Positions 1 to 64,000 of a DNA stretch of 64,000 nt are shown one piece after another. A program made the position numbers and the translations under genes. The notes below the pieces were generated by a model, which saw nothing but the letters and a program-made list of their open reading frames with translations, was not told the origin of the DNA and made no database searches. The stretch is from an uncultured Rhodothermaceae bacterium (lineage in GTDB: Bacteria; Bacteroidota; Rhodothermia; Rhodothermales; Bin80), in the NCBI GenBank assembly GCA_964639665.1, contig CAZXEU010000045.1, positions 2,367 through 66,366 on the forward strand, given 5' to 3'. How positions within the stretch are numbered: the first letter of the stretch is position 1; each line of letters opens with the position of its first letter.

Positions 1-523
1 ACGCCCCGGGGGTCAGCAGCGTGAAGTCGAGGAAATTGCGGCCGTTGCTGGGCAGAGCCTCCACTACGACAGCCGACAGACGCTGCGAACTGGTCACATC
101 CTCGCTGTCCAGCTGGATGTCCCGCTCACCGGTAACGGTGATACCCTCAAGCTCCGGCGGCGCGAAGCCCAGCGACAGCAGAAGTGTCTCGCCGACGCGA
201 AGCACCAGGCCTTCCCTGCGATCAACCGTGAGTCCATCGCGCGTGATTGCCGTAACGTCGTAGGTACCAAGAGGCAACAGGGTGCGCGCGAAGGTGCCCT
301 CGGACGTAGTCTGGACCGTCGTGCGAAGGCCGGTCTCGCGGTGCTCCATGACGATTTCGACGCCCTCTACGGGTACGCCCGCCACGCTCAGCACCACGCC
401 CCGCATCGCCCCCGTCGTCGTTTGCGCCCACGAAGATTTCGCGCCGGCAGCCAGAAAAGCCGCCGCCGCGAGCGTCGCAGACAGAAGAGCCGCAGCGACC
501 GCCCATCGCAGCGTAGCGGACAC
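1..523 (-). CDS. TonB-dependent receptor, N-terminal part (signal peptide, carboxypeptidase-regulatory-like domain, start of plug); 3' end lies beyond the window
   Basis: Absent from the ORF track because it is open to the window edge. Manual minus-strand translation from GTG at 523 gives MSATLRWAVAAALLSATLAAAAFLAAGAKSSWAQTTTGAMRGVVLSVAGVPVEGVEIVMEHRETGLRTTVQTTSEGTFARTLLPLGTYDVTAITRDGL...ITVTGERDIQLDSEDVTSSQRLSAVVVEALPSNGRNFLDFTLLTPG. It has a cleavable signal, a CarboxypepD_reg-like sandwich and the SNGRNFLDFxLLxPG plug-entry motif. Confidence 0.75.
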   Translation of the reverse strand, partial: MSATLRWAVAAALLSATLAAAAFLAAGAKSSWAQTTTGAMRGVVLSVAGVPVEGVEIVMEHRETGLRTTVQTTSEGTFARTLLPLGTYDVTAITRDGLTVDRREGLVLRVGETLLLSLGFAPPELEGITVTGERDIQLDSEDVTSSQRLSAVVVEALPSNGRNFLDFTLLTPGA

Positions 524-662
524 GCAAAAGCGGCGCCGGCCCGGATCTGCGGGATGCCAATCCGAACGCGAGCGCCAGGCACCGTGCCTCCCTCCTGCGC
601 TCTGTTTCGGGACCCGGAAATACTCCATGGACCTCGACACAGACTCAGATCGATCGCGCGAA

Positions 663-2384
663 TTACCCGTCCATTCGGTGCACATACAGGAAATAAGCTC
701 CCCTTTCCGAGCCGTCCGCCAGCGTCAGCCAGCTCTGGATGGTGGCCGGACCCGCCTCAAGCTCCGTGGTAAAGACTGCCTTCGTGTCTTCAGGCGCCAC
801 GGACTGCTCGAACGAGAGGGAGTCGATTTGCAGTCTTGCTGACACCGCCTCCAGCGTACTGTCCAGGTGTGCCGGCCAGCGGCGAAGCTCGAAGCTGTAC
901 GTGCCCGGTTGTGTCACATCCACCGCCCAGTGACCGTTGCCCATCATGCCTCCTTCCACCTGGCGGTGATTCCACACGGACTGGCTCTGGTTCGTGACGT
1001 GCCAGTCGTGCGGATTGAGTTGTAAGGGATTCTCCGCATCGGAGCCAATGCCGATGCGAACCACGTCGCCGAAAACGGTGCTGAGGCTCGTCCACCAGCC
1101 CTCATAGGCCGCCCTAAGGCTGTCCACAACCGACGGATGACGATCCGCCAGGTCCAGGCTTTGGCCAGGATCCGCTTCAATGTTGTACAACTCGTCCCTG
1201 TTAACCAGCCGCCAACGCTCGGTCATCACGGCGGACTTGCGCCACTTTATCGGGTCAGGAACACGCTGCGAGTGCACGAAAAGCGTACGCTCGTCCATCC
1301 CGGAGCCGTACATGAGCGGCGCCAGACTAACGCCATCCAGGGGTGCGCCCTCCAGCAGTGACAATCCGGTGAGCTCCACAAGCGTCGGCAGCACATCAAT
1401 GTGCGCGGTAAGCGCATCGATATCTCTCCCTGCGGGTAGCCGGCCGGCCGGCCATCGGATCAGGAAGGGCACGCGGTGGCCGCCATCGTATTCCGATCCC
1501 TTGCCTGCCCGCATGCCTGCATTGAATCCATCCCACGTGCCTTCCTCCCCTCGCCAGTTGGACCAGCCCTCGGCTGAGCCGTTGTCCGTCATGAAAATCA
1601 GGATGGTGTTGTCCCTAAGGCCCAGCTCGTCCATCCTAGAAACGAGGCGTCCCATGTTGTCATCGATATTGGTAACCATGCCGAGAAAGCGGGCCATGAT
1701 GTCGCTGACTCCTCGTTCCCGGTACGGTGCCGCGTAGCGCTCCTCCACGAAATACGGTCCGTGGGGCGCGTTCGTGGCCAGGTACAGGAAGAACGGTGCC
1801 TCCCGGTGTCGCTCAATAAAGGCGACGGCATCGTCAAACCAGACATCCGTCACGTAGCCCGATGCTTGTTCCGGCTCGCCGTTTCTGAGATAGACATCAT
1901 CGAAGTAGTCGTTGCCAAAGTAATCCGGTCCCTGCCCCACGCCCCCCGCCGGGTGATAGAAGGCCTCCTCAAAACCTTGGTCCTGGGGCCGAAGCGGATA
2001 ATTGTCACCCAGGTGCCATTTGCCCACCATCCCCGTGCGATAGCCAGCATCGCGAAATACCTCGGCCAGCGTGATTTCTTCCGGATTCATGAGCGAGCGG
2101 CCCATGATGGTGTGCCACACGCCGGTGCGCGTCGAATAGCGCCCGGAAAGCAGCGCCGAGCGCGTCGGCGAACACGTGGGGTCCACGTGAAAGTCCGTAA
2201 GGCGCACGCTCTCCGCATGCAGCCTGTCGAGCACGGGCGTGCTGATCATGGGATTGCCGTGCGCGGCAATATCTCCGTAGCCCTGGTCATCGGTAATGAC
2301 CAGAATTACATTCGGCGGCACCGGCTGCGCGCAGGAGGAGATGAGCAGCAGCACGAGGCAAATGGCGGGGGCGTTGTACGTCAT
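663..2384 (-). CDS. Cys-type sulfatase (arylsulfatase A family), lipoprotein
   Basis: ORF 663..2510 trimmed to ATG at 2384 (MTYNAPAICLVLLLISSCAQP, lipobox). Sulfatase signature: VILVITDDQGYGD...CSPTRSALLSGRY (C-x-P-x-R). The start lies 4 nt after the stop of the upstream gene. Confidence 0.9.
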   Translation of the reverse strand: MTYNAPAICLVLLLISSCAQPVPPNVILVITDDQGYGDIAAHGNPMISTPVLDRLHAESVRLTDFHVDPTCSPTRSALLSGRYSTRTGVWHTIMGRSLMNPEEITLAEVFRDAGYRTGMVGKWHLGDNYPLRPQDQGFEEAFYHPAGGVGQGPDYFGNDYFDDVYLRNGEPEQASGYVTDVWFDDAVAFIERHREAPFFLYLATNAPHGPYFVEERYAAPYRERGVSDIMARFLGMVTNIDDNMGRLVSRMDELGLRDNTILIFMTDNGSAEGWSNWRGEEGTWDGFNAGMRAGKGSEYDGGHRVPFLIRWPAGRLPAGRDIDALTAHIDVLPTLVELTGLSLLEGAPLDGVSLAPLMYGSGMDERTLFVHSQRVPDPIKWRKSAVMTERWRLVNRDELYNIEADPGQSLDLADRHPSVVDSLRAAYEGWWTSLSTVFGDVVRIGIGSDAENPLQLNPHDWHVTNQSQSVWNHRQVEGGMMGNGHWAVDVTQPGTYSFELRRWPAHLDSTLEAVSARLQIDSLSFEQSVAPEDTKAVFTTELEAGPATIQSWLTLADGSERGAYFLYVHRMDG

Positions 2385-2388
2385 GACG

Positions 2389-5300
2389 TTACAGGTCGGC
2401 AAGTTCGGCCGCCGTATAGAAACCTTCGCGCCCTGCCGTAGCTTCCCTGACTGCCGCCACTTCGTCCGGCGTGACGACGGATGCGTCGTTGCCGAAGGCA
2501 TTGCGCACATAGGTCAGGACTGCGGCCATCTCTTCGTCGGTGAGCAGGTTTCTGAATGGCGTCATGGGCACGAGCCCTGGGTATTCCTGCTCCAGAACCG
2601 TGTGTGGCCCAACGAGTCCATCCAGCGTCAGGCGTATGAGCCGCTCTTTGGGTCCCAGCGTCCAGTCCGTATGCGCGAGCGGCGGAAACCCGGCGGCGGG
2701 CAGTCCTGCACCGTCCGATCCGTGGCATGTTGCACAGTAGCCGTCACGGCGGTAGATCTCCCTGCCACTTACGTACTGGTCAAGTGCCGCTCCTTCGAGC
2801 GCAGGGACTTCCTCACTGCTTCCGGACTGCACTCCCTCGCCGTTCAGGTGCGAGAGCGCCGTGACGGCCACATTTGCCAACCACTTGTCCAGCGGCTGAT
2901 TCATGGCTTCCGTCACAATCGGAACACCTTCTTCCCACGTCAGCCAGGACGCCGCAACCAAGGCCTCCAGGCGCACCCTGCCGTGCGGATCCCGCGCGGC
3001 CGCAAACATCAGACTCTGCTGGTCCGCGACTTGGTGCCCCATGTAGCGGAGCACGCGTACGGCAGCCGCCCGGACGCGATAGTCACGGGCCTGCAGCAGC
3101 TGGCGCAAGAGCGCGTCATCCACCCTGTTGTGACCCCAGCTTACCCAGAGTGCCTCAAGAAGCTGGTGCTCATAGCCGTCATCAGCCGGATCAAGCGACG
3201 CTGTCCAGCGCGTCAGGAAGGACAGGACTTCGTCCGCATCGCGGCCTCGCAATTCCCGGCGGGTCCGGTACCGCGTCCGGTACTCCGGAAGCTTCAGGTT
3301 GTCGAAGAGCTGCTCAACGGAGGCCCCGGCCACAGGTGCCGGCTCCACCAGGGGGCGTGAAGGATAGGTAACGCGGTAGATACGCCCGTGCGAGTGGTCC
3401 CGCAGGGGATCACGGGCATTGTGCTGCATGTGCCCGATCAGAATGTTGTGCCAGTCCACAAAGTAGAGCGAGCCGTCCGGCGCGAACTCCATGTCGACAG
3501 GCCGAAAATTGCCATCGGCGCCCTGTACCAGGTCCTGCCGGTGGCGGCTCACATAGCCCGTCCCGTCGTCGTCCAGGACATGTTGTTTCATGCCCAGAAA
3601 TCCGATCGTGTTGTTGACGAGCAGATCGCCTTGCGCTTCATCCGGAAAATGGCGGCTTGAGACAAACTCCAGCCCGGCAGTCGGCCGGACGCGATGGGCA
3701 TCCTCGATCAGGTTATAGGACTTGTGTGTGGCAAAGCCGTAGCGCGGCTTTATGGTGCCGGGCGTCATCCACCGGACATCCGGCCCGGATGTCTCGGCAA
3801 AGAAGACCTGCCCCCAGTCATCGAATGCGATGCCCCACGGATTTGGAATCGCAAGCTGGGCCGTCCGCTCCAGATGCCGCCGCTGCGGATTGTAGCGATA
3901 GAAGCCCCCGTTGGTGCCGCGCACGGGGCCGTAGGAAGTCTCGACATTGGAGTGCAGAAACACGCCTTCCCCCATGTAGATGGCACCGGAGGGATCCGTA
4001 GTGAAGGCGCTGATTACATGATGGGTGTCGTGGTCATCAAAGCCGCTAAGCACGATCTGCCGCGTATCGGCCCGGTCGTCGCCGTCCGTATCAGAGAGCA
4101 GCACGAGATTCGTGCCCTGGCTTACGTATACGCCCTCCGGGGCAAATTCAAAGCCCATCGGTAGATGAAGGCTGTCGGCCCACGTGATATGCCGGTCGGC
4201 CCGGCCATCGCCGTCCGTGTCTTCCAGGATGATAAGCTTGTCATTGGGATGCGCATCTCCCGGACGGTAGTGCGGGTAACTTGGCGCGGTTGATACCCAT
4301 AGTCGGCCGCGATTGTCGAAGGACATCTGGACCGGATTGGCCAGCTCCTCGATTTCCTGCTCGGAAGCGAAGAGCTCTATGCGGTAGCCGGGCGCTGCCG
4401 TCAGGCTGCCAACGGCCTCATTTCCGTAAAGGTACCGCAGGTCTGCATTCTCCTGGCCGGGCTGGTAGTTGGTCTCCACGGCCGGAAGCGCCTGGGTTCT
4501 CGTGTCGGCCTCTGCAAGATCATAGGTCTCTGCGCGCGCCGCCATCCATATGGCGGTGTCGCGCGCGGCCGTCATCTGCCTGATCTTCGCCAATTCTGCC
4601 GGATAGTTGTCCGGACCGAACGGATTGTACCTGCGGCCAAATACGTGCACGCCGTTGGGAATCTTGAAATCGTTGTGCCAGAGCCAGTTCTTTTCCATCA
4701 CGGCGACATGCACAGCCGCCCGAAGGGATGCGGCCACAGGCTCGGCAGGGCCGAAGATCTCGTCTGCAAGAAACGGCGCAAGCCGCCCGTAGCCTGCATC
4801 GGTCAGCTGCGAGCCGTCGATGGTAAGCGGCACTGCGGCAGCGCGCTGCCACCTGCGACTTGCCGAGTACGCGTCCACAAATAGCACGCCTGAGCGATCC
4901 GCGACGCGCTGCATCGCTTCCGCGTACAGCGCCAGCCTGGCATTTTCCCGCTTGCCGTCCGGCAGATCATGCCGGTCTGACAGGTCTTCAAAGGCAATGG
5001 GAGATACCAGAGCCAGCCGGGGCGCAACGCGTCCGTTGTAGCGCTGCGAAAGCGTGTGCCGGACAAAGGCCTCAAGCTCCTCTTCATAGCGCTGAATAGC
5101 CTCCTCGCCGCGGAACGATTCACTGTAGCCAAAGAAGGCGATGATGATATCGGCACCGAGCCGTGTCAGCCATTCGTCCGGCGTTTCGAAATGTCCCCGG
5201 CTTCCCGACGGCTGCGCCAGCTCCGTGTAAAAGGTGTCGGCTCCGGGAAAGGCCCACGGCGATTCCCGCCCCGGATGTGGCCGAAAGCCCGGCGTATTGC

Positions 5301-5550
5301 CCCCGTCGCCCATGTTCCGGATGAATAGCAGACTGTCCGGGTATCGCACATGGAGTTCCGCTTCAAAATGCCCGAAATTCATCATGCGCGAGGCCAGATT
5401 GTTGCCTATAAGCACGATGTGATCTCCGGCTTCGAGAGGCAGAGGCGGCGCGGCATCACGCGTGCAACGCAGCGACAGAGGAAGCAGGAGCGCGAGCGCA
5501 ACAGCCGCGCTCGGAAACGACACCTTTGGTTGGCAGCAACTATTTTTCAC
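2389..5550 (-). CDS. Large secreted multidomain protein: SGNH/GDSL-like hydrolase, glucose/sorbosone-dehydrogenase-type beta-propeller, HEAT repeats and a C-terminal c-type cytochrome (PVC-type heme-binding CxxCH family)
   Basis: ORF 2389..5601 opens with TTG. GTG at 5550 gives MKNSCCQPKVSFPSAAVALALLLPLSL, a signal-like N-terminus. Motifs: HIVLIGNNLASRM near the N-terminus, DTDGDGRAD propeller repeats, and C-terminal CATCHGSDGAG heme-binding site. The start is uncertain by tens of nt. Confidence 0.85.
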   Translation of the reverse strand: MKNSCCQPKVSFPSAAVALALLLPLSLRCTRDAAPPLPLEAGDHIVLIGNNLASRMMNFGHFEAELHVRYPDSLLFIRNMGDGGNTPGFRPHPGRESPWAFPGADTFYTELAQPSGSRGHFETPDEWLTRLGADIIIAFFGYSESFRGEEAIQRYEEELEAFVRHTLSQRYNGRVAPRLALVSPIAFEDLSDRHDLPDGKRENARLALYAEAMQRVADRSGVLFVDAYSASRRWQRAAAVPLTIDGSQLTDAGYGRLAPFLADEIFGPAEPVAASLRAAVHVAVMEKNWLWHNDFKIPNGVHVFGRRYNPFGPDNYPAELAKIRQMTAARDTAIWMAARAETYDLAEADTRTQALPAVETNYQPGQENADLRYLYGNEAVGSLTAAPGYRIELFASEQEIEELANPVQMSFDNRGRLWVSTAPSYPHYRPGDAHPNDKLIILEDTDGDGRADRHITWADSLHLPMGFEFAPEGVYVSQGTNLVLLSDTDGDDRADTRQIVLSGFDDHDTHHVISAFTTDPSGAIYMGEGVFLHSNVETSYGPVRGTNGGFYRYNPQRRHLERTAQLAIPNPWGIAFDDWGQVFFAETSGPDVRWMTPGTIKPRYGFATHKSYNLIEDAHRVRPTAGLEFVSSRHFPDEAQGDLLVNNTIGFLGMKQHVLDDDGTGYVSRHRQDLVQGADGNFRPVDMEFAPDGSLYFVDWHNILIGHMQHNARDPLRDHSHGRIYRVTYPSRPLVEPAPVAGASVEQLFDNLKLPEYRTRYRTRRELRGRDADEVLSFLTRWTASLDPADDGYEHQLLEALWVSWGHNRVDDALLRQLLQARDYRVRAAAVRVLRYMGHQVADQQSLMFAAARDPHGRVRLEALVAASWLTWEEGVPIVTEAMNQPLDKWLANVAVTALSHLNGEGVQSGSSEEVPALEGAALDQYVSGREIYRRDGYCATCHGSDGAGLPAAGFPPLAHTDWTLGPKERLIRLTLDGLVGPHTVLEQEYPGLVPMTPFRNLLTDEEMAAVLTYVRNAFGNDASVVTPDEVAAVREATAGREGFYTAAELADL

Positions 5551-5678
5551 GGTCGAACAGGCGTTTGGAACGGACCTAAACGTACGCCGAAGCGCCGCCA
5601 AAAACTAGCACCCTTGCGCGGCTTCCGCACAGCGCCTGTTTTCGCCCCTGGTACTTTTCGTAATCTAACCCTCGATCC

Positions 5679-7037
5679 GTGCTGCTAAACAGACGCTCCT
5701 TCCTTCACGGCCTGAGTCTGGGGCTTGCGGGCGCTGCCAGCGCCGGCCGGCGCGCCAGTCCAAACTTTGTCATTTACGTCGTCGACGATCTGGGGTCCAC
5801 GGACGCAGGTTGCTACGGTAATCCGGTTATCCGGACGCCCGGACTGGACATGCTCGCGGAAAGCGGTACGCGATTTACGCACGCGTTTTGCACCACCGCT
5901 TCCTGCAGCGCGAGCCGGTCGGTCCTTCTGAGCGGTCAGCACAACCATGCTACCGGGCAGTATGGGCACATGCACAGCTTTCACCACTTCATCTCCTTTG
6001 CGGACCTGAAGACGCTGCCCGTACTGCTCGGCGAAGCCGGATACCACACGGTGCGTGCCGGGAAGTACCACGTCGCGCCGGAGTCCGTATACAGATTCAT
6101 TGAGCAGGTGCCTGCGGAAGGCGCATCTCCGTCCGAAATGGCTGAACGCTGCGGCAGCATCTTCCAACGCCGCGACAGCAGCAAGCCCTTTCTTCTCTAC
6201 TTCTGCACGACCGAACCTCACAGGCCGTTCCGGCGCGGCGGAAGCGATCCCGTTTCTGCCGACGACGTCATAGTGCCGCCATATCTGCCGGATATTGCCG
6301 AATGCAGGGAGGAGCTCGCTCTGTATTACATGTCCGTCCAGCGTGCGGACGCAGGCCTGCTTAGGCTGCTGGAGCTACTACGGGAATCAGGTCGATGGGA
6401 CGACACCGTGGTGGTGTTTGTCTCCGACAACGGCATCGCATTCCCGGGCGCCAAGACCACGCTTTACGAACCGGGTATGCGGTTACCGCTGGTGATGCGC
6501 ATCCCGGGACTGCCGGAAGGCCGCATTTGCGATGCCATGGTCTCGTGGGCGGATCTTGCGCCAACGCTTTTGGACCTGGCTGGCATACCGATTGACGCCG
6601 CCGCATTTCATGGGCGATCGTTCCGCCAGGCCATGCTTGAGGACAATCCCCGGGACTGGGACGAGGTCTTCGCATCGCACACGTTTCACGAGATCACCAT
6701 GTACTATCCCATGCGCGTGGTCCGTGATCGCAGATACAAGCTCATATGGAATATCGCTCACGGGCTGTCTTATCCCTTCGCGTCGGACTTGTGGGCCTCC
6801 CGGACCTGGCGCGCTGTCATCGATCAGGGCCTGGAAACGTACGGCCAGCGCTCCGTGGCAAGTTACCTGCACAGGCCGCCCTTCGAACTCTATGACCTGG
6901 AGGCGGACGAGCATGAAGTGCACAACCTGGCCGTCGACCCTGGCCATGAGAGCCTGCTTGAAGCCATGAAGGAGAGGCTTCGAGCCCATCAGGAACGCAC
7001 ATCGGATCCCTGGATAGTGAAATGGTCTTATGAATAG
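5679..7037 (+). CDS. Sulfatase (N-sulfoglucosamine sulfohydrolase-like) with Tat-type signal
   Basis: GTG start. N-terminus MLLNRRSFLHGLSLGLAGAASAG has a twin-arginine motif. FVIYVVDDLGSTDAGCYG...CTTASCSASRSVLLSGQ carries the C-x-A-x-R variant of the sulfatase signature. Confidence 0.88.
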   Translation: MLLNRRSFLHGLSLGLAGAASAGRRASPNFVIYVVDDLGSTDAGCYGNPVIRTPGLDMLAESGTRFTHAFCTTASCSASRSVLLSGQHNHATGQYGHMHSFHHFISFADLKTLPVLLGEAGYHTVRAGKYHVAPESVYRFIEQVPAEGASPSEMAERCGSIFQRRDSSKPFLLYFCTTEPHRPFRRGGSDPVSADDVIVPPYLPDIAECREELALYYMSVQRADAGLLRLLELLRESGRWDDTVVVFVSDNGIAFPGAKTTLYEPGMRLPLVMRIPGLPEGRICDAMVSWADLAPTLLDLAGIPIDAAAFHGRSFRQAMLEDNPRDWDEVFASHTFHEITMYYPMRVVRDRRYKLIWNIAHGLSYPFASDLWASRTWRAVIDQGLETYGQRSVASYLHRPPFELYDLEADEHEVHNLAVDPGHESLLEAMKERLRAHQERTSDPWIVKWSYE

Positions 7038-7046
7038 GTGTACACA

Positions 7047-8537
7047 ATGAACATGGCTCGCTTTACGACTATTGCCACGCTTTGCCTGGTTATGCTGGCC
7101 GGCTGCCAGGAAAGTGCGGAGCCAGCGCAGGACACTCCGCCACCTCGTCCCAACATCCTCTGGATAGTCGGCGAGAACCTGAAGCTGGACCTCGGCATCT
7201 ACGGCGCACCAAACGTGCACACACCGCACCTGGACTCCCTGGCGCGCGATGGGCTGCGGTTTACGCGAGTCTTCGCCACCTCGCCCGTATGCGCGCCGAG
7301 CCGATCGGCATTCATGACCGGCATGTACCAGACATCCACGGATACGCACAACATGCGCTCGCACCGTGACGATGATTTCCGTCTGCCGGCAGGCGTACGC
7401 CCGCTTACGCACTGGTTGCAGGACGCAGGCTACTTCACGGCCAATATCACCCACATTGGAGAACGCGAAGTGGGCACGGGAAAGCTGGATCTGAATTTTG
7501 TCAACGAAGGGCCGATCTATCAGTCGGATGACTGGGAGGAGCTTCGGCACCGGCAACCGTTTTTTGCCCAGATCAACACGCCCGAGGTCGAATACGACAT
7601 TTATGACCGGCAATCTGCCGAAAAGCCGCGCGTGAAGTGGGTCGGCGAGGACTGGCACCCGCAGGTGGCGACGGCGGAAAACGTTACGCCGCCGCCCTAT
7701 TACCCCGACCACGAAATCACCCGGCAGGAATGGGCGCGCTACCTCAATTCCGTATCCGGCATGGACGTGCGCATAGGCTGGATTATGGATCGGCTGCTCG
7801 CCGACGGGCTTGCGGACAACACCATAGTGGTCTTCTTCTCGGACAACGGCCGCCTTGAGGCACGGGGCATTCACTGGGCCTGGGACACCGGACTGCACGT
7901 TCCCATGATCATCCACTGGCCGACCAATTTCGAAGCTCCGCCGCAATACCAGCCGGGCGGCGTCAACGAGGAGGTGATCAGCCTCCTGGACCTTACGGCC
8001 ACTACGCTCTGGATGGCGGGCATAGAGCGCCCGCCGCTGATGCAGAGCCGGCGGTTTCTGGGACCGGATGCAGACCCGGCCCGGACGTATGCTTTCAGCG
8101 CCCGCGACAGGATCGATGAAACGGTGCTGCGCATTCGCTCCGTGCGCGGCGCGAGATTTCATTACCTCCGCAATGTCGAGGCGCAGCAGGGCTTCCCGAC
8201 GCTCAACCGGTACAAGGAGAAGTGCTTCCTGGTCAAGCCGCTGATGCGCACGCTGCACCAGGAAGGGCGCCTCACGGGTGCTGCATTGCAGCTCATGCAG
8301 CCCCTGCCCTACGAGGAGCTCTACGACACGGAGGCGGATCCGCACGAGATCAACAATCTGGCTGGCAGCGCAGAGCACCAGGGCATCCTGCAGCAATACC
8401 GCGCCGCGCTGGATACGTGGATTGCGGAAACGGGCGACCTGGGCGCCTGGCCGGAACCGGCCGAGATCGTGGAGCCGTTCGTCGCCGAAATGCATGACTG
8501 GTTCGGAACGCCGGACTGGCACTCCGGACCGCGCTAG
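7047..8537 (+). CDS. Cys-type sulfatase, lipoprotein
   Basis: ORF 7038..8537 (GTG abutting the previous stop) trimmed to ATG at 7047 (MNMARFTTIATLCLVMLAGCQES). Signature: NILWIVGENL...SPVCAPSRSAFMTGMY. Confidence 0.88.
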   Translation: MNMARFTTIATLCLVMLAGCQESAEPAQDTPPPRPNILWIVGENLKLDLGIYGAPNVHTPHLDSLARDGLRFTRVFATSPVCAPSRSAFMTGMYQTSTDTHNMRSHRDDDFRLPAGVRPLTHWLQDAGYFTANITHIGEREVGTGKLDLNFVNEGPIYQSDDWEELRHRQPFFAQINTPEVEYDIYDRQSAEKPRVKWVGEDWHPQVATAENVTPPPYYPDHEITRQEWARYLNSVSGMDVRIGWIMDRLLADGLADNTIVVFFSDNGRLEARGIHWAWDTGLHVPMIIHWPTNFEAPPQYQPGGVNEEVISLLDLTATTLWMAGIERPPLMQSRRFLGPDADPARTYAFSARDRIDETVLRIRSVRGARFHYLRNVEAQQGFPTLNRYKEKCFLVKPLMRTLHQEGRLTGAALQLMQPLPYEELYDTEADPHEINNLAGSAEHQGILQQYRAALDTWIAETGDLGAWPEPAEIVEPFVAEMHDWFGTPDWHSGPR

Positions 8538-8643
8538 TGGCGCTGGGCTCGGCGCTCGCTTGCGGGAATGCCGGCGCGAATGGTTGCCGGACCAGAATGC
8601 AAACACTACCTTGCCAAGCGCAACATTCCGGCAGCAATTCACT

Positions 8644-9498
8644 ATGAAACCGAGGGCTATGCATAGACTCGTGCCTATTCTGTTGCTGCTCGCAGGACCC
8701 GCCGCCCTTGCGCAAGACGCGCCGCGCCCAACCGAATCGGTGAAGCTGCTTGTGCCCTACCTTGAGCACGCGCCCGAGATCGACGGCTTGCTTTCCGAAT
8801 GGAAGGACTTTGCATTCACCGACGGGGTGTGGGACATATACCGGCTTCGGCAAACGTTCTGGTACGACGACGGACGCCGCAACAGGCTGACCGATCACGG
8901 AGGTGAAGGGCATCCGGAGACAGATCTGAGTGCCAGGTACTACATCGCCTGGGACGAGGACTACCTGTACCTGGGCGCCGAAGTGCGCGACAATGTCAAC
9001 GATGTCGAGGATGCAAACCACGAGCCGAGGAGCTGGTACGCGAAGGACAGCATCTGCTGGTTCATCGAGGCGCCCCGGGACGAGGCCCCGGAGTACTTCG
9101 GCCGCGGCGACAACGCGTTCTGCTTCGTTGCCGACAGCTCGATGCCGGACTACGGGGCGTGGTGGCGCCACGGCAGTCCAGAGGCATCCTACCTGGAGGA
9201 GCCGATTCCGGCTGATGCAGTCGATTATGCCCTGAACTTCGATCCCTGGGGCACGGGAAGCGCGGACTACATTCTGGAGGCGCGCGTACGGATGGCTCCG
9301 ACACTGGGCATAAGTGATCCGCGCTGGCAGCCGCCGGTAGTCGGTGACCTCTACGGAATGGAAATCGTGCACTGCGATCCTGATGGAGGCCGCTATGGAG
9401 GCCACTTCATGATCTATGGCACAGGGGATGACGATGCGACGTGGGCGCGTATGGTGCTGTCGGGACCCCAGCAGCCGATTGAGCGAAGGGCACAGTAG
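8644..9498 (+). CDS. Secreted carbohydrate-binding (CBM9-like / DOMON-like) domain protein
   Basis: ORF 8278..9498 trimmed to in-frame ATG at 8644 (MKPRAMHRLVPILLLLAGPAALAQ signal). PEIDGLLSEWKDF...YYIAWDEDYLYLGAEVRDNVNDV resembles CBM family 9-like modules. The family call is from memory. Confidence 0.55.
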   Translation: MKPRAMHRLVPILLLLAGPAALAQDAPRPTESVKLLVPYLEHAPEIDGLLSEWKDFAFTDGVWDIYRLRQTFWYDDGRRNRLTDHGGEGHPETDLSARYYIAWDEDYLYLGAEVRDNVNDVEDANHEPRSWYAKDSICWFIEAPRDEAPEYFGRGDNAFCFVADSSMPDYGAWWRHGSPEASYLEEPIPADAVDYALNFDPWGTGSADYILEARVRMAPTLGISDPRWQPPVVGDLYGMEIVHCDPDGGRYGGHFMIYGTGDDDATWARMVLSGPQQPIERRAQ

Positions 9499-9515
9499 AC
9501 GGAAGCAGCCGGGCC

Positions 9516-10391
9516 TCAGCGACGCATTCTGCGGCGGCCGCTGCGAAAGATGGGGGAATTGAGGCTGGTAACCGCATCGCTAGCCATCCAAAGCGAGGGT
9601 GGTCGGCCTCCGCGAGAATGCGACAGGGACATGGATTCTGCCGGCGGGGGTGGCGGTGACCCGAAGGAGATGGCCGCAGTCTCGGCTTCTTCCCAGGCCG
9701 GTGGCGGGCCGAATCGCGCGTCAGGTGGCGACGCTTGCCGGCCTGAAGCGTAACCGGGCGCACGCACTCCGATCTTGCTGAAGCAGTCGTTGTCGCGCAC
9801 CTTGCGCTGGAAGTTGCCCGGATCCAGCTCCGTCTCCCAGATGGTCTCGTACACGGTGCGCAGCTCGGTAATGGTAAACCGGGGACCGCAAAACCGGGAT
9901 GCCACGGGAGTGGTCTCGAGCCGGGACTGGAGACGCCGGTAGGCATCCAGGACTATCCGCTTGTGGTCGAATGCCAGCTGGAAGTCCCTGCCTCTTATCG
10001 AAGCCATGGGCACAAGCGCAGCCGATGCAGCGTCGCTACCCCCGACGGGGCGCGGGAGGAACGCGCAGGCTGCCCAGTAGACCACCGTAACCACCCTCAT
10101 GCGGGGGTCTCTCTCTGGCGCGCCGTAGGCATGCAGTTGCTCCATGTAGACCGCCGATGCCTCGATGCCTGTCTCCTCCTCCAGCTCACGCCCGGCTGCC
10201 ACCCGCAGGTCCTCTCCTGGCAGCAGGAATCCGCCGGGCAGCGCCCAGGCTCCCCGGTAGGGAGCTACGCCGCGCTCAATGAGCAGCACCTGGAGCGCAT
10301 CGTCCTCAATGGCAAACAGCACCAGATCCACCGTGACCGCTACCGGAGGGAAGGAGGCCGGGTCGTAGTTGCTGAGTTCTCCTTCTGGCAT
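9516..10391 (-). CDS. Nudix hydrolase-domain transcriptional regulator, NrtR-like (Nudix plus C-terminal winged helix)
   Basis: ORF opens with TTG at 10493 and is trimmed to ATG at 10391 (MPEGELSNYDP...). Nudix box: LPGGFLLPGEDLRVAAGRELEEETGIEA. The C-terminal half, FQLAFDHKRIVLDAYRRLQSRLETTPVASRFCGPRFTITELRTVYETIWETELDPGNFQRKV, matches the NrtR-type wHTH. A Pro-rich tail ends in GGRPPSLWM. Confidence 0.8.
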   Translation of the reverse strand: MPEGELSNYDPASFPPVAVTVDLVLFAIEDDALQVLLIERGVAPYRGAWALPGGFLLPGEDLRVAAGRELEEETGIEASAVYMEQLHAYGAPERDPRMRVVTVVYWAACAFLPRPVGGSDAASAALVPMASIRGRDFQLAFDHKRIVLDAYRRLQSRLETTPVASRFCGPRFTITELRTVYETIWETELDPGNFQRKVRDNDCFSKIGVRAPGYASGRQASPPDARFGPPPAWEEAETAAISFGSPPPPPAESMSLSHSRGGRPPSLWMASDAVTSLNSPIFRSGRRRMRR

Positions 10392-10727
10392 GCTGAAGCC
10401 GGATTCCGGATGGGGGCCTTCAGAATATACGCTTGGGCACGCAGGCGGAATACCTGTGCGCGAGGCGGCGCCCAATAGGTAGCCGATGCTCAAACGTGGT
10501 TTGAGCGCCCGGTCGGGTGGATATGGAGCCCGGCCCGTACGCCCGGTGAAAGAAGCACGTCAGCAAGCTCACTATCAAGGGTTCGCTGCACGGCTAATGT
10601 GGTGGGTAACCCGACTAGCGAAACCACCCTCCCGCCTACCCGGACACGCCACGCGGCGGTGCAGCAACGCGCGCACGCCGGCAAGATTCGTCGCGTCTAC
10701 GTCCATCCTGGAAATTCCAACCGATTA

Positions 10728-10756
10728 TTGACTTAATGACAATAATATATTATATT
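10728..10756 (+). promoter_or_regulatory. Sigma-70-like promoter (TTGACT, 17 bp spacer, TATATT) overlapped by a perfect 12-bp palindrome ATAATATATTAT
   Basis: TTGACT lies at 10728-10733, the spacer at 10734-10750 and TATATT at 10751-10756. The palindrome at 10742-10753 overlaps the -10 element. This is a very AT-rich patch in an otherwise GC-rich intergenic region, 55 nt upstream of the 10811 ATG. A GAGGA lies about 8 nt before that ATG. Confidence 0.5.
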
Positions 10757-10810
10757 CAAGAATACAATAACCCTTCACCGCCTTCCACTCACACTCATGA
10801 GGACCACGAC

Positions 10811-11755
10811 ATGACTGAAGCAAGGAGCATCCCCCACCTCGAAACGGTCTCGGTTGGACGCCCTGTTACGAGGCTTGGAACGTCTTTATTCCCGCTATAC
10901 CTGCACGCAAACGCCTTGCCGGAGATTGCGACAGGCCGGGCGTCCAAACTGATCATCCAAGAGCTGCCCCACGCCTCCGTGCCAAGGCTGTCTGTTCACA
11001 ATCCGGACAAGCTGCCCGTCCTGATCGTGGAAGGCGAACAATTCGAGGGTGGATTGCAGAACCGCACGGTCAACGTAACAATTCTGATTGCACCGGGTAC
11101 GACACTGAAGATTCCCGTTTCCTGCGTAGAGGCCGGTCGGTGGGGCAGACGGCGTGCCTACCGTCGCGGCGCAGATTTCGCCCCGCGGAACGTGCGACAT
11201 CGCGTGCAGGAATCCGTGTCGGAATCCGTTCGCAGGGAGGGCTCCCGTCTATCCGATCAGCGCGCTGTCTGGGAGGCCGTCGATACCGTGCTCGACGATG
11301 TGGACGTGGCATCGGCGACCCGCGCGGTATCGGACGCTTCGCAGGCATTCAGCCGCAATCCGGAGCGCCTGCAAGCGCGGGAGGAACTGGTCTCCATGGG
11401 CCCTCTCCCGGAGCAGTGCGGCGTTGCTTTTTCCCACGGGCCGTGGGTCAGCGAGATTCAGATGTTCGGCGCCCCTCATCTCCTGGCAGAGCACTGGGGA
11501 GCCCTTGTCAGCTCCCACATGCTTTCGCAACCACTCCAGAGAGGCAGGCCGTCCGCAACCGGCGTGCTGGCTGTCCTGGGCCGTTTCGGTTCCTTGCCTT
11601 CCGAGAATTCCCGGGGCGTCGGCCTTGGCACCGAGCACCGGGTCGAAGACGAGTGGGGATCCGGGCAAGCTCTCTCACTGGATGGAGCGTTCCTGCACGG
11701 TACCTATTACACGAAGAAACCGGCCGGCCGCCGCGTCAGGCACAGCGCCCTGTAG
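10811..11755 (+). CDS. ARPP-1 / DUF6569-like protein (uncharacterised family computationally linked to NAD+/ADP-ribose systems)
   Basis: ORF 10736..11755 trimmed to ATG at 10811, because the upstream ATG sits inside the promoter. The core VPRLSVHNPDKLPVLIVEGEQFEGGLQNRTVNVTILIAPGTTLKIPVSCVEAGRW matches my recollection of the family hallmark (...LEGEEL.GAKQNR.LN.S.L......IPVSCVEQGRW). It is followed by ...SDQRAVWEAV...SATRAVSDA. The assignment is from memory and needs an HMM search. Confidence 0.6.
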   Translation: MTEARSIPHLETVSVGRPVTRLGTSLFPLYLHANALPEIATGRASKLIIQELPHASVPRLSVHNPDKLPVLIVEGEQFEGGLQNRTVNVTILIAPGTTLKIPVSCVEAGRWGRRRAYRRGADFAPRNVRHRVQESVSESVRREGSRLSDQRAVWEAVDTVLDDVDVASATRAVSDASQAFSRNPERLQAREELVSMGPLPEQCGVAFSHGPWVSEIQMFGAPHLLAEHWGALVSSHMLSQPLQRGRPSATGVLAVLGRFGSLPSENSRGVGLGTEHRVEDEWGSGQALSLDGAFLHGTYYTKKPAGRRVRHSAL

Positions 11756-12532
11756 CATAAATCTGCCGAGAAGTCCTTCTGGAGAAGGTGAGCGAGGCCG
11801 TTGAATCATGCTTTCCGGCCGGAGAGCTCCGAGTCTAAATCGCTTCGAGAGATTAGTGTGAACAGCTGGAAAAGTATCTTGGCCCGAAATACTGCATCCA
11901 GCGCGGATCCGGCCTGGCCAACAGGCAGCAAGGCGCAAAGAGGTGCAGCGGCGCGCGGCATGGATAGAGTGGAGGTCAACAGGATATTGGGGCCCCTTGG
12001 CCACCATCCTCCGCGGTCAATGTCAGTGCAATCCATCAGTCCCGTGCAGTATGATGTGAGCGCCCTGATCGGGTCGCCGGGCGAGCCTGTCGGAAGGAGG
12101 CAGGCCCCGATGTGGCAACTCGTGAAGGACTGCGACCGGCCAGAAGCAATAGACCGGATGGCCAAGAACCCGGCGCCTGTCATTTCCGGGAATCTGAAGA
12201 ACAAAACAGAATGCCGGAACGGCCAATGCTCATTTCTTGTTCGTTCAAGGTTTGTTTTTGCTGGGCAAGGCTCGCTGGCCATTTCGCCCTGCCGAATACC
12301 GTTAACGCCACCCTCGATTCCTTGCGCCCGCCGACGTTCCAGCAGCTTACAGAACGCGGCCGGGTCCTGGCAGAGCGACGCGTCGCAGAGTCAGCCCTCA
12401 CCAACATGGGCCACAAGTTTACGACGCCTTAGCACGCGATGGGCAAGACGCGCAGAATCCGTGAGGGCGTAATGGAGCAACTGCACACAAGCCCCTTTCG
12501 GCTGCCCGACGCCCAAGACATTGTAGACCGGG

Positions 12533-13900
12533 ATGCCTTTGACGCCTGAATGCCAGCACGTCGAGTGGAAGCGATCTTGGCGGGACGAGTACTTGAAGTG
12601 GATCTGCGGGTTTGCCAACGCGCAGGGCGGCGTTCTCCAGATCGGCAAGCGCGACTCTGGAGAGGTCGTAGGAGTCGAGCGAGTCCTCAGGCTGCTTGAG
12701 GAGATTCCCGGCAAGGTGCAGTCTCTGCTCGGCATTGTCGTGGACGTGAACCTGAAGTCGGAGTCTGGTCGCGAATACCTTTAAATCGCGGTGGAGCCAC
12801 ACCCGGACCCGATCAGCTACAAGGGGGAGTTCCACTATCGCAGCGGAAGCACGAAACAAGTGCTGAGGGGTGCCTCGCTAAGCCGCTTCCTGCTTAAACG
12901 GTACGGACGGACATGGGACGACGTGCCGCTGCCAGGCGTTGGCCTTACGGACCTTGACGGGCGGGCGGGCGAATCGTTTTGCCAAAGGGCCGCTGAAAGC
13001 GGCCGACTACCGGCGGAGGTCGTCGGAAAATCGGTCGAGAGCGTTGTCGAGAACCTGAACCTCCGGGACGGCGGGCGCCTCAAGAGAGCTGCGGCGCTTC
13101 TATTCCATTCGTCGCCCGAACGGATCGTACCGGACGCGAATGTCAAGATCGGCTAATTCCGGGGCTCGGAGTTACTCTTTCAGGACGAGGTCAAGGGCAA
13201 CCTGTTCATGCAGGTAGATCGCGTGATGGACCTGCTCTATTCAAAGTACACGCGCGGCCTCGTCTCCTACGACGGCATCTACCGGTTGGAGACCTTCCCT
13301 GTGCCACGCGAGGCGATGCGTGAAGTGGTGATCAATGCGGTCATCCACCGTGACTACGCGAGCGCCACGACGATCCAGATTCGGGTTCAGGACGATCGGA
13401 TTGCGATCTGGAATGCAGCCAATCTGAATCCCGAATGGACGGCTGAACTGCTTACCGAGGAAATGGCGTCCCGGCCACATAATCCACGTATCGCCTACGC
13501 CTTCTTCCGGGCCGGCATGATCGAGGCATGGGGGCGCGGCATACGGCGGGTAATGGACATCTGCCGAGAGGCCGTGAATCCGGTGCCGACCTGGCGACTC
13601 GAGCCGGGCGGGGATGGGTTATGGGTCCAGTTTCTGTTCTCGGACACCTACCAAGCGGCCGACGCGGCGGTGCGAGAAAGTGGTGCATGGGACACTACCC
13701 AGAAAACTACCCAGAAGTCCACGCGGGACCGGATCATTGATTGCCTTGGCGCCGAGCCCAGGCTGACCCGAGCGGAACTCGCCGAGCGCGTCGGCCTGTC
13801 GCCGGAGGGTATAAAGTACTACTTGCGGAACCTGAAAGCGGACGGACTCATCCGGCGAGTCGGCTCGGACAGGGCGGGCTACTGGGAGGTGCTCAAGTGA
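12533..13900 (+). pseudogene. Schlafen/AlbA_2-type ATP-binding putative transcriptional regulator (AlbA_2, HATPase_c_4-like and C-terminal wHTH domains), interrupted by two in-frame TAA codons
   Basis: Three track ORFs (12533..12784, 12791..13156, 13208..13900) are all in one frame. Read-through gives a contiguous 456-codon protein: ...ECQHVEWKRSW...ICGFANAQGGVLQIG...REYL*IAVEPHPDPISYKGEFHYRSGSTKQVL...VKIG*FRGSELLFQDEVKGNLFMQVD...INAVIHRDY...RPHNPRIAYAFFRAGMIEAWGRGI...LTRAELAERVGLSPEGIKYYLRNLKADGLIRRVG. The stops are at 12782-12784 and 13154-13156. Confidence 0.75.
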
Positions 13901-14335
13901 CCGGCCAAGGCGAACTCGACTTCAGTACACGCCGGCGAATCTTCGCCGGAACTGGCACTGCAACCGAGGCTTGGTGCCGAGAATTCGTGCGGTAGTCGAC
14001 TGTATCGCGCAACAGTTGCGAGGACCTCTGCGCACGGGCGCAACATGGCAGGGCCCGGGATCCGGTGCCGGACGACGACCCTTCTTGAGCCGTACGGCAG
14101 GGCCTCCTGAACAGCTACTTGGCTGCTGGAAGGGCGCTATGGCTTGGGGAGGCCAACTGCCCCCCGGCCGGTAGTCTATCAGGCTCCCCTGCCCTCCGCT
14201 TCGCAACGCGGCATGGCACCCGGCGCGATTGCCAGCCGGACGGTCAGCGCCCGGCTGGCTTGTCCCACATCCGCAACTTGCCCAAGGCCTGACCGGTTTG
14301 TAGCTTGCTTTCCTACCAACCGGAACACCAGACAC

Positions 14336-15334
14336 ATGAAAACACGCAAACTATTGATACCCTGCCTCCTGTTTTCCCTGCCCTTGACGGGACAGGTGGC
14401 CGCGCAGGACGACGCCGATGCATTTATGGGCCGGTGGGCCCTCCACCTGCCCGGTGGAGCGGGCTGGCTCGAAGTCCATGACGACCACGGCTATCTGGAT
14501 GCGTCGCTTCTCTGGTACGGCGGTAGTGTCCTGCCCGTGGCCAGCGCCAACATTTCAGACGGAGTGCTGACCGTTACCAGGACCAATTCCGTAAACCGGG
14601 GAGCTGGTCGCACGCACACCATCACGAATACGCTTGAGCTCAAGGTGGACGGCGATGGCATTAGCGGAACGGCTGTCTTCCCGAGCCGCACCGGCCTGGG
14701 CCGACAAATGGTGGAATTCCGGGGCGAGCGCATCCCCGATCTGCCTCCCACGCCCGATATGTCGCAGATCACGTACGGAGAACCTGTGGAGCTCTTTAAC
14801 GGCACGGACCTCGCCGGTTGGTCCCTGGTCAATCCCGACCAGAAGAACGGGTTCATGGTCGAAGACGGGATCCTGATCAACAATCCCGTGCAGCCGGAAG
14901 GCGAAGAGTATGTCTCGTATGGCAACCTGCGCACCGATGCCACATTCGAAGACTTTCGGCTGACGCTTGATGTCAATGTGCCGGAAGGCAGCAACAGCGG
15001 CGTCTACCTGCGCGGCATCTACGAAGTCCAGGTCGTGGACAGCTACGGGCGCGAGGCGGACTCGCACAATATGGGAGGACTCTACAGCCGCATTACCCCG
15101 AATGCCACGGCCGAGAAGCCGGCCGGCGAATGGCAGACCATGGACATGACGCTGTACAAGCGCCACCTGACCGTCGTTCTGAATGGCACCAAGATCATTG
15201 ACAATCAGCCCGTTCTCGGCGTAACGGGCGGAGCGCTTACGGCAGACGAGCATTCGCCCGGACCCATCTACCTTCAGGGCGACCATGGGCGCGTTCTCTA
15301 CCGCAACCTCGTACTTACGCCCATCATCAATTGA
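14336..15334 (+). CDS. DUF1080 (3-keto-disaccharide hydrolase-like) domain protein, secreted
   Basis: ORF 14144..15334 trimmed to ATG at 14336 (MKTRKLLIPCLLFSLPLTGQVAAQ). The C-terminal half, FNGTDLAGWSLV...GNLRTDATFEDFRLTLDVNVPEGSNSGVYLRG.YEVQVVDSYG...GPIYLQGDHGRVLYRNLVL, is typical of DUF1080. Confidence 0.85.
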   Translation: MKTRKLLIPCLLFSLPLTGQVAAQDDADAFMGRWALHLPGGAGWLEVHDDHGYLDASLLWYGGSVLPVASANISDGVLTVTRTNSVNRGAGRTHTITNTLELKVDGDGISGTAVFPSRTGLGRQMVEFRGERIPDLPPTPDMSQITYGEPVELFNGTDLAGWSLVNPDQKNGFMVEDGILINNPVQPEGEEYVSYGNLRTDATFEDFRLTLDVNVPEGSNSGVYLRGIYEVQVVDSYGREADSHNMGGLYSRITPNATAEKPAGEWQTMDMTLYKRHLTVVLNGTKIIDNQPVLGVTGGALTADEHSPGPIYLQGDHGRVLYRNLVLTPIIN

Positions 15335-15365
15335 CATCCTGTTCCACTATCCGGCCAGTTGCCTC

Positions 15366-16715
15366 ATGCCCCAGCACATTACCGTCAGCCGAAGAGACTT
15401 CATGCGAATGGGCGCCCTGGGCACTGCCGCTGTGGGCATGGGAGCCCGCACGGGCGCGGCCACTGCCAGGGCGGTACCACCGAGCGAACGCATCACGCTC
15501 GGCTTCATTGGAGTAGGTGCCCGAGCGCACCAGCTCATTGAGGCCCTGAATGCGTTCCCCGAGGCCGAGATCGTGGCCGTCTGCGACGCCTACAAGGGCA
15601 GGGTCAGCCGCGCCGTCGCCCGAACCGGCGGTCGCGCCCAGGCCCATGACGACTACCGCGAAATCATCGAGCGGCCCGATATCGACGCAGTGGTGATTTC
15701 GACTCCCGACCACTGGCACTACAGGCATAGCGTCGATGCTCTGAATGCGGGCAAACATGCCTACATCGAAAAGCCGATGACGTACTCCGTTGACGAGGGC
15801 CTCGGCATCATCGAAGCACAGCGCCAGAGCGGAGTCGCCGTGCAGGTTGGAAGTCCTGGTCCCAGCGGAGTGCTTGCACAACAGGCACGGCAAATGATCA
15901 CGGCCGGAAAGATCGGCCAGGTAACCATGGTGCGCGCCGCCATGAACCGCAATACGGCCTCCGGTGCCTGGATATATCCCATCCCGCCGGATGCTTCGCC
16001 GCAAACGGTTGACTGGGAGCTTTTCCTTGGAAACGCGCCGAAGCTGCCGTATAGCCCGGAGCGCTTTTTCCGCTGGCGGTGCTACCGGGATTATTCCGGC
16101 GGCATGTCCACGGACCTGTATGTTCATACGTGCACAACCATAAACTTCGTCATGGGCGCACCCATGCCGGAGAGCGCCGTCGCAATGGGCGGGCTCTACA
16201 GGTGGAAGCATTCTAGGGATGTGCCCGATACCATCAATGCATCGCTGAAGTATCCCGAGGGATTTCTCGTCAGCCTGAGCGGTACCTTCAGCAACCAGGG
16301 CGGCGCCGCGGGCGGCATACGGTTCCTGGGTACCGAGGGCTCGCTTATACTGGGCCAGACGCTAACCTTCATTCCGGAGCATGTGAACGAAAGCAACGGC
16401 TGGATCGTGGACAGCTGGCCGGAGGACCTGGCGAGGGACTACTACGAAGATCCGGACGTCCGCCAGGCCGAGCTGCCGCGCTCCCGCGAGGCGCGCGCAC
16501 TCGCGCCACGTGAAGTCTACCAGGCGGAAGGGGAGTCGGATATCATGGCCCACCTTGCGGAGTTCTTCCATGCGGTGCGCGAGGGCGTTCCTACGCGCGA
16601 AGACGCTACGGTAGGACATCACGCGGCTTCCTGCGCGCACATGATCAATATCGCGCTGGACCGCCAAGGTGTCGTGCGCTGGGATGCCGGCAAGGACACG
16701 CTGGCTGCCGGCTGA
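15366..16715 (+). CDS. Gfo/Idh/MocA family oxidoreductase with Tat signal (periplasmic)
   Basis: Trimmed to ATG at 15366. MPQHITVSRRDFMRMGALGTAAVGMGA is a twin-arginine signal. The Rossmann start is ITLGFIGVGARAHQ, followed by VVISTPDHWH and the EKPM motif. Confidence 0.9.
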   Translation: MPQHITVSRRDFMRMGALGTAAVGMGARTGAATARAVPPSERITLGFIGVGARAHQLIEALNAFPEAEIVAVCDAYKGRVSRAVARTGGRAQAHDDYREIIERPDIDAVVISTPDHWHYRHSVDALNAGKHAYIEKPMTYSVDEGLGIIEAQRQSGVAVQVGSPGPSGVLAQQARQMITAGKIGQVTMVRAAMNRNTASGAWIYPIPPDASPQTVDWELFLGNAPKLPYSPERFFRWRCYRDYSGGMSTDLYVHTCTTINFVMGAPMPESAVAMGGLYRWKHSRDVPDTINASLKYPEGFLVSLSGTFSNQGGAAGGIRFLGTEGSLILGQTLTFIPEHVNESNGWIVDSWPEDLARDYYEDPDVRQAELPRSREARALAPREVYQAEGESDIMAHLAEFFHAVREGVPTREDATVGHHAASCAHMINIALDRQGVVRWDAGKDTLAAG

Positions 16716-17031
16716 AGCCGCTCCCGGATCCCCGTGGCAATTGCGCACCAGGCTGACCGAAGCGCCGATTGCGGCCCGCACACCTGCCGCTTCGCGGGCG
16801 GAATTGGCCTCCTGCCTGGTTGCCCTCCGCGCGGGCTCGGGCACAATGCTGAGCATACCCCGCGGCGGCCAGGCGGCAGGCGGCCTTCACGCTCCCCCGC
16901 CACCCGGGCGCGCGGGTGTTACCGATTATGCTGGCCGCCCTGCCACACCACGTGCCTCCCGCCCGGGCAGCCAGTCTATGCCGGTTGCAACTGCTCCGGT
17001 TCGCCGTGCCCTGTACGCGCTATGAACAGAG

Positions 17032-17955
17032 CTACCCGTCCTCGGCCGCGAGTTCCGTGCGGGCCGCTACAAGCGCATCGCGCACCTCGACGATGCCCTC
17101 GATTTCCCGGTCCCTCGGACCGTGTTCAATGCCGCAGTATCCGTTATAGCCTGCATCGAGCACTATGCGCAGCATCCGGACGTAGTCCAGAGGGCTCGCA
17201 TTGCCGTGGTCATCAAATACCATCGGCTTGACGCTTACGCCCGTGGCATAGGGCATGAGTTCCTCGACGCCCCTGTACGAGTCGTACGTTCTTTCTTCGC
17301 TGATGCGAAAGTTGCCAAAATCCGGCAGCGTGCCCGCGCGCGGATGGTCCGCCATTTCTATTACGCTCCTGAGCCACTTGCCGTCGCTGAAATAGCCACC
17401 GTGGTTTTCAATGATCACGTGCTGGTCATGCTCATCACCGAACTCGCAGAGCTGATGCAGGCCGTCCGCGACAAGCTTCATCTGCTCCTCCGCCGTTCCT
17501 TCGCTGTAACCATTGACGCGAATCGAGTGGCAGCCCAGGAACGCTGCGGCCGTGACCCACTTGTAATGGTTTTCCACGGCCTGTCGACGCATGTCCGCGT
17601 CGGGGTCGCCCAGGTTTCCCTCTGCATCGCACATGATGAGCACGCTCTCTACTCCCTCTCCATCGGCCCGCGTCTTCATTTCGCGAAGGTACTCCATGTC
17701 CTCCGCCTTGCCCTTGTAGAACTGGTTCACGTACTCGATGCCGTAAATGTCGTTTTCCGCCGCTATGCGGGCAAAATCAAGCGGATCCGTTTGGCCGGCA
17801 AAAATGGAGCGGTACATGGACCACTGCGCCAACGAGATCTTGAACAGCTCGTCAGACTGTGGCCCGGCCACAGCCGCGCGGGCCAGGCCAAGGCCTGCAG
17901 CGGCAAACGCTGTATGCTTGAGAAATGAGCGGCGGGATACGTGCTGCATCGTCAT
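17032..17955 (-). CDS. Sugar phosphate isomerase/epimerase (xylose-isomerase-like TIM barrel) with Tat signal
   Basis: MTMQHVSRRSFLKHTAFAAAGLGLARAAVA is a Tat signal. The rest has AP_endonuc_2/TIM-barrel-like content (IENHGGYFSDG..., CGIEHGP). Confidence 0.85.
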   Translation of the reverse strand: MTMQHVSRRSFLKHTAFAAAGLGLARAAVAGPQSDELFKISLAQWSMYRSIFAGQTDPLDFARIAAENDIYGIEYVNQFYKGKAEDMEYLREMKTRADGEGVESVLIMCDAEGNLGDPDADMRRQAVENHYKWVTAAAFLGCHSIRVNGYSEGTAEEQMKLVADGLHQLCEFGDEHDQHVIIENHGGYFSDGKWLRSVIEMADHPRAGTLPDFGNFRISEERTYDSYRGVEELMPYATGVSVKPMVFDDHGNASPLDYVRMLRIVLDAGYNGYCGIEHGPRDREIEGIVEVRDALVAARTELAAEDG

Positions 17956-17973
17956 GGCTTCCCTCAGAGTATG

Positions 17974-20832
17974 TTACGGGTTCTTGATGCCCTGGCCGTT
18001 GAACCGCAACCAGTCCAGCTCCAGGAAAGTATCGTCGTGATCGGTTGCGAAGTCGAGTACCAGCTCGATTGTCTTTCCCGGATCGGCAATGTCCAGGGTG
18101 ATATCTCGCCAGTTGTCATAGGCGTCCTTTCTAAGCAGTCCCATGCCGGAAGCATCCTCGGGGACGCCGGCCGCGTAGCGGGCCTGGCGAGGGACGGCAG
18201 CCTCTCCCACATCTTCGCCAAGTCCCAACGTCGCCAGCTCCTGGCCTTCCCCGGTAACGATTCGCACGTCTCCGGGAGCGTGCAAGCGAAAGCGCAAGGT
18301 AATAGAATTGATCCCGTGCAGATTGACCGGTTTGTACGCAAGGCGGGAGCTGTCCTCCAGCTGCATGGCCGAAAGCGCGGTGCCTCCCCAGTGCTCGCTT
18401 GCAGGGCGGGCCGAATAAGTTGTGCGCCTTGTGCCACGGCTCTCGTATACGTGTTCGGCTTCCTTGAGGCTTGGCTGCAGCCGAACGCGGTCGCAACCGG
18501 AGCCGGGCAGGCAGGCCTCCACTTCGGCAAACCGGTCGGCGTAGTGCACGTCCGGCGTGTGGGTAAAGCGCCGCGATATCACGAATTCGCCTTCCGGTCC
18601 CGTGAAGGACTCCAGCGGGATCGGCGAAGTGTCGAAGCCCGTGTAGGTCTGCACGGTGACCTCATCCGAGCGGGCCCTGTCATGCACGTCGACCTGGTAG
18701 CGCGCCGCGGCATCAAAATCAAAGATACCTCCGTCGGGCGGCCAAACCAGGCGCAGCGCACCGGTCACGGCGCCGGATTGAGCCACCGGCGCCGGCTGCT
18801 CGCGACTTCCGTAGTAATCCAGGCGGACCAGTTGCGCATTGGGATTGCTGCCCCAGAATTCGTCTCCCCATTCGAGAATGTACAGCCGCCCGTGCGGGCC
18901 GACTTCGATGTCCATGGGGCTGATGTAGTCGAGACCCGGCAGAAAGGGATCGATCTTTACTATATCGCCTCCCTCGTCCACCGTCACCACCTGTACCCAG
19001 TTTCGCATCCACTCGTAGATCATGACCTTGTTGTCGTAGTACGGCGGAAAGGCGTGCTCGTGCGCTGTCGACGCGTCATAATGAAACACGGGACCGGCCA
19101 TGGGATTGAGCCCGCCGGCTCCGAGCTCGGGAAACTCCTCGGACGTTCCGTAGAAGTAGGGGATCCACGCGGGCTGCGCAGCGGGCAGGTCCCGCGCCCC
19201 GGTATTGTACGGTGAAGCGTTGACGGGCGCGGCGGGATCGATATACGGCGTCATGTCCTCTTCGCCGTAGACGTAATACAGGTCGTACGGCTCGTTGTAG
19301 CCGGTAAACAGCGGCCATCCGAAGAATCCCGGCCCCCTTGCCTGGTTGAATTCATCCACCCCGTTGCCGTTGCCCGGCCCGACATCGCCCCAGTAGACCC
19401 ACCCGGTGGCGTTGTCCACCGAAATCCGGAACGGATTGCGGTGACCCATGGTGAAGATCTCTCCCCTGTGCAGGGAATCAGCCTTGAACAGATTGCCTTC
19501 CGGGATGGAATACGAACCGCCCGCTTCCGGGCGAATGCGCAAAATCTTGCCCCGAAGATCATTGGTATTGGCGGAGGTGCGGCCGTGATCGGCCATGCGC
19601 CTGATGGCCTCCTCCTCGTGGTCGCGCGGCCCTCCCGAATTGTCCCCCGTAGAGAGATAAAGCAGGCCGTCCCTGTCAAACTGTATGGAGCCTCCCGAAT
19701 GGCAACACTGGACGCGCTGCACCGGGATTTCCAGCATCGACACCTCGCTTTCCATGTCAAGCAGGCGGCCATCATATTCGAATCGTGACAACCGGTTGAA
19801 TTTGGCTCCTTCCGTAACCGGCGAATAATATATGTAGAGCCAGCCATTGGCCATGAAGTTGGGATCAAGTGCCAGCCCCAGAAGCCCGTCCTCGATGTTC
19901 TTCTCCACCGGCAACCAGCCGATTACGCGGGCCTTGCCCGTATCGGGCTCCCAGATCTTGATGGCTCCGGCCCACTCGACAATAAACACACGCCCGTCGC
20001 CTGCTATGTCGATCTCCATGGGATCAGTTAGCGCGCCCGTCAGCACAACTTCCTGAAAGCCTGCTGCCCTGGAAGCCATGACATCCGCATCGCGGCGGCC
20101 CGCCACCCATTTTATCGCGCCAGCCAGATGCGCCCGCATGTGGGGCTCGCTGTAGCTTTCCTCCGTGTGTCCGAGTCCAGTATAGAATGCGCGCCCTCCA
20201 AGGTCCGCATGCGCCCAGGCAATGGGATGGTCATGCCCCATGGTGCCGCCCTCGTACGAGCGCTCCGCCACGGAGGCAACGACGTGCACGTCAGGCCTAG
20301 GATTCTTCCTAAAATTGTACCATTCATCAGTGCGCTCCCAGCGAAGCGGCAGCGATGCCGTAGCGGGATGCCGGCGGTCCGTTACCAGGACCTCCGCCGG
20401 CTGCACTTCCGGGTGATTGTCAAAAAAGGCCCCTACCAGGGCGTTATACCAGGGCCAGTCGTACTCGGAGGCAGCAGCGCCGTGAATCCCCACAAAGCCT
20501 CCGCCCTGCCTGACATACCGTTCAAAAGCCAGCTCCTGCTGCCTGTTCAGCACGTCGCCCGACGTGTTCAGGAAAACTACGGCTGCGTACGCCTGCAGGG
20601 AATCGTATGCGAAGTGGGAAGCATCCTCGGTGGCAACCACGCGAAAGCCGTGCTCGGCACCGATCTCACGCAGCGCCTGGATGCCGGTCTCTATGGAAGC
20701 ATGCCGGAATCCCTCGGTCCTGGAAAACACCAGAACACTGTAATCCTGCGCACCGGCCCCCGCCACGAATGCGGCCCCGGCCGCGATGGCAACCAGAATA
20801 CGTGCGTAGCGTCCTGGCACCTGCGTTCCCAT
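17974..20832 (-). CDS. ThuA-like domain fused to a PQQ-type glucose/sorbosone dehydrogenase beta-propeller and a C-terminal beta-rich module
   Basis: The N-terminus has a signal, then YSVLVFSRTEGFRHASIETGIQAL...FVGIHGAAASEYDWPWY (ThuA fold). This is followed by MEIDIAGDGRVFIVEWAGAIKIW...GLLGLALDPNF...LYIYYSP (sugar dehydrogenase propeller). Confidence 0.85.
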   Translation of the reverse strand: MGTQVPGRYARILVAIAAGAAFVAGAGAQDYSVLVFSRTEGFRHASIETGIQALREIGAEHGFRVVATEDASHFAYDSLQAYAAVVFLNTSGDVLNRQQELAFERYVRQGGGFVGIHGAAASEYDWPWYNALVGAFFDNHPEVQPAEVLVTDRRHPATASLPLRWERTDEWYNFRKNPRPDVHVVASVAERSYEGGTMGHDHPIAWAHADLGGRAFYTGLGHTEESYSEPHMRAHLAGAIKWVAGRRDADVMASRAAGFQEVVLTGALTDPMEIDIAGDGRVFIVEWAGAIKIWEPDTGKARVIGWLPVEKNIEDGLLGLALDPNFMANGWLYIYYSPVTEGAKFNRLSRFEYDGRLLDMESEVSMLEIPVQRVQCCHSGGSIQFDRDGLLYLSTGDNSGGPRDHEEEAIRRMADHGRTSANTNDLRGKILRIRPEAGGSYSIPEGNLFKADSLHRGEIFTMGHRNPFRISVDNATGWVYWGDVGPGNGNGVDEFNQARGPGFFGWPLFTGYNEPYDLYYVYGEEDMTPYIDPAAPVNASPYNTGARDLPAAQPAWIPYFYGTSEEFPELGAGGLNPMAGPVFHYDASTAHEHAFPPYYDNKVMIYEWMRNWVQVVTVDEGGDIVKIDPFLPGLDYISPMDIEVGPHGRLYILEWGDEFWGSNPNAQLVRLDYYGSREQPAPVAQSGAVTGALRLVWPPDGGIFDFDAAARYQVDVHDRARSDEVTVQTYTGFDTSPIPLESFTGPEGEFVISRRFTHTPDVHYADRFAEVEACLPGSGCDRVRLQPSLKEAEHVYESRGTRRTTYSARPASEHWGGTALSAMQLEDSSRLAYKPVNLHGINSITLRFRLHAPGDVRIVTGEGQELATLGLGEDVGEAAVPRQARYAAGVPEDASGMGLLRKDAYDNWRDITLDIADPGKTIELVLDFATDHDDTFLELDWLRFNGQGIKNP

Positions 20833-20835
20833 GCG

Positions 20836-23475
20836 CTACAGGCGCTTCACGCGAATATTGCGATACCACACGGGCTGGCCGTGATCCTGCAAGCCGATGT
20901 GGCCTTCGCGACTGAAGGCGGCTCCGGGTGTCGGAAACTTGTTCCATGAACCATCCGGGTTCTGGTGCGGGCTTCGCCACCGCGCAAGATCCATGTCAAC
21001 AACGTATTCGCCATTGAGCTGAACCTGCACCCGGCTCCCCGAGCACGTAAGCCGATAGGTATTCCACTCGCCCGGCTCGTTCACGGCATTTTTCGAAGGG
21101 GCCATTAGATCGTACACCGCCCCCGCGGTGCGCGTGCGGCTTGTGCCGTACTGGCCGTAGGAGTTGGCCACCTGCACTTCGAGACCCGTATATACAGGAT
21201 CCATGATGTCATCCGTGCGGAAGAACACCCCGCTGTTGGTGCCTTCTATCACCTTGAACTCCAGCTCCAGTATGAAGTCGCCGTAGCGCTCCTCCGTCCA
21301 CAGGTAATCCAGATTGTGTTCCTGCCCGTCCGGGTTCTCTCGTCTGACCGTAAGCTCGCCCGACTCCACCACAAACTTGTTGTTCTCGCCCGTTAGCCAG
21401 CCCGAAAGATCCTGGCCATTGAATAGCGTTTGCCAGCCATCGGGGTCCAGCGCCGGATCCTCCACGGCGAGCGGCTCATCCAGCGGACGTATCCAGATGT
21501 TGCGGAACTGGATGTTACTGGAGGTGGGATTGTAGGCGTCGGCCTCCTCGTCCCAGCCACCGTGGTGCTGCAGGGCAATCGGGCCGCGCTCGGGCAAACC
21601 AGGGATCTCGGCATCCTCGATCACCCAGTGCCCGTTAAGCATGACGGATACGCGGTTGCCGATCAGCGTGATATCCATCGAATTCCACTCCCCGATCGGG
21701 TTGTCAGCCCGCATGCTCGGAACGGCATCCGCCCGCTGCTCGGCCGTGGAATTCGGGTCAGTGCGCACGCCCCACAGCTCTCCCGATCCCGCGCCCCAGT
21801 TCCAGAGGTTGACCTGCTGCGTCGTGCCGCGAAGGAAGATGCCCGAATCCGAGTTGGGCGTCGGCGTCGTAATGGTATTGCCCGCTTCATCCGTCTCGTA
21901 AGAGCCGTCCGGCAGGATGGTGGGCATATCGTACATGCCGGAGGCCCCCTTGAATCGCCAGTCGACGTGCAGCTGGAAATCGCCGAATTCCTCTTCCGTC
22001 CACAGGTTCTTGTCCTCGGCCTCGCTCAGCGCGTCGTAGTCAATCATGTAGTCTACAACCTTCCAGTGTCCCCCGTCGCCTTCCGGGACTTTCCAGCCCT
22101 CGAAGTCCTTGCCATTGAATAGCGTCCGGTACTGCGGCCATTCGCGCCATGTAGGATACGTGTGGTAAGGCGGAAGGGCGTTCGCATACCTGGGCTTAGG
22201 CGGATTCCCCTGGTTGTAGAACACATAGAGTCCGGTCTTGCCAGCCAGAACTACATCGGTTCGTCCGTCCTTGTCCATGTCCTTTACATTGATCTTCATG
22301 CCAACGCCGACCACGTTGTTTGGCGGCGGGCTCACTCCCCCCTCGTCCGGGTAGTGCGGCACATGGTTGTAGGACAGGATGTGGCGCTCGAATGCGCCTC
22401 CCTTGATGTCGTACCAGAAGACGAAGGACGGATCTCCCACGCCCACGTCTCCGCCGTAGTGCGCAAACAGCCGCTTGCCGGCAATCAGGTCGTCCTTGCC
22501 GTCACCATTGAGGTCTCCGAGCGCCAGCGTGTGGAAGACGCTGTAGTCCGTCTCGATCCAGTGCCGCGTAAAAGAGCGCTTGCCCTCATCGTCCATGCCC
22601 TGCTCATACCAGGCAAGACCGTAGGCGTGGGCGCTGCCGATAATGATGTCGTTCAATCCGTCCTCGTTCACGTCATGCACGATGTTGGGGTGCGCGGTGG
22701 CAGTGGCATTCTCCGACAGCGCGGAACGGAAATCCCAGTCCGCATGAAACGGCCATGGCCCTGCGGGATTGTCCTCGGGCTGCTCGTACCAGCCCTGCCC
22801 CGTGACGATATCGAGCCTGCCGTCCATGTTTACGTCCCCCAGCGCGTTGCCGTGCGTGTCGCCGTCGGTGCCCACGATATGCTCGCGCCACCACGGGGCC
22901 TCGTCCAGATGCTCCAGCCAGGTCATGCCCTGCCCCTCGACCAGACGCCAGTGGTTGACCAGGATGTCCTCGTCGCCGTCGCCGTCAATGTCGCCGTGCA
23001 CGACCCCTTCCATGTTGAAGGCCTGGTGGATCTTGTGCGACTCCCACTGCTCACCGGGCTCGGTCTCGCGCCCTGGATTGCGGTACCAGTAGGCCCCCTT
23101 CATGAACATCCATCCCGAACTCACTACGTCCTCCCATCCATCGCCGTCCACGTCGAGCGCAAACTCGCTGTTGCTTTCCGTTTCCGGCCCGTTGGCGTCG
23201 GCTCCAGGGCGATAGTTGCTGTGCTTGATCCAGTGCGGCGCCTCGTACCAGTTCTTGCCGGCGGCGATGTCGAGGTCTCCGTCGTTGTCGAAGTCCGCCA
23301 CGGACGCAGTTTCGGAAAACGGACCGAACCAGTAGCTGTTTTGGAGCGGATCATGGACCGGGCCGTCGATCTTGACAGGGATAAAAATGGTCTCCCTTGA
23401 CTGAGCCAGGAGCAGTCCCGGCGTGAGGAAAAGTGCGGCTAGGATCGTCAGGCGGTTGTAGGCTTTCCTTGGCAT
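20836..23475 (-). CDS. FG-GAP/VCBS repeat beta-propeller fused to two DUF1080 domains, secreted
   Basis: Seven D-x-D/N-x-D-G repeats are present (FDNDGDLDIAAG, DVDGDGWEDVV, DIDGDGDEDIL, DVNMDGRLDIV, DVNEDGLNDII, DLNGDGKDDLI, DMDKDGRTDVV). Two blocks of the type FNGKDFEGWKV... and FNGQDLSGWL...IGLQDHGQPVWYRNIRV follow. Confidence 0.85.
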   Translation of the reverse strand: MPRKAYNRLTILAALFLTPGLLLAQSRETIFIPVKIDGPVHDPLQNSYWFGPFSETASVADFDNDGDLDIAAGKNWYEAPHWIKHSNYRPGADANGPETESNSEFALDVDGDGWEDVVSSGWMFMKGAYWYRNPGRETEPGEQWESHKIHQAFNMEGVVHGDIDGDGDEDILVNHWRLVEGQGMTWLEHLDEAPWWREHIVGTDGDTHGNALGDVNMDGRLDIVTGQGWYEQPEDNPAGPWPFHADWDFRSALSENATATAHPNIVHDVNEDGLNDIIIGSAHAYGLAWYEQGMDDEGKRSFTRHWIETDYSVFHTLALGDLNGDGKDDLIAGKRLFAHYGGDVGVGDPSFVFWYDIKGGAFERHILSYNHVPHYPDEGGVSPPPNNVVGVGMKINVKDMDKDGRTDVVLAGKTGLYVFYNQGNPPKPRYANALPPYHTYPTWREWPQYRTLFNGKDFEGWKVPEGDGGHWKVVDYMIDYDALSEAEDKNLWTEEEFGDFQLHVDWRFKGASGMYDMPTILPDGSYETDEAGNTITTPTPNSDSGIFLRGTTQQVNLWNWGAGSGELWGVRTDPNSTAEQRADAVPSMRADNPIGEWNSMDITLIGNRVSVMLNGHWVIEDAEIPGLPERGPIALQHHGGWDEEADAYNPTSSNIQFRNIWIRPLDEPLAVEDPALDPDGWQTLFNGQDLSGWLTGENNKFVVESGELTVRRENPDGQEHNLDYLWTEERYGDFILELEFKVIEGTNSGVFFRTDDIMDPVYTGLEVQVANSYGQYGTSRTRTAGAVYDLMAPSKNAVNEPGEWNTYRLTCSGSRVQVQLNGEYVVDMDLARWRSPHQNPDGSWNKFPTPGAAFSREGHIGLQDHGQPVWYRNIRVKRL

Positions 23476-23503
23476 GGTTCTGCTGGTTTGTGGCGGCGCT
23501 TCG

Positions 23504-24472
23504 CTACCGAAGCCACGCTTTCTTTACGTCGGGGTCACCGGCTCGCGTAAGGAGGTCCATCTGACGCTCCGAGAGCCGGACATTCAGGGCGCCGATGTTC
23601 TCTCTTACCTGGTCCGGCGTGCTTCCGGCAATAATGGGCAGCACGGCAGGACTGCTCTGCCGCATCCAGGCAATGATTACCTGGTTGGGCGTTGCGCCCA
23701 CTTCAGCGGCCACGCTCTGAAGTGCGGCCAGGCGCTCGTCCGATTCCGGGCCGGCGAACTGGGCAGGGACGGGGCGGTCGCTTCGCGTGTAGGCGCCCTG
23801 CAGCAGTATCGAGTACGCGATAAGCGTCATGCCGTGGTGGCGGCAATAGCGCTTCATGTCCTCCGTGGCGAAAATCTGCGGTCCGAAGTCTGCGCCGTGG
23901 CGCGGGCGAAGGTACGTATAGCGCTGCTCGACCACACTGTACGCGGTCCAGCCCCGGAGCACACTCAGGGCGTTCGCCTCCGCCACTCGCCAGAGCCACA
24001 GGTTGCTGGCTCCCAGGGCGCGCACCTTTCCGGCTGTCACGAGGCGGTGAAACGCCTCCATGGTCTCCTCAATCGGCGTATCGAAATCGTCGCGGTGCGC
24101 GTAGTAGACGTCGATGCGGTCGGTCTGAAGTCTCCGCAGGCTCTTTTCGCACTCGCGCTCTATCTCGCCGGCGCTAAGGCCACCGGCACACCCCGGATAG
24201 TCGAACGCCAGCTTGGTAGAGATGACCATGCCGTCGCGGTTGCCGCGCGAGGCCATCCACCGGCCTATCGTGGACTCGCTTTCTCCCCCCACGCATCCGG
24301 GATACCAGCTGGCATAGAAGTTTCCCGTGTCAATGAACGTTCCTCCGTGCTCCGCAAACAGATCCAGCAGGCCGAACGAATCAGCTTCGTTAATGCGGCT
24401 GCCTATCAGATCCGTGCCGTAGCACAAGGCGCTGACTTCGACCGAAGTCTTGCCGAGCTTCTGCTTTTGCAT
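23504..24472 (-). CDS. Aldo/keto reductase
   Basis: Typical AKR content: MQKQKLGKTSVEVSALCYGT...FIDTGNFY...IDVYYAHRDD...GASNLWLWR. Confidence 0.88.
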   Translation of the reverse strand: MQKQKLGKTSVEVSALCYGTDLIGSRINEADSFGLLDLFAEHGGTFIDTGNFYASWYPGCVGGESESTIGRWMASRGNRDGMVISTKLAFDYPGCAGGLSAGEIERECEKSLRRLQTDRIDVYYAHRDDFDTPIEETMEAFHRLVTAGKVRALGASNLWLWRVAEANALSVLRGWTAYSVVEQRYTYLRPRHGADFGPQIFATEDMKRYCRHHGMTLIAYSILLQGAYTRSDRPVPAQFAGPESDERLAALQSVAAEVGATPNQVIIAWMRQSSPAVLPIIAGSTPDQVRENIGALNVRLSERQMDLLTRAGDPDVKKAWLR

Positions 24473-24494
24473 GACTTTTCCTGTTCCGGATTGC

Positions 24495-24938
24495 CTAGTC
24501 CATAAACGTTACGATAGCCGCACCCCCGATCATCAGCGCGACACCCAGGATCTTGATCAGTGTAATGGTATGCACCTCGGAGCCTAGCCACCCGTAGTGC
24601 GACAGTACCATCCCGGTTATGACCTGCCCGGCGAGCAGCGAAATAAAGAGTGCTCCCGCGCCCACCTTCGGAATCAGGAAGGCGATAGCGAATACGAGCA
24701 TGGCACCGAGCGCTCCCGCCGTCAGCAGCACCGGGTTAACGTCGGCCAGTGGTGCCAGCGCACCCTGTTTCCATCCGAAGAGGCCGATTATGACGGCGGT
24801 TGCGGCTCCGATGAGCCAGAATACGGCGTTCGCAACCGGCGTATTGCCAATGGCCGCGCCTACCTTTCCATTCATGGCCAGGTGTACGGCGAGGACAACG
24901 CCGAGAAAAAGGGTAAACAGAAAAAACGGAGCTTTCAT
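24495..24938 (-). CDS. DMT-superfamily small membrane transporter (DUF606/YdcZ-like)
   Basis: ORF 24495..24989 trimmed to ATG at 24938 (MKAPFFLFTLFLGVVLAVHLAMNGKVG...). The protein is about 147 aa and entirely hydrophobic, with about 5 TM segments. Confidence 0.7.
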   Translation of the reverse strand: MKAPFFLFTLFLGVVLAVHLAMNGKVGAAIGNTPVANAVFWLIGAATAVIIGLFGWKQGALAPLADVNPVLLTAGALGAMLVFAIAFLIPKVGAGALFISLLAGQVITGMVLSHYGWLGSEVHTITLIKILGVALMIGGAAIVTFMD

Positions 24939-24989
24939 GGCTCTTCCGGTTTGGTGTCCGAATGTCGGACAGATGATAAAGGCCTGCAA

Positions 24990-26135
24990 TCAGAGGGCGA
25001 CCCAGCGCTCCTCCCGGTGGCTTTGCAGGATAGCGTCACACAATTGAATTTCGTGGTGGCCCTCCTCGAACGTGGGATATTGCACCTCATCCGGGGCAGC
25101 ACCCGAGTCTATGGCCTGGTAGAATGCGCGGAAGCACTGTTTGAAGGTGTCCGGGAAGCCCTCGTTGTGACCGCCAGGGTAGTCGGAATAGCCACTTGCG
25201 AGGGCGCCCAGCTGGGCGGGATCGCGCACGAGCGTTTCGCTTGGCCCGTCGCGCCGGCCAAGCCAGAGTTCATTCGGCCTTTCACTGTCCCAGGCCGCCG
25301 CTCCGCCCGAGGCTGCTATCTCGTACCGGAGCATGTTCTTGCGCCCGGCCGTAACCTGGGACACGAAAAGCACGCCCTGCGCTCCGCCTTCGAATCGCAG
25401 CAGCACGCACCCGGCGTCCTCCGTCGCAACGGGCACGGGCTGAAGTACCGTGGCCCGCGCCTGTTTGCCGGTGAATGTCGCGATTTCCCCCTCCGGTCTG
25501 CGACGGATGGGATGCACGGTCCGCAGGTCGGCAAGTACTGCCTCTACGCGAAGCCCGGTTATGGAAAGCACAAGATCCATCCAGTGCGTGCCAATGTCTG
25601 AAACGGCCCTCAGAGCCCCTCCTTCTTCCGCCAGCACGCGCCAGTTGTAGTCCGTTTCATACAGCAGCCAGTCCTGGACGTATCGGCCAATAACAGAAAA
25701 GACTCTGCCGAGGCTGCCGCCCCGGATTCGCTCGCGGAGCTCCAGATTGACCGGGTAGAAACGGATATTGTAGCATACGCCCGCGTGCAGTCCCATAGTG
25801 CGGGCCAGGTCCACCAATTCCGCTGCCTCCTCGGCATGCATGGCCAGCGGTTTCTCGCACATGACGTGCTTGCCGGCCAGAAGGGCCCGCCGTGCCATGC
25901 CGAAATGCAGCACGTTCGGAACCGCCAGATGAACGGCATCCACCGTGGCATCATCGAGCACGTCCTCCAGACTCTCATAGGCCCGCGGCAATCCCAGGGC
26001 CTTGCAGGCCGCTTCGGACTTTTCCGGCCGGCTGCCGAGAATTCCCGTTACCCGAATACCAACGCGCTTTAGTGCCTCGACGTGGACCGGACCGATGAAG
26101 CCTGTCCCGGCAACCGCAGCGCCGATGGAGCGCAT
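24990..26135 (-). CDS. Gfo/Idh/MocA family oxidoreductase (no signal peptide, cytoplasmic)
   Basis: The track ORF opens with GTG at 26156. ATG at 26135 lies 4 nt after the upstream stop and gives MRSIGAAVAGTGFIGPVHVEAL (Rossmann start). It also has the CEKPL motif. Confidence 0.88.
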   Translation of the reverse strand: MRSIGAAVAGTGFIGPVHVEALKRVGIRVTGILGSRPEKSEAACKALGLPRAYESLEDVLDDATVDAVHLAVPNVLHFGMARRALLAGKHVMCEKPLAMHAEEAAELVDLARTMGLHAGVCYNIRFYPVNLELRERIRGGSLGRVFSVIGRYVQDWLLYETDYNWRVLAEEGGALRAVSDIGTHWMDLVLSITGLRVEAVLADLRTVHPIRRRPEGEIATFTGKQARATVLQPVPVATEDAGCVLLRFEGGAQGVLFVSQVTAGRKNMLRYEIAASGGAAAWDSERPNELWLGRRDGPSETLVRDPAQLGALASGYSDYPGGHNEGFPDTFKQCFRAFYQAIDSGAAPDEVQYPTFEEGHHEIQLCDAILQSHREERWVAL

Positions 26136-26139
26136 GCCG

Positions 26140-27051
26140 CTATCTGCCGAATCCACGAACCCGCTCCCGGTTGGTCCTCAGGGCCTCAAGCGGCGGATGG
26201 GATTCGTCCTCGTATTCCACCACATACCATTCGATGCCTCCCTCCGACTCGCTGAGCGCGAATATCTCCTCCCACGGGAGGCTGTCATCCCCGACAAATG
26301 GCTCAAAAGGATGCTCCGCTCCATGCGTAAAGGGCTTGACGTGCATGGAATTGATCCGGCCCGGATCGCCTTTGATCACTTCCAGTACGTCGGCGCCCCC
26401 GTTCGCCGCGTTTCCCGTATCCAGCTGCAGGATCACGTCGTCCGGCGTGTTGTCAGCAAGAATATCCCAGATGGTCTGACCCTCTACCAACTGGTCGAAA
26501 CTGTATGCGTGGCAGTGGTACCCCGTACGCATGCCATGTGGACGAAGCGCCTCCTGGATTGCTGTCAACTCGTCTGCCGTGCGCATGAGCACGTCCATCC
26601 CCGTGCGCCTGTCCTCGCCAATGGCGGGCACTATCAAATTGGGGTTTCCAAGCTCCCCGTGAAAATCGATGGATCGCTGCAGTTCGTCGCCAAGAAGCAT
26701 GGGAAGCCCCACGTGGGCCCCCGCAACACGCAGTCCGTGCCCATCCAGCATGGAACGCAATTCGGCTGCGGAGTAGTCGTAATAACCGGCAAATTCGACG
26801 CCGTCGTAGCCCAGCGTCGCCACTTCGGCCAGCGTTCCCGGGAAATCCTCTTCAAGAAGATGCCGGAAGCAGTACAGCTGCACGCCAACCGGAATTGCGG
26901 CGTTCGCCTCGTCCGCGGCGGCATCGGCCATTGCGCCTTCCGGCTCTCCGCTTTCGCGGCCGCATCCGGCAAGCCCCGCTACAACTAGCGAGCCACCGGA
27001 TGCCTTCAGGAAGTCGCGCCGCGTCAGGGGCCTGCGAATAAATCGTGCCAT
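26140..27051 (-). CDS. Sugar phosphate isomerase/epimerase (xylose-isomerase-like TIM barrel), Tat-signal lipoprotein
   Basis: MARFIRRPLTRRDFLKASGGSLVVAGLAGC combines a Tat motif with a lipobox. TIM-barrel-like content: GYDGVEFAGY..., LQLDTGN. Confidence 0.85.
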   Translation of the reverse strand: MARFIRRPLTRRDFLKASGGSLVVAGLAGCGRESGEPEGAMADAAADEANAAIPVGVQLYCFRHLLEEDFPGTLAEVATLGYDGVEFAGYYDYSAAELRSMLDGHGLRVAGAHVGLPMLLGDELQRSIDFHGELGNPNLIVPAIGEDRRTGMDVLMRTADELTAIQEALRPHGMRTGYHCHAYSFDQLVEGQTIWDILADNTPDDVILQLDTGNAANGGADVLEVIKGDPGRINSMHVKPFTHGAEHPFEPFVGDDSLPWEEIFALSESEGGIEWYVVEYEDESHPPLEALRTNRERVRGFGR

Positions 27052-27177
27052 AGGTCTTCTCTGCTATTGGATATGTGGTGCCGCAACGGTGAAGTAGGAA
27101 GCTACGGTACAGAATAGCCAGTTACCAATGCCGTCCGGCATCCGCGGCAGGCTGGATTTGACCGGCACCGGCGCCGG

Positions 27178-28236
27178 CTATCCGAAGGCAATGCAAGCGG
27201 GGCTGGGCACATTCGCCGATTGACCGGAATGGGAAAGCAGTCCAGATTCGCTGTCAATGCTGAATACTTCCAGCGAATCCGAGTCCTGGTTGGCCACGAC
27301 CAGCCACTTTCCCGACGGATGGATGTCAAAATTGCGGGGAGTCCTGCCGCGTGTTGAAGAGTGTCCCAGCAGCTTCAAACCTCTCTCGCCAATTCGGAAC
27401 ACGGCTATGCATGCCGGGCCGCGGAGAGAGGCGTACAGGAAGCGCCCTGAGCCTCCGACATGTATATCGGCCCCGGAAGGTGTGCCTTCAAATGCCGTAG
27501 GCAGTGCGCAGAGCGTCTCCAGCGGCGTGAGCCTGCCGCCGGCGTATGAAAACGCAGTCACCGTCGAGTCCAGTTCAGCCATGAGATAGGCGCGTCGTCC
27601 GGCGCGGTCGAGCGCTATGTGGCGCGGACCCGCACCCGCGTGCAGTCGCACCGCGCCCGCGCGCTCTAGCGCGCCAGATGCGCCGTCTAGGCGGTACGAC
27701 ACTACTTCGTCCGTTCCCAGGTCCGGTACCAGGACGTGTCCCCAGTCCCGGTCGGCCACCGCCGCATGCGGATGCGGGGCTTGCTGACGCTCGGCATGAA
27801 CGCTGCGCCCCGCGTGCGCAACGTGGTCCGTAGCGGGTCCCAGTCCGCGGTCCGCATCCACGGGAAGCACGGTCACGGATCCGCCCAAATAGTTGGCTAC
27901 CAGAACATGGCCTGCGGCAATACTCAGGTGGCAGGGCGCCGCGCCCAGCGAAGGCTGGCGGCCGCGCAGCGAAAGCCGGCCCGTCGGCTGGTCCACCGCG
28001 TAGGCATAGACCCAGCCGCCGGTATGCGGATCAGTGACTTCGCTCGCCGCATAGAGCACGCCTTTGGCCATCACGAGGAACGACGGATTGACTATGCCGC
28101 GCTGAACGTGCCGCAGTGTGAGCTGGCCCGTGCTTTCATCCAGCTCAAAGCAGTAGATCCCTTCGCCGCGTCCGTCGACGTGATCCTCGCGCCGCGTGTA
28201 GGTGCCAACGTACAGCCGTGACAGGGACACCCGCAT
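27178..28236 (-). CDS. Lactonase family protein (7-bladed beta-propeller, 6-phosphogluconolactonase-like)
   Basis: LYVGTYTRRED...GIYCFELDESTGQLTL...NPSFLVMA...LYAASEV and repeated propeller segments. Its ATG abuts the upstream stop (TAGATG). Confidence 0.8.
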   Translation of the reverse strand: MRVSLSRLYVGTYTRREDHVDGRGEGIYCFELDESTGQLTLRHVQRGIVNPSFLVMAKGVLYAASEVTDPHTGGWVYAYAVDQPTGRLSLRGRQPSLGAAPCHLSIAAGHVLVANYLGGSVTVLPVDADRGLGPATDHVAHAGRSVHAERQQAPHPHAAVADRDWGHVLVPDLGTDEVVSYRLDGASGALERAGAVRLHAGAGPRHIALDRAGRRAYLMAELDSTVTAFSYAGGRLTPLETLCALPTAFEGTPSGADIHVGGSGRFLYASLRGPACIAVFRIGERGLKLLGHSSTRGRTPRNFDIHPSGKWLVVANQDSDSLEVFSIDSESGLLSHSGQSANVPSPACIAFG

Positions 28237-29130
28237 CTAGCCCGATCCGACCTCGATGCCCGCGAGGTGCTCCAGCGCCTTGACGAGGGCGTGATTGCCC
28301 TCGTCGCCGAGACCCCGCCGCTGCAGCGTGCGGTAAAGCTGGAAGCACAGGGCCGTGGCAGGCACCGGGACGCCGTGCGCGTCGGCCGTATCGAGCACCA
28401 GTCGCAAGTCCTTTTGCTGCAGATCAATGGTGAAGCCTGGCCTGAAATCTCGCACGATCGCCTGGGAGCCCCTGTTGGAGAGCATCCAGCTGCCGGCTGC
28501 CCCGCCTTCCACCGCGGCGAGGGTTGTGCCCAGATCAAGCCCGCCCGCTTCGGCGAACACCAGGGCTTCACCCACGGCCAGCATGGTGCCTACTACCAGG
28601 ATCTGGTTTACCAGCTTGACGGTCTGCCCGGCCCCCGCGCCGCCCACGTGCGTTACCGTGCGCCCCATGGCCTCCAGCACTGGCAAGGCCCTGGCGAACT
28701 GCGTGTCGTCGCCTCCTACCATAATACTGAGGGTGCCGTTGGCGGCTCCTTCGCTTCCTCCGCTGATGGGCGCATCAAGCATGTGGATTCCCCTTTCAGC
28801 GAGGCTGGCTGCAATCTCGCGTGTGCGCACGGGGCTGATCGTACTGGTATCAATCAGCAGCGAATCCGGAAGCGCGGCATTCAGCACGCCCCCTTCCCCC
28901 AGCACAACCTCCTCCACGTCCGGTGTGTCACTTACGCACACAACGATGATAGAGGAGCGAGACGCAAGGTCGGCTACGCTGTCAGCAGGCATCGCCCCTT
29001 CCTCCACGAGCGGCGCCATGCGCCTGCGTGTCCTGTTCCAGACGATTAGCTCGAACCCGGATCTGAGCAGGTTGCGGGCCATGCCGCCTCCCATAATTCC
29101 CAGTCCGACAAATCCGACCCTTTCCTTCAT
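28237..29130 (-). CDS. NAD(P)-dependent oxidoreductase, 3-hydroxyisobutyrate/2-hydroxy-3-oxopropionate (tartronate semialdehyde) reductase family
   Basis: MKERVGFVGLGIMGGGMARNLLRSGFELIVWNRT is a Rossmann start, and ...GAGQTVKLVNQ is a family motif. The start is ATG at 29130 or GTG at 29136, which directly abuts the upstream stop. Confidence 0.85.
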   Translation of the reverse strand: MKERVGFVGLGIMGGGMARNLLRSGFELIVWNRTRRRMAPLVEEGAMPADSVADLASRSSIIVVCVSDTPDVEEVVLGEGGVLNAALPDSLLIDTSTISPVRTREIAASLAERGIHMLDAPISGGSEGAANGTLSIMVGGDDTQFARALPVLEAMGRTVTHVGGAGAGQTVKLVNQILVVGTMLAVGEALVFAEAGGLDLGTTLAAVEGGAAGSWMLSNRGSQAIVRDFRPGFTIDLQQKDLRLVLDTADAHGVPVPATALCFQLYRTLQRRGLGDEGNHALVKALEHLAGIEVGSG

Positions 29131-29136
29131 GAGCAC

Positions 29137-30552
29137 TCAGTTCGCGGATCTGAATGTATTGTACAGGGGTATTCCCCGTTCGTCGAAGAACTCGAAGTAG
29201 ATGCGCGGCTCGGCACCCGGCACAACGCGCACCTGCAGGAATCCACCCGATGCTTCCTGCATGACATACGGTTGCCGGATAGTCGCATCCGGATCCGTGG
29301 AAAGCGGATCGCCCGGCATGCGTCCCACGCGGGAATTGGCATCCACGAGCGCACCCGAGGAGAATTCCTCAAGGCCGCTCGGGTGTATGGAGTGGTACTG
29401 CCAGTGGCGATCTCCGCAGACTATGTAAAAGTTGCGCGCCAGGTCCTCCTCCGCCAGAAACGCGAAGAATTCGTCCCGCTCGTACTGGAATCCCTGAAGA
29501 TTGGCATGGTTGTCCCGCTTGTAGGCATCGTCCGGGCCGATCATGGGCGTCGGTGAAATCAACACGCGGAAGGTGGCGTCGCTCTCCCTTAGCGTCCGCA
29601 TGAGCCATTCGCGCTGCGTCTTGCCCCAAATGGTCTTGCCGGGCCCGTCCGGCATGGCATTGGGGCTGCGGTAGTCCCGTCCCTCGACGAGCCAGATCTG
29701 CAGGTCCCGGGAAATCCGGTACGTGCCGTAGGTTATCGAATCTTGCGAGACCGGCAGCTGCTCCAGGAACATTTCGCGCCCAAGCTGCGGCAGCGGCGAC
29801 CTGTCGCCGGTATTGTCGCAATCGTTGTACCGGTAGTCATGGTCATCCTTTTCCCAGTAGGTGGGTACGTTCCGGAACAGCTCGCGAAAGCGGGGTCGCA
29901 CGAACTGCTCGTGGTAGCAGCGCCGGATCCCGTCGCGGTCCGTCGCCATGCCAAGCGGCTGGTAGCTCGCGTCATAGTACACGTTATCTCCGGTGCCGAC
30001 GAAGTAGTCCGGCTCCATCCCGAGTATCGTCTCCAGTGCAGGGAAGCCGAGAGCGCTGTCCGCACCGTGGTACCGCAACGCCGGATCGCGGTAGAATCGG
30101 TCGTAATTCATGCCAGTTACCACGACCAGGCGCACCTCGCGGGACTCTTCCGCGCCGCCGAGTGTCCGGAATCGGCCCCACTGGCCGGCTGTTGCATCCA
30201 GGGAATCGGCTCCGTACCACAGGCGATATCTGTACCGTGTGCCCGGCTCGAGGCCGGCCACCACGGTCTTCACGATGTAATCGTGCTCTGGTTTAGCCTG
30301 GTGCCACGAAGTAGAAAAGCCCGCGTTCGCGCCGGGGGCCAGGACCACTTCCCACCGCGCCCAACCCTCGCAGCCGTAGAGGTCATGTCCGCGCAGCCGG
30401 TCTCCGTCTGTCAGGCGGGCCTGCAGTATGACACCGGTTTCGGTCACGCGCCCGGCCATGATGCCCTGACCGAGACTGACATCGTGACAATCCTGGGCGG
30501 CGGCACCTGCTGAAGCGGCGAGGCAGAGCGCTGTGAGGCCGAGCGTCTTCAT
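29137..30552 (-). CDS. PhoD-like alkaline phosphatase/phosphodiesterase, secreted
   Basis: ORF trimmed to ATG at 30552 (MKTLGLTALCLAASAGAAAQD), forming an ATGA overlap with the upstream stop. Metallophosphatase-like content typical of PhoD: YFVGTGDNVYYD, WEKDDHDY, CGDRHWQY. Confidence 0.8.
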   Translation of the reverse strand: MKTLGLTALCLAASAGAAAQDCHDVSLGQGIMAGRVTETGVILQARLTDGDRLRGHDLYGCEGWARWEVVLAPGANAGFSTSWHQAKPEHDYIVKTVVAGLEPGTRYRYRLWYGADSLDATAGQWGRFRTLGGAEESREVRLVVVTGMNYDRFYRDPALRYHGADSALGFPALETILGMEPDYFVGTGDNVYYDASYQPLGMATDRDGIRRCYHEQFVRPRFRELFRNVPTYWEKDDHDYRYNDCDNTGDRSPLPQLGREMFLEQLPVSQDSITYGTYRISRDLQIWLVEGRDYRSPNAMPDGPGKTIWGKTQREWLMRTLRESDATFRVLISPTPMIGPDDAYKRDNHANLQGFQYERDEFFAFLAEEDLARNFYIVCGDRHWQYHSIHPSGLEEFSSGALVDANSRVGRMPGDPLSTDPDATIRQPYVMQEASGGFLQVRVVPGAEPRIYFEFFDERGIPLYNTFRSAN

Positions 30553-31430
30553 CCCGTCACGCGGCTTACCTGGTCCTGCAGGGCCCGGTAGGCCCCCGCC
30601 AGCTCCGCAGTCTTGTTTCGCCAGCGGCATTCAACGGATATGCGTCCGGAATAGCCCACGGACTTGAGCGCTTCAAAATAGGGCGTGAAGTCGTCCCCGT
30701 GCGTTCCGGGCGCTGCGCGGTCCGTATTCTCCGCAACGTGGAGATGCTTTGTATAACGGCCGGCTATCAGCACGTCCTCCGCGTTTCTGCCTTCCTGCAT
30801 CACGTGGTAGATGTCGAAGGTAAGGCCCACGGCCGGATGCGCCACACGATCCAGCACGGCCACCGCCTCTGGCACCGTATTCAGGAAATTGGTTTCCTGA
30901 CTCCGAAGCGGTTCCACACACACGGTAATGCCCCACTCCTGGGCCACGGGCGCCATTTCGGTCAGCACGCCCGTGAATTGGCGCGCAGCCTCGTCATGCG
31001 GAAATCCCTCGGGTACGTACCGCGCCCCACCGCTGCCGAACACAATATGCTCTATCCCGATACTGCGTGCGCGTCTGAAGGCCACGGCTGCGTATGCCAT
31101 GACCGCCTCCATGTCAAGGTCAGGGCCCACAACCTTGAGAGAGCCCGGCAGGAACAGGTTGGCCACCGGCACGGGCACAGGAAGCGATGCCATCACGTCT
31201 GCACGGGCGGCAAACGCCTCCTCCGGCGCGCCAGGTACGAGCAGATTCTGCACCGAGGGCTCGATGTACCGGTAGCCGGCGGATGCAAAGTCCGCGTACT
31301 CCGCCACGGGTCCGCACACGCCGATGCTGAGAAACTCCGCCTGCCCGGAGTTGCACGCGCCTGCAAAGGCTGCAGCCACGGCTGACGCCGACTGCATGAG
31401 AAAGCTGCGCCTGGAAACGGAAGCACTCAT
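30549..31430 (-). CDS. Sugar phosphate isomerase/epimerase (xylose-isomerase-like TIM barrel) with Tat signal
   Basis: ORF trimmed to ATG at 31430 (MSASVSRRSFLMQSASAVAAAFAGAC), 4 nt after the upstream stop. TIM-barrel content: GYRYIEPS..., VCVEPL, HLHVAEN. Confidence 0.85.
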   Translation of the reverse strand: MSASVSRRSFLMQSASAVAAAFAGACNSGQAEFLSIGVCGPVAEYADFASAGYRYIEPSVQNLLVPGAPEEAFAARADVMASLPVPVPVANLFLPGSLKVVGPDLDMEAVMAYAAVAFRRARSIGIEHIVFGSGGARYVPEGFPHDEAARQFTGVLTEMAPVAQEWGITVCVEPLRSQETNFLNTVPEAVAVLDRVAHPAVGLTFDIYHVMQEGRNAEDVLIAGRYTKHLHVAENTDRAAPGTHGDDFTPYFEALKSVGYSGRISVECRWRNKTAELAGAYRALQDQVSRVTG

Positions 31431-31434
31431 GGGA

Positions 31435-32709
31435 TTAAGCGGCTTCTGGCCGCAGTTTGTACAATTGCTCGCCTGCGCGCTCCGCAAGCAGCAATCCTTC
31501 GGATTCCCTGCTTCGCCACGCATCGATGTCAATTTGCGCCGGATCAATATAGCCAAGACCCATGCTCTCGCAGCGCTGCCGCGAGATCTGGCTCGCCAGC
31601 GTCACGCTGATCCTCGGCCTTTCCTGTCCATGCGAGTAGGTAGCCTCGCCGCGAACGTGCGCGGAATGTGCCAGAACCGCCCAGGGATATCGGCAATAGC
31701 GGTCCCAGTGATGCAGGAAATACGCGCTTCCATGAAACCCGATTTCTTCCAGCGTCGCTCCGTGCGTAATGGAAAACTCGCTGATGTGGGGAGCATAGAG
31801 AATGATCTCTCCGCCGTCCATGATTGCCGGCTCCAGCTTGTAGACCCCTTTTGCGCCCGTCCAGAGGTCGTCGTACATCTCGGGTACGACGGCCAGCGCC
31901 TGCCGAAACGGCTTTTCTATCCACCTGATATGCAGCTGGCCCGAAAGCCTGGCTGCGGAGAGCCATGCGGCGTCGGGCGACCCAACATACAATCCGGCAA
32001 GGCCGTTGCCGCCGACAACCATGCTGGCACAGCTCTTGGGAGTGGGGATGAGGCTGGCTGCCCGGTCTATGACGGCCCGGACCGGCGTGTGAAGCGTGCC
32101 GATGACAGACCGGCATCCGAGAAGGGCACCCAGCCAGTGAGTAACATCGATGATTTCTCCTCCGCTGATGCCCGGAAAGAAATACTTGTTGCCGCCGGAG
32201 AAACCCGCCACTTCGTGCGGAAACACCGGACCGCAGATCAGTATATGGTCGCAATCGAGTGCTGCGCGGTTGATCGTCACCACAAGCTCCCGGCGAAGCT
32301 TGCCGCTGGTTAGCGACGAAATCTCACTCGCAGACAGCGTGCCCAGCGTTGCAAGTTGCCCTGGCTCATTCCAGCGATGATTAAAGATGCCCACGTTGGC
32401 GTAACGACGCGATCGTTCTGCTTTCGAGATGCCGACGAGGCGGAGAATGGCCTGCTCGCCAAGCGGGGGGTGCGTGCCCAGAGCCACAATGAAGTCCAGC
32501 TGCGCTGCTACGTGCAGGAGCATGTCGCAGAGCAGCCGGAAGAACAGGGGAACCGGTGCCGTTCTCGTCGCGTCCGGAATGATGACCAGAATGCGGCGCC
32601 CGGCCAGCGAGGTCCCTGCAAGACCTTCGGCAAGCACGCTGCGCACCTCGGTCTCGGTCAGAGGCCGGTCCGGATGCGCCATTCCGATCGCACCATCACG
32701 CCTTTCCAT
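31435..32709 (-). CDS. LarA-like (lactate racemase N-terminal domain, DUF2088) protein
   Basis: RILVIIPDATRTAPVP...DFIVALGTHPPL...ILICGPVFPHEVAGFSGGNKYFFPG resembles nickel-pincer-dependent racemase/epimerase family members. The start is ambiguous: ATG at 32709 is chosen, with 32682 and 32763 as alternatives. Confidence 0.75.
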   Translation of the reverse strand: MERRDGAIGMAHPDRPLTETEVRSVLAEGLAGTSLAGRRILVIIPDATRTAPVPLFFRLLCDMLLHVAAQLDFIVALGTHPPLGEQAILRLVGISKAERSRRYANVGIFNHRWNEPGQLATLGTLSASEISSLTSGKLRRELVVTINRAALDCDHILICGPVFPHEVAGFSGGNKYFFPGISGGEIIDVTHWLGALLGCRSVIGTLHTPVRAVIDRAASLIPTPKSCASMVVGGNGLAGLYVGSPDAAWLSAARLSGQLHIRWIEKPFRQALAVVPEMYDDLWTGAKGVYKLEPAIMDGGEIILYAPHISEFSITHGATLEEIGFHGSAYFLHHWDRYCRYPWAVLAHSAHVRGEATYSHGQERPRISVTLASQISRQRCESMGLGYIDPAQIDIDAWRSRESEGLLLAERAGEQLYKLRPEAA

Positions 32710-32729
32710 CCATTGCGATTGCTGTACCC

Positions 32730-34271
32730 ATGATGCTCCGCTGTCTTGCAACCGTTGCCGCACTTGTAACCGTCAGCTGCCAGGACCCGGCTCCCCCCAA
32801 TATCGTCATCATACTGGCAGATGACATGGGCTACTCCGACATCGGTGCATACGGCGGCGAAATAAGCACGCCGAACCTGGACCGCCTCGCGGAAGACGGG
32901 TTGCGGTTTCGCCAGTTCTACAACGCCGGGCGGTGTTGTCCTACGCGGGCAGCGCTCCTGACGGGTCGTTATCCGCACCAGGTAGGCATGGGCACCATGG
33001 TCAGTTCCCTGGGCAGCGACCCGACTGCCGGTCCGTACCAGGGGTACCTGAGCGATCAGAGCCTGACTATCGCGGAAGCGCTTCGGCCGGCCGGCTACCG
33101 GACCTACATGTCCGGAAAGTGGCACGTAGGCGAGAAACCCGAGCACTGGCCGCGGAGGCGTGGATTCGACCGCTACTTTGGCCTCATCAGCGGTGCGAGC
33201 AGCTATTACGAGATCATCCGCGACCAGCCGAGGGTACGACAGATGGCTCTTGACGATGACCACTGGGAACCCCCTGCAGAAGGCTTCTACATGACGGACG
33301 CACTTACGGACTATGCGGTCCAGTTTCTCGATGCGCACGCGCAGGAGCAGCCTTCGCAGCCGTTCTTCCTGTATGTCGCCTACACGGCGCCGCACTGGCC
33401 GCTGCATGCGCCTTCGGAGGACATTGAGCGCTACCTCGGCAGATACGATATCGGCTGGGACTCGCTGCGCGCGGAGCGTCACCGGAGAATGCTGGATCTG
33501 GGCATCATCGACGAGCGCTACGGACTGTCCCCGCGGCCCGCCGGCCTTGATGCGTGGGCGACCACTTCGAATAAGGAAGACTGGTCCCTGCGCATGGCCG
33601 TGTACGCGGCCATGGTGGACCGAATGGACCAGGGCATCGGCCGAATCCTGGAACAGCTGGCAGCGATGGATGCACTGGACAATACGCTATTGTTCTTTCT
33701 GTCTGATAACGGCGGCTGCGCCGAAAGCGTGGAAGGACGGGCGTTGCACGACACAACTAAGGCACCCGGAGAGCGGGGGTCGTACGTCGCCTACCAGGAA
33801 GCATGGGCCAATGCTTCCAATACGCCCTTCCGCCTATACAAGCAATGGACGCACGAGGGCGGCATCGCGACGCCCTTTATTGTCCACTGGCCGCGGGGCA
33901 TTGCCCGCCCTGGCCGAATCGTTGACAGTCCGGGGCACGTCATTGACCTCATGAGCACGGTGCAGGAGGCCACCGGCATTGACGCGGCGCCGACCGAGGG
34001 CAGGAGCTTGCGGCAGATCTTTGCGGCGCAGGAGGCTTCTGCAGGCACGAGGCTGCTGTTCTGGGAGCATTTCGGCAGCCGCGCCGTGCGCGAGGGCAAC
34101 CTGAAGCTGGTCATGGATCGCCGCACCGGGGACTGGGAGCTCTATGACCTTGAGGATGATCCGACCGAACTGCGCGACTTGACGCCGCTGCTGCCGGGCG
34201 AAGCCGAACGCCTGGAGGGATTGTGGCAGGAGTGGGCCCGCGAGGTTGGGGTATTCGACCGCGACGATTAG
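32730..34271 (+). CDS. Arylsulfatase (Cys-type), lipoprotein
   Basis: MMLRCLATVAALVTVSCQDP lipoprotein signal. Signature: NIVIILADDMGYSDIGAYGG...GRCCPTRAALLTGRY. Confidence 0.9.
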   Translation: MMLRCLATVAALVTVSCQDPAPPNIVIILADDMGYSDIGAYGGEISTPNLDRLAEDGLRFRQFYNAGRCCPTRAALLTGRYPHQVGMGTMVSSLGSDPTAGPYQGYLSDQSLTIAEALRPAGYRTYMSGKWHVGEKPEHWPRRRGFDRYFGLISGASSYYEIIRDQPRVRQMALDDDHWEPPAEGFYMTDALTDYAVQFLDAHAQEQPSQPFFLYVAYTAPHWPLHAPSEDIERYLGRYDIGWDSLRAERHRRMLDLGIIDERYGLSPRPAGLDAWATTSNKEDWSLRMAVYAAMVDRMDQGIGRILEQLAAMDALDNTLLFFLSDNGGCAESVEGRALHDTTKAPGERGSYVAYQEAWANASNTPFRLYKQWTHEGGIATPFIVHWPRGIARPGRIVDSPGHVIDLMSTVQEATGIDAAPTEGRSLRQIFAAQEASAGTRLLFWEHFGSRAVREGNLKLVMDRRTGDWELYDLEDDPTELRDLTPLLPGEAERLEGLWQEWAREVGVFDRDD

Positions 34272-34653
34272 GCGAGGCGGGCAGTTGCAGAGTCCTGCGT
34301 ATTGCTCAGGCGCGCCCTGACGCCGCCTGCAGCTTGCTCAACGTGCGCAGCAGCAGACAAAGCTTGGCCCAGGGGATACTGCCGGCGCGCCCCCTTTGCC
34401 CGTTGGGCGAGAGCAGCGCGCCAGTCCAGCACACGCGAGCTCGATCTTGGCAGTCCTGCAGTACCCGCTGCATCGAACAGGGGGCAAGGCCGAACGATTG
34501 CGGCCCAAGGGGCTCTCCCGGCCGTCGCAAGACGCGCCTGTATACGGAAATGTCCGTGAATTGACCTGCACGCCGGGCCCCCGGTTTGGGCAGCTACGGA
34601 TTCGTACCATACCTTGGACGCCTCTACTGTGCAGTATAGAAACGACGTGGACA

Positions 34654-36825
34654 ATGCATCGAGTATTCATTGTAACCTTGCTGTTCGCCAGCAGCATCGC
34701 ATTGCCCGCGGCCTCCCAGCCCATCTGGACGACTCCCGCACCGCTTGGCAATCCAGGAACCGTGCGGAGCGTAGCATACACGGCAGACGGAAGTCTTGTG
34801 ATTTCCGGAGGAGTAGGGGGCCAAGTGAAGCTGTGGGATGCCGTCACGGGAGCATACGTGGCTACGCTGGAGACCCAAAAGCCTGAGATCAATGCGCTGG
34901 CGGTATCACCTGACAGCACCCGGCTTGCGATGGGAGCGGTTGACGGCACGATCCTGCTCTGGGACCTCGTGACGCGCGAAATTGCCGTCAGCGTAGATGC
35001 CCACGCCTTGCGCGTAACCTCGCTGGCCTACTCGCCGGACGGCACCACGCTGGCGTCCGTATCCGAAGAGCCCGAGATCAAGCTCTGGGATGCGGCATCG
35101 CTGGAGGACAAAGGTTCGCTCGATGGCCATCTCGTCGCCATTACTTCTGTTGCGTTTTCGCCCGACGGCGCCATGCTTGCCACAGGATCACTGGACCAGA
35201 CCGTTAAACTCTGGGATGTCGAAAGCCGGCGGAACAGAGCCACGCTACCGGGCCATACGCAATGGGTAACTTCCGTAGCCTTTTCCCCCAATGCACCGCT
35301 GTTGGCATCCGGGTCGCTCGACGAGACGGTAAGACTCTGGAATACTGCCACGCTGCAGGAAGTTGAAGTGCTGGAAGGGCATTCCAACTGGGTCTCCGTG
35401 GTCCGTTTCTCGCCGGACGGGTCAAGGCTCGCCTCCGGTTCCTTCGACGAGACCATCAAGATCTGGGATACGTCTACGAATCTTATCGAAACATCCCTGT
35501 CCCGGCACAAGGACTGGATAACCTCCCTGGCGTTTTCTCCGGATGGCAGGGAATTGGCTTCCGGATCGGAAGACCAGACCGTCGCATACTGGGACCTGAA
35601 CTCCGGAGAGCGCCTTGCAAGGATCGGCGGCATTGTGGTCAATGCCGTGGCGATTTCACCCGACGGGGCCGAGATAGCGTCGTCGCTCTCCGATGGCACG
35701 GTGCAGCTTTGGGATGCGGCGACAGGCTTTGAGCTGCGCGAATTCACCGGACACAGGGAAGGCGTGACATCCGTCATCTTTTCCCCCTCGGGCGATACGC
35801 TCTATACTGCGGGCGGCGATGCGACGGTTAGGCGGTGGGATGTGGAGACCGGAGCCGGCCTGGATACCCTGGTAGCCCACGAAGAGTACATCTCGTCCAT
35901 GGTCATGTCGGAGGACGGAACTACGCTGGCCACCCTTTCCTACGACAACTTCGTCAAGGTCTGGAGCGCAGAGACGCTGACGCAGGCCGCCAGATTCGTT
36001 GGTTCAGGATTTCGTTCTTGGCAGACATCCATTGCTCTTTCCGGCGACGGATCTCGACTGGCGATAGGCACGGGCGGCTTTGCGTCTGAAATCACTATCG
36101 CAGAGACGGCTACAAGTGAGGAAGTAGCCCGATTGTCGGGCCATGGATCCTATTCTCTCGTAAGCGTACTCAGCTTTTCCCCCGATGAGGCGCAGTTGGC
36201 CTCGGGAAGCCTCGGATTCGGGTTTGAGGGTGGAGTAAGACTTTGGGATCTTGCATCCGGGGCCAGAACCGGAGAATTCTCCGGGCACGATAACGGAACC
36301 CGGTCCCTTGCGTATTCACCGGACGGTAGCATTATCGTGTCGGGCGGCGCCGAAGACGGCGGCTCGCTAAAGGTCTGGAACACCGGGGACGACACCGCCA
36401 TAGCGACGCTCAGCGGACATGCAGGGGCCACCAATTCCGTCGCATACTCCAGGGACGGTACACGCGTGGCCACAGGCGGCGATGATGGTACGATTAAGCT
36501 CTGGGATGCCACCAACTGGGTTGTGCCGCCGCTTAGCATACTGCCAAACAGCGTGTTGCCGGGCGAGGGAATGAGCCTCGTCCACTATCCCAATCCCTTT
36601 GGCCGGGAGACGACGGTTGAGTACGTGCTGGCACAATCTGGCCACGTCCACCTGGCCGTCTACAATATGCTCGGCCGGCGCGTAGCCGTCCTTGTAGATG
36701 CCGACCAGCCCAACGGTGCACATTCGGTCCGCTTTGATTCCGGCCACCTGCCGAGCGGCATCTACCTTTATCGCCTCATATCCGGAACCCGGCAGCAGAC
36801 GGGCGCCATGACACTCAGGAGATAG
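34654..36825 (+). CDS. Secreted WD40-repeat protein (about 14 blades) with a T9SS type-A C-terminal sorting domain
   Basis: ORF trimmed to ATG at 34654 (MHRVFIVTLLFASSIALPAASQ). Fourteen repeats of the type V.S.AFSPDG..LASGS.D.T.KLWD. The C-terminus YPNPFGRETTVEYVLAQSGHVHLAVYNMLGRRVAVLVDADQPNGAHSVRFDSGHLPSGIYLYRLISG matches the Por/T9SS CTD pattern. Confidence 0.85.
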   Translation: MHRVFIVTLLFASSIALPAASQPIWTTPAPLGNPGTVRSVAYTADGSLVISGGVGGQVKLWDAVTGAYVATLETQKPEINALAVSPDSTRLAMGAVDGTILLWDLVTREIAVSVDAHALRVTSLAYSPDGTTLASVSEEPEIKLWDAASLEDKGSLDGHLVAITSVAFSPDGAMLATGSLDQTVKLWDVESRRNRATLPGHTQWVTSVAFSPNAPLLASGSLDETVRLWNTATLQEVEVLEGHSNWVSVVRFSPDGSRLASGSFDETIKIWDTSTNLIETSLSRHKDWITSLAFSPDGRELASGSEDQTVAYWDLNSGERLARIGGIVVNAVAISPDGAEIASSLSDGTVQLWDAATGFELREFTGHREGVTSVIFSPSGDTLYTAGGDATVRRWDVETGAGLDTLVAHEEYISSMVMSEDGTTLATLSYDNFVKVWSAETLTQAARFVGSGFRSWQTSIALSGDGSRLAIGTGGFASEITIAETATSEEVARLSGHGSYSLVSVLSFSPDEAQLASGSLGFGFEGGVRLWDLASGARTGEFSGHDNGTRSLAYSPDGSIIVSGGAEDGGSLKVWNTGDDTAIATLSGHAGATNSVAYSRDGTRVATGGDDGTIKLWDATNWVVPPLSILPNSVLPGEGMSLVHYPNPFGRETTVEYVLAQSGHVHLAVYNMLGRRVAVLVDADQPNGAHSVRFDSGHLPSGIYLYRLISGTRQQTGAMTLRR

Positions 36826-36977
36826 GGCAGCTCCACGCCCGGGGAGCGTCGAGCCCGGCATCCGCAGATTGCTGCGCCAGTCAGTGCGGCGGCCAAGCGC
36901 GCTTTCCGGCAGATCCCATAGAACCTGCTTTCCCTGCCCGGAGTAGGTGTTCGCTCCCTTAACTGTCGCATATTGCC

Positions 36978-37703
36978 ATGTCCAGAACCATCCTGATTAC
37001 CGGTGCCAGCACGGGCATAGGGGCAGCCACAGCGCTGCGACTCGCCCGTGGCAACAGGCTGCTGCTCCACCATCATCAGACGCCCATTGACCCCGTGGCG
37101 AAAGTCGTCCGTGAAAAGGGCGGCGAGGCCTGGGGCCTCAGGGCCGACCTATCAGCAGAGTCCGGTTGCCACAAGCTGATGGACGCCGTGCGCGATCATG
37201 CGGAATCGCTGGATGTCCTGGTCAATAATGCCGGTGCTTTGCTCGAGCGTCACAGTGTCGAAACGGTCCGCTGGGAATTGATGGAGAGGATTTTCTCGCT
37301 GAACACGTTTTCGGCGATGCTGCTGACGCGGCTGGCCGTGCCGCTGCTTCTTCGCGGCACGAGTCCGTGCATCGTCAACGTTACTTCCGTGGCCGCGCGA
37401 AACGGTGCGCCGACCGCCACACTCTACGGTGCAGCAAAAGGCGCCCTCGACTCCTTTACGCGCGGCTCCGCCAGGGAGCTGGCTCCGCGGATCAGGGTAA
37501 ATGCCGTAGCTCCGGGGATAATCCTGACACCGTTCCACGAGAGATATACCTCGCCCGAACGCCTGGATGCGATGCTTGCCAGTACCCCGCTGGGCGAACA
37601 CGGCGAAAGCGAACACATTGCCGACGCCGTAGCATTCCTGATAAAGAACACGTTCGTAACCGGCGAAACTGTCGACGTAAACGGCGGCCTGTTCATGCGT
37701 TAG
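36978..37703 (+). CDS. SDR family oxidoreductase
   Basis: ILITGASTGIGAATAL is the TGxxxGIG motif. NNAG is present, and YGAAK is the catalytic YxxxK motif. Confidence 0.88.
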   Translation: MSRTILITGASTGIGAATALRLARGNRLLLHHHQTPIDPVAKVVREKGGEAWGLRADLSAESGCHKLMDAVRDHAESLDVLVNNAGALLERHSVETVRWELMERIFSLNTFSAMLLTRLAVPLLLRGTSPCIVNVTSVAARNGAPTATLYGAAKGALDSFTRGSARELAPRIRVNAVAPGIILTPFHERYTSPERLDAMLASTPLGEHGESEHIADAVAFLIKNTFVTGETVDVNGGLFMR

Positions 37704-37931
37704 GCCGGCAGCATCGGCAAACAGTGCACGTTCGTGTTCCGCGCTGCCCGGAAACAGATCACGGGCGCGCGTGTCCAGCCGAGCACACAATCCCCGTCGC
37801 GGGGCGACCGGGGCTCTGACGGCCGAATATGCGACTCCTCGCTCCGCAGCGGCGGCGGCCCATCGCACCCTTCAGGCAACGAATCAGGCGTGAAAGCAGC
37901 CTTGTTCGCAACTGGCGCAGAAGCTGCCCGG

Positions 37932-38525
37932 CTACTCGGCGACCGTAAACGGGGCCAGCATCACGGCTGTGTCCCACATGAGTGCCAGCGTGCCCCCCGT
38001 CTCCGTAACGTCCACGAAGCCGATCGTGAACTGGTCCACAGACCTGTCAGCCTGCTCGACTGCCATCGGCATCCGTACCACATCCTTGTCGTCCGTGTAG
38101 TTGTAGGATCCCCACAGGCCATCTCCGGGGTCGCGGCCCGACTCCTTGGCCTCGTGCGAAGAAAGGATAAGCGTGGTTGCATCCTGGGACAACTCCACGA
38201 ACAGGCTGTATTCTCCTGCCGGCAGCGCCTGATCTCCGAAGTGGAGAGCCGCCTCCGTCACGAAGCGGGTGGACTTGTTGGCACCGGCACGCCATACGGG
38301 CGCGCCGCCGGTGACCGTCGCTCCGCGCGACTCGCCCTCGCCGAAAATACCGGTCCGGCCACGCAGTATCGGCCGGCCGTAGTCCACCATGATCCACTTG
38401 CCCGAATCAAAATCCCCGAGTTGCGTGGCAGCCTCTCCCCTGGGTGAAGCAATTGGCTGGGCAGCGGCCATGTCGGCGAAAAGAAGCAGCCCTGCAAACG
38501 AGACTAGAAAAGAAAGCTGGCGCAT
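37932..38525 (-). CDS. DUF2911 domain protein, secreted
   Basis: ORF trimmed to ATG at 38525 (MRQLSFLVSFAGLLLFADMAAAQ). ...IMVDYGRPILRGRTGIFG...APVWRAGANKSTRF...LPAGEYSLFV matches the DUF2911 pattern, recalled from memory. Confidence 0.65.
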   Translation of the reverse strand: MRQLSFLVSFAGLLLFADMAAAQPIASPRGEAATQLGDFDSGKWIMVDYGRPILRGRTGIFGEGESRGATVTGGAPVWRAGANKSTRFVTEAALHFGDQALPAGEYSLFVELSQDATTLILSSHEAKESGRDPGDGLWGSYNYTDDKDVVRMPMAVEQADRSVDQFTIGFVDVTETGGTLALMWDTAVMLAPFTVAE

Positions 38526-38644
38526 GGAATGTCCTCCCTGGTTTCTGATAGCGGGACGTGGATATTCCCTTGTGTTCACGGAGTTCCTTGGGCGTAAATG
38601 AGGGCTCAGGCCAGCGCTCGCATGCGCGCCCGCCCAACTACCTC

Positions 38645-39928
38645 CTACCTCGCATCGTGCCTGAATACCTCGCCGTCCTTCATGACAAAGGACACCTCGC
38701 GCAGCGCGGCGAGATCCGCGAGCGGGTTACCCGGCATGGCGATAATATCGGCTGCAAGCCCTTCCCGTATGGCTCCGCGCTCACCAGCGAGCCCCATGAC
38801 TTCGGCCGCGTTCGTGGTCATCATTTTCAAGGCGTATACCGGCGGCAGCCCTGCTTCCTCGAAATTGTCCAGGTATTTCAGCGTGAGGCCTCCCCTGTCT
38901 TCCCCATCCATGACATACACGACATCGGAGCCGAAAGCCATGGGCACATCAAGCCTGTAGGCCCGGCGCAGCCGGTCAATGAACTGTGCATGCAGACTTT
39001 CTGCCTCCGCCTCTGAAGTGCCATGAAAGGTCTGCATTATGGCCTCAACCGTGAATTCCGTGCCGACCAGATAGACATGGTTGTCCCGGGCCATCGCGAG
39101 AGCCTCGTCCGACATGTTGGTCCCGTGCTCGATAGAGGCCACGCCAGCAGCTATCGCATTGCGGGCCCCCTGTTCGGTCCACGTGTGAGCCGCAACGAGG
39201 AGCCCTGCCTTGGCAGCTTCTTCTACCACAAATCGTATATCGTCCGTCGAATAGATATACGGCTGATCATCCACTACCAGCTTGATGAGCGTTGCTCCAA
39301 AGTGGATGTTCTCCCGGATGGCTTTCTTCAATTCATCCCGGGTATCGGCGTAGAAGTACTCGGGGCTGCCTAGATCCGGCTTGTCGTGCTGCAGCTGAAA
39401 CTGGCCTCCGAATGGAGCGATGATGCGGCCTGCGTTCTGCATGGTGGGTCCCGGTACCAGGCCTTCTTCAATGGCCCGGCGAAGGTCTGTGTCGGCGTAG
39501 TTGCCGCCGTTACCAATATCCCGGATGGTCGTAAAGCCGGCTCGCAGCATGGCCTGCGCATTGGCGACACCCTGAATGGCCCGGTAACCCGTGGGATCAA
39601 GCAGGCTCGTGAAGAAGAAATTGCCTGCATCGCGCTCGTGCCTGACATTGAGGCACATGTGCGTGTGCGCATCAAAGAGTCCGGGCATCACGGCATGGTC
39701 GCTCAGATCGAATACTGTTGCATCCGGCGGCACAGGGATCCTGGAGCCCACGGCTGTGATGCGGCCATGCTCAATCACTATGGTCTGGTCTTCCAGTACT
39801 TCACCTGCGGCCGGATCCACCAGGCGGCCGGCCAGAATCACAGATGCCTGCCCGCGTACGTCAGCGGCGCCGGCCAGAAGCAGGATCGGGCAGAGCAGGG
39901 AAATCAGGCGAGGCTTGCGGCTATGCAT
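38645..39928 (-). CDS. Amidohydrolase family protein (imidazolonepropionase/Xaa-Pro dipeptidase-like), secreted
   Basis: ORF trimmed to ATG at 39928 (MHSRKPRLISLLCPILLLAGAADVRGQ). VMPGLFDAHTHM is the metal-binding HxH motif, and ...AAHTW...IEHGT fits the family. Confidence 0.85.
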   Translation of the reverse strand: MHSRKPRLISLLCPILLLAGAADVRGQASVILAGRLVDPAAGEVLEDQTIVIEHGRITAVGSRIPVPPDATVFDLSDHAVMPGLFDAHTHMCLNVRHERDAGNFFFTSLLDPTGYRAIQGVANAQAMLRAGFTTIRDIGNGGNYADTDLRRAIEEGLVPGPTMQNAGRIIAPFGGQFQLQHDKPDLGSPEYFYADTRDELKKAIRENIHFGATLIKLVVDDQPYIYSTDDIRFVVEEAAKAGLLVAAHTWTEQGARNAIAAGVASIEHGTNMSDEALAMARDNHVYLVGTEFTVEAIMQTFHGTSEAEAESLHAQFIDRLRRAYRLDVPMAFGSDVVYVMDGEDRGGLTLKYLDNFEEAGLPPVYALKMMTTNAAEVMGLAGERGAIREGLAADIIAMPGNPLADLAALREVSFVMKDGEVFRHDAR

Positions 39929-40079
39929 TGGGAATCTGGATTGGATCGCGATAGTCGGGTGCGGATCAAGGTAGGCCAAGCTCGCACCAACTGCACGCGC
40001 ACGGCAGCGCCGGCCAGACCGGTACTTTGCCGCGGGATCCGGGCCCGTGGCCTGCAGAGGCCTTGCCAGGTCAGGGGTC

Positions 40080-40976
40080 CTAATCCTTGCGGGCCGATAT
40101 GGGCTGCCTGGCGGGCGGGTCATAGAGCAGAGGAAAGAACCGTCCTTGCATGGTTTCTCCCCGCGGGACGACGGGCACGCCTTTCAGGAGCGGTGCATCG
40201 CTGTCTGATCGGACGCCGTCGCGAAAGACGTTGAGAACCGTTGCACGCCGGGGCCGGTCTGTCCGGTTTGCGAACGATCCGTGTACAAGATGCGGGTGAT
40301 GAAAGGTGGCCTCTCCTGCCCGCAGCGGTACCGCAACGGGCTTGAAGGCTGCCCGCTGCTCGTCCGTCAGGACGGCCTCGATGGCGTCCATGTCCGTGGC
40401 CAGTCCGGTGATCGGGAGCAGCTTCCAGTGGTGGCTTCCGGGCACGTAGTGCAGACACCCGTTTTCCGGAGTTGCGTCATCCAGCCCGATCCAGCACGTC
40501 AGGTGGCGCATCGGCCTGGTGCGCGTCCAGTACGAGTAGTCCTGGTGCCAGGCCACCACACCTCCATGACGAGCCGGCTTGCAGAAGAGCTGGTCATGCC
40601 AGAATCGAACGGCGCCTCCTACCAGCTGGCTTGCCGGCACAGCAAATGCCGGATTCCAGAGCAGATCGTGGAATGCTGGCCTTGTGCGCCAGGCTACAAG
40701 CGCGTGAAACAGCCGATTGTCCGGATCTCCGGACTCGTTGATGTGATATTCGTGCCACAAATCACTTCCTCGGTGTCCCGGCTTCATCAAGTCCGCCAGC
40801 TCAAGCCTCAGGGCCGCCACCTGTTCGCCTGAAAGCACGCGGACGCCCGCCAGGTATCCGTTCTCCCGGTATGAGGCTACCTGCGCGTCGCTGAGCAGGT
40901 AGTGCTGAACGCCCTGTGACGGGCCTTCAAAAAGCCCCGAAACGAATCCGTGGACGCGGGAAAGATCTTCGGCCAT
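40080..40976 (-). CDS. Phytanoyl-CoA dioxygenase (PhyH) family Fe(II)/2-oxoglutarate-dependent oxygenase
   Basis: ...ENGYL...[10 protein letters not shown] has the HxD motif, and ...[17 protein letters not shown] has the distal His. The start lies 2 nt after the stop of the upstream gene. Confidence 0.8.
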
Positions 40977-40978
40977 GA

Positions 40979-43978
40979 CTATCTGAGTGAATGGAGGTAC
41001 GTTACGACATCAACCAGGTCCTCGCGGGACATCAGCGGTGTGAGATCCGGCATGAGAGACTGCTCAAGCCGCTCCGACGTCAATACTTCCGTTCGGGCAA
41101 TCGTTCGCTCGAGGCCCGGTGCCATGCGCAGCACCACATGATCAGGGCCTGCACCTACTTCATAGCCCGTCACCTGAGCTCCGTCCAGAAGCGTGAGTCT
41201 GAGCCCCTCGTAGCCGTAACTGATGCCCGCCGCCGGGTGCAGTATCGCCACAAACAAGGCCTCCTCGGTCAGTTTTGATCCGATGCCGGACAGGCTTGGC
41301 CCGAAGGTCGAGACACCGTGGCATTCATTGCAGAAAGTGGCGTACACAACCTCTCCGCGCTCGGCATTGCCGGCCGCAGCGACGAGAGAGCGCAATGGCG
41401 GCAGGGGCCGGGCATTTCGGTCAGTAGGCAGGCCCAGCAGCTGTTCTGCTTCCCTTCTCACTTCCACGGACCAAACGTTCAGAAGAACGCTCGCCGCGCT
41501 GGATGCCAGTGGTTCAGGCAGGCGGCCGTTCCGCGCCAGGCCCAGCAACCGCTGCTGGCCTGCAGCCGAACGCGCAAGCGCTCGCGTGGCCTGGCGGCGC
41601 ACATCTGCGGCATACTCCTCGGACAACATGATCTCTTCCAGCAGTTGCTGCGCAGCAGGCAGGCCGATGCCTTGAAGAAGACGCACTACGGAGGCCGTCT
41701 GACCTTCCGCAATGGCCTCCCTGAACGGATCTGGGCCGCGAAGCGCAAGAAGCGCGCGGGCAGCGCGTTGCTCCAGCTCCGGCGTGGCCCCGCCAAAGGC
41801 CATCGCATGCAGCTCGCCCGCAGAACCCCCATTCCCGAAGCGTTCCACCAGGTCGAGAAACGCCGGGCTGCCCGCGTTCAGGTGCAGGGCCTCGGCAAGC
41901 AGCACAGTGTCAACGGGTATAGCCGCCAGATGCCGTAGCGCCCGGTGGAGTTGCGCAGCGCGGTCTACCCGCACACCCACCAGGACATCCTGCAGGAGCG
42001 CGTGCTTCTCCGGGCCTCCGTGGAAGTCGAACGCACGAAAATACCGATCTCGCTCGGACATATTCCGCGTGGTATCGCTTGCCAGCCGGGCAAGAAAGGG
42101 CAGCGCCCTGGTCGTGCGGGCCCGCCAGATTATATCCCGTCCCGCGGGCGTGTCCCACTCCTCTTGCGTTTCCAGCCACGCGGGAAAAAACCGATCCCAC
42201 TGGCCCTCTGCCCCGATGCCCAGCGCCTCCAGGTACCACCGATCCGATCCATCGTGTCGTTCAGCCAGATCCGCCCAGGCCCGCGCGGCCTCAGGGTGGG
42301 GACTCCCCCGCAGCGCAAGTGCCGCTTCACGCCGAACGCGTGCGGACGTATCCCGCGCTTGCTCCGCTGCCAGCGGCGCCATTGCGATGCCCAGACTTCT
42401 GGCAACGCGCAAGGCGGTTGCCCTGAGATCGGGGTCAGGATCCCTCAGGGCATCTTCCAGGTGGCTTTTTCGAAGCCTGCCCAGCAGCCAGAGCGCCCGT
42501 GCCCGGCGGCGGGAATCCCCATTTTCCCATAATTCAACAAGTGCTTCTTCGGCTCCGGCACCCCATTCCTCCAGAGAGAGAAAGGCCTGCGCCTGCGCAT
42601 CCATATTGGGATTTGCAAGCGCCCGCACAGCGGCTTCCGGCGTTTGGTATGCCGGCGCGGCCACTTCATACTTCGAATCGGGCGGTGCCACGCGGTAAAT
42701 GCGCCCCCGCTGCTGATCCACGGCCTGATTGCCGCCGACCGTTGCATCATACCAGTCCGCCACAAACAGGGAGCCATCAGGTGCCACGGCTACATCGGAT
42801 GGTCTAAACCACTGGTCACGCGGGCTTCGCAGGATATCAACCACCCTAGCCCGATAGCCCGCCCCGCTAACGGTCAACGGATATGCCCTGACTACGCCGG
42901 GAGATGCGTCCGCATGTATCAATTGGCCCCGAAATGGCTCCGGCAGCAGCTCGCCCTCGTAGACCGCTATGCCGGCTGGAGATCCTGCGCCGGTTATGAG
43001 CACATTAGGCACGACGCCCGGATCCCGCTGGTGCCAGTGCCGCGCAGGGATCTCGTCGTGCATGCCGGTTCTGGGCATTCTCCAGTGGGCACCCGTTACT
43101 TCGTCGAGGTACCCGAAATTGCCTCCTTCCATCACATAGACAATGCGCGCAGCACGGTTGCCGTCATCGTCGTTGTCGCTCTGCCACATCATGCCGTAGG
43201 CATCCACGGCCACTTCGTAGCTGTTGCGAAAGTTGTGGGCGAGCACTTCCACGTTCGAACCATCAACTGCGGACCGGAATACCATGCCTTCACGGTAAAG
43301 GCGGCCGGAAGCGATGACGGAACCTGTAGCACTTGCTGCCACCGGCCTCCCGTCGGAATCCATCAGCTGGCGACCCGCATTGCCGTAGTTGAAGTAGAGC
43401 TTCCCGTCCGGCCCGAACACGAAGGCATGGACGCCGTGGTCATCCTGCAGGCCGCCAATCCCCGTAAACAGCGTGTCCTTGCTGTCAGGACGGTCATCAC
43501 CGTCATTGTCCGTGAAGACGAATACATGCGGGCTGCTGGACACCAGAACCCGGTTTCCGTAGACCAGTATCCCCAGCGCCGCGTCTATGTCGCTTCCCTG
43601 GTAGTAGACAACGCGTCTGTCTGCCGCGCCGTCGCCATCCTCGTCTTCCAGAATCACGATCCGGTCTCCCATTTCCTGGACCGCGTGATGGGGATTGTAG
43701 TCCGGCCTGTAGTTTACGGCCTCGCATACCCAGACCCTTCCGCGGTCATCGATGGCCAGATTGGTCGGGTTTACAATCATCGGCTCGGCGGCAAAAAGCG
43801 TGGCCGCAAGGCCGTCTGCTACCTCCAGATTCTCCAGGGCGAATTCGGGCGCCCTTCTCGGGTCATCCGACCCGAGGTCCACGTCCGGCAGGCTGCGGCC
43901 GCAGCCCGCGCACAGTGACACCAGCATTACCGCAAGGGAAAAGCAGATGTAGGGCCGCTTGTCGCAGGGGACCGCCAT
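40979..43978 (-). CDS. PVC-type heme-binding membrane-bound dehydrogenase-domain protein (beta-propeller, HEAT repeats, C-terminal cytochrome c), lipoprotein
   Basis: The track ORF opens with GTG at 44098. ATG at 43978 gives [26 protein letters not shown], a lipoprotein-like signal. [10 protein letters not shown] and DNDGDDRPD propeller loops are followed by HEAT-like repeats and C-terminal CNECHG...GPSLSGIG. Confidence 0.85.
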
Positions 43979-44116
43979 CGGAGCCGGCGCCCGCAGTACG
44001 CCAAGACAGGCAATCGCCCGCCGGGCGGACGCGGCAGTTGCGAATTTCTTCACATTCAGGTATCGTAAGGAGCGCCTCAACGGCCCTTTCATCACCACCC
44101 AAACCCCAATGCTACC

Positions 44117-45568
44117 ATGTCCGGTTCTGTCAAGCGTGACAAGCTATTCTACGGCAGTTGTCTGGCCCTCCTTACAACGGCGTTCGCGTTTACGGTTATT
44201 ACCGGGATCGCATTCTCGGTAAAGCAGGAATTTACGCTCACGAATGCTCAGCTGGGCGTGTTTACCGGCGTTTTCTTTATCGGCTTCACCATAAGCCAGG
44301 CAATCTTCTCGCCGCTTTGCGACATCATCGGTATGCGTGCCATCGTTCGCGGAGCTTTTGTCGGCCACATCTCCGGAGCGATCCTCATAATGGTCGCGCA
44401 AGGCTACGGCATGGCCGTGGCGGGCTCGCTTATGGCAGGCCTGGGCGCCGGGCTTGTCGAAGCCGGATGCAATCCGCTGGTGGCGGCGCTCTACCCGGAC
44501 AACAAGACGCCCAAGCTGAACCACTTCCACATGTGGTTTCCGTACGGCAATTTGTTGGCAGCCATAATCCTCACGCTCGTATTCGCGCAGCTTGGTATCG
44601 GCTGGCGCGGGCAATTGATGCTCATTCTGATTCCGGCACTCGCCTACGGTGCGATGATGCTCATGGAGGCGTTTCCGCCAACCGAGGGTGTCAGCGCCGG
44701 CGTCTCCGTGGGAGAGTCATTCAAGGCGCTCTTTGCGCCCATCATGCTCATCATGATGCCAATGATGCTTCTGACGGCTTCCATGGAGCTGCCTCCCAGC
44801 AGTTGGGTGCCGGCCGTATTGCAGGCTGGAGGCATAAACGGGCTCCTCGTGTTCGGATTCGTCTTCGGCATCATGGGCACGTTGCGCCTGTTGGCCGGCC
44901 CTGTCGTTCGCGCGCTTACGCCGACGGGGATACTTCTCGCGGGAGCAATCCTGGCCACGGTGGGCCTTTATCTCTTTAGCATGGCCGAGACCCTGATCAT
45001 GGCCTTCGCCACCGCCGCCATCTGGGCGGTCGGCATCGCATACTTCTGGCCCACCATGCTCGGCTTCATTTCGGAGCGCAACCCCAAGAGCGGGGCCCTC
45101 GGTCTCGGCGTCATGGGCGCGGTAGGCATGCTGGCTTCCTTCCTGGTTACTCCGTGGCTGGGAGATATTGCGGACAGGGAAGGACACGGCCAGCTGCCGC
45201 TCTCCGAAACCGTGGCCGTATTCGACCAGGTCATGCGAGACTTTCCGGACATTGCAGAGACGGCGGGCGATCAAGCCGGCGACATTGAATTGACCATGGA
45301 CGTCACCGATGCGGTCCTGGCCCAGTATGACGAGACCGGCTCCCTCCCGGAGGGTGAAACGGCCCAGGCCCTGCGTGAGATTATCAGAACCGGCGCCGAT
45401 TCACCGGCCGTTGGGGACGCAGCTGCAATCCTGAACCCCGCCGATAACTATGGTGGCAGAAGGTCCTTCCGGACGCTGGCACCGGTCGGCATCATCCTCA
45501 TTATCGTATTCGGCATCCTGTTCATTCGTGACCGGATGGCAGGGGGCTACAGGCCCGAGAAGCTTTAG
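44117..45568 (+). CDS. MFS transporter with a long acidic insertion before the last TM helix
   Basis: Hydrophobic multi-TM protein (MSGSVKRDKLFYGSCLALLTTAFAFTVITGIAF...). An acidic soluble segment of about 104 aa (DIADREGHG...NYGGRRSFRT) separates the last two hydrophobic helices. Confidence 0.8.
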   Translation: MSGSVKRDKLFYGSCLALLTTAFAFTVITGIAFSVKQEFTLTNAQLGVFTGVFFIGFTISQAIFSPLCDIIGMRAIVRGAFVGHISGAILIMVAQGYGMAVAGSLMAGLGAGLVEAGCNPLVAALYPDNKTPKLNHFHMWFPYGNLLAAIILTLVFAQLGIGWRGQLMLILIPALAYGAMMLMEAFPPTEGVSAGVSVGESFKALFAPIMLIMMPMMLLTASMELPPSSWVPAVLQAGGINGLLVFGFVFGIMGTLRLLAGPVVRALTPTGILLAGAILATVGLYLFSMAETLIMAFATAAIWAVGIAYFWPTMLGFISERNPKSGALGLGVMGAVGMLASFLVTPWLGDIADREGHGQLPLSETVAVFDQVMRDFPDIAETAGDQAGDIELTMDVTDAVLAQYDETGSLPEGETAQALREIIRTGADSPAVGDAAAILNPADNYGGRRSFRTLAPVGIILIIVFGILFIRDRMAGGYRPEKL

Positions 45569-48495
45569 GTCCGCAGAGCATCGCTCAGGATTTGCGCCGG
45601 ATGCTTTGCCTGCCGGGCTGTGCCGTGTGCTATCTGATGCCGGCAGCTTGTGCCCGCGGCGGCAATAAGTGTATCGCTGCCCGCCTCTCGAACGGCCGGC
45701 AGAAGCCGCCGCTCCGCCATCTTGATCGACAGCTCGTAGTGCTCGCGCTCGTAGCCAAACGAGCCGGCCATGCCGCAGCAGCCGGAATCGACCTCGTGCA
45801 CGGTATAGTTAGACGGCACCGAGAGCGCACGGTGGCTGGGCGCCAGGCCAACGAGCGCCTTCTGATGGCAATGGCCGTGCAGCAGCACCTGCGCTCGGTC
45901 CTCCGTAAACAGATCGGTGAGGCCTTCTTCTTCGTCGGTGCGCGCGATGAATTCTTCGAAGAGCTCGGCATGCCGGGCCACCAGGGCGGCCTTCTCGTCA
46001 CCGGGCAGAAGGTAGAGGTATTCGTCCCTCAGCGAGAGAATACAGCTGGGCTCCAGACCCACAATGGGAATGCCGGCCTCCGCATAGGGAGCCAGGCAGT
46101 CCACCGTGCTCCGCGCCGCAGCGCGCGCCTGGCGCACCAATCCCTTGGAAATCATGGGCCGGCCGCAGCAGCGGTGCCCGGGAAGCACAACTTCGAACCC
46201 CGCCGCCTGGAGCACGTGAACAGCGCTTTGGGCGACCTCCGGCTCGTTGTAAGTATTGAACGTGTCGTGAAATAGCACCACCTTGCGCCGGCTCTCCTGG
46301 CGCCTGCGCCGAAACCAGGCAGTAAAGGGCTCAGCGGCAAAGGCCGGCAGAGCCCGATGGCGGCTAATACCCAGGGTCTTTTCCATAAGGGCCCGTACCA
46401 TGCCGTTACCGAGAATGCCATTGATGGCCGCGGCCCAGGGCCCCGAACCAAGACGGCTGGCGGTGGCAATGTTGCCGAACAGGCGCGCGCGCAGCGGCAC
46501 ACCGTTGGCCTCGTGATACTGGGCCAGGAATTCGAGCTTGATCTTGGCCATGTCCACCGAAGAGGGACACTCCGCCTTGCACGCCTTGCATTCGATGCAC
46601 AGGTCCATGACCTCGTACATCCGCTTGCTGGTCAATTCTGCATGCGGCAGCTTGCCGGAGATCGCAGCGCGCAAGGCATTGGCGCGTCCACGCGTGGAAT
46701 GCTCCTCCTCCCGGGTAGCCATAAAGCTGGGACACATGGTGCCTGCCGTAAGCTTGCGGCAAATGCCGGCGCCATTGCACATCTCCACTGCACGGTCAAA
46801 CCCCTGGTCTTCGCTGAAATCCACGTGCAGTGGTAGGTCGATGACGCCATAATCCGGCCCGTAACGGAGGTTTTCGCCAACGTGAGGCGCGTCGACCACG
46901 TTGCCCGGATTTAGAATGTTGTCGGGGTCAAACGTCCGCTTGACGTGCTGGTACAGCCCGTACAGGTCGCTGCCGAAGAACCGCTCGTTGATCCAGCTCC
47001 GGGCGCGTCCGTCTCCGTGCTCACTGGAGAGGGCACCCCCGTATCCGTGCAGCAGGCCAACGGTAAACTCCATGATCTCCGGAATCTTGGCGATTTCTGC
47101 CGCAGACTTGGTATTGACCAGTGGCCGAATGTGCACGCAACCGGCGCTGGCGTGCGCATAGTAGGCAACCCGCGTGTCCAGACCCCGGCAGAATTCGTCG
47201 ATCCGGGCGACATAGTCTGCGAGGTGCTCGGTGGGCACGGCCGCATCCTCGATAAAGGGGATGGGCTTGTGATCACCCTTTATGCTCATAAGCAGACCCA
47301 GGCCGACCTTCCGCACCGTCCAGACATCCCGCTGTCGGGACGGCTCAAGCACCGGCACCACGTGACCTGTGTGGTGCGACTGCAAGTGCCCTGCCAGTTG
47401 CTCCACCTTCGCTCTCAATTCATCGGCAGATTCGCCGTAGAATTCCGTAATGAGTATACAGTCGGGCTCTCCTTCCACGAAGGTGCGAAGCAGCCGCGCG
47501 TACTTGGGCACTTCGCGGCAAAGGCGAATGCCCAGATTGTCGAGCAGCTCTACGGCGGAAGGCCCGACTTCCAGGATGAAGGGTACGGCAGACAGTGCCT
47601 CGGAAAGGCTGCCGAAATGGACTATGCCCAAACCCTTGTGCGCGGGAACGGGGACAAGACCCAGCGTAACGTCCTCGATGACCGCGAGCGTGCCCTCCGC
47701 TCCGCAGACAAGCCGGGCAAGGTTGAATCTCGGGTCCTGCGCAACCTTGAAGGAGACACCTTCGCCGACGAACCGGTCCAGGTTGTAGCCGCCGCACCGC
47801 CGCCAGTGCCGCGGCGTGCCCTTCCGGATGATTTCGCGATGCTCTTCGCTGCGGGCAAGAGCGGCAACGGCGCGGTATATCTCACCTTCCCGGCCACTTC
47901 GCGTGCAATGGCTCTCCACCGCAGCATCCTCCACCGCGCCGAACCGGACCCTCGACCCGTCGCTCAGGATAACGTTCATGGCCAGCACGTGATCTGCCGT
48001 CATGCCATAGCAAATCGAATGGCTCCCGGTCGAATTGTTGGACACAATCCCGCCCATGGCCGCCCGGTTGCTGCTTGCCGGATCGGGCCCGAACTGCAAT
48101 CCCAGGGGCTGCAGGTGGAGATTCAGCTGGTCCAGTACCATTCCCGGCTGCACGCGAACCCATCGCTCTGCCGCGTTGACTTCCAGCATCCCGTTCAGAT
48201 GGCGTGTAAAGTCCATCACCAGGGACTCGCCAACAGCCTGACCGGCCAGGCTGCTGCCTCCCGCGCGGGGAAGCAGCGTGATGCCGTATTGGGCGGCAAG
48301 GCTTACGGCCGCATGAACATCCTCGCAGGTTGCGGGCATCAGCACGCCGTGGGGCATTGCCTGGAATATGCTCGCATCCGTGCTGTACAGCACGCGGCTG
48401 TACGCGTCTGTGCGCACGTCGCCGTGCGTTCGTCTGCGCAGGGCTGCCAGAAAGTCTGGCAGCGCACGGGCATTTCTTTCCGAATTCAGGCTCAC
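45565..48495 (-). CDS. FAD-binding oxidase fused to an Fe-S/CCG domain (GlcD/GlcF-like, D-2-hydroxyacid dehydrogenase-type fusion)
   Basis: The track ORF runs to 48660 but overlaps the upstream gene. GTG at 48495 gives VSLNSERNARALPDFLAALRRRTHGDVRTDAYSRVLYSTDASIFQ, a family-typical N-terminus. FAD-binding PCMH content: RAGGSSLAGQAVG. There are two 4Fe-4S-type Cys clusters (CNGAGICRK..., CIECKACKAECPS) and C-terminal CCG motifs (CCGRP, CCGMAG). Confidence 0.85.
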   Translation of the reverse strand: MSLNSERNARALPDFLAALRRRTHGDVRTDAYSRVLYSTDASIFQAMPHGVLMPATCEDVHAAVSLAAQYGITLLPRAGGSSLAGQAVGESLVMDFTRHLNGMLEVNAAERWVRVQPGMVLDQLNLHLQPLGLQFGPDPASSNRAAMGGIVSNNSTGSHSICYGMTADHVLAMNVILSDGSRVRFGAVEDAAVESHCTRSGREGEIYRAVAALARSEEHREIIRKGTPRHWRRCGGYNLDRFVGEGVSFKVAQDPRFNLARLVCGAEGTLAVIEDVTLGLVPVPAHKGLGIVHFGSLSEALSAVPFILEVGPSAVELLDNLGIRLCREVPKYARLLRTFVEGEPDCILITEFYGESADELRAKVEQLAGHLQSHHTGHVVPVLEPSRQRDVWTVRKVGLGLLMSIKGDHKPIPFIEDAAVPTEHLADYVARIDEFCRGLDTRVAYYAHASAGCVHIRPLVNTKSAAEIAKIPEIMEFTVGLLHGYGGALSSEHGDGRARSWINERFFGSDLYGLYQHVKRTFDPDNILNPGNVVDAPHVGENLRYGPDYGVIDLPLHVDFSEDQGFDRAVEMCNGAGICRKLTAGTMCPSFMATREEEHSTRGRANALRAAISGKLPHAELTSKRMYEVMDLCIECKACKAECPSSVDMAKIKLEFLAQYHEANGVPLRARLFGNIATASRLGSGPWAAAINGILGNGMVRALMEKTLGISRHRALPAFAAEPFTAWFRRRRQESRRKVVLFHDTFNTYNEPEVAQSAVHVLQAAGFEVVLPGHRCCGRPMISKGLVRQARAAARSTVDCLAPYAEAGIPIVGLEPSCILSLRDEYLYLLPGDEKAALVARHAELFEEFIARTDEEEGLTDLFTEDRAQVLLHGHCHQKALVGLAPSHRALSVPSNYTVHEVDSGCCGMAGSFGYEREHYELSIKMAERRLLPAVREAGSDTLIAAAGTSCRHQIAHGTARQAKHPAQILSDALRT

Positions 48496-48511
48496 GGGAC
48501 CGGTCTTGTGC

Positions 48512-49780
48512 TTATCCTGTGTAGACGATGCGCCAGATCCTGCCGCGCCGGGAATCAGACACGTACAGGGAGCCATCAGGCCCCGTCGCCAGGCCCGTGG
48601 GGCGGGCTTCGGCCAGGCTGGAGGTGGCGACGGTTTCCAGGCCGGCAAATCCGTCCGCAAACACTTCGAATGTGCCGGTCACCTGTTCGCCCTGCATGGG
48701 CAGAAACACGACATTGTAGCCGCGCTGCTCAGCATCCCGGTTCCAGGATCCGTGAAAGGCCACAAATGCCCCGCCGTGGTAGCGCTCCGGGAAGTGACCC
48801 TCGCCGTAGAACAGCAGATCGTTCGGTGCCCAGTGCGCCGGAAACGCATAAACCGGATCCTGCGCATCGGCGCAGCGTCCGGTTGCCTGCCCGTCCCCGC
48901 CGTATTCCGGACTGAGCACCTTCTTGCCCGTCTGGCCGTCAAAATAGCAGTACGGCCAGCCGAAATCCGCGCCGTCGCTCAAGACTAGCAGCTCCTCCGC
49001 CGGCAGCTCGTCGTTCTGTGCCGCATTAAACCTATCGGGCCAGAGACGGTGCAGGTCGTCCCTTCCGTGTTGGACCACGTATAGCCTGTCCACTTCCGCG
49101 TGCCAGGAAATGGCAACACTGTTGCGGATCCCGGTGGCGTACCGGTGGCCGTCGCCCATTCTGGTCTGGCCCGGCACGTCTGCCAGAAAGCGCCACACGC
49201 CCGCATAGTCGTCCAGAAGCGGACAGGGGTCCATACCTGCCGATCCCGGCGTCCTGCGCTCGGCCTGGCAGGCATTGGACGGGGCCCCGATGTTGACGTA
49301 GATGTTGCCCAAGCCGTCGAAATCAAACGGCTTTACCGCGTGGCTGGGCTGCGCCGGGAACCCGGAAACCATCGCTTCGGGCGAAGACCGGGGCACCAGT
49401 TCATCCGCAGCCAGGGCGTAGCGCACTATGGACGTGTCCGAGGCAAAATAGAGATGGCCGCCCCGCAGCCCTATGCCTGTGCCCCCCACATCTCCAAAGT
49501 AGGAAACCACATCCGATCTGCCATCACCTGTCGTGTCCCTCAGCGCCGCAATGGCACCGGAATCTGTTGCCTGCCGCAGCGCTACGTATACATCCCCATT
49601 GTCGCGCACGGCTAGGTGGCGCGCGCGACCCAGGGAATCTGCAACCACGACAGCGCAAAAGCCTTCGGGCAGCACGAGGCCGTCATTGTCGGCCGCGCAC
49701 GCGAAAACCGGCGACTCGCCCGGAGACCGGCAGCCCGCAAGCACCATGAGAATACCTGCGCAAGAGAAAATGGTCTTCAT
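48512..49780 (-). CDS. PQQ-dependent sugar (sorbosone/glucose) dehydrogenase-like beta-propeller, lipoprotein
   Basis: MKTIFSCAGILMVLAGCRSP has a lipobox. ...HRYATGIRNSV..., FGWPYCYFD and ...LYVSDSRRGRIWRIVY are typical of the soluble sugar dehydrogenase family. Confidence 0.82.
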   Translation of the reverse strand: MKTIFSCAGILMVLAGCRSPGESPVFACAADNDGLVLPEGFCAVVVADSLGRARHLAVRDNGDVYVALRQATDSGAIAALRDTTGDGRSDVVSYFGDVGGTGIGLRGGHLYFASDTSIVRYALAADELVPRSSPEAMVSGFPAQPSHAVKPFDFDGLGNIYVNIGAPSNACQAERRTPGSAGMDPCPLLDDYAGVWRFLADVPGQTRMGDGHRYATGIRNSVAISWHAEVDRLYVVQHGRDDLHRLWPDRFNAAQNDELPAEELLVLSDGADFGWPYCYFDGQTGKKVLSPEYGGDGQATGRCADAQDPVYAFPAHWAPNDLLFYGEGHFPERYHGGAFVAFHGSWNRDAEQRGYNVVFLPMQGEQVTGTFEVFADGFAGLETVATSSLAEARPTGLATGPDGSLYVSDSRRGRIWRIVYTG

Positions 49781-49804
49781 ATTCGAATCGGTATCGGGTT
49801 TCTG

Positions 49805-51544
49805 TTACGAATGGCCGCCTTCGAACAGGTCCGGAGTCCTGGCAGGGGGCGCATTGCCAAAATGTCTGTAAGCCCGGGGAGTGGCGACGCGGCCGCGGGG
49901 TGTTCGCATGAGGTAACCCTCTTGTATCAAGTACGGTTCGTACACTTCCTCTATCGTACCGGCATCCTCGCCGACCGAAACGGCAAGATTGGTCAGGCCG
50001 GCGGGTCCTCCGCCGAATTTCTCGATGAGCGTGGTGAGGATGCGGGCGTCCATGTCGTCGAGACCTTCCTCGTCGACCTCGAGAGCCGTCAGTGCGTGGT
50101 CGGCAACGGCACGGGTGATGCGGCCCGAGCCCTTCACCTCTGCGAAGTCCCGGGCGCGGCGCAGCAGCCGGTTGGCAATCCGCGGCGTACCCCGGCTTCG
50201 GCGGGCAACTTCCACGGCGCCGTCGGCGTCGATGTCTATGTCCAGAATGCCTGCGCTGCGCTCAACGATCCGTGTAAGCAGGTCTGCGCTGTAGTAGTCA
50301 TACCGGAAGTCAATGCCAAAGCGGGCACGCAGGGGAGCCGTCAGCAGCCCCTTCCGGGTCGTGGCGCCGACTAGGGTAAACGGAGGAAGGGTAATTTTAA
50401 CGCTGCGCGCATTGGGTCCCGAATCGATCACAATATCGATATAGTAGTCCTCCATCGCCGAATACAGGTATTCTTCCACTACGGGCCCGAGCCTGTGAAT
50501 CTCGTCGACGAAAAGAACGTCTCCCTCGTTCAGGTTTGTCAGGATCCCCGCGATGGACGCCGGCTTGTCGAGCACGGGCCCGCTGGATGTGACAATGCTC
50601 GCCCCCATTTCCTCGGCAATAATGTAGCCGAGGGTCGTGTTGTGGTTGAATAGCCCGTTGGCCACAAATGAATGGGTGCCGGGCACCACAAAGTCGTACG
50701 TCTCCGCTCCCGATTCCGTGACGGCTTCCACTCTGTCCAGGGCCAGCATGTCATGGGACACGGCCGGCAGCGCCCGGCAGGCCGCTCCAGGGCCCCCGGT
50801 CTCTCCCGAGCTGACAACGGCGGTCAGCAAGGCTGCGTGCGGCGCAGCAACGTTGGGCAGTTCATTCGGCTTTGCCCGGCCCGGCGGGTGTACGCGCTGC
50901 GCCGCTTCGGCGTGCCGTTCCATGGTGCCTAGGCCGGCTACCTGACGCCCGTGCCAGGCTGCGCCGGCCTGCGAGAGCGCCGGCGCAGCATTGGCTGGAC
51001 GCGCGGCGACGCTCGGCACGGGCGGTTCCGGCGCATGGGCGCAGGCCACGTAGTCACCCTTTGCCAGAGCCGAGAGCCTCTTCCACACAAGTCCGTCCGG
51101 CGAAGCCGCGAGGACCGGGTGCCGGGGCGTACCCTCCAGCTCGAGCCCCGTCTCCGTTCGGATGCGAAGCGTCCGCCCGTAACCGCTGTAGTACACGTGC
51201 GACGTACGCTCCAGGCCATGAATGCCGTATACCAGGCGCTCGAACGGGCGCAATTCCCCCGGAGCCATATCGCGGGGGGCCAGCTCGGCCAGCGCGACGT
51301 ATCCGGCATCCGTCAGGATCAGGCTGTCCGCCGCTATGCATTTTCCAAGGCCGGGCGGTCCGGAGAGCAAGACGTGCTCGAGCGTCTCTCTCCGCTGCAA
51401 CGCGGCCGTTACGAATACGCTGAGATTGTCCTTTATCTTCTGCTGGCCGATAAATTCGGTTAGCGTGCGGGGCCGGAGCCGCCGTTCCAGGTCCGCCTCA
51501 TGGCTGTGCGCTTCAGGTGTAATCGCACTTGGTCGAAAGCTCAT
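49805..51544 (-). CDS. ruvB: Holliday junction branch migration ATPase RuvB, interrupted by a 234-aa mini-intein in the Walker A motif
   Basis: The N-extein ends ...[14 protein letters not shown] and the C-extein resumes [12 protein letters not shown]...[10 protein letters not shown]...TLVGATTR...[12 protein letters not shown]...[17 protein letters not shown]. The exteins total 345 aa, a normal RuvB length. The full ORF is 579 aa. Confidence 0.92.
50639..51340 (-). mobile_element. Mini-intein inserted between Lys and Thr of the RuvB P-loop (GPPGLGK|C...HN|TT)
   Basis: Intein residues 69-302 of the ORF. Block A is [13 protein letters not shown] (Cys1). Block B is [13 protein letters not shown] (TxxH). 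Blocks F/G are [23 protein letters not shown] followed by +1 Thr. The central roughly 100 aa are Ala/Pro/Gly-rich, with no LAGLIDADG or HNH motif that I can see. Confidence 0.85.
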
Positions 51545-51636
51545 GGGCGCCGCCGCTGCGGTTCAGGTCTGAACAAACAAAGACTTGTCTGCTACGTTTC
51601 CGGTCAAGAGGTTATCCACTTGGCCGGAACGCGGAG

Positions 51637-53076
51637 ATGCTCAATCTCCAGCAACAACTGAGACTTCAGCAGAAGCTTTCTCCGCAGCAGATTCAGTATG
51701 TAAAACTGCTGCAACTACCTGTACTTGGGCTGGAGCAGCGCGTAGAGGCGGAACTGGAGGCAAACCCGCTCCTCGAGCCGGAAATTCAGGCAGAGCCCCT
51801 GCAAAATGGCGGAGCCGAAGAAGCATCCGAGACCGATGAAGAATACAACTGGGAGGAGCTTCTGGATGTCGGTGATGACCTTCATGGACACAAGGCCCGC
51901 GTGGATCGATCTGAAGCTGAAGCCGAGCGTCCGGCGTTGCCGGCTCTGGTCAGCCTGGCCGAGCATCTGCGAAGCCAGTGGGCGCTGCTCGACCTGACGG
52001 AGCTCGAGACGCTGATCGCGGAACAGATCATTGGCTCCATCGACGAGGACGGTTATCTCCGCAGGCCGCTCGCCTCAATCATGGATGACATCATATTCAA
52101 TCACGGCGAGGATCTGGATGAAGCGGATGTCGAGCGGGTTCTGAAACAGCTTCAGCGCCTGGATCCGGCTGGCATAGCTGCCCGAAACCTCCGCGAATGC
52201 CTAATGGTGCAGGTAGACATGCTGCCCGAAACTGCCCCGGGACGGCAGATAGCCAGGAAGATTCTAGAACAGGCGTTCGATGACTTTGCGATGCGCCGCT
52301 TCGCGCGTGTTCAGCCCCGCATTGGTGCCGACGCAGCGGAAATGAAGACCGCCGTGGATCTCATCCAGAGCCTCAATCCCAAACCGGGAGAAGGGAGCTT
52401 CACGGCCCAGGAAAACTACATCATTCCCGATTTCATCGTGCGCTTCGACGGGGACGGATTCGACATTGAATTGAGTAGCGGCAATCGGCCTGCGCTGCGC
52501 ATCTCTTCCCAGTACCGTAAGATGCTGGAGGAATTGACAGGCCAGCCAAAGAGCGGGCGAAGCCGCGCCGAAGAGCGCACGCGTCAGTTTCTCAAGGCCA
52601 AGTTCACGGCCGCGCGCTGGTTCATAGATTCTATCAATCAGCGACGCCGCACCCTGTTTGCCGTCATGGAGACCCTGGTCGACATGCAGCGGGATTTTTT
52701 CAGATACGGCGAGGGCCGCCTCCGGCCCCTGATTCTCAAGGACGTAGCGGAACGCATCAATCTTGACATTTCCACCGTAAGCCGCGTTGTGAACGGGAAA
52801 TACGTGCAGTGCGATTTCGGGGTCTATGAGCTGAAGTACTTCTTCTCCGAAGGGCTAGAGACGTCAGACGGCAAGTATGTCTCCAGTCGGGAAGTAAAGG
52901 CGACTATCGAGAATATCATCCGCTCTGAAGACAAGGCGCGTCCGCTGTCAGATCAGAAGATCGCTCAGGAGCTCCAGGATCGCGGCTTTCGCATTGCGCG
53001 CCGGACAGTTACCAAGTACAGGGAACAACTCAATATTCCCGTAGGGCGAATGCGCAGGGAATTTGTGCCCGAGTAG
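51637..53076 (+). CDS. rpoN: RNA polymerase sigma-54 factor
   Basis: ORF trimmed to ATG at 51637 (MLNLQQQLRLQQKLSPQQIQYVKLLQLP, glutamine-rich region I). The C-terminal HTH is followed by the RpoN box ARRTVTKYRE. Confidence 0.93.
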   Translation: MLNLQQQLRLQQKLSPQQIQYVKLLQLPVLGLEQRVEAELEANPLLEPEIQAEPLQNGGAEEASETDEEYNWEELLDVGDDLHGHKARVDRSEAEAERPALPALVSLAEHLRSQWALLDLTELETLIAEQIIGSIDEDGYLRRPLASIMDDIIFNHGEDLDEADVERVLKQLQRLDPAGIAARNLRECLMVQVDMLPETAPGRQIARKILEQAFDDFAMRRFARVQPRIGADAAEMKTAVDLIQSLNPKPGEGSFTAQENYIIPDFIVRFDGDGFDIELSSGNRPALRISSQYRKMLEELTGQPKSGRSRAEERTRQFLKAKFTAARWFIDSINQRRRTLFAVMETLVDMQRDFFRYGEGRLRPLILKDVAERINLDISTVSRVVNGKYVQCDFGVYELKYFFSEGLETSDGKYVSSREVKATIENIIRSEDKARPLSDQKIAQELQDRGFRIARRTVTKYREQLNIPVGRMRREFVPE

Positions 53077-53083
53077 AGACGAC

Positions 53084-54610
53084 ATGGATCAGATTAATGC
53101 TACACGTCTTCAACGCACCGCAGAAGACGCCACGGACGAGCGCTCCCTGGAGGAATACTTTGCCCCGTTCCGCTCCGGAATTATCGGGCACGACCAGTAC
53201 TTCCCGACGCCGTACGGGCAAAGGCGCATATTGTACGCGGACTGGACCGCAAGCGGGCGTCTCTACCGGCCCATCGAAGAGTGCCTGCAGCGACGATTTG
53301 GACCCTACGTAGGCAACACCCACACGGAAACAAGTGTAACGGGCACGTCGATGACGCACGCGTACCACTATGCGCGGCAGCGTATCCGCCGGCATGTCAA
53401 CGCCGGGCCCGGTGACGTACTCATCACGGCGAGCTCGGGCATGACCCGACTCGTGGCCAAGTTTCAGCGCATACTGGGAATGCGTATACCGGAGCGCGCC
53501 CCGCTTAAAGCAAGTCTGCCGGAAAATGAGCGACCTCTCGTGATCGTCTCGCACATGGAACATCACTCCAACCATACCTCCTGGCTGGAGACCATAGCGG
53601 ACGTAGAGTGGTTGGAGCCGGATGGCGACGGCCTGGTCTGCCCGGATCGGCTGGATGCCGCGCTTGCACGACACGGCAAGCGCAAGATCAAAATCGGTGC
53701 CTTTACCGCGTGCTCCAACGTTACCGGTATCCAGTCGCCTTTCCACGCTCTCGCTGGCGTCATGCACAGACACGGCGGGTGGTGTTTCGTGGATTTTGCG
53801 GCATCCGGTCCATATGTGCCCATTGACATGCACCCGGAGAATCCTGAGGAGCGGCTCGATGCCATCTTTTTCTCGCCACACAAGTTCCTCGGAGGTCCGG
53901 GTTCCGCGGCAGTCCTCGTCTTCAACTCTGACCTCTACAATAACCGAGTGCCGGACGTGTGCGGTGGCGGGACGGTCGAGTGGACCAATCCCTGGGGCGA
54001 GCACAGCTACTTCAGCGACATAGAGATGCGTGAAGACGGCGGAACGCCCGCATTCCTGCAGACCATAAAGACCGCGCTCGCCATCGGACTAAAGGAAGAG
54101 ATGGGTCCGGACCAAATGCTCTTACGCGAGCATGAGCACGTACAGCGCGCATTGCAAAAGCTGCAGGAGATTCCGAGACTGAGAGTGCTCGCCGGAAACG
54201 TGGTCCGTCGACTTGGCATTATCTCATTTAGCGTTGACGACATCCATTTCAATCTGATGGTGCGCCTTCTCAATGATCGCTTCGGAATTCAGGTGCGCGG
54301 AGGATGCTCGTGCGCCGGGACTTACGGCCACTACCTGCTTAGCGTGAGCTATGCGCAGTCTCAAAGGATAACGGCCATGATCGATGAAGGCGATCTCTCC
54401 ACCAAACCAGGGTGGGTCCGCCTCTCCTTGCACCCCACCATGACCAATGACGAGGTGGATTTCGCCTGTGACGCTATCGATCAGATTGTAGCCAATAGAG
54501 ACGCGTGGCAGAAGGAGTACTGCTACGACAGCAAGTCCAATGAGTGGATTCATCCGCGCCACACCAGCATGCCCGTGTCATCCTGGTTCGACCTGTCGGC
54601 GCGGCGGTGA
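53084..54610 (+). CDS. Aminotransferase class V-fold PLP-dependent enzyme (cysteine desulfurase/selenocysteine lyase-like)
   Basis: ORF trimmed to ATG at 53084. ...VIVSHMEHHSN..., AFTACSNVTG, DFAASGPY and FFSPHKFLGGPG (the PLP-Lys region) fit the family. Confidence 0.82.
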   Translation: MDQINATRLQRTAEDATDERSLEEYFAPFRSGIIGHDQYFPTPYGQRRILYADWTASGRLYRPIEECLQRRFGPYVGNTHTETSVTGTSMTHAYHYARQRIRRHVNAGPGDVLITASSGMTRLVAKFQRILGMRIPERAPLKASLPENERPLVIVSHMEHHSNHTSWLETIADVEWLEPDGDGLVCPDRLDAALARHGKRKIKIGAFTACSNVTGIQSPFHALAGVMHRHGGWCFVDFAASGPYVPIDMHPENPEERLDAIFFSPHKFLGGPGSAAVLVFNSDLYNNRVPDVCGGGTVEWTNPWGEHSYFSDIEMREDGGTPAFLQTIKTALAIGLKEEMGPDQMLLREHEHVQRALQKLQEIPRLRVLAGNVVRRLGIISFSVDDIHFNLMVRLLNDRFGIQVRGGCSCAGTYGHYLLSVSYAQSQRITAMIDEGDLSTKPGWVRLSLHPTMTNDEVDFACDAIDQIVANRDAWQKEYCYDSKSNEWIHPRHTSMPVSSWFDLSARR

Positions 54611-55246
54611 GTGACTACCAGCGAGGTATTTGCGGCAAATCGCAACCGGAGCGCGTGCAGACCTCGGACGGCTGGTAGGCCAATGCCGCAGTCCGTGCTT
54701 GCAGCAAACTGCCTCAGGCACGATCAGGGACGCTTGATACTCGCGACCGGATGTTCCCCGGGCCGCGATACCGGCTTTGCGGCATAGCAATAGGTCCACT
54801 CGCCTCTAATCCACCCGGAGGCTTATTCCTATTCCACCATGCGACGACTTGTGCGACAAATCCGCACACAACAATACTCGCTGCTTACGGGTGCATCATG
54901 CCTCCCGCGCTGCCCGTTTTTGGGGCTGGGCCCATACCGGGGCCACCCGTCAGGGTTGACAGGAGCTGTCTGACGGGTCCGGCCCCGTCGCACGCTCAAC
55001 CGCGGTGTCATGGCCAGAAGACCTGGTCCGCTACAACTACCGGTCGTGCATCGAAATTGCCCGCGTCCGGCGCCCTACAACCCGTATCTGCCGGATGCAC
55101 AGCATTTTGGACACCGTGTCCTGGCACTCCGACACGTCAAGGCATCGGATTGCCGTGTATTAGGGACAAGAGCCACCCTACTTGTCACTTTGGTTCAATT
55201 TTTGCGGTAGACGATACTGAGTCCGTTAATTCAAACGCTTGGTGCC

Positions 55247-55495
55247 ATGCAAGGACAGAAATCCTCTGCGCCGCTTCGCACGCTGCTCGCGCGTTATCTG
55301 GCCGGCGAAATCGAAGAATCATTCTGGCAATCCATCATGTCCGTTCTAGACTCCGGGAATCCGGGTACGCAAGAACGGAAGGCCCTGGTAGCCTTCCTGC
55401 AGGACGCCATGTCCGATCCTTACGTCTCGAAGCGTCCTCGCAGTGCCCGCGTCGTTCGCCAGGTGGCCCAGCCTGCCCTTGCGGCTATCTCCTGA
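55247..55495 (+). CDS. Hypothetical small protein (82 aa)
   Basis: This is the only ORF in the 54.6-56.2 kb gap with protein-like, helix-forming composition (LRTLLARYLAGEIEESFWQSIMSVLDSGNPGTQERKALVAFLQDAMSDPY). A candidate promoter lies upstream: TTGGTT at 55190-55195, a 17-bp spacer, then GATACT at 55213-55218. I do not recognise any family. Confidence 0.4.
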   Translation: MQGQKSSAPLRTLLARYLAGEIEESFWQSIMSVLDSGNPGTQERKALVAFLQDAMSDPYVSKRPRSARVVRQVAQPALAAIS

Positions 55496-56173
55496 GCTGA
55501 GTCACAGCCTCAAGCCTTCGGCACCGGCACACGTCCGCCCTTTGATATTGCATGTGGCGGCTCCCTCGCGGACATTCACTCCGACCCCTGGCTAAACCCG
55601 GCACCCGGCCCGGCGCCATATTTGGCTGATGCAGCGCTAGGTAAGGCCTCCATCCGTGCGGGCTTTGCCGGGCACCGTGCGACAGCCTGGCCCCGTTAGC
55701 ATGCGTGGCTGTCCGCAGGGGCATCATTGAGTGGCGAGGTGGAGTGCCGCCCCGATGCACGGCTGCCAGCTACGACTTAGCGAACGCGGCCCATCCGCGA
55801 GCCTGAGTTACGCCCGCGCCGCACTTAGCCAATCCTCGGGAGTCGCAGATACCCGCCGTGGGGTCCGCACAAGCCCCGCTAGCGGATCCGGGCCCAGTCC
55901 CGTTGCTACCGTCACTGCGACGGACTGCGGGCATAGCGGTGCCCGTCCGCGCGCGAAGTCGCGGATCTTCAACGGCCGGCGCAAATGCGAAGACCTCCTG
56001 CGGGTGCCTGTGCGTGGCACCTCTCCGAAAGGTGCGCGGCCATGTTAAGCGAAGACTGGACGTGACGCTGCGGCCTGTATGCGCCCGTCACTACTGATCG
56101 CCGAAACCTGCCCGGTGACTGCAGGGTTTCCGGCTGCCAGGTATCCTGAAATGGCAACAGTAAACCAACCTGA

Positions 56174-58366
<2,193 letters not shown>

Positions 58367-58471
58367 CACGCGAGGGCTGGGCCGTGACATCCCGTCACTG
58401 CGCCATTTATGGCTTGGCTTCCGCGCCAGCCACGTTGCGCACCTGTGAAACGGTGCGAATTGGAGGCACGT

Positions 58472-59500
58472 CTACGGCGTGAACTCGAATACCGTGCCCA
58501 GCGTGTCCCCAAGCGCAAACAGGTAGTTGCCCGCCACATCCAGGTCCCTCCATCGGCCGGGGACCTCAAACGAGTAGGTGTATGATCCGTCGCGCGCGCC
58601 AAAAACATCTACAACCGTAGCTCCCCTTTCGGCCGAAAGGACGCGGGAATCCACATACAGCATTCCTTCGGAATAAGCCAGGATGTACTTCGCAAAAGTC
58701 CTCGATTTGAACCGCGTGACCGGCCCACCCATGATTTCCAGGGTCTCAAAGACGGGAGGCTCCACCTGGTCCAAGGTCTCCCGGGCATACACGACATCGC
58801 CCGACGCAGTAAAGCGGGCAATGAATCCGAAATGGGTAGGGCTGTAGACCAGGTCGCTGCCCACTGCCACAATTTCGCCGCCAAGGCCAAGCGGCTCCAG
58901 ATCCGACGTACCAAAAGTTTCGAGCGGCTGGTCCAATTGCCCGGTTGTGCCAAACATACCTCCATTCCGAGCAAGACTGCTCGCCATGAAGTAGTAGCGG
59001 CCTCCATCCGCTATGGCCATACGGAACGGTTGAAAGTCCAGTGTGAACGTTTCGAGCAATGCTCCATCCGGCCCAAACCTCGCTATTGAGCTCAGGACCG
59101 CATCAGGCACCTCGACACCGCCTGTCGCGCCAATCGATGGGCGCATCGGATTGGTGAATTCACCCGGCCCTTCTCCTCCTCCATGGCCATAGGTACGGAC
59201 GAACTCGCCCGAACCGTTAAATTGCTTAACCATCATGTCGCCATAGTCCAGAATATAGCTGCCGCCATTGGAGCTCCCGACGATGCTGGATGGCTGGTAG
59301 AGAATATGCTCTTCCGAAGCACCCAGTTCGGCTGCGGCTTCGAGCCCAACCTCTCGCCACTCGCGATCGGTTGTCTCCTGCTCGTAGATGGGATATGGAA
59401 AACCCTCGATCTGGCTAAGCACAAGGTTTGTTTCCGCCCGCTCTGAGCTGCCGCACGCGGCCAGAGCTACAAGGACTACGCACGCAAGTCTATGTTGCAT
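58472..59500 (-). CDS. 6-bladed beta-propeller (NHL-like) lipoprotein
   Basis: ORF trimmed to ATG at 59500 (MQHRLACVVLVALAACGSSE lipobox). The GEGPGEFTNP motif and repeated beta-strand blades are typical of the '6-bladed beta-propeller' family. Confidence 0.65.
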   Translation of the reverse strand: MQHRLACVVLVALAACGSSERAETNLVLSQIEGFPYPIYEQETTDREWREVGLEAAAELGASEEHILYQPSSIVGSSNGGSYILDYGDMMVKQFNGSGEFVRTYGHGGGEGPGEFTNPMRPSIGATGGVEVPDAVLSSIARFGPDGALLETFTLDFQPFRMAIADGGRYYFMASSLARNGGMFGTTGQLDQPLETFGTSDLEPLGLGGEIVAVGSDLVYSPTHFGFIARFTASGDVVYARETLDQVEPPVFETLEIMGGPVTRFKSRTFAKYILAYSEGMLYVDSRVLSAERGATVVDVFGARDGSYTYSFEVPGRWRDLDVAGNYLFALGDTLGTVFEFTP

Positions 59501-59580
59501 TTTCGGGACTCTGCTTTGGCTCAGCAAGAAGGTAAGGACCGGGTATCTCATCCGCCTCGCAAGACCAAGGCTTGCGTGCT

Positions 59581-59610
59581 AAGAAGACGCGGCACGCGCG
59601 TCCACTTTTT
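59581..59610. terminator. Bidirectional intrinsic-terminator-like hairpin
   Basis: GACGCG (59586-59591) pairs with CGCGTC (59597-59602) around the loop GCACG. It is followed by CACTTTTT on the plus strand and preceded by AAGAA (TTCTT on the minus strand). It lies about 125 nt downstream of the minus-strand gene ending at 59728. Confidence 0.4.
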
Positions 59611-59727
59611 CCGTAGCGTCAAGGGCTGGAAGCCACCTGGCGGACAAACGGCCCGGCATTCTCGGAATTGTCTGGAACCCACGTCATGCCGACGCCCGGC
59701 TGGAGGCGCCGCCAGCATAAATTCAAC

Positions 59728-60582
59728 TCAGGTCTCTTTCTCCTGTAACCACAAGGCACGGCCCGCAGCCTCCAGCGAACCGAACCAGCTAACACTCCAC
59801 AACGCGCCCAGCATGAGGAGCACTTGCTGCAACATGAACAGCGCAACAACGGCGCCTTTTCCGCCAGCTGCGAACTGCAACTCCGCCAGGAACGAGAGCG
59901 AGAAGCAGCCCAGACCGAAGAGCTTCCATACTCCGTAGACTAACAGCAATTGTGGCTGCCGCATAACCCCTTCGAATCCGTCCCTGATCGATGAGAGCGT
60001 GGAAGCGTCCGCCGTGGCTATGACGGCCCGCGAAACAGATCGCAGCACGTCAATTCCGATCAGTGTCGCAAGAAGAGGCAGAGGCAGGCAGACCGCCAAA
60101 ATCCAGTACGCCGCCACGGGACTCGAGGACGCCCTGGCGACGCCGACTGCCAGCATCAGCAAAACGGCGCCCAGTACCACTGAAAGCGCCGCGAACAGCA
60201 TGCCAACCAGGACGCTGCGAAGACCGAAGCGCACGGCCCCTCGCCAAAAGGAATGGCCCCTTTCGATTCCTAGAGCATGCACCAGACCCACACCCTTGGC
60301 CGCCTTCCACAGCATGACAATGGGAACGAACCAAAGCAGATGAAGGAAGCTGCGCCCGAGTGATCGGGCTTCCTCGCCCAGAATATCCGCCCACAGCACG
60401 ATGTCGGAGCCCGCGACCAGGTCGCTGCCAAAGCCCGTCGGGCCCACTATCGATCCCAGGGAGCGGGCAATCGGCGCTGCGAGCACTGCCGCAAACGCCA
60501 GCTGGACGCCATAAATCAGGACCACGAGGTCGAAGCGGCGCAGGGCACCGCCAAATCCGGCTCGCATCAAGTCCCCGGGCAT
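59728..60582 (-). CDS. Hypothetical polytopic membrane protein, translationally coupled to the upstream M1 peptidase
   Basis: ORF trimmed to ATG at 60582 ([37 protein letters not shown]...). This start shares one base with the upstream TGA (TGATG). Several long hydrophobic segments are present. I do not recognise any family. Confidence 0.6.
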   Translation of the reverse strand: MPGDLMRAGFGGALRRFDLVVLIYGVQLAFAAVLAAPIARSLGSIVGPTGFGSDLVAGSDIVLWADILGEEARSLGRSFLHLLWFVPIVMLWKAAKGVGLVHALGIERGHSFWRGAVRFGLRSVLVGMLFAALSVVLGAVLLMLAVGVARASSSPVAAYWILAVCLPLPLLATLIGIDVLRSVSRAVIATADASTLSSIRDGFEGVMRQPQLLLVYGVWKLFGLGCFSLSFLAELQFAAGGKGAVVALFMLQQVLLMLGALWSVSWFGSLEAAGRALWLQEKET

Positions 60583-62552
60583 CAGAGCCCCGCGATAGGA
60601 ATTAGCCGCTGAATCCAGACCGCAAGCGTGGTCCACGCCTTCAGCTCGAAGGAATCGCTGCCGCCGGACCTCAGCCGGTTGTTCAGCCGGTTTGCGTCCA
60701 GCCAAACCTCATTCTCCGGATCCAGGAACACCTCGGCTACAGGCCGCTCGAATTCCAGCACATGCTCGGCTGCATATCCATCCCAGAGGAAATCCTCCAT
60801 GCCACCATCCGCAAACCGTACGCGCACCGTCTGCGGGAATACACCGTCGCCCAGGCGGCCCAGCCGCACCCTCGCGCGGCCCTCGGTGCCCGCCTCAATC
60901 GCATCGACCGCGTAGTCCACAACGCTACTGCCGAAGACGTACTGGGAAAAGAACCAGTCCAGATCCTCGCCCGAGACCTCTTCGGCCACGATCTGAAAGT
61001 CCCTGGCGGTCGGATGCCGATAGCGCCACCGGTCGAAATATGTCCTGAAGACGTCCCGGGTGATCGGCCATCCGAGATAGCCTTCCAGAGTCCGCAGAAC
61101 GGTTGCCGCCTTCGAATACGAAGCCATCCCGTAGTCCGCTCCGCTCGCGTACTGCCAGGAATTCGTCTGCAATACCGCCCGGCTCGGCTCGGGCTTCGTG
61201 TAATTCAGGCGGTGCATCACGGCATCATCCAGGCGCAAGCCGGGAATCGCCATCAGGCTGCCCGGGCCGTAGGCTGTGTCCATGATCTTCGCCTCGAAGT
61301 AGGAGGTCATGCCCTCATCCAGCCAAGCCTCCTCAAACTCGTTGGAGGCCAGCAGCCCGTAGAAATACTGATGGCCGAACTCGTGGACGGTAACGACCTC
61401 TGGCAGGCGAACCCACGCCGGCATTCCGTAGGTCGTTCCGCAGGTGATCAGCATGGGATACTCCATGCCGTTGGCACCACCCAGTCCATCCACCAGGGTG
61501 AGCTCCGTATACGGATACGGACCCAGGATGTCATCGAATGCAGCAAGTGCGGCTTTGGCGGCCCTGAAGTGACGACGTGCCTGCCCCCTGTGCTCCGGCT
61601 GCAGCAACAGCCTGAGCGTTACGTGCTCCCATACGTCCTCAAGGGCAATGAATGCCGGGCTCGCTGTCCAGGCAAAGTCGTGCACATCCTGGGCGAAGTA
61701 CCGGAGGCGCTTTCTTGCGCCCTGCTCCCGCCGTTCCATCCGCACTCCCGTTGCACCGACCACGAATGCTGCGGGAACATCAATCGTCACTTCATAGGTG
61801 CCGAAGTCGGCATAGAACTCACTGTTGGCGTGAAACTGGTGCGTATTCCACCTGCCGCGGGGTGCATCCTCCGGCACGTATCTCTGGCCCGGCACCTCGT
61901 ATACACCGAGCTTCGGGAACCACTGCGCCACCATGAAGAACAGGCTCCCGTCGGGCTTCTCCTTGTAGCCGGTCCGCGCCACGATTTCGGGCAGCCGGGC
62001 CAGAAAGTGTGCGGAGACCCTTACCTCCGCCCCCGGCATTACCGGTGTCGGCAGCCGCACGTAGGCGACCGTGCTGTCATCCGTATTCCGGTCATCGGGC
62101 TGGAAGTACACCAGGCGGTCAGTAAGGTCCACCTGGCCATCGCGCGCCAAGACGGAAAGTCGCTCAACGTCTATACCACCCGGCGTGCCTCCCGACACAA
62201 AGCCGCGATGGCGCCCACCGCTCTCCCGCATAAAAGTGGACCTGCTGCTGCGAAACGCATTCAGATACAAATGGAACTGCAATGTGTCCACCGGCACAGA
62301 ATCAGGATTGCGCCAGGTAATCTGTGCCTGGCCGCGAATCGCGTGGCGATCTTCATCCAGCACAGCGTCCAGTACATACGCCACGCGGTTTTCGCTCCTG
62401 GGCGCGTCGTAAGTGGTCGGATGCTGCGCAAGTGCCGGAGGAGGAGCCAGCGTCAGCGCGGCCATCACACAGCAGACAGACAGGCAATGAATGAAACCCG
62501 CGCGGAGAACACCTGCAGGCTTGGGCGTTGAATTGCTATCCAGGTCTTGCAC
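60582..62552 (-). CDS. M1 family zinc metallopeptidase (aminopeptidase N-like), secreted
   Basis: [32 protein letters not shown] carries the HExxH-x18-E motif. The upstream exopeptidase-type region is GANGMEYP. The start is GTG at 62552 (signal-like ...[27 protein letters not shown]), with GTG at 62468 and ATG at 62465 as alternatives. Confidence 0.88.
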
Positions 62553-62554
62553 TC

Positions 62555-62818
62555 ATGAAGAGTTTTGAGGAGCTATTTGCCGAGCTTGAAGAGAAAGTGG
62601 CCACCCGGCATCCTACGTCCGGCACCGTTAGGGCTGTCGCTGCTGGCACCCACAGTATTGGAAAAAAGATCCTAGAGGAAGCCGGGGAGGTGTGGATGGC
62701 TGCCGAGCACGAAGGGCCTCGCCGGACGGCTGAAGAAATTGCCCAGCTGCTCTACCACGTCCAGGTCCTGATGCTTGCCTGCGACTTGAGCCTCGACGAC
62801 ATATACTCCCACCTTTGA
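62555..62818 (+). CDS. hisE: Phosphoribosyl-ATP pyrophosphatase (stand-alone HisE)
   Basis: ORF trimmed to ATG at 62555. [54 protein letters not shown]...[13 protein letters not shown] is typical of the MazG-like HisE fold. Confidence 0.88.
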
Positions 62819-63660
62819 TGCTGCAAATAGCGCTTCCCAACAAGGGCAAGCTGGCGAGCGGATCCGTCGAACTGCTGCAGGCAGCCGGATACCATTGCAG
62901 TCGTGCTGGCCGCGAGCTTTCGGTGCGCGACGCCGCGCACGGCGTCGCTTTCCATTTTCTGCGTCCGAGAGATGTCGCCGTCTATGTCAGCAATGGTGTT
63001 CTTGACTTGGGCATCACCGGAAGGGACATGCTCGTCGACAGCTGCAAGGATCTGGTCGAGCTTCTTGCGCTCGGCTACGGAAGGGCGCGTTTCCATTACG
63101 CGTTGCCGATGGACGCCTGCGGAACCTCGCTTGAGGGCTTGCGCATTGCTACGTCTTATCCGGATCTGGTTGCGCGGGACCTGGCTGCGCGCGGTATCAA
63201 CGCGGACCTCGTGCCGCTTGACGGCGCCGTGGAGGTGTCCATCCAGCTGGGCGTAGCGGATGCCGTAGCCGACGTAGTGCAGACCGGACAGACCCTTGCC
63301 GATGCCGGGCTGGTAACCGCAGGACCGCCGATTCTGGAAACCGAAGCCATCCTGGTAGCGCGCGAACCGGTCGAAAAGCTCGGTCAGGCGGCCCGGCGAC
63401 TTGCCGAACGGCTGCGTGGCATCGTGCTGGCAAGGGAGTTTGTCATGGTCGAATACGACTGTCCGAAAGAACATCTTGACGCCGCCTGCGCCATTACTCC
63501 GGGAATAGAATCACCGACGCTTGCGCCGCTGAGCAAGTCCGGATGGGTTGCCGTAAAGGCCATGGCACGCTGGAAGGAGGCCAACCATATTATGGATGCG
63601 CTGGCAGAACTTGGTGCGAAGGGGATCCTGATCACCGAAATACGTACCTGCAGAATCTGA
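62815..63660 (+). CDS. hisG: ATP phosphoribosyltransferase, long form
   Basis: [25 protein letters not shown]...[24 protein letters not shown]... plus a C-terminal regulatory domain. The ATG overlaps the hisE stop (TGATG). Confidence 0.92.
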
Positions 63661-63667
63661 CTCCCGC

Positions 63668-64000
63668 ATGCGGCTTCTATTGCCGGGTATGCTTCTTCTG
63701 GCATCGTGCAGTGAACCAACCCTCGATGCGCGGCTAAGCAGCATCATCGCGCGCCATGAAGGCGCCGTTGTCGCCGTATCGATACGCGACAGGGATTTTG
63801 CGCTCGATTTGGGGGCTGACCGCCCCTTCCATGCTGCCAGCACCATGAAGGTGCCGGTCATGATCGAGCTTTTCCGGCGTCACGAAAGCGGCTTGTTGTC
63901 GCTGGACAGCACCCTCTTGGTCAGAAACTCCTTTCGCTCCATCGTGGACAGCTCCTTGTACAGTATTGAAGACGACTCCGACGAGGACATCTACCAGCAA
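63668..64000 (+). CDS. Class A beta-lactamase-related serine hydrolase, lipoprotein; 3' end lies beyond the window
   Basis: Absent from the ORF track because it is open to the window edge. Manual translation from ATG at 63668 gives MRLLLPGMLLLASCSEPTLDARLSSIIARHEGAVVAVSIRDRDFALDLGADRPFHAASTMKVPVMIELFRRHESGLLSLDSTLLVRNSFRSIVD... It has a lipobox and the active-site S-x-x-K motif (STMK). Confidence 0.75.
   Translation, partial: MRLLLPGMLLLASCSEPTLDARLSSIIARHEGAVVAVSIRDRDFALDLGADRPFHAASTMKVPVMIELFRRHESGLLSLDSTLLVRNSFRSIVDSSLYSIEDDSDEDIYQQ

Follow-up and report, generated by a model that had tools for sequence, protein, structure and literature searches.

Among the systems predicted computationally by Iyer, Burroughs, Anantharaman and Aravind (Viruses 14:1977), one brings together Nudix-HTH or WYL regulators, ARG, phosphatases, vWA and ARPP proteins (Iyer et al., 2022, PMC9503650, section 3.8), and the same paper lists two-gene neighbourhoods in which ARPP is joined by HIRAN, a WYL regulator or a deacetylase. 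The trigger proposed there is ADP-ribose that ARG frees from modified proteins, and ARPP, with a fold unrelated to characterised domains (a beta-meander core plus an inserted beta-barrel) and, in the ARPP-1 family, an absolutely conserved cysteine and glutamine, was proposed to act on the ribose of ADP-ribose (Iyer et al., 2022, PMC9503650). For the NrtR regulators, Rodionov et al. (2008, PMC2330246) described operators that are 21-bp palindromes with a GT-N7-AC core, release from DNA in vitro by ADP-ribose, a correspondence between an intact Nudix signature and ADP-ribose pyrophosphatase activity, family members that regulate arabinose and xylose use in Bacteroidetes, and divergons of unknown function, nrtR<#>nrtX-nrtY, in Proteus, Hahella, Kineococcus, Frankia and Streptomyces.

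The window, by which I mean the whole 64-kb stretch of DNA analysed here, holds an NrtR-family regulator gene and an ARPP-1 gene that diverge from one another and form a self-contained, recurrent two-gene unit. This pair is a minimal, ARG-less variant of the ARG-centred, Nudix/WYL-regulated ARPP systems of Iyer et al. (2022), who had already given both the Nudix-HTH/WYL plus ARPP system and the ARPP plus WYL pairs, so the initial annotation of this DNA implies more newness than there is. The features of the locus are as follows.

9516..10391, minus strand: NrtR-family regulator gene, 291 aa (Pfam NUDIX and NrtR_WHD)
9537..9611, minus strand: conserved C-terminal tail motif of the regulator, residues 261-285, GGRPPSLW...LNSPIFRS (homologue alignment)
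9732..9887, minus strand: NrtR-type winged-helix DNA-binding domain, residues 169-220 (PF21906)
10164..10232, minus strand: Nudix box, residues 54-76, GFLLPGEDLRVAAGRELEEETGI, a complete fit to GX5EX7REUXEEXGU
10725..10745, no strand assigned: predicted operator site 1, TTATTGACTTAATGACAATAA, a 21-bp NrtR-type palindrome on the -35 hexamer, one mismatch to consensus
10728..10756, plus strand: sigma-70-type ARPP-1 promoter, TTGACT, 17 nt, TATATT, score 10/12
10750..10770, no strand assigned: predicted operator site 2, TTATATTCAAGAATACAATAA, on the -10 hexamer and likely transcription start, two mismatches to consensus
10799..10803, plus strand: Shine-Dalgarno-like GAGGA, read from the sequence, 7 nt before the ATG at 10811
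10811..11755, plus strand: ARPP-1/DUF6569 gene, 314 aa (PF20208, E 1.4e-57)

That the pair is a unit of its own, as had been suggested from this one locus, is borne out across genomes. A search with ARPP-1 only, in which the Nudix regulator played no part, yielded 80 loci, and a divergent Nudix regulator lies beside ARPP-1 in 32 of them, amid different flanks; in 43 of the loci ARPP-1 shares 43% identity or more with the window's, and all 32 pairs belong to this group, the other 37 loci, more distant, being unpaired, and the Nudix-linked ARPP-1 proteins make up one clade in a neighbour-joining tree. The paired loci come from at least seven phyla or classes, with members in Rhodothermales, several Acidobacteriota orders, Spirochaetia, Alphaproteobacteria, Acidimicrobiia, Thermodesulfobacteriota and Longimicrobiales, and the spread of ARPP-1 across phyla is patchy. 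Names of sponge-associated taxa recur among the carriers. When the look-up was reversed, each of four Nudix homologues (88, 55, 52 and 51% identity) had a divergent ARPP-1 gene adjoining it, and clustering all neighbours gave no recurrent partner besides the Nudix regulator, which is the only conserved neighbour in the ARPP-1 clade holding the window. Both genes are under purifying selection (dN/dS of 0.15-0.25 for the regulator against its relatives and about 0.19-0.23 for ARPP-1) and diverge at similar rates.

In the window and in 21 other loci the regulator and ARPP-1 stand alone, and ARG, phosphatase, chaperone and nuclease genes are all missing; an ARG gene is directly downstream of ARPP-1 or fused to it in five sister loci (L031, L032, L034, L035 and L038), in 12 a vWA domain is fused or adjacent, and ARG-DSP phosphatase genes occur in L037 and L045. 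As first described, no ARG, macro, Sir2, TIR or NAD-biosynthesis gene adjoins the pair in the window; ARG (PF03747) is not found in its neighbourhood, and both a phosphatase (rhodanese-phosphatase or other) and a peptide-binding chaperone (vWA and others) are absent. The ARG-release trigger of Iyer et al. cannot apply locally, because the window is without ARG.

The regulator had been read as a Nudix-wHTH protein with an NrtR-type C-terminal domain, and Pfam profile searches agree, matching NUDIX (PF00293) at 4e-17 and NrtR_WHD (PF21906) at 1.9e-10, above its cut-off; the Nudix box quoted earlier is found at residues 54-76 with a full signature fit and is intact in 34 of 38 related regulators. 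Homologues place the start at the methionine of MPEGEL and not at an upstream TTG at 10493. Sequence searches of the PDB returned 2fml (2.9e-29), So NrtR 3gz5 (7.8e-25) and AraR 5bs6 (3.7e-24), with 3gz8 also among the matches, and in Foldseek the AF2 model of the regulator resembles the structures of both AraR and NrtR (E 3e-18 to 7e-15, target TM 0.69-0.73), aligning both domains of 3gz5 and 3gz6 (target TM 0.70-0.73). The NCBIfam NrtR equivalog is missed by far (121.8 bits against a cut-off of 400). Behind the Nudix domain and the winged helix, which carries the invariant pattern FTI(S/T)ELR..YE..W...D.GNFQR in 20 homologues, a disordered, variable, low-complexity linker leads to the conserved C-terminal tail, in which G262, R263, P264, S266, W268 and P280 are invariant among the same 20; the tail lies outside every Pfam model in the search of the regulator, and 26 of the 38 module loci encode its GRPxSxW motif. 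The AF2 pLDDT is below 50 in the linker (residues 210-260), 83 at residues 261-270 and 76 at 271-280, with a strand at 267-270.

Between the two genes, the promoter before ARPP-1 had been called the strongest-looking of the window, and only two sites in the 64 kb do reach 10/12, this one, which is the sole one on the plus strand, and an equal at 42156 on the minus strand. The initial annotation also placed a perfect 12-bp palindrome on the -10 element, and ATAATATATTAT at 10742-10753 is just that, but as an operator it was rejected, being the junction of a 46-bp imperfect palindrome (10725-10770) that is built of two 21-bp operator sites; these NrtR-type palindromes, and not the AT palindrome, are the conserved element. 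Their consensus across phyla is TTATTGT-N7-ACAATAA, and the left half of each site contains a promoter hexamer, the -35 in site 1 and the -10 in site 2; in the window the exact AC core is found in the right half-sites only, the left halves reading GA and TT because they also serve as promoter hexamers. With up to three mismatches allowed, the consensus occurs in the 64 kb at exactly the two promoter sites, against 0.35 expected from shuffles, and about 0.0015 matches would be expected at up to one mismatch by an estimate from base composition. At the same three-mismatch threshold 59 matches were found in 28 of 34 module loci scanned, 58 of them in the divergon region, and six of the 34 have no recognisable copy, while 49 non-module control loci (about 0.5 Mb) gave three weak matches. 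The two-site layout is present in 22 of the 34 related loci, the window counted in, site 1 is kept in L002, L006, L087 and L003, TTGAC(A/T) recurs in or beside site 1 across phyla, and the exact operator core, found in 13 loci, is each time between the two genes. The predicted regulator very probably controls ARPP-1 through these sites. Autoregulation is not established in the window, since 334 bp separate the operators from the start codon of the regulator gene, and the regulon may hold further genes because the scan of this genome spanned 64 kb. AT-richness at the locus is limited to the promoter/operator stretch at 10700-10810 (39.6% GC): the ARPP-1 gene, said to lie in a low-GC patch, has a CDS of 63.1% GC against a window mean of 61.8%, at the 75th percentile of equal-sized windows.

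The 314-aa protein is ARPP-1/DUF6569, as first proposed: PF20208 matches over its whole length (positions 2-297 of the 297 in the profile; 195.8 bits, cut-off 27), the core peptide quoted earlier is present, and RefSeq labels the relatives 'DUF6569 family protein'. Searches gave 549 homologues and 8,324 cluster representatives at E<=1e-3. The AF2 model (pLDDT 90.9, pTM 0.89), beta-rich at the N terminus with helical inserts, has no solved or viral structural relative (best E 0.12 in the PDB and 0.04 in BFVD, TM at most 0.16), and a PDB sequence search gave no match. E51, Q83, R85, S104, C105, E107, R110, W111, Q150 and W154 are invariant in all 82 ARPP-1 sequences compared, down to 30% identity, and across these no invariant histidine stands beside the cysteine. 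Nothing in the sequence or the model points to a substrate, and the searchable literature gives no experimental characterisation of ARPP-1, in agreement with the initial annotation.

As an explanation of the whole locus, I regard as probable a two-gene divergon in which the NrtR-family one-component regulator represses the neighbouring ARPP-1 gene. At rest, regulator dimers would occupy both 21-bp operators, covering the -35 and -10 of the strong ARPP-1 promoter, and RNA polymerase would be kept out because the operators contain these hexamers; a nucleoside-diphosphate-sugar ligand, most likely free ADP-ribose, would then bind the Nudix domain, the ligand-bound regulator would leave the DNA and ARPP-1 would be made. 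Because its Nudix box is intact, the regulator would probably also hydrolyse its own inducer and reset the switch. By analogy with the family, the case for ADP-ribose or a close relative as the ligand is evenly balanced. The ligand is read from family resemblance alone, and the structurally close AraR binds L-arabinose, not ADP-ribose. ARPP-1 would be the sole output, a cytoplasmic protein with a fold that has no solved relative and an invariant Cys/Glu/Arg/Gln cluster, and it could be an enzyme or a covalent scavenger of ADP-ribose-derived ribose moieties or adducts that works without an ADP-ribosylglycohydrolase partner; the general proposal that it processes ADP-ribose-derived sugar moieties is a tentative one. 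Unlikely in its entirety is the larger picture of ARPP-1 as a new-fold thiol enzyme (Cys105/Glu107/Arg110/Gln83) in a complete ADP-ribose stress circuit, with a self-resetting catalytic Nudix repressor, an ADP-ribose on-switch, ARG-independent removal or capture of ribose adducts on cell components, a conserved regulator tail (GRPxSLW...SPIxRR) that might link the two proteins by docking or latching, and horizontal spread among phyla.

The pair could instead be an anti-phage abortive or effector module, which I consider rather unlikely, in which a silent, toxic or phage-directed ARPP-1 is released upon infection by ADP-ribose stemming from phage ADP-ribosyltransferases or NAD+-cleaving host defences. 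A strong, doubly occluded promoter would suit the pattern usual in regulated defence operons, tightly off and then strongly on, Nudix and WYL regulators swap in related systems that have been read as conflict systems (Iyer et al., 2022, PMC9503650), the more distant ARPP-1 loci adjoin WYL regulators (L065), a PD-(D/E)XK nuclease and ARG-phosphatase genes, and the phylum distribution is patchy with variable flanks. However, ARPP-1 matches no PADLOC model, was not found in 50,697 phage genomes and is near-absent from plasmids (three weak matches in 72,556) and viral contigs (one fragment in 2.9 million), the dN/dS of about 0.2 bears no sign of an arms race, and a transcriptional response is slow for abortive infection. 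The regulator itself has a weak generic Nudix match in PADLOC (PDC-S07, 2e-5). The flanks of the 38 module loci, window included, are moreover overwhelmingly metabolic, mostly sulfatases, enolase-superfamily enzymes, reductases and epimerases (among 137 flanking proteins, Sulfatase 10, MR_MLE 6, Phosphodiest 5, and Aldo_ket_red, Epimerase and Glyoxalase 4 each), with a handful of defence-like PADLOC matches, such as PDC-S01 in 4 of the 137. In the window they comprise sulfatases, a CBM9-like protein, a 3-keto-disaccharide hydrolase, a Gfo/Idh/MocA oxidoreductase and a xylose-isomerase-like TIM barrel. One further gene had been taken as a sign of an accessory or defence-island context.

12533-13900: decayed Schlafen-type gene, a single frame with two in-frame TAA stops at 12782 and 13154

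The two stops confirm that it is decayed, and an intact homologue of 471 aa shares 80% identity with it, but the gene lies on a 2.5-kb indel that is missing from the closest relative, and with flanks devoted to sulfatases and sugar metabolism the defence-island setting was rejected.

The same flanks lend themselves to a sugar-catabolism regulon, a reading with a slim chance of being right, in which the regulator would sense a pentose or another sugar in the manner of AraR, and ARPP-1 would be a carbohydrate-active enzyme that belongs with the surrounding polysaccharide-utilisation genes. The best structural match of the regulator is indeed the L-arabinose sensor AraR from Bacteroides, arabinose and xylose regulation is known for NrtR-family members in Bacteroidetes (Rodionov et al., 2008, PMC2330246), sulfatase and sugar-type genes abound around the window's pair, as do enolase-superfamily, aldo-keto reductase and epimerase genes at other loci, and a secreted ARPP has been found paired with a sugar deacetylase (Iyer et al., 2022, PMC9503650). 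Yet the pair stays constant while the flanking genes change from locus to locus, within the 64-kb window the operators are absent from the flanking genes, the additions in sister loci are ARG and vWA and not sugar enzymes, and the intact Nudix box points to a nucleoside-diphosphate ligand; chance adjacency to sugar genes is likely, given how many sulfatase and sugar genes these genomes carry in any case.

A very slim chance attaches to a classical NrtR, which would chiefly keep NAD+ in balance by acting on distant genes of NAD biosynthesis or salvage and for which ARPP-1 would be a minor or incidental regulon member. Fold and operator type do place the regulator in the NrtR family, and the sequence inspected amounts to 64 kb here and about 13 kb per related genome, but none of the 38 module loci has an NAD gene next to the pair, operators occur in the divergon only throughout the sequence examined, with no further copies in the 64-kb window, the regulator clade tracks ARPP-1 reciprocally, and the NCBIfam equivalog threshold is widely missed. 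The absence of NAD genes lowers this reading and not family membership, because the family includes non-NAD regulons. Chance adjacency of unrelated genes, with an AT-rich promoter palindromic by accident, has a negligible probability and was rejected on the comparative data, for although the 12-bp palindrome is made of A and T only, the two genes stay together across phyla while their flanks change, the operator motif is both conserved in module loci and specific to them, and two matches stand side by side where shuffles predict 0.35.

How, then, does the favoured divergon of regulator and ARPP-1 compare with what has been described? With the ARG-centred ADP-ribose systems it shares the ARPP family, the class of one-component Nudix-HTH negative regulators and, in the proposed logic, a default-off state that an ADP-ribose-type ligand induces, and the ARG and vWA named in that paper occur in its sister loci, whereas the window has no ARG, phosphatase, chaperone or nuclease. 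A Nudix regulator alone is not listed as a partner in the two-gene ARPP neighbourhoods of Iyer et al. (2022), and neither the operator motif, the promoter-embedded layout of the sites nor the C-terminal tail of the regulator is described there. Like the NrtR family (reference structures 3GZ5/3GZ6/3GZ8 and 2FML), some members of which also have an intact Nudix box, the regulator joins a Nudix domain to a C-terminal winged helix and has predicted 21-bp palindromic operators with a GT-N7-AC core, placed between regulator and target in a divergon; unlike that family, it has ARPP-1 as its predicted target instead of NAD biosynthesis or salvage genes, falls well short of the NCBIfam equivalog cut-off and carries an extra conserved tail after a disordered linker. 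WYL-domain regulators of the BrxR and CapW type control defence operons, and the anti-phage activity of those systems has been demonstrated. They too are one-component, ligand-sensing repressors, divergent from or upstream of the genes they silence, and WYL regulators replace the Nudix regulator beside more distant ARPP-1 genes; they differ in sensor fold and DNA-binding domain. AraR of Bacteroides thetaiotaomicron (5BS6/5DEQ; E 3e-18, target TM 0.69) has the same two-domain architecture and controls arabinose utilisation, with a sugar and not ADP-ribose as its ligand, but the window's regulator keeps the full catalytic Nudix signature and belongs to a clade tied to ARPP-1, ARG and vWA, not to sugar operons. 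The nrtR<#>nrtX-nrtY divergons may be the same module as the regulator/ARPP-1 pair.

In the best explanation so far, a repressor of the NrtR family would silence the gene for ARPP-1, a DUF6569-family protein, through predicted operators embedded in the ARPP-1 promoter. The computed basis for this reading consists of the family identities of the two divergent genes (together, the module), their conserved adjacency, an operator pair placed on the promoter, an intact Nudix signature and purifying selection. The features concerned lie in the window as follows.

5679-9498: upstream flanking genes, two sulfatases and a CBM9-like protein
9516-10391, minus strand: regulator, 291 aa, ATG start at 10391 (MPEGEL...), with a NUDIX domain at residues 26-146 (PF00293, E 4e-17) and an NrtR winged-helix domain at residues 169-220 (PF21906, E 1.9e-10)
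9537-9611, minus strand: conserved regulator C-terminal peptide R-G-G-R-P-[AP]-S-L-W ... L-N-S-P-I-x-R-R, residues 261-285
10725-10745: candidate operator site 1, one mismatch to consensus, covering the -35 hexamer
10728-10733: -35 hexamer TTGACT
10750-10770: candidate operator site 2, two mismatches to consensus, covering the -10 hexamer
10751-10756: -10 hexamer TATATT
7 nt 5' of the ATG at 10811, plus strand: GAGGA
10811-11755, plus strand: ARPP-1 gene, 314 aa, matching Pfam ARPP-1 end to end (PF20208, E 1.4e-57)
12533-13900, plus strand: Schlafen AlbA_2/HATPase_c_4/HTH_24 pseudogene, a single reading frame with in-frame TAA at 12782-12784 and 13154-13156
14144-16715: downstream flanking genes past an indel, a 3-keto-disaccharide hydrolase and a Gfo/Idh/MocA oxidoreductase (a xylose-isomerase-like protein also lies on this side)

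The initial annotation had matched the core of the 314-residue protein to the ARPP-1/DUF6569 family, and this assignment was right, because the protein matches PF20208 and its relatives are labelled 'DUF6569 family protein' in RefSeq. An alternative ATG at 10736 cannot start the gene because it lies 5' of the -10 hexamer, and no obvious signal peptide was seen by eye at the N terminus. The AlphaFold2 model (pLDDT 90.9, pTM 0.89) has a beta-rich N-terminal half, helical segments and two further beta units; the Foldseek search of such a model, which had been proposed at the outset, found nothing significant in the PDB (best E 0.12, TM at most 0.15) or among the predicted viral structures of BFVD (best E 0.04). 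Likewise, the family profile had 0 matches to PDB sequences, and ARPP-1 matched no NCBIfam or PADLOC model. A comparison of 82 sequences, reaching down to 30% identity, leaves E51, G75, G80, Q83, R85, P102-V103-S104-C105, E107, G109-R110-W111, Q150, W154, G204 and G273 as invariant positions, with no histidine among them, so that a classical Cys-His pair is unlikely. The family is large, with 8,324 cluster representatives at E<=1e-3 and 1,736 at E<=1e-30, and the literature yielded no description of the bacterial family beyond Iyer et al. 2022, where ARPP is predicted to be an enzyme acting on the ribose of ADP-ribose, possibly with covalent chemistry at a cysteine (PMC9503650). A mobile-element origin is rejected, since there are no matches in phage genomes, only 3 weak ones in plasmids and one broken IMG/VR fragment; ARPP-1 is essentially absent from phages and rare on plasmids. 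The fragment, the sole ARPP-1-like match in 2.9 million viral contigs (L086:5001-5273), covers residues 26-111 and has no intact reading frame.

Fold, domain order and operator type all place the regulator in the NrtR family, and it is not a classical NAD regulator. The ATG at 10391 is preferred as its start because homologues begin there. Its nearest solved relatives by sequence in the PDB are Enterococcus faecalis 2FML (2.9e-29), Shewanella NrtR 3GZ5 (7.8e-25) and Bacteroides AraR 5BS6 (3.7e-24), and both domains of its AlphaFold2 model align with these structures (Foldseek E 3e-18 to 7e-15, target TM 0.69-0.73). The Nudix box at residues 54-76 fits GX5EX7REUXEEXGU completely, and the box is intact in 34 of 38 related regulators. 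Behind a variable disordered linker of 0-80 aa comes a C-terminal tail peptide with no counterpart in Pfam, in which G262, R263, P264, S266, W268 and P280 are invariant among 20 homologues; it is modelled at pLDDT ~80 as a short strand, which suggests that the tail may dock onto a folded domain or a partner.

The initial annotation had asked whether the two genes recur side by side, and they do. A scan for the ARPP-1 pattern, with one genome per species, gave 80 loci at 30-61% identity, and in 32 of them tblastn with the window's Nudix protein hit a divergent homologue (40-63% identity) next to ARPP-1. Every one of the 32 belongs to the set of 43 loci in which ARPP-1 shares at least 43% identity with that of the window; the same search returned no regulator homologue at the 37 more distant loci. 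In the reverse direction, four of four Nudix homologues (88, 55, 52 and 51% identity) proved to be divergent from an ARPP-1 gene in different surroundings, so the pairing exceeds chance. All-against-all clustering of neighbours gave the Nudix protein as the sole recurrent partner (32 loci, with sulfatases next at 11) and no third conserved gene. Carriers include Rhodothermales, Bryobacterales, Vicinamibacterales, Thermoanaerobaculia, Spirochaetia, Rhodobacteraceae and other Alphaproteobacteria, Acidimicrobiia, Thermodesulfobacteriota and Longimicrobiales, and a neighbour-joining tree groups the Nudix-linked ARPP-1 proteins into a single clade. The window is probably of Rhodothermales origin; its closest relative, a 1.48-Mb metagenomic contig, preserves synteny at 88-90% amino-acid identity, followed by a 'Rhodothermales bacterium' chromosome at 59-61%. 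Purifying selection acts on both genes, which have diverged at matching rates: dN/dS for ARPP-1 and the regulator is 0.19 and 0.25 in comparison with the relative at 88-90%, 0.19 and 0.18 with one at 76-80%, and 0.23 and 0.15 with the one at 59-61%.

Nested within the Nudix-linked clade is one Vicinamibacterales subgroup without the regulator (L020, L021, L024, L026, L030 and L036 among the compared loci), where both regulator and operator are lost and which may represent displacement of the regulator; in L020 a cupin/AraC-binding-like protein stands upstream in its place. Elsewhere, a probable toxin-antitoxin pair, made up of a PIN-domain gene and a small ORF upstream of it, has been inserted between the two genes in a Bryobacterales locus (L007:4876-6001), where operator-like sites persist beside both regulator and ARPP-1, and a Vicinamibacterales locus (L056:5769-6859) appears to hold a degraded copy of the module, with nothing left but overlapping pieces of ARPP-1 (residues 136-304) and of the regulator (residues 149-249). 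By record titles and sample accessions (L006-L045, L062, L087-L090), the named carriers include Candidatus Spongiisocius and Spongiisociaceae, several bins bear the labels COS, APA, RHO3 or SB0664, probably those of sponge MAG sets, and many more carriers are metagenome assemblies with UUID-style isolate names, apparently from a single project. The module may be over-represented among sponge symbionts.

When all 39 regulator-bearing loci are tallied, including the window and four reached via the Nudix protein, 22 have the regulator and ARPP-1 only, 12 add a vWA domain and 5 add an ADP-ribosylglycohydrolase (ARG), and therefore the window carries the minimal form, the commonest in this sample. 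In the vWA loci the domain is either an N-terminal fusion to ARPP-1 or the product of a separate gene, which lies immediately upstream or, as a divergent gene of ~200 aa, immediately downstream. The ~200-aa Pfam-less proteins 3' of ARPP-1 in Acidobacteriota loci, considered as a third conserved gene, are such divergent vWA domains. ARG lies directly 3' of ARPP-1 or is fused to it, in all five cases in Alphaproteobacteria; a neighbouring clade (L037, L045) has an ARG-dual-specificity-phosphatase fusion, and more distant ARPP-1 genes adjoin WYL/PafBC-type regulators or a PD-(D/E)XK nuclease.

The operator motif became apparent in the short intergenic regions (56-130 bp) at related loci, where a 21-bp palindrome, TTATTGT-N7-ACAATAA, is repeated, mostly in two copies spaced 24-37 bp centre to centre. 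Allowing up to three mismatches, the pattern has 59 matches in 28 of 34 module loci, 58 of them inside the regulator/ARPP-1 divergon, against three weak matches in 49 non-module loci (~0.5 Mb); the exact 12-base core occurs in 13 loci, every time between the two genes. The 64-kb window has exactly two matches, with 0.35 expected from shuffles. According to Rodionov et al. 2008 (PMC2330246), NrtR proteins mostly have operators in the form of 21-bp palindromes around a GT-N7-AC core, and the motif found here is of exactly the same kind. The ARPP-1 promoter is one of just two sites in the window at 10 of 12 sigma-70 consensus matches, and a promoter hexamer makes up the left half of each operator site; the left half-sites are off consensus because they double as hexamers. 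Across phyla, site 1 repeatedly contains TTGACA, and the left edge of site 2 repeatedly reads TATTGT or TATTAT; in compact divergons both promoters must overlap operator sites. A 12-bp AT palindrome (10742-10753) had been proposed as the operator, but it is the two 21-bp sites on either side that are conserved, and the palindrome only marks where they meet; a palindrome search returned 10725-10770 as a 46-bp imperfect palindrome spanning both. Among the four closest relatives this promoter/operator block is the best-conserved piece of otherwise poorly alignable intergenic DNA.

In the window the regulator's start codon lies 334 bp from the operators. A scan for RNA elements gave no Rfam match in the long intergenic region or anywhere else in the window. 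The region holds a 34-bp block at 10547-10580 (TGAAAGAAGCACGTCAGCAAGCTCACTATCAAGG) that is strongly conserved in L087, L002 and L006, the three Rhodothermales-like relatives, which share the core AAGAAGCACGT exactly, amid DNA that is barely alignable; the block is unique in the window, does not occur at other loci, and could be a promoter for the regulator or a further binding site.

The surroundings are not those of a defence island, a context that the initial annotation had raised. Sulfatase (10) and MR_MLE (6) dominate the 137 nearest flanking proteins at 38 module loci, with Phosphodiest (5) and Aldo_ket_red, Epimerase and Glyoxalase (4 each) next and few PADLOC matches, and the Schlafen-like gene downstream, decayed as first described (80% identical to an intact 471-aa homologue in L002), sits on a 2.5-kb stretch (11757-14250) wholly missing from the closest relative, L087, where the 3-keto-disaccharide hydrolase gene directly follows ARPP-1. 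The pseudogene is unrelated to the module. The same order of flanking genes in two Rhodothermales relatives (L087 and L006) indicates a stable chromosomal neighbourhood for degrading sulfated glycans. Nor is the ARPP-1 gene low in GC, as had been thought by eye: its coding sequence is 63.1% GC against a window mean of 61.8%, and the AT-rich stretch is limited to 10700-10810 (39.6% GC).

NrtR proteins bind palindromes of this type and are released from DNA by ADP-ribose in vitro, and an intact Nudix signature accompanies ADPR pyrophosphatase activity in them (PMC2330246). On the proposed reading, two regulator dimers would occlude the ARPP-1 promoter and so repress the gene, ADP-ribose or a near relative would be the inducer, the regulator would hydrolyse that inducer to reset the switch, and ARPP-1 might act on ADP-ribose-derived sugar moieties or adducts with no need for ARG. 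The circuit might serve against phages or in damage control.

ARPP-1/DUF6569 is a large family without a solved structure, structural relative or tested function, assigned to NAD+/ADP-ribose biology by gene neighbourhood alone, and the module is of interest mainly because it offers the simplest handle on it. As the smallest natural context of ARPP-1 (one sensor-repressor, one promoter with two predicted operators, one output gene), it makes direct experiments possible, and the 22 of 39 loci with nothing else attached suggest that ARPP-1 can function without ARG, phosphatase or chaperone partners. It would also extend NrtR-type regulation beyond NAD metabolism, with promoter hexamers set in operator half-sites.

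The description nearest to this unit is that of the ARG-centred system by Iyer et al. 2022, a co-occurrence of ARPP with ARG, phosphatases, Nudix-HTH or WYL regulators and chaperones such as vWA (PMC9503650); the window's unit works like the regulator-plus-effector core of that system but lacks ARG, its defining feature. The two-gene ARPP neighbourhoods named there, with HIRAN, a WYL regulator or a deacetylase (PMC9503650), do not include this pair, which is the Nudix-regulator counterpart of the ARPP and WYL-regulator pair. Table 1 of Rodionov et al. 2008 lists nrtR<#>nrtX-nrtY divergons, with no function assigned, for Proteus mirabilis, Hahella chejuensis, Kineococcus, Frankia and Streptomyces (PMC2330246), and their layout is similar to the regulator<>vWA-ARPP-1 arrangement. 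The kind to which the window's unit belongs is known so far purely as prediction; what is new is that the minimal pair dominates in a cross-phylum ARPP-1 clade, that the operators follow a consensus and are fused with the promoter hexamers, and that the regulator has a conserved C-terminal tail.
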